Source of the DNA: an uncultured Gammaproteobacteria bacterium
GTDB taxonomy: Bacteria; Patescibacteriota; Microgenomatia; Daviesbacterales; UBA10151
Length of the DNA stretch: 7,704 bases
Direction of reading: 5' to 3'
NCBI GenBank assembly: GCA_964522265.1
Contig: CAZFVS010000014.1
Location: 7,584-15,287, forward strand
Position numbers and translations under genes: made by a program
Shown here: piece by piece, positions 1 through 7,704 of the stretch
How positions within the stretch are numbered: the stretch's first letter is position 1
Layout of the letters: each line of letters opens with the position of its first letter
Notes under the pieces: model-generated
What the model was told of the DNA's origin: nothing
What the model saw: only the letters and a program-made list of their open reading frames with translations
The model's database searches: none

Positions 1-258
1 AGGACACAGATTTATTTGCCAGAAGATTTAAGAAGAGAGATAGACCGTGACCGTGCCCAAAGTGGGGAAAGCAGGGCTGAATATTTAAGAAAAGCTGCTG
101 CAGAACGTATTGTTAGGCGGAGAAAAAGCAAAGTTGATCTTAAAAAATTGGCAGAAGAATTAGGTCGGGGTGTCAAAAAAAGCGGTTGGGAGGGTATGGG
201 TGTGAAAGAAGTGGTTGCCTGGCAGAGACGCATCAGGAAGGACCGTAAAATTTTTTAA
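1..258 (+). CDS. vapB: Ribbon-helix-helix (CopG/Arc-type) antitoxin, VapB-like; 5' end probably upstream of the window
   Basis: The frame is open from nt 1 (RTQIYLPEDLRREIDRDRAQSGESRAEYLRKAAAERI). This is the typical RHH beta-strand, helix, helix N-terminus. The TTG at 16 used by the ORF track would truncate the beta-strand, so the true start is likely off-window. The stop TAA (256-258) overlaps the ATG of the downstream PIN gene by 1 nt (TAATG), a classic type II TA coupling. Confidence 0.75.
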   Translation, partial: RTQIYLPEDLRREIDRDRAQSGESRAEYLRKAAAERIVRRRKSKVDLKKLAEELGRGVKKSGWEGMGVKEVVAWQRRIRKDRKIF

Positions 259-632
259 TGTATCTGGTAGATACCAATGTTTTAATATTGGCTATAGATA
301 ATAAAGAGCCTGCTCATAGCTTCCTTCAAAAAATTATTTTAAAAGGGCAGCTTTACCTTTCTGTTATTGCTATAGCAGAATTTTTAGCTAGGTCCTCTGA
401 CGATGAAGATGCAGAATTAGAAAAACTTTTAGCTACCTTCCCAATAATTGAAATTGATTTGCAAGTATCTAGATTAGCCGCTGGATATAGAAAAAAGTTC
501 CTGAAAATCAGGAGAGTTCAGCTTTTGGATTATTTTTTAGCAGCTCAGGCTAAATTAAATAATCTTACTCTTGTTACGAACAACAAAGCTGATTTTCCAA
601 TGAAAGATATTAAGATAATCTCTCCTTCATAG
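258..632 (+). CDS. vapC: PIN-domain ribonuclease toxin, VapC family
   Basis: The N-terminus MYLVDTNVLI is the canonical PIN start with the first catalytic Asp. Later acidic and polar positions (IAEF, LLDY, TNNKADF) are spaced as in VapC. It is 124 aa and translationally coupled to the RHH antitoxin. Confidence 0.9.
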   Translation: MYLVDTNVLILAIDNKEPAHSFLQKIILKGQLYLSVIAIAEFLARSSDDEDAELEKLLATFPIIEIDLQVSRLAAGYRKKFLKIRRVQLLDYFLAAQAKLNNLTLVTNNKADFPMKDIKIISPS

Positions 633-652
633 TTAACCTTATTTGCTTCATG

Positions 653-682
653 TGTGGGACAAGCAATTGTGGGACAATCAAT
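653..682 (+). repeat. Two adjacent 15-nt direct repeats (tgtgggacaaGcaat / tgtgggacaaTcaat)
   Basis: Copies at 653-667 and 668-682 are identical at 14 of 15 positions and head to tail. A partial inverted copy (attgtcc, 697-703) follows. The repeats sit between the vapC stop and the promoter at 729-757. Confidence 0.8.
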
Positions 683-707
683 AGCTATAGCTACTCATTG
701 TCCTTTT
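671..707 (+). terminator. Candidate weak intrinsic terminator / inverted repeat after vapBC
   Basis: ggacaat (672-678) pairs with attgtcc (697-703). This encloses a perfect 10-nt palindrome agctatagct (683-692) and is followed by TTTT (704-707). The stem is AT-rich, so it may be an operator-like inverted repeat instead. Confidence 0.35.
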
Positions 708-728
708 GATGCATCCTTTAGCCTGTAG

Positions 729-757
729 TTGACTTAATCCCATAGTTATAATATAAT
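729..757 (+). promoter_or_regulatory. Sigma70-type promoter: TTGACT - 17 nt - TATAAT
   Basis: The -35 TTGACT is at 729-734 and the -10 TATAAT at 752-757, with a 17-nt spacer. The predicted start is near 763-765. No plausible protein gene lies downstream before the terminator at 1081-1114. Confidence 0.6.
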
Positions 758-763
758 TATCCA

Positions 764-1114
764 GTTCTTTTAAATATCTTCAGGTAGCTTGCGGCGACCA
801 GACCATTTTCAGTTAAGTGATTTGGTTGCTGCAAGAAACCCTTCTGCCGGATTGTCCGGTAGAAGAAAATGGTGATTCAGCTTGGAGGTTTAGGGTGGAT
901 GATGTTGCCCGTGAGCTAGAGGTTCTAGCTCAGTTGGAGATATTGATCTCCGAGGTTGAGGAGATGGTGTTAGGCATCCTCCGTGAGGAGGATGCCGACA
1001 GGTATCAGGGTTGCGCATACCACGAACCCTCTCGGGTTCGTGGTTGCTACTGGTGCGATCTGTACGTCCACTAGCCTTCAAAAGCCGGGGTGCTTAACCG
1101 CCCCCGGCTTTTTT
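764..1114 (+). ncRNA. Unclassified structured RNA, about 350 nt, from promoter to terminator
   Basis: This is a GC-rich island: hand counts give about 48-57% G+C per 60-nt line, against about 33% for a hand-counted vapC line. Both strands are open here (ORFs 817..1074+ and 890..1081-), as expected for non-coding GC-rich RNA. Hand-found helices: 788-802/821-835 (15 contiguous bp including 3 G-U) plus 804-807/816-819; 841-850/856-865 (10 bp, 1 G-U); 912-920/924-932; 934-941/946-953; 973-982/987-996 (10 bp, GUGA tetraloop); 1020-1029/1034-1043 (10 bp). A long-range closing helix, 882-890/1073-1081 plus 894-901/1065-1072 (17 bp, 4 G-U, 3-nt bulge), encloses a nested 998-1003/1058-1063. The G-U pairs would be C-A mismatches on the - strand, which favours a + strand transcript. 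Confidence 0.6.
1081..1114 (+). terminator. Rho-independent terminator
   Basis: A GC stem gccgggg (1084-1090) / ccccggc (1102-1108), extendable by A-T pairs, is followed by six T (1109-1114). Confidence 0.8.
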
Positions 1115-1155
1115 CATACAAATATAAGTGTAGTACAATACTTTACAGTCCTTTT

Positions 1156-2565
1156 ATGAACCAGCACGCTTCTTTTAGCGCTGTGATCAGGAATAGGGGT
1201 TTTTTAAACCTTTGGATAAATCAGATACTGGTCCAGCTTGCTTACAACTCTTTAAATTTTGCCCTGATAATCTGGATATTTAAACTGACAGATTCCAATA
1301 CTGCGGTTTCCGCTCTTCTTTTGTCAATCTATCTGCCTGCAGTGTTGTTCGGATTATTCAGCGGAGTGTTGGTTGATATCACAGACCGCAAAAAAGTGAT
1401 TATCCTAGTAAATTTTTTTCTAGCGCTGTGTTTTTTGAGTCTAATACCATTAAAATCATTTTACCCTGCAATTTTAGTTTTGGCATTTTTAATCAACACT
1501 GCAGTGCAATTCTATAACCCTTCAGAAGCCTCAGCGATCCCGCTGGTGGTCAAAAAAAACCAGCTTCTTTCCGCAAACTCCTTATTTTCAATAACGCTTT
1601 TTTCCAGCTTTTTACTCGGATTTGGTCTGGCCGGGCCGATTCTTACACATTTAGGGATCAATTTTATTTTTAAATTTGAGGCTGTTTTAGCATTTACGGC
1701 ATTTTTACTGGCTTTCCGTTTCCCCTCAGTCATGAACAAACCCGACAAACAGGGGAAACTTTTAATAAAAGCTTTAAGGAGAAAAGATATGCATTCCATC
1801 AAACAGGTAATCTTGCAGGAAATTAGGGAAACAATCAGATTGATACGGGGCAGGCTGATTGTTTTTTCGGCAATCCTGATCATGTCCGGAGTGCAGATGG
1901 TGATAGGAATCTTAGCTGTACTTGTGCCTTCATTTTTTGAAAGGGTTGTGCAAATTAGGGCAACAGAAGCATCACTGGTTTTGGTTTTGCCGTTGGGACT
2001 CGGTATGGTGCTTGGCGGTTTTGCCCTGGGCAGACTGGGCAATAAATTCCCGAGAAGGATTATTGTGGGCAGGGGGATTATTTTAGCAGGGCTGCTCCTT
2101 TTTACTGTCGGTTTTTCGCCGGTTATTTCACCTGCAATTAAATATTCGGAAAGGATGATGAAAAATAACAGGATAATTGTTTTTAAAAAACCGAGGCCTT
2201 TGCCTTTTTTCTACCAGCCGCCTTTGGCAGCAGTTTTAGCTTTTGGTTCGTTCCTACTGGGTGTTGCGATGGTTTCCATTGTGGTCCCATCCCAAACAGT
2301 GATTCAGGACAGCACTCCTGAAGGGGATCGGGGCAAGGTTTTTTCGGTTTTAGGGGTGGCAATGGCAGGAATGTCGCTTCTGCCTGTACTTTTTGCCGGT
2401 ATCATGGCAGATATTTTTGGGACAACACCAATATTTATAGCTTTAGGCGGTTCAATTGCTATCATTGGATTTTTAGCCCTGAAGCCTGATTTTTTCTTCG
2501 CTGAGCACCACCTCCCGCTCCATATGAAACAGTTTTTAGGCTTAGGGCATTGGAGAAAGAAATGA
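1156..2565 (+). CDS. MFS transporter (MFS_3 / EntS-like 'transmembrane secretion effector' type)
   Basis: The protein is highly hydrophobic with many predicted TM segments. Its N-terminus (FRNRGFLNLWINQILVQLAYNSLNFAL...SGVLVDITDRKKV) resembles MFS_3 family exporters. The ORF-track start at 1090 (GTG) lies inside the terminator stem, so ATG 1156 (MNQHASF...) is preferred. No clear SD is present. A weak TTTTCA-17 nt-TACAAT promoter is possible at 1111-1139. Confidence 0.85.
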   Translation: MNQHASFSAVIRNRGFLNLWINQILVQLAYNSLNFALIIWIFKLTDSNTAVSALLLSIYLPAVLFGLFSGVLVDITDRKKVIILVNFFLALCFLSLIPLKSFYPAILVLAFLINTAVQFYNPSEASAIPLVVKKNQLLSANSLFSITLFSSFLLGFGLAGPILTHLGINFIFKFEAVLAFTAFLLAFRFPSVMNKPDKQGKLLIKALRRKDMHSIKQVILQEIRETIRLIRGRLIVFSAILIMSGVQMVIGILAVLVPSFFERVVQIRATEASLVLVLPLGLGMVLGGFALGRLGNKFPRRIIVGRGIILAGLLLFTVGFSPVISPAIKYSERMMKNNRIIVFKKPRPLPFFYQPPLAAVLAFGSFLLGVAMVSIVVPSQTVIQDSTPEGDRGKVFSVLGVAMAGMSLLPVLFAGIMADIFGTTPIFIALGGSIAIIGFLALKPDFFFAEHHLPLHMKQFLGLGHWRKK

Positions 2566-2569
2566 TAAA

Positions 2570-2758
2570 ATGAGGTCAATAAAAAAAGATTTTGTATTGG
2601 TATCTGAACCTATGGATATGGAAGAAGAGACAGCATACAGTTTGAAATACTCATTAAAAGACATTAAAGAAGCTGAAAAGGAGCTTGATAAAGGTCATTT
2701 TGTAACATTAGAAGAGTTAAAGAAAGATTTCATGATGCGTAATAAGCAAAAAGATTGA
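2570..2758 (+). CDS. Hypothetical 62-aa protein; weak resemblance to the C-terminal half of Phd/YefM-type antitoxins
   Basis: The segment DFVLVSEPMDMEEETAYSLKYSLKDIKEAEKELDKGHF resembles, from memory, the YefM segment ..[39 protein letters not shown]. It starts 4 nt after the MFS stop. No toxin partner follows. Confidence 0.45.
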   Translation: MRSIKKDFVLVSEPMDMEEETAYSLKYSLKDIKEAEKELDKGHFVTLEELKKDFMMRNKQKD

Positions 2759-2849
2759 TTAAATTTGCAGTAAGGTAATACTTGTTAATATTGAATACAG
2801 ACAAGGTGTTTATAGATAACTAGGTTTCCTCTAAGGTATATTATACCAA

Positions 2850-4115
2850 ATGTTTTTGAAATCCCTAAAATTAAAAAATTTCAGGAATTACCATGTTTTA
2901 GATCACTCATTCAGCACCCCGATAACTATTTTGATAGGGGATAATGCCCAGGGGAAATCCAATTTTTTAGAAAGTATTTATTTTCTGGCAGCAGCAAAAT
3001 CCCCCAAAGCCGAAAGAGACGAGGAGATAATAAGGTATGGGGAGGATGTGGTGAGGGTAGAGGGGGTGGTGGAAAATTCAGAACAACTCGGAAAAACTCA
3101 GAGAATCAGCGATTCAAAAATTCAGATAAACCGGAATTCTGGTTTACAGAGTTCTTCTGAGTCATTCCGGACAAATCTGGAAATTACGATGCAGTCTGTT
3201 GATGGCCTGCCTGCCGGCAGGCAGAAAAAACTTAAGAAAAGAATTCAGGTTAACGGCATCCCAAGAAGAATCTCTGATTACAGCGAGAATTTGGCAGTTG
3301 TGGCGTTTGCTCCGGAAGATATCAATATGGTAACAGGTCCGCCGTCTCTTAGACGGGACCACATTAATCAGGTTATTGCACAAATTGACCGCCAGTATAA
3401 AAAGATATGGTCAAGCTATGAGAATATCATTGTCCGGAAAAATAAACTTTTAAAGATGATCAAAGAAGGAACTGCAAAAATTGGAGAATTAGATTTTTGG
3501 TGCAGCGAGCAGCTTAGGTTTGCAGAGGAGATAGTTTCTAAAAGGCAGGAGTTTTTTGAGTTTATCAGTGGTGCAGAAAAAAAATTTGGGGATTTCAAAT
3601 ATGAATACCAGCCCAGTATTTTGACCCCAGAAAGACTTATGGAATACCGACAAAAAGAGATTGACGCTGCTGTCTCGCTGATAGGTCCGCATCGGGATGA
3701 TTTTGCATTTTTGATAACAGATTCAGAAGAACTCGGAAATACTCAGAGTTCCAAGAAATCAGAAGATCAGATAAACCGGAATTCTGGTGTTTCTGATCAT
3801 CCGAGTCATTCCGAGTCATTCAGGAGAAAAGATTTGTCAAAATATGGCTCGAGAGGTGAACAACGAACAGCAGTGTTAGATTTAAAAATAGCAGAAGTCT
3901 CTTTTATGGAACAAAAAATGGGTTCAAGGCCGGTGCTGCTTCTGGATGATATCTTCTCAGAACTTGATTTGGAACACAAAAAACATGTGGTTGAGCTTGC
4001 CAAGCTGCAGCAAACGATCATTACAACAGTTGAGCTTGATAAATACCTTCAGAGCCAGTTTAAAGAAGCAGAGGTATTGGAGGTGAAAAAAGGGAAGATA
4101 AATATTAAGCAATAA
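2850..4115 (+). CDS. recF: DNA replication/repair protein RecF, carrying in-frame insertions
   Basis: The N-terminus LKLKNFRNY is present. So are the Walker A GDNAQGKSN (from 2937), FAPEDINMV, GPHRDD, the signature SRGEQRT and the Walker B LLLDDIFSELD. At 421 aa it is longer than the usual 360-375 aa. The excess maps to the repeat copies at 3078-3170 and 3723-3824 and to the palindrome at 3207-3224. Confidence 0.92.
   Translation: MFLKSLKLKNFRNYHVLDHSFSTPITILIGDNAQGKSNFLESIYFLAAAKSPKAERDEEIIRYGEDVVRVEGVVENSEQLGKTQRISDSKIQINRNSGLQSSSESFRTNLEITMQSVDGLPAGRQKKLKKRIQVNGIPRRISDYSENLAVVAFAPEDINMVTGPPSLRRDHINQVIAQIDRQYKKIWSSYENIIVRKNKLLKMIKEGTAKIGELDFWCSEQLRFAEEIVSKRQEFFEFISGAEKKFGDFKYEYQPSILTPERLMEYRQKEIDAAVSLIGPHRDDFAFLITDSEELGNTQSSKKSEDQINRNSGVSDHPSHSESFRRKDLSKYGSRGEQRTAVLDLKIAEVSFMEQKMGSRPVLLLDDIFSELDLEHKKHVVELAKLQQTIITTVELDKYLQSQFKEAEVLEVKKGKINIKQ
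3078..3170 (+). repeat. Palindromic MITE/RPE-like element, copy 1, in frame inside recF (codons 77-107)
   Basis: It is 93 nt, or 31 codons (SEQLGKTQRISDSKIQINRNSGLQSSSESFR). The left end tcagaacaactcggaaaaactcagag matches the left ends of the other copies. The right end gagttcttctgagtcattccgg is roughly the reverse complement of the left end (about 16 of 22). The central hairpin is aaaccgg-aatt-ctggttt. Boundaries are +/- 3 nt. Confidence 0.8.
3207..3224. repeat. Perfect 18-nt GC-rich palindrome ctgcctgcc|ggcaggcag occupying exactly six recF codons (LPAGRQ)
   Basis: All 9 base pairs were checked by hand. It begins on a codon boundary (3207 = 2850 + 357). It lies in a segment (SVDGLPAGRQ) that is extra relative to my recollection of Bacillus subtilis RecF. 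Confidence 0.85.
3723..3824 (+). repeat. Palindromic MITE/RPE-like element, copy 2, in frame inside recF (codons 292-325)
   Basis: It is 102 nt, or 34 codons (SEELGNTQSSKKSEDQINRNSGVSDHPSHSESFR). The first 26 nt match copy 1 at 24 of 26. A central 22-mer tcagataaaccggaattctggt is identical to copy 1. The right end carries a tandem 10-nt duplication ccgagtcatt x2 (3801-3820). It has the same orientation and codon phase as copy 1 (tca gaa ...) and sits just before the RecF signature motif. Confidence 0.8.
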
Positions 4116-4130
4116 TCTAGAAGCAATTTT

Positions 4131-4223
4131 TCAGAATAACTCAGAAAGACTCAGTAAATCAGATAGTCTGAATACCTGATAATCTGAAATACAGGCACAC
4201 AGAGTTATTCCGAGTCTTTCTGA
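4131..4223 (+). repeat. Palindromic MITE/RPE-like element, copy 3, intergenic between convergent genes
   Basis: It is 93 nt. The left end tcagaataactcagaaagactcag and the right end gagttattccgagtctttctga are homologous to the ends of copies 1 and 2; the interior has diverged. tcagaaagactc (4141-4152) is the perfect reverse complement of gagtctttctga (4212-4223). In the phase used inside recF it reads tca gaa TAA, a stop. A T-rich tract (atttgtttgtattt) follows, so it may also act as the recF terminator. Confidence 0.75.
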
Positions 4224-4235
4224 ATTTGTTTGTAT

Positions 4236-4508
4236 TTACTTTTTCCGTTGGAATCTGGCAGCCAGGCGGGAGAGTTGATAAGTGATAAGCATTGCAAACA
4301 CGGTGATCAGTATGGCATAAATAAACTTATAAAATATCCCTGATCCGGGAATTCTTGATTCAATAAACTGTTTTACAAACTCCTGGATTGCCTCATTCCA
4401 AGCCAGTGCTGCCACCAGCCCGAAGCCTGAAGTAGCCAAAGTCAGCATTTGAGTTATCAGTTCAACATGAAACCGTCTTTCCTGTCTAGTCTCTTTTTTC
4501 TTGGGCAT
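4236..4508 (-). CDS. Small membrane protein, DUF5654-like
   Basis: It is 90 aa with a basic N-terminus and two hydrophobic segments. The motif TSGFGLVAALAWNEAIQ resembles my recollection of DUF5654 family proteins. It is convergent with recF. Confidence 0.6.
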   Translation of the reverse strand: MPKKKETRQERRFHVELITQMLTLATSGFGLVAALAWNEAIQEFVKQFIESRIPGSGIFYKFIYAILITVFAMLITYQLSRLAARFQRKK

Positions 4509-4561
4509 ATGCTAATTTTATCATAGAAAAAAATGCGGGAAATATGCAATAATTGTGAGGT

Positions 4562-5269
4562 ATGTTTTTCAAACTAAACCCTTTAAAATTATCCAGAGCA
4601 ATACTCACCAGCGAGATCTTCTTACCCCTAACTCTTGTAGTAACTTATGCTTTGTTTCTTCTGATTGCCAAAGGTGTTTTCCCCACTTCTGAGGAGTTGT
4701 TTAATTCTTTTGGGAACCTTTATGCTAAATATGGCTATGAAATTATTTTTATATCAGCCCTTTTTGAAAGCTTGGTTTTAGTGAACCTGTTTGCCCCTGG
4801 TGGAGGGGCATTGATTTTAGGGGTAATTTTTGCAAGATCAGGGCAAACCCAGCTTGACCTGGTGATCATTGTTGCAGCTTTGGGTGCGGTACTGGGTTAT
4901 ACACTGGATTTTATGACCGGATACTTTGGGCTTTTTGATATTATTAACAGGCTTGGGTATAGAAAAACGATTGATAAAACAAAAATAAAGGTAGGCCAGT
5001 TTGGCAACCAAGGGTTGATCTTGAGTTTTATACATCCCAACCTGGGAGCTTTTGTTTCACTGGCAGCAGGGGTTTTAAAGGTGAAACCCGCAAATTTTTT
5101 TATTATCGCCGTCCTTTCTACTTTAGTTTGGGCTACCTTTTGGGGTTTGGCAGTTTATGCCACTGGTGATATATTTTTAACAATACTTAAAAAATACTCA
5201 TTCCTGGTGTTATTGTTCATTATTGGTGTGATGGTGTTAGGGAAGTTATGGGGGAGAGAGGAAAAATGA
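4562..5269 (+). CDS. DedA / VTT (SNARE-associated) family membrane protein
   Basis: It is 235 aa and multi-TM. The segment YGYEIIFISALFESLVLVNLFAPGGGALILGVIFA matches the DedA-type re-entrant loop region. Confidence 0.7.
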   Translation: MFFKLNPLKLSRAILTSEIFLPLTLVVTYALFLLIAKGVFPTSEELFNSFGNLYAKYGYEIIFISALFESLVLVNLFAPGGGALILGVIFARSGQTQLDLVIIVAALGAVLGYTLDFMTGYFGLFDIINRLGYRKTIDKTKIKVGQFGNQGLILSFIHPNLGAFVSLAAGVLKVKPANFFIIAVLSTLVWATFWGLAVYATGDIFLTILKKYSFLVLLFIIGVMVLGKLWGREEK

Positions 5270-5376
5270 GTAGTGTCAACTTAAGTGAAAACTTGCCCTT
5301 GTCAAAAATGCTAAACGCATTTTTGCAAGCGATCTCGCAAACTTTATGATTATAAAAGAAAGGAGGTTTGCTCCGA

Positions 5377-6453
5377 TTGTTCATAGCAAAATATACAATT
5401 ACCAATTCTATCTTGAAAAACATCGGTATTATTGATACTGCCCGGGAGATAGTGGCAAATGCCCCCCTAATCCCTGCATGGGAGGCAAAATTCAGAAAAG
5501 AAGCAATAGAGAGGACTGTCCATCATGGTACTCATCTTGAGGGTAATAACTTATCTGAGGAGGAGGTGAAGGATGTTTTGGACGGGCGTGAGGTTTTTGC
5601 CAGGGACAGGGATATACAGGAAGTTATAAATTACAGGAATGTCTTAAAATTTATTGACAGCATAGCTGTTCAGATAGGTGTTGGCAAAAGTTATATCCTG
5701 ACGATTGAAACAATTTTAGAGATCCATAAATTAACCACGCAGCGGATCTTGCCTGATGAAACTGCCGGGAAATTCAGGGTCAGGCAGGTGGTAGTTAAAA
5801 ATACCAGAACAGGACAGGTCAGCTTTACCCCGCCTCCTGCTGCTGAAGTCTATTATTTAATAGAGGATCTGATAGCTTGGGTAAACAGTGACGAAACCCG
5901 GCAACTTCATCCGGTGATTAAAGCAGGCATTATCCATTATGAACTTTCCAGGATCCATCCTTTTGTTGACGGAAATGGCAGAACTGCCCGGGCAGTGGCA
6001 ACCCTGATAATGTTTTTAGACGGTTATGATATCCGCAAGTTCTTTTCGCTTGAAGAATATTTTGATGAAAACCCGATGGACTATTATGTCACACTGCAGA
6101 CTGTTTCCAACCAGCTGGTTTTGGATACCCATGAGCGGGATTTAACTCCCTGGCTGGAATATTTTGTGCAGGGGGTGGCCATAGAATTAAACAGAGTTAA
6201 GGAACGGGTTCAAAGGATCTCTGCTGATGCCAGGGTCAAAGATAAGCTGGGGGAGCAGGTGGAGTTAAATGAAAGGCAGATGATGATTATGGAATACCTG
6301 CATCGGCATAAATCCATGATGAATAAGGACTTTAGGAAGATCTTCCCTGACTTCTCGGATGATACAGTTTTGCGGGAGTTAAAATTTTTGAAGCAGAAAG
6401 GGCTGGTGAAAAAAACAGGGGGGACCAAAAAGGCAGTGTATGTTTTAACTTGA
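5377..6453 (+). CDS. Fic-domain protein (putative AMPylase) with C-terminal winged-helix domain
   Basis: The canonical Fic motif HPFVDGNGRTAR is at 5956-5991. The N-terminal segment THLEGN resembles the inhibitory-helix xxxE(G/N) motif, although the residue at -4 is Gly rather than Ser/Thr. The C-terminus (LNERQMMIMEYL...VLRELKFLKQKGLVKKTG) looks like a wHTH. A strong SD AAAGGAGG ends at 5366. TTG 5377 has 10-nt spacing and is preferred over the track's TTG 5368, which has 1-nt spacing. Confidence 0.85.
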   Translation: MFIAKYTITNSILKNIGIIDTAREIVANAPLIPAWEAKFRKEAIERTVHHGTHLEGNNLSEEEVKDVLDGREVFARDRDIQEVINYRNVLKFIDSIAVQIGVGKSYILTIETILEIHKLTTQRILPDETAGKFRVRQVVVKNTRTGQVSFTPPPAAEVYYLIEDLIAWVNSDETRQLHPVIKAGIIHYELSRIHPFVDGNGRTARAVATLIMFLDGYDIRKFFSLEEYFDENPMDYYVTLQTVSNQLVLDTHERDLTPWLEYFVQGVAIELNRVKERVQRISADARVKDKLGEQVELNERQMMIMEYLHRHKSMMNKDFRKIFPDFSDDTVLRELKFLKQKGLVKKTGGTKKAVYVLT

Positions 6454-6456
6454 CCC

Positions 6457-6484
6457 TTGACAAAGTACCAAGTATGGGTATACT
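6457..6484 (+). promoter_or_regulatory. Sigma70-type promoter: TTGACA - 16 nt - TATACT, upstream of prkA
   Basis: The -35 TTGACA is at 6457-6462 and the -10 TATACT at 6479-6484. It begins 4 nt after the Fic stop, and the -10 ends about 40 nt before the prkA ATG. Confidence 0.5.
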
Positions 6485-6523
6485 TCAAGGTATTAATAAA
6501 CTCATAAAGCCTGTCTGAAACAA

Positions 6524-7704
6524 ATGCTAGTAGAAAGAATTGATTTAAAATCCAGTTATGATGAGTATCGAGCAAGAGAAAAAAGCTTAACATGGGATGG
6601 AAACCTTCAGGATTATCTTGACTTACTTGCGGAAAACCCCAAACTAAACAGGCTGTCTCACGGTATGGTTTATGACATGTTGACAGGTAAAGGTGTGGAA
6701 GAGCCGGATGAAGACAAAGGTGAAGAGTACAGAACATACAATTTCTTCAGTGGCGAGATTTTCGGAATTGAAAAAACTTTGGATGAATTAGCAAATTATT
6801 TTGCCGGAGCAGCAAGAAAGCTTGAAATAAGAAAAAGGATATTGATGTTAGTGGGTCCGGTTGGGGGAGGTAAATCTTCAATCGTGTCACTGATGAAAAA
6901 AGGGTTGGAAGAATATTCAAAAACTAGGGAAGGCGCTGTTTATGCAATCAAGAGTTGCCCGATGCATGAAGACCCGTTGCATCTTATTCCTGATGCACTT
7001 AGGCCAGAGTTAAAAGAAAAACATGGTATTGAAGTTGAAGGCAGACTTTGTCCTGTGTGTGACAATATGGTTCGGGAAAGATATTTGGATGATCCGTTTG
7101 CTGTGCCTGTGGAGAGAGTAACATTTTCAGAACGGGAGAGAAGAGGGATTGGAACCTTTACCCCTTCTGATCCCAAATCGCAAGATATTGCGGAGTTGAC
7201 CGGTTCAATAGATCTTTCGACTGTCGGTGAGTATGGTGTTGAATCTGATCCGCGAGCTTTCAAATTTGATGGTGAACTCAATAAAGCCAACAGGGGGATG
7301 ATGGAATTTATAGAGATGTTAAAGTGCGATGAGAAATTCCTTTACAATCTTTTGACTCTAACCCAGGAACAGAATATCAAAACCGGGCGCTTTGCGTTAA
7401 TCTATGCGGATGAAGCAATTATGTCTCACACCAATGAGCATGAATTCAACAACTTTATAGCCAACAAAAAATCAGAAGCATTGCATGATAGGATTTTTAT
7501 GGTAAATGTCCCGTATAATTTACGGTTTGATGATGAAATTAAGATATATGAAAAACTGATTAGGGAGGGACAAATTAAAGGTATACATATAGCGCCATAT
7601 GTTTTGAAAACCGCTGCCATGGTGGCAGTTTTATCCCGCTTATCAGTACCTAAAAAGAAGGATGTTTCGCTAGTGCAGAAAATGTACCTTTATAATGGAG
7701 ATAA
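6524..7704 (+). CDS. prkA: PrkA-family serine protein kinase (YeaG/PrkA AAA+ type), 3' end beyond the window
   Basis: I translated this by hand from ATG 6524. It is open to the window end (393 codons), so it is absent from the ORF track. The product MLVERIDLKSSYDEYRAREKSLTWDGNLQDYL...RKRILMLVGPVGGGKSS (Walker A 6854-6880) ...AVYAIKSCPMHEDPLHLIP...GIGTFTPSDPKSQDIAELTGSIDLST...FDGELNKANRGMMEFIEMLKCDEKFLYNLLTLTQEQNIKTGRFAL... aligns closely along its length with my recollection of B. subtilis PrkA. Confidence 0.92.
   Translation, partial: MLVERIDLKSSYDEYRAREKSLTWDGNLQDYLDLLAENPKLNRLSHGMVYDMLTGKGVEEPDEDKGEEYRTYNFFSGEIFGIEKTLDELANYFAGAARKLEIRKRILMLVGPVGGGKSSIVSLMKKGLEEYSKTREGAVYAIKSCPMHEDPLHLIPDALRPELKEKHGIEVEGRLCPVCDNMVRERYLDDPFAVPVERVTFSERERRGIGTFTPSDPKSQDIAELTGSIDLSTVGEYGVESDPRAFKFDGELNKANRGMMEFIEMLKCDEKFLYNLLTLTQEQNIKTGRFALIYADEAIMSHTNEHEFNNFIANKKSEALHDRIFMVNVPYNLRFDDEIKIYEKLIREGQIKGIHIAPYVLKTAAMVAVLSRLSVPKKKDVSLVQKMYLYNGD

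Follow-up and report, generated by a model that had tools for sequence, protein, structure and literature searches.

In an uncultured groundwater bacterium assigned to Candidatus Daviesbacteria, a lineage of the Microgenomates group within the Candidate Phyla Radiation (CPR), the spacer between a vapBC (RHH–PIN) toxin–antitoxin pair and an MFS transporter gene carries what appears to be an independently transcribed unit of ~350 nt, predicted to start at ~764 and to end at a terminator at 1081–1114 of the window (i.e., the whole stretch of DNA that was analysed, 7,704 nt in length). We can defend the description of this unit as a new small RNA, or small transcript, that is narrowly distributed and whose 5′ double hairpin is probably under selection. 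The explanation that we favour, to which we grant somewhat less than an even chance, is a lineage-restricted stand-alone small RNA of about 350 nt, likely a riboregulator, with a non-coding status and a function that we infer. The only other species found to have the locus is represented by the groundwater MAG GCA_016186955.1 (hereafter L001), and because this relative keeps only the first ~100 nt and the terminator, we interpret the unit as a lineage-specific small RNA and not as a new large class. The ornate central domain is, judging from the sequences compared, private to one genome and devoid of evolutionary support.

Genomic Setting and Transcriptional Signals

The other neighbours of the unit encode RecF, a DedA/VTT-domain protein and a Fic protein, and several of the homologues of the MFS transporter, among them the most similar one recovered (P0002, 84% identity), are named Candidatus Daviesbacteria. 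The features of the unit and of its immediate surroundings are as follows:

1–257: RHH antitoxin
258–632: PIN/VapC toxin
729–757, + strand: sigma-70-type promoter, TTGACT–17 nt–TATAAT (11/12 consensus positions; hexamers and spacing the same in L001)
764–782, + strand: U-rich single-stranded 5′ leader GUUCUUUUAAAUAUCUUCA (unpaired in the minimum free energy structure; 15 nt the same in L001)
783–840, + strand: hairpin 1, with a 3-bp base, a 15-bp stem including 3 G-U and a 5-bp inner stem (P about 1.0)
841–865, + strand: hairpin 2, an 11-bp stem directly abutting hairpin 1 (P 0.98)
866–900, + strand: linker carrying GGAGG (886–890) and GUG (895–897), as read from the sequence
883–1080, + strand: predicted central multi-hairpin domain, closed by 883–900/1066–1080 (from its z of −6.8 and helix probabilities)
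895–1074, + strand: 59-codon ORF (GTG start, TAG stop) after the GGAGG at 886–890 (gene finder call P0121)
1075–1114, + strand: CCUUC anti-GGAGG segment, then an intrinsic terminator (A-tract, GC-rich 10+2 bp stem, U-tract)
1111–1139, + strand: candidate promoter belonging to the MFS gene itself, TTTTCA–17 nt–TACAAT (9/12 positions; nearly invariant in L001)
1156–2565: MFS transporter gene

The promoter of the unit (−35 hexamer TTGACT at 729–734, −10 hexamer TATAAT at 752–757) is one of the two promoter-like sites that score 11/12 in the 7.7-kb window, and transcription would begin near 763–765. At the opposite end, the stem of the terminator (1081–1090/1102–1111 plus 1092–1093/1100–1101) is followed by a T-run ending at 1114, and the terminator alone has a folding z of −4.8 relative to shuffles. 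Both signals read as intact in L001 too. An earlier reading of the window, made from its letters only (hereafter the sequence-only reading), had reported a near-consensus promoter and a strong terminator on either side of a GC-rich island, and these elements are borne out, the GC content being 0.49–0.55 over 801–1100 vs. about 0.33–0.45 elsewhere.

Among the other Daviesbacteria loci, the place occupied by the unit is filled in several ways: fpg directly abuts the MFS gene (L002–L004), or lies between the PIN and MFS genes (L021–L023), or the RHH–PIN pair is followed by 123 unrelated nt and then by the MFS gene (L006–L010), or the PIN gene is followed by an orphan gene of 179 aa (L020). Synteny followed through the MFS and PIN homologues further shows that the unit is missing in the other lineages examined. 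Across these loci, it presents itself as a lineage-specific occupant of a variable PIN–MFS slot.

Predicted Fold of the RNA

On the + strand, the interval 764–1114 has a minimum free energy (MFE) of −175 kcal/mol, vs. −114 ± 6 kcal/mol for dinucleotide shuffles (z = −10.2), which confirms that its folding energy lies far beyond that of shuffled sequence and that it is exceptionally structured. By sub-region, z amounts to −8.4 for the 5′ module and to −6.8 for the central domain (867–1082). The MFE structure comprises 125 pairs, 20 of which are G-U, and the − strand of the same interval reaches −140 kcal/mol, i.e., the + strand is more stable by 35 kcal/mol. The G-U pairs, the promoter and the terminator together lead us to assign the RNA to the + strand, as had been proposed earlier from the wobbles.

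Most of the helices that the sequence-only reading had drawn by hand are recovered. Its 5′ hairpin, with 15 contiguous bp and three G-U, corresponds to the main stem of hairpin 1 (788–802/821–835; P 1.00), while its second hairpin, given as 10 bp, is found as the 11-bp stem of hairpin 2 (841–851/855–865). The large domain is indeed closed by a long-range helix (883–890/1073–1080 plus 894–900/1066–1072; P 0.94–0.98), but with 15 bp in the MFE structure instead of the 17 announced. This helix encloses hairpins at 912–932, 946–965 (with an alternative at 936–951), 973–996 and 1019–1044, and perfect stems are formed by 912–920/924–932, by 973–982/987–996 (GUGA loop) and by 1019–1029/1034–1044 (UCUC loop), so that the two perfect stems noticed before, one of them with a GUGA loop, are both in the MFE structure. 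A nested helix inside the large domain had been proposed as well; the MFE structure does have nested helices in the region concerned (1002–1016/1053–1065), but they are weak (P about 0.3). Finally, the UCUUC of the leader (777–781) could pair with the GGAGG of the linker (886–890), and RNAalifold proposes a leader–GGAG pairing in both genomes.

Known Families and Searches for Homologues

The covariance models of Rfam 15, which include RNase P, SRP, 6S, tmRNA, OLE, GOLLD, ROOL, raiA, HEARO, T-box, cobalamin and ykkC, yielded no match at the gathering score over the whole window and nothing other than noise at E ≤ 10 on 700–1160 (best score of 19 bits vs. a threshold of 41). The L001 locus is likewise without an Rfam match, and ARAGORN found 0 tRNA or tmRNA genes in the window. 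The earlier statement that the RNA belongs to no recognisable family has thus passed the cmscan-type comparison with Rfam that had been suggested for it, and the RNA is not a member of a known family in that collection. A T-box was considered, since UUAGGGUGGAU at 891–900 resembles the T-box core, and rejected, because this motif lies 180 nt from the terminator, is missing in L001 and is accompanied by no match to the T-box model.

At the nucleotide level, no copy was found in plasmids and phages (blastn), nor any copy of the locus in IMG/VR. Searches of GTDB species genomes with exact and degenerate patterns, including a 25-base pattern from the 5′ module, returned the L001 contig only, and JGI metagenomes contained no match either for a 22-mer of the central domain or for a transition-degenerate pattern spanning both 5′ hairpins. 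A covariance model of the 5′ module detected no further copy in about 125 kb of Daviesbacteria loci, and these same loci hold no second 5′ module or central domain of the kind expected from MITE-like dispersed copies. The ORFs translated from both strands of the central domain had no further homologue among 1.84 and 5.8 billion proteins. Altogether, the central domain has no homologue in GTDB species genomes (searched indirectly), JGI metagenomes, IMG/VR, phages or plasmids. Logan contigs bearing the L001 PIN gene proved 100% identical to L001.

Other candidate identities were explored. The listed neighbour genes include no reverse transcriptase, nuclease or recombinase that could be the partner of a retron, a guide RNA or a bridge RNA, the 105-nt repeat family of this genome (in recF) shows no similarity to the unit, and a literature search on structured RNAs of CPR bacteria found nothing relevant.

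Comparison with the Relative L001

The two genomes are well diverged, as only about 52% of the four-fold degenerate sites are identical between them; their MFS proteins are 84% identical. When the PIN–MFS spacers are aligned, conservation covers the promoter and the 5′ leader, the two 5′ hairpins, the terminator and everything from there to the MFS start, with an identity of 81% over 138 nt and of 94% over 67 nt (terminator part). Within hairpins 1 and 2, substitutions affect 5 of the 60 paired columns (8%) vs. 9 of the 21 unpaired ones (43%; Fisher p = 0.001, for two sequences). All five changed pairs still pair in L001 (three C-G to U-G, one A-U to G-U and one G-U to G-C), and the stem of hairpin 2 is invariant, its difference being confined to the loop. 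Every change is one-sided, with 0 pairs showing two-sided covariation between the two sequences, and the wobble-mediated changes keep pairing on the + strand only. We consider this to be good, though two-sequence, evidence that hairpins 1 and 2 are a selected RNA structure.

Identity at third codon positions is a mosaic, with values of 0.75–0.85 at the 3′ end of the PIN gene and the 5′ end of the MFS gene, and of 0.25–0.5 elsewhere, so that the ends may owe some of their conservation to a recombination tract rather than to selection. This caveat does not touch the difference between paired and unpaired columns in hairpins 1 and 2.

The central ~200 nt cannot be aligned with L001 (global score z = 1.2 vs. 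shuffles). Identity is about 0.5 at 866–948 and then about 0.25–0.33 at 949–1068, and the L001 counterpart of the central domain has a folding z of +0.1, vs. −6.8 for 867–1082 of the window. There are 0 compensatory pairs in the central helices, which leaves the closing helix, the perfect stems and the junction all devoid of covariation support. The search for homologues and for covariation that the sequence-only reading had recommended was fruitful in one respect, as it revealed one relative in which the 5′ hairpins are pair-preserving, but it brought neither a wider family nor any support for the central helices. The placement of the RNA with large structured ncRNAs on the basis of its multi-helix junction is not supported, the whole central domain being replaced in L001 by an unstructured counterpart.

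These results weigh directly on the idea that the RNA, at about 350 nt, belongs to a new class of large structured ncRNAs, in which the multi-helix domain would be the functional fold. The central domain combines a z of −6.8 with a closing helix of high probability and three perfect stems, its fold is not explained by coding, and no known family is matched. Moreover, the RNA has in common with OLE, GOLLD, ROOL, raiA and HEARO that it forms a GC-rich island in an AT-rich genome, contains numerous helices and a closed multi-helix domain, and lacks a convincing ORF. It differs from them in having no Rfam match and in showing its complex domain in one genome only, whereas it is covariation over many genomes that defines the large ornate ncRNA classes. 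The domain is missing from the only orthologous locus and from the databases searched, and it has no covariation because no homologue of it was found. Furthermore, perfect palindromes whose main stems are free of G-U fit a recent mutational origin equally well. We therefore regard a new large class as improbable.

Just as improbable, in our opinion, is that the unit is a relic or a by-product, i.e., a decaying remnant of a lost gene (its promoter, UTR and terminator) or of the end of an element, with functionless palindromes generated by template-switch mutation. Such an origin would accord with a slot whose cargo varies among Daviesbacteria (123 nt, 179-aa orphan ORF or fpg), with a body diverging at or above the neutral rate and with the presence of other hairpin-forming repeats in the genome. 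However, decay does not sit well with the structure-preserving substitutions in hairpins 1 and 2, nor with a promoter and a terminator that are intact in both genomes, and, in the absence of selection, a domain with a closing helix and four perfect hairpins (z = −6.8) would not easily arise. Specific sources are not apparent either, as the RNA resembles neither the local repeat family nor the 179-aa gene of L020, for which a relic was sought and rejected for want of similarity.

Coding Potential

The sequence-only reading had seen no credible ORF in the island. This was too strong, since a gene finder calls the 59-codon ORF, whose GTG stands at a good spacing from GGAGG and whose TAG (1072–1074) falls 5–6 nt ahead of the terminator stem, but the ORF is probably not translated. 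Its codon log-likelihood is −8 bits, vs. 19 ± 5 (minimum 4.5) for the real genes of the window, and the native fold is more stable than that of sequences encoding the same peptide, by 5 sd when codons are permuted synonymously and by 9 sd when they are recoded with genome usage. In addition, open frames of 60 codons or more turn up in 23% of the shuffles in which structure and composition are preserved. The ORF has no other homologue among 1.84 billion representatives and nothing comparable in Pfam or NCBIfam, while the AlphaFold2 single-sequence model of its 59-aa product, a trivial long helix followed by a low-confidence tail, is uninformative. The peptide is acidic, helical and Cys-rich, with a Cys/His tail, and is not hydrophobic. 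In this lineage, ATG is the start codon of all of the roughly 20 neighbouring genes considered, a Shine-Dalgarno motif is almost never present, and many of these genes show a −10-like box 7–12 nt ahead of their ATG. In our analysis, the 59-codon ORF probably arises as a side effect of the fold and of a purine-rich composition, and the RNA is most likely not translated because the GGAGG–GUG pseudo start site would be paired with CCUUC near the terminator.

In both genomes, GGAG and GUG occur about +22/23 and +32 nt past hairpin 2, at a 6-nt spacing. In L001, AAGGAG is followed after 6 nt by GTG and then by a 25-codon, strongly hydrophobic, transmembrane-like ORF (mean Kyte-Doolittle 1.85), and in a test on L001 the combination of a Shine-Dalgarno motif, a start and at least 25 hydrophobic codons arose in 0.02% of the shuffles. 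It is this conserved GGAG–GTG position, along with the hydrophobic ORF of L001, that makes us keep a small-ORF mRNA as the main rival explanation. The unit would then be the mRNA of a small, type-I-toxin-like protein, with the hairpins as a structured 5′ UTR and GGAGG–GUG as a real start, closed by CUUC anti-Shine-Dalgarno segments (in the leader and near the terminator), and the ORF would be fast-evolving (59 aa/25 aa).

Hok-type toxin mRNAs are subject to fold-back inhibition, their Shine-Dalgarno sequence being sequestered by long-range pairing. The predicted full-length fold has the corresponding property, as GGAGG and GUG are buried in the closing helix in this genome, with P 0.94–0.98 over its 15 bp. 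The likeness extends to a structured 5′ UTR, to the locking of the Shine-Dalgarno motif and start by a helix reaching the 3′ end, to the short ORF (a single transmembrane-like peptide of 25 aa in L001) and to the location of the locus next to a toxin–antitoxin module. On the other hand, the window ORF encodes an acidic, Cys-rich product, no toxin-family HMM matches, and a consensus scan of the − strand within 729–1160 revealed no promoter-like site for an antisense RNA. The two ORFs are non-homologous and their products unrelated, only that of L001 being hydrophobic; codon usage is atypical in both genomes (in the bottom 2% of real windows for L001), and the host itself rarely uses Shine-Dalgarno motifs. 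The better stability of the native fold over synonymous recodings and the frequency of open frames in shuffles, reported above, also count against translation. We deem a small-protein mRNA unlikely.

Relation to the MFS Transporter Gene

The order of the elements, i.e., promoter, small ORF, terminator and MFS gene, with the MFS ATG 41 nt past the terminator, might also suggest a cis-acting leader of the transporter gene, in which transcription from the 729 promoter stops at the terminator or reads through. Control would be exerted either by translation of a leader ORF (attenuation) or by an effect of the two hairpins next to the promoter on RNA polymerase, in the manner of put-like processive antitermination. 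Both mechanisms have precedents, as some efflux pumps are regulated by ribosome-mediated attenuation upstream of their genes, and as put RNA works by processive antitermination. In the present case, a ribosome at the stop codon (1072–1074) would presumably cover the 5′ arm of the terminator, and two adjoining stem-loops do lie just past the promoter.

Nevertheless, the MFS gene has a promoter-like site of its own (TTTTCA–17–TACAAT), conserved in L001, and the orthologous MFS genes of other Daviesbacteria do without the ~350-nt unit upstream. The L001 ORF ends about 85 nt ahead of the terminator, and thus the coupling between ORF and terminator is not conserved. In contrast to the attenuators known from efflux-pump genes, the RNA yielded no alternative antiterminator fold; no conserved antiterminator pairing is seen, and no riboswitch or T-box is matched. 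In consequence of these observations, a leader of the MFS gene seems to us rather improbable.

A Proposed Lineage-Specific Small RNA in the Candidate Phyla Radiation

In the favoured explanation, a stand-alone small RNA, the selected part would be the 5′ ~100 nt, made of the U-rich single-stranded leader and the two adjoining stem-loops, along with the terminator, which is kept too, while the ~200-nt body may evolve freely or be exchanged from one sister species to another. In this genome, it would have become a closed, hyper-stable five-helix domain that pairs the GGAGG–GUG pseudo start with the CCUUC at 1075–1079, beside the terminator. The RNA could then be a stable riboregulator working through its 5′ module, by base-pairing or by protein binding, with the body as a spacer or a stabiliser. 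With known stand-alone sRNAs, it shares a discrete intergenic location, a sigma-70 promoter, a single-stranded 5′ segment, a Rho-independent terminator, a narrow range and stem-loops with structure-preserving changes (seen in two sequences). It differs from them by its length, about 350 nt being long for an sRNA, and by the fact that two thirds of it are unconserved even in a sister species. To our knowledge, no sRNA biology is established in CPR bacteria.

A bolder version, which we hold to be very unlikely, is that of a modular RNA, the first of its kind from the CPR, in which an exchangeable “payload” of ~200 nt is framed by a conserved “handle” (the 5′ double hairpin) and by a terminator. 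Part of this version is that, from one sister species to the next, the payload is exchanged or diversifies more quickly than the synonymous sites nearby. If this were true, the payload would be either a private structured domain or a lineage-specific specificity element, e.g., an antisense or decoy that targets mobile elements. Should the body prove functional, a conserved handle with a swapped payload would be an unusual layout.

For surveys, the locus calls for caution when candidates are selected as GC-rich islands or by strong predicted folds: an extreme z-score and an ornate architecture failed here to predict conservation, since the sister species has an unrelated and unstructured sequence at the same place. 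As for the organisms themselves, we know of almost nothing on the regulatory RNAs of CPR bacteria, and because so little is known there, this small RNA or small transcript, with its 5′ double hairpin, may offer a usable entry point to CPR regulatory RNA.

The variable slot beside vapBC and its divergence from L001

The slot between the PIN and MFS genes, adjoining vapBC, varies among the Daviesbacteria compared (loci L002-L004, L006-L010, L020 and L021-L023). Its content is the RNA unit (the structured RNA of about 350 nt), fpg, an orphan ORF of 179 aa or a stretch of 123 nt, and vapBC itself is missing from some of these loci. Between the window (1-2600) and L001 (4920-7450), the locus of the groundwater MAG GCA_016186955.1, identity is mosaic, with third-codon values that lie between 0.25 and 0.90 when taken over 20 codons at a time and with near-identical patches, e.g., at window 40-130, 560-620 and 1936-1995. 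This pattern suggests recombination tracts between the two lineages.

Immediately 5' of the RNA promoter lies a repeat-palindrome element, which is absent from L001 (59-nt indel):

Window 650-703: tandem 15-nt repeat, TGTGGGACAA(G/T)CAAT twice, then palindrome GGACAATCAATAGCTATAGCTACTCATTGTCC, then TTTT

The heptamer GGACAAT/ATTGTCC is repeated at 672, 697 and 851, the last in the loop of hairpin 2 of the RNA, and the element could be the terminator of vapBC or an operator. Within the central domain of the RNA, AUCUCC (window 946-951) has two equivalent pairing partners, the GGAGAU copies at 936-941 and 960-965; therefore, this domain could switch between two hairpins within 936-965.

Repeats in recF, a small ORF and gene starts

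The window contains three copies of a repeat, about 105 nt long, that forms a hairpin and has inverted ends; it is also found in L001:

Window 3076-3175: repeat copy
Window 3721-3829: repeat copy
Window 4129-4228: repeat copy
L001 8915-9023: repeat copy

Two of the three window copies are carried in frame by recF, while the third is intergenic. These in-frame copies account for the two RecF insertions, at about aa 76-115 and aa 297-325, that are lacking in the RecF of other Daviesbacteria. The first copy has a counterpart of 96% identity within L001 recF, although identity at four-fold sites is as low as about 52%.

L001 further harbors a short ORF left uncalled as a gene:

L001 5753-5842: 25-codon ORF, MGYLAYLAFFILATLAILAVGWSVH, preceded by AAGGAG, 6 nt and GTG

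Its predicted product is a single transmembrane-like peptide, and it resembles a toxin of type I or a membrane protein of small size.

Finally, across about 20 gene starts inspected in the window and L001, a Shine-Dalgarno motif is almost never present and the start codon is always ATG. Several of these genes have a TATAAT-like box 7-12 nt 5' of the ATG, which suggests that leaderless mRNAs are widespread in this lineage.

Follow-up and report, generated by a model that had tools for sequence, protein, structure and literature searches.

The recF gene in the 7,704-nt stretch of DNA analyzed here (the window) is interrupted twice, in frame, by copies of one palindromic repeat, as a preliminary description of the sequence had proposed, and a third copy lies between genes. 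These copies probably belong to a short (~90–110 bp), non-autonomous, MITE-like palindromic family that disperses in CPR bacteria (Microgenomates/Daviesbacteria) and is filtered by selection. The features of the region, by position in the window, are as follows.

2850–4115, plus strand: recF coding sequence, carrying copies A and B together with a 21-nt mini-insert (open reading frame; Pfam SMC_N; NCBIfam RecF equivalog).
3077–3172, plus strand: palindromic element copy A, in frame in recF over codons 77–107 (31 aa, peptide SEQLGKTQRISDSKIQINRNSGLQSSSESFR), in a predicted loop between protein strands 67–76 and 106–117.
3081–3101, plus strand: left terminal repeat of copy A, two 10-nt-phased subunits (GAAcaACTCgGAAaaACTCaG).
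3147–3167, minus strand: right terminal repeat of copy A, the left-end motif inverted.
3205–3225, plus strand: separate in-frame 21-nt insert (about LPAGRQK) with a perfect 18-nt palindrome, CTGCCTGCCGGCAGGCAG, at 3206–3223.
3722–3826, plus strand: palindromic element copy B, in frame in recF over codons 292–325 (34 aa, peptide SEELGNTQSSKKSEDQINRNSGVSDHPSHSESFR), in a predicted loop between protein strand 284–289 and helix 329–332.
3726–3746, plus strand: left terminal repeat of copy B (motif scan).
3801–3821, minus strand: right terminal repeat of copy B (motif scan).
4130–4225, no strand: palindromic element copy C, in the intergenic space where the 3′ ends of recF and a convergent DUF5654 gene face each other.
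4134–4154, plus strand: left terminal repeat of copy C (motif scan).
4200–4220, minus strand: right terminal repeat of copy C (motif scan).
4236–4508, minus strand: convergent DUF5654 gene, which bounds the insertion site of copy C (open reading frame and domain search).

A repeat search of the window returned a single direct-repeat family with three members (3077–3167, 3722–3812, and 4130–4220). Ungapped identity to copy A was 67% for copy B and 73% for copy C, and a MAFFT alignment placed a 9-nt internal insertion in copy B. The resemblance of the two genic copies noted in the preliminary description was read directly from the sequence: 24 of the 26 nt at their left ends agree, the 22-mer TCAGATAAACCGGAATTCTGGT is identical, and both share the right end GAGTCATTC(C/A)GG. 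What it had said of the reading frame also held. Both inserts are multiples of three in length, sit in the same orientation and phase (each starts TCA GAA in the recF frame), and encode hydrophilic peptides (GRAVY −1.2 to −1.7, with S/T/N/Q/D/E/K/R making up 69–77% of residues). Peptides predicted from the inserts also include NSGLQSSSESFR, and ISDSK and IQINR from copy A. Copy C lies between the recF stop at 4115 and the stop of the convergent gene at 4236 and contains stop codons in all six frames, in agreement with the earlier view of the repeat as a nucleotide-level one. A terminator role for this copy is only a possibility, and a simple terminator scan gave no call for it.

Each end of the element carries two 10-nt-phased GAAnnACTCrG motifs, inverted between the ends, and the interior is a variable run of 8–11-nt (C/T)C(A/G)GA and TC(T/C)G(A/G) subunits. 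The pattern GAANNACTCRGAANNACTCNG matched the window six times, at both ends of copies A, B, and C and in inverted orientation, which bears out the terminal inverted repeats described earlier at all six ends. Its chance expectation in the window was 0.01, and none of 200 dinucleotide shuffles reached six matches. The hairpin described with these repeats was recovered as well; all three copies are predicted to form a long imperfect hairpin on either strand (z −4.6 to −5.4).

The window RecF is 421 aa long, compared with ~350 aa for a typical Daviesbacteria RecF. It passed the NCBIfam RecF equivalog (247 bits vs. a cutoff of 172), with the match split over three stretches, and the Walker A (GDNAQGKS), signature (SRGEQR), and Walker B (LLLDD) motifs are intact, as had been stated; copy B lies 8 residues ahead of the signature. 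An AlphaFold (AF2) model had a mean pLDDT of 89.7, with values of ~51–57 at residues ~78–105 and 291–325 and ≥90 elsewhere. Against solved RecF structures, it gave a target-length-normalized TM-score of 0.86–0.87 and a core rmsd of 2.4–2.6 Å. The structure mapping that the preliminary description had suggested placed both inserts in loops of this confident model, and they are predicted to be low-confidence loops between secondary-structure elements of an otherwise normal RecF fold.

The segments could instead be intervening sequences, excised from the mRNA as an intron-like RNA hairpin or from the protein as an intein-like peptide, so that the mature RecF would lack them. Very stable RNA hairpins are predicted for the elements, and CPR bacteria carry unusual insertions in rRNA genes. 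We nevertheless consider removal very unlikely. The intragenic copies keep frame and register while several intergenic ones are closed, which is needed only if ribosomes read through, and an Rfam search of the window at E ≤ 1 gave no family, intron, or ribozyme match. Segments of 31–34 aa with neither Cys/Ser...His-Asn splice motifs nor intein blocks are also far too small for an intein, and with the frame kept, membership among inteins or self-splicing introns was rejected. Preservation of the frame suggests rather that the inserts are translated, as are the analogous inserts of Rickettsia palindromic elements (RPE) (gmk; PMC2229807).

Relatives of the source genome showed both filled and empty sites. 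The window holds 37 residues at RecF site 1, compared with 6–12 in ~100 of the 120 closest orthologues, and 42 residues at site 2, compared with 7 in 96 of the 120. Absence of the segments from most of these proteins supports lineage-specific insertions over an ancestral domain, the outcome that the preliminary description had favored. Copy A was common to only the nearest relative, L001 (GCA_016186955.1; RecF 73% amino acid identity), at identical junctions. This relative carries an unrelated palindromic insert at site 2 instead of copy B, and copy C is missing from it. The recF and DUF5654 genes abut or overlap in L001, L011, L024, L025, and L026, which therefore represent the empty site for copy C. 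The RecF of L011 (53% amino acid identity) has a family copy at site 1 at a different residue offset, and L026 carries another element family at both sites. Since the two loops hold inserts of many unlike sequences in other lineages, they appear to be intrinsically permissive and variable. The 21-nt insert at 3205–3225 is a smaller, different repeat type from copies A–C; it is missing from L001, and 98 of the 120 closest RecF orthologues have the short form. Palindromes resembling it sit in frame twice in the tsaD gene of L006. Insert types other than that of copies A–C were thus those of L001 site 2 and of L026 and the mini-palindrome CTGCCGGCAG.

The contig that holds the window (15.3 kb) was assembled from a metagenome, and assemblers can be led astray by repeats, for example into chimeric joins. 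An assembly artifact is hardly credible as the source of the inserts, however, given that copy A has the same junctions in the independently assembled L001 and that a copy in tsaD is present in two independent assemblies. Typical reads are also longer than the elements, and the reading frames continue unbroken on either side of them.

Pattern scans, with a gap limit that left out IS-length spacings, identified at least about 19 family copies at independent loci in CPR genomes and metagenomes. Across 185,579 species-representative genomes, which do not include the source genome, the strict pattern gave at least eight true loci, with 1–3 copies per genome or contig among the matches listed. The metagenome scan added at least nine further loci, and a scan of viral contigs gave no copies. 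With an nhmmer family profile, members were recovered at E-values of 1e-13 to 1e-24. Four candidates that scored 18–20 bits or nothing with this profile were excluded: a tandem ACTCAG-type array in a Rikenellaceae genome (L010) and three ACTCCGAACACTCCGAAACACTCCGA-type palindromes (L013, L018, and L020). Copies were 88–111 bp long and encode only a 29–36 aa peptide segment, in one frame. The terminal repeats GAANNACTCRGAANNACTCNG were inverted at both ends in 18 further copies too, an invariance that is partly circular because the scans required the motif.

About half of the family copies (9–10) were intergenic. In-frame hosts were RecF (three independent insertions), ValS, RadA, TsaD, and 2–3 unnamed ORFs (two of 258 and 780 aa), all in one element frame. 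The ValS host scored 837 bits (cutoff 704), with the copy in the linker between the tRNA-synt_1 and Anticodon_1 domains; RadA scored 516 bits (cutoff 403), with the match split in two and the copy just after Walker A; and TsaD scored 381 bits (cutoff 296), with the copy in a loop. Intragenic copies encode the peptide pattern SE.L.KTQ...PSHSESFR in one orientation and phase and contain no stops in the host frame. The opposite orientation contains 1–4 stops, except in the L008 copy, which is open in both. No frame is open in copy C or in several other intergenic copies. Short low-complexity peptides are unsuited to peptide-level searches for other host proteins: an alignment search with a padded insert peptide returned nothing, and exhaustive phmmer with the copy B peptide gave only P0121 (5,740 aa, with no reported matched stretch) and P0122, a eukaryotic retrotransposon repeat protein judged to be a spurious match.

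These loci bear on the idea of a purely local loop phenomenon, in which hairpin-promoted slippage or duplication within recF produces similar hydrophilic segments and no mobile element is involved. The three copies lie within 1.15 kb, and both RecF loops vary widely in other lineages, as this idea would predict. It is already contradicted, and we regard it as highly improbable, with a nucleotide family bearing both terminal repeats in valS, radA, tsaD, and intergenic DNA of other CPR genomes; a local triplication had been named beforehand as the case that would weaken the mobile-element interpretation. Copy C lies outside any gene, and copies A, B, and C are only 67–73% alike and therefore not recent duplicates of one another.

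Conservation of copy A was unusually high. It is identical to its L001 orthologue at 93 of 96 nt, compared with 76% for the rest of recF, and third codon positions agree at 32/32 within the copy and 202/348 elsewhere (Fisher P = 1e-7). Identity falls to 64–70% right at its boundaries, and copy A is the most conserved 96-nt window of the 7.7-kb region syntenic with L001. A second orthologous pair, in tsaD of L003 and L006, showed 87% identity in the element and 79% and 62% in the flanks. Together with the subunits phased at a helical 10 nt, these values favor the view that nucleotide-level selection keeps copy A, if not the element in general, in place as a protein-binding array or a recF-modulating hairpin, with the peptide as a by-product. 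Even so, we consider this view unlikely. RecF does not need the insert, because most orthologues have none at these sites, and copies in one genome are just 67–73% alike. The same genome pair also shares two more patches of 96–97% identity, at 35–130 (an antitoxin gene) and 2672–2767 (the end of a small ORF), so that mosaic recent exchange of mobile DNA explains the conservation of copy A equally well; purifying selection was dropped as its sole reading.

The arms gave no sign of covariation. Paired cells made up 75.2%, compared with 79.5% in shuffles, and both sides had changed in only 3 cells; 13 of 24 arm pairs did not vary, in part as a consequence of the search pattern, which demanded them. 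The conserved thing in the arms is the repeated 10-nt-phased motif and not pairing. Since the variable arm positions lack covariation, a terminal-inverted-repeat element recognized by a protein appears to fit better than a selected RNA hairpin.

Mobility of a MITE-like kind is the explanation we prefer. The element is <300 bp, lacks transposase coding capacity, has terminal inverted repeats, and occurs in dispersed copies whose sites are filled in some relatives and empty in others. A trans-acting DNA-binding enzyme, putatively a transposase encoded outside the window, would recognize the phased terminal subunits and move it. Only one of the six frames is open, with TCA-GAA as its reading at the left end and GAG-TNN-TTC at the right end, and it encodes a strongly hydrophilic peptide. 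An insertion into a gene would thus survive only if it has this orientation and phase, keeps its net length divisible by three, and falls in a surface loop or linker. Once translated, the survivors would form disordered extensions of loops, sparing the fold and catalytic motifs of the host; other insertions would persist in intergenic DNA only, as copy C may have done, free to gather stops. The shared orientation and phase are best explained by such survivorship and not necessarily by the mechanism of insertion, because only one of the six frames is stop-free. For RecF, the inserts are most likely neutral or slightly deleterious. Copy A is far closer to its orthologue than the flanks are, which counts against a neutral reading, as passive decay predicts otherwise. 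A flank alignment of 21 copies showed no consistent target-site duplication and fuzzy element boundaries, and several intergenic copies had TA immediately outside TTTTCAGAA. No transposase was found among the window ORFs, as had been noted earlier, and neither a transposase partner nor solo terminal repeats turned up in the window or across ~170 kb of loci examined. The low copy number under the strict pattern is a point against the MITE-like reading, as classical MITEs are high-copy.

Several known systems were compared. RPE are palindromes of ~100–150 bp that have terminal inverted repeats and are predicted to form a long stem-loop, and they and other bacterial MITEs are documented inserting in frame in host genes (PMC10969869, PMC2229807). 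The element described here resembles them in combining intergenic copies with in-frame copies in conserved housekeeping genes of a small-genome bacterium, in having about half of its copies intragenic, in an open frame with a conserved peptide, in the expected retention of host fold and function, and in having no known transposase. Its genic copies likewise lie in one orientation and phase beside intergenic ones, with the peptide predicted at the protein surface and compatible with the fold. It differs in its CPR/Patescibacteria host, compared with Alphaproteobacteria, and in being somewhat shorter (88–111 bp), with termini of two 10-nt-phased GAAnnACTCrG subunits. Its orthologous copy is more conserved than the flanks, and 1–3 copies per genome or contig were found by the present criteria, compared with 44 copies of RPE-1 in R. 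conorii (PMC10969869, PMC2229807, summarizing Ogata et al. 2000, 2002). The likeness to RPE drawn here is one of description and behavior, and because the host is Ca. Daviesbacteria, the element is by definition not Rickettsia-specific.

The 107-bp form of Correia/NEMIS, ERIC/IRU, and Coxiella QMITE1 are also small and non-autonomous, with terminal inverted repeats, stem-loop transcripts, open-frame forms fused to host ORFs, and stop-bearing intergenic forms. These families, however, are mostly intergenic and high-copy, usually with TA termini and target-site duplications and some with a matching IS (RUP with IS630-Spn1) (PMC2229807, PMC10969869, PMC5896051). REP/BIME elements share the palindromic, dispersed, and hairpin-forming character and are mobilized in trans by RAYT transposases, but REPs are 20–40 bp, G+C-rich, and almost exclusively extragenic, with GTAG/CGTC heads (PMC3733652). 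Membership was rejected for our element, which is ~95 bp, A+T-rich, and often intragenic, with two-subunit terminal repeats and no GTAG/CGTC head. Coding palindromes of Nematomorpha mitochondria are likewise inverted repeats inside, and translated with, essential protein genes, but they are long, perfect, and organellar with both arms coding, and they do not form a dispersed family that has terminal motifs and intergenic members (PMC6649704). No CPR report of such elements was found in the literature searched.

Judged from the sequence, RPE-like in-frame palindromic behavior is now seen in CPR, the source being a groundwater Candidatus Daviesbacteria. To our knowledge, selfish palindromic DNA that colonizes essential genes in frame has been considered near-unique to Rickettsia. 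The same behavior in the unrelated, also genome-reduced CPR/Patescibacteria suggests that small genomes with scarce intergenic space arrive at this outcome repeatedly. It offers a concrete source for many unexplained insertions in CPR core proteins and a warning for annotation, as such segments are nucleotide repeats and not protein domains. Different families have repeatedly occupied these two RecF loops, which gives a natural map of RecF insertion tolerance: the window has the CAGAA family at sites 1 and 2, L026 a different family at both, and L001 a third family at site 2. A broader and more tentative proposal, to which we give only a modest chance, is that several unrelated palindromic families in CPR insert into, replace one another in, and exchange between the same surface loops of core proteins, with some copies near-invariant synonymously. 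This near-invariance could reflect active homing, gene-conversion-like spread, or an embedded nucleotide-level function. If true, the elements would significantly drive the divergence of CPR proteins in length and sequence, a role so far undescribed, and would not be mere tolerated junk.

The window is a syntenic segment from the genome of a Candidatus Daviesbacteria (CPR, Microgenomates). Its genes are, in order, RHH antitoxin, PIN toxin, MFS transporter, a small ORF, recF, DUF5654 (convergent), DedA/VTT-domain, Fic, and prkA. The recF gene (2850–4115) encodes 421 aa, compared to mostly ~348–360 aa in its closest relatives. A repeat search identified a single three-copy family in the window:

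3077–3167, copy A, within recF
3722–3812, copy B, within recF
4130–4220, copy C, intergenic

In alignment, an internal insertion of 9 nt distinguished copy B from copy A. The preliminary description had reported left ends alike at 24 of 26 positions, an identical 22-mer, a common right end, a shared TCA GAA phase, encoded peptides of 31 and 34 aa, and intact Walker A, signature, and Walker B motifs in RecF, all of which were borne out by the sequence. The element is palindromic, as the reverse complement of copy C aligned to the family about as well as copy C itself. GAANNACTCRGAANNACTCNG matched at all six copy ends (expectation in shuffled sequence 0.01), and a long, imperfect hairpin was predicted for each copy on either strand (z −4.6 to −5.4).

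The recF segments are lineage-specific insertions, as most of the 120 closest RecF orthologues aligned had short forms at both sites. At site 1, the loop holding copy A (EG to LEI), ~100 of the 120 contained 6–12 residues vs. 37 in the window, while at site 2, the loop holding copy B (FxF/L to RDLSK), 96 of the 120 contained 7 residues vs. 42. The nearest RecF relative (73% aa identity; GCA_016186955.1, locus L001) carried copy A at identical junctions, an unrelated palindromic insert at site 2 instead of copy B, and no copy C. The recF and DUF5654 genes abut or overlap in L001 and in four further relatives. An AlphaFold2 model of RecF built from the 120-sequence alignment (mean pLDDT 89.7, pTM 0.87) matched solved RecF structures with an rmsd of 2.4–2.6 Å and a TM-score of 0.86–0.87 (normalised by target length). 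Its low-confidence stretches, residues ~78–105 and 291–325 (block means 51–57), join strand 67–76 to strand 106–117 and strand 284–289 to helix 329–332, respectively. Both inserts are thus low-pLDDT connections between secondary-structure elements of a confident model.

A scan of 185,579 species-representative genomes for both terminal repeats 35–65 nt apart returned nine loci, eight of which were family members, from Daviesbacteria, Microgenomates, and Patescibacteria MAGs and three MAGs labelled Gammaproteobacteria. A slightly looser scan of a metagenome collection returned 12 loci, including nine family members (three on one 26-kb contig). A profile HMM from 21 copies scored members at E = 1e-13 to 1e-24 and found no further degenerate copies in ~170 kb of fetched DNA. 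The presence of members in other genomes, genic and intergenic, upholds the view of a dispersed nucleotide-level repeat and not a local triplication. Nine or ten copies were intergenic, and the in-frame hosts were as follows:

RecF site 1, locus L011, a relative with 53% aa identity; residue offset unlike copy A
Valine-tRNA ligase, locus L007, between the catalytic and anticodon-binding domains
RadA/Sms, locus L005, just past the Walker A helix
TsaD, locus L003, with an orthologous copy in locus L006
258-aa and 780-aa ORFs without family names, loci L008 and L016

The named host proteins passed NCBIfam equivalog cutoffs. Given its different residue offset, the RecF copy of L011 is probably an insertion independent of copy A.

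The three element-holding MAGs labelled "uncultured Gammaproteobacteria" were L006 (CAYNFQ010000005.1), L002, and L008, and the tsaD locus of L006 showed 79% DNA identity to that of the Candidatus Microgenomates MAG L003. These contigs or bins are probably mislabelled or mis-binned CPR DNA. Pattern matches in three other fetched loci (L013 4993–5092, L018 1577–1677, and L020 4509–4609) lacked the family profile and were rejected as members; they form a palindromic family with ACTCCGAACACTCCGAAACACTCCGA termini from one metagenome (JAEEGL...). In a Rikenellaceae MAG (L010 6284–6401), ACTCAG(CCTT/AAAT) units arrayed both in tandem and inverted likewise lacked the profile. These excluded repeats have ACTC.G core periodicity in common with the element family.

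The common orientation and codon phase described for the recF inserts held for all intragenic family copies. In each, the left end read TCA-GAA in the host frame and the right end GAG-TNN-TTC, encoding a peptide that starts SE.L.KTQ... (SENSEKLR with a first spacer shorter by 1 nt) and ends ...PS.SESFR. These peptides were 69–77% polar or charged, with GRAVY hydropathy of −1.2 to −1.7 vs. −0.41 for the RecF core. Every intragenic copy was free of stops in the host frame. Read in the opposite orientation, all but L008 (open both ways) contained 1–4 stops, and the other two forward frames were closed by TGA or TAA arising from TCTGA and GATAA motifs. The host frame alone is reliably free of stops; therefore, the common orientation and phase is the residue to be expected from a selective filter on random insertions, and a phase-aware insertion mechanism is not needed. 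Many intergenic copies were interrupted by TGA in the terminal TTCTGA or by TAA in GAATAACTC, and all six frames were closed in copy C and several other intergenic copies. This pattern of open intragenic and closed intergenic copies argues for the inserts being read through by ribosomes.

Copy A was the most conserved 96-nt stretch in the 7.7-kb region syntenic with L001, with 93 of 96 positions identical compared to 76% for recF overall. Nucleotide-level constraint could explain this conservation: third codon positions of copy A were identical at 32/32 vs. 202/348 elsewhere in recF (Fisher P = 1e-7), and only 64–70% identical in the adjacent 60-nt flanks. The tsaD pair (L003/L006) showed a weaker version (element 87% vs. 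flanks 79% and 62%). However, the same two genomes, otherwise ~73% identical, share two other patches of 96–97% identity with sharp edges:

Window 1–150 (core 35–130), L001 6232–6380, N-terminal half of the RHH antitoxin gene
Window 2660–2790 (core 2672–2767), L001 ~9790–9920, 3′ end of the small ORF 2570–2758

Because of these patches, it is at least as likely as constraint that the element was recently exchanged or re-inserted between related populations. In L001, a 334-aa ORF takes the place of the upstream part of the small ORF. Both patches are plausibly mobile DNA, and the pattern suggests that related populations have recently exchanged toxin-antitoxin-type DNA in a mosaic fashion.

In other Daviesbacteria, the two RecF loops of sites 1 and 2 hold different inserts, and those examined were also hairpin-forming DNA:

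L001 10847–10933, site 2, 87 nt, z −3.4
L026 1723–1854, site 1, 132 nt, z −5.5
L026 2383–2430, site 2, a shorter copy of the L026 site 1 family
L024 522–638 and L025 1244–1357, further RecF-loop inserts

The L026 family (GTCATTCCCGAGA...GTCGGGAATCC), with one copy per site, repeats the two-site pattern of the window with a different element. Site 2 of L001 and several orthologues share another family (peptides ...SLANA...NDN, SAQDDS, RGNDS). The two loops are recurrent landing pads. In the window, the next RecF hairpin loop carries a 21-nt in-frame insert (3205–3225, ~LPAGRQK) with a perfect 18-nt palindrome, CTGCCTGCCGGCAGGCAG, absent from L001 and from 98 of the 120 orthologues. The tsaD of L006 holds two in-frame insertions of related palindromes, CTGTCTGCCGACAGGCAAG and CTGTCTGCCGGCAGGCAAG. 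These inserts probably represent a second intragenic palindrome family of much smaller size. PAGRQ/SAGRH-type peptides were also seen in other RecF orthologues (P0010, P0013).

Separately, the intergenic region between the PIN and MFS genes contains a ~330-nt stretch, relatively rich in G+C (780–1115, + strand), that folded extraordinarily well (MFE −175 kcal/mol, z = −10.3). A near-consensus promoter (TTGACT/TATAAT, ~728–756) lies ahead of it, and a strong intrinsic terminator (~1084–1113) forms its end. The promoter, first two hairpins, and terminator are kept in syntenic L001, with a diverged middle. The stretch had no Rfam match at E ≤ 1 and no tRNA or tmRNA, and an overlapping 85-aa ORF had no Pfam match. 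It is a candidate undescribed structured ncRNA.

The alignment of 21 element copies showed two terminal subunits per side and interior (C/T)C(A/G)GA and TC(T/C)G(A/G) cores every 8–11 nt. Pairing of the fixed motif positions between arms is by construction, as the scans required those positions. At variable arm positions, 75.2% of cells were paired vs. 79.5% in shuffles, changes on both sides occurred in only three cells, and pair counts revealed no covariation. This lack of covariation favours a sequence motif recognised on duplex DNA in each arm, in the form of terminal inverted repeats with helically phased subunits, rather than a selected hairpin. No target-site duplication was definable from the 21 copies, no transposase partner was found in the window or the ~170 kb of fetched loci, no copies occurred in the viral contigs scanned, and no Rfam family matched the element.

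The element is not a REP/BIME, intein, or intron. Like Rickettsia palindromic elements (RPEs) and open-frame bacterial MITEs, it is a small palindromic repeat with terminal inverted repeats and long stem-loops, some copies lying between genes and others in frame inside conserved ones (PMC10969869, PMC2229807). Peptides from those elements are tolerated and translated (PMC10969869, PMC2229807). The element differs from RPEs in its host and probably in sequence; it is also shorter, has two-subunit arrays as termini, and is low in copy number under the scan criteria used. In the full-text collection searched, which does not cover all journals, we found no description of such elements in CPR. The overall reading of the preliminary description, a palindromic repeat element inserted in frame in recF in an RPE-like manner, is supported, and the observation is real. 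The behaviour of the element matches that of RPEs and, more broadly, open-frame bacterial MITEs, with translation here suggested by the open host frames, and it is best classed as a new family in a known class, the MITE-like palindromic elements able to live in frame within genes.
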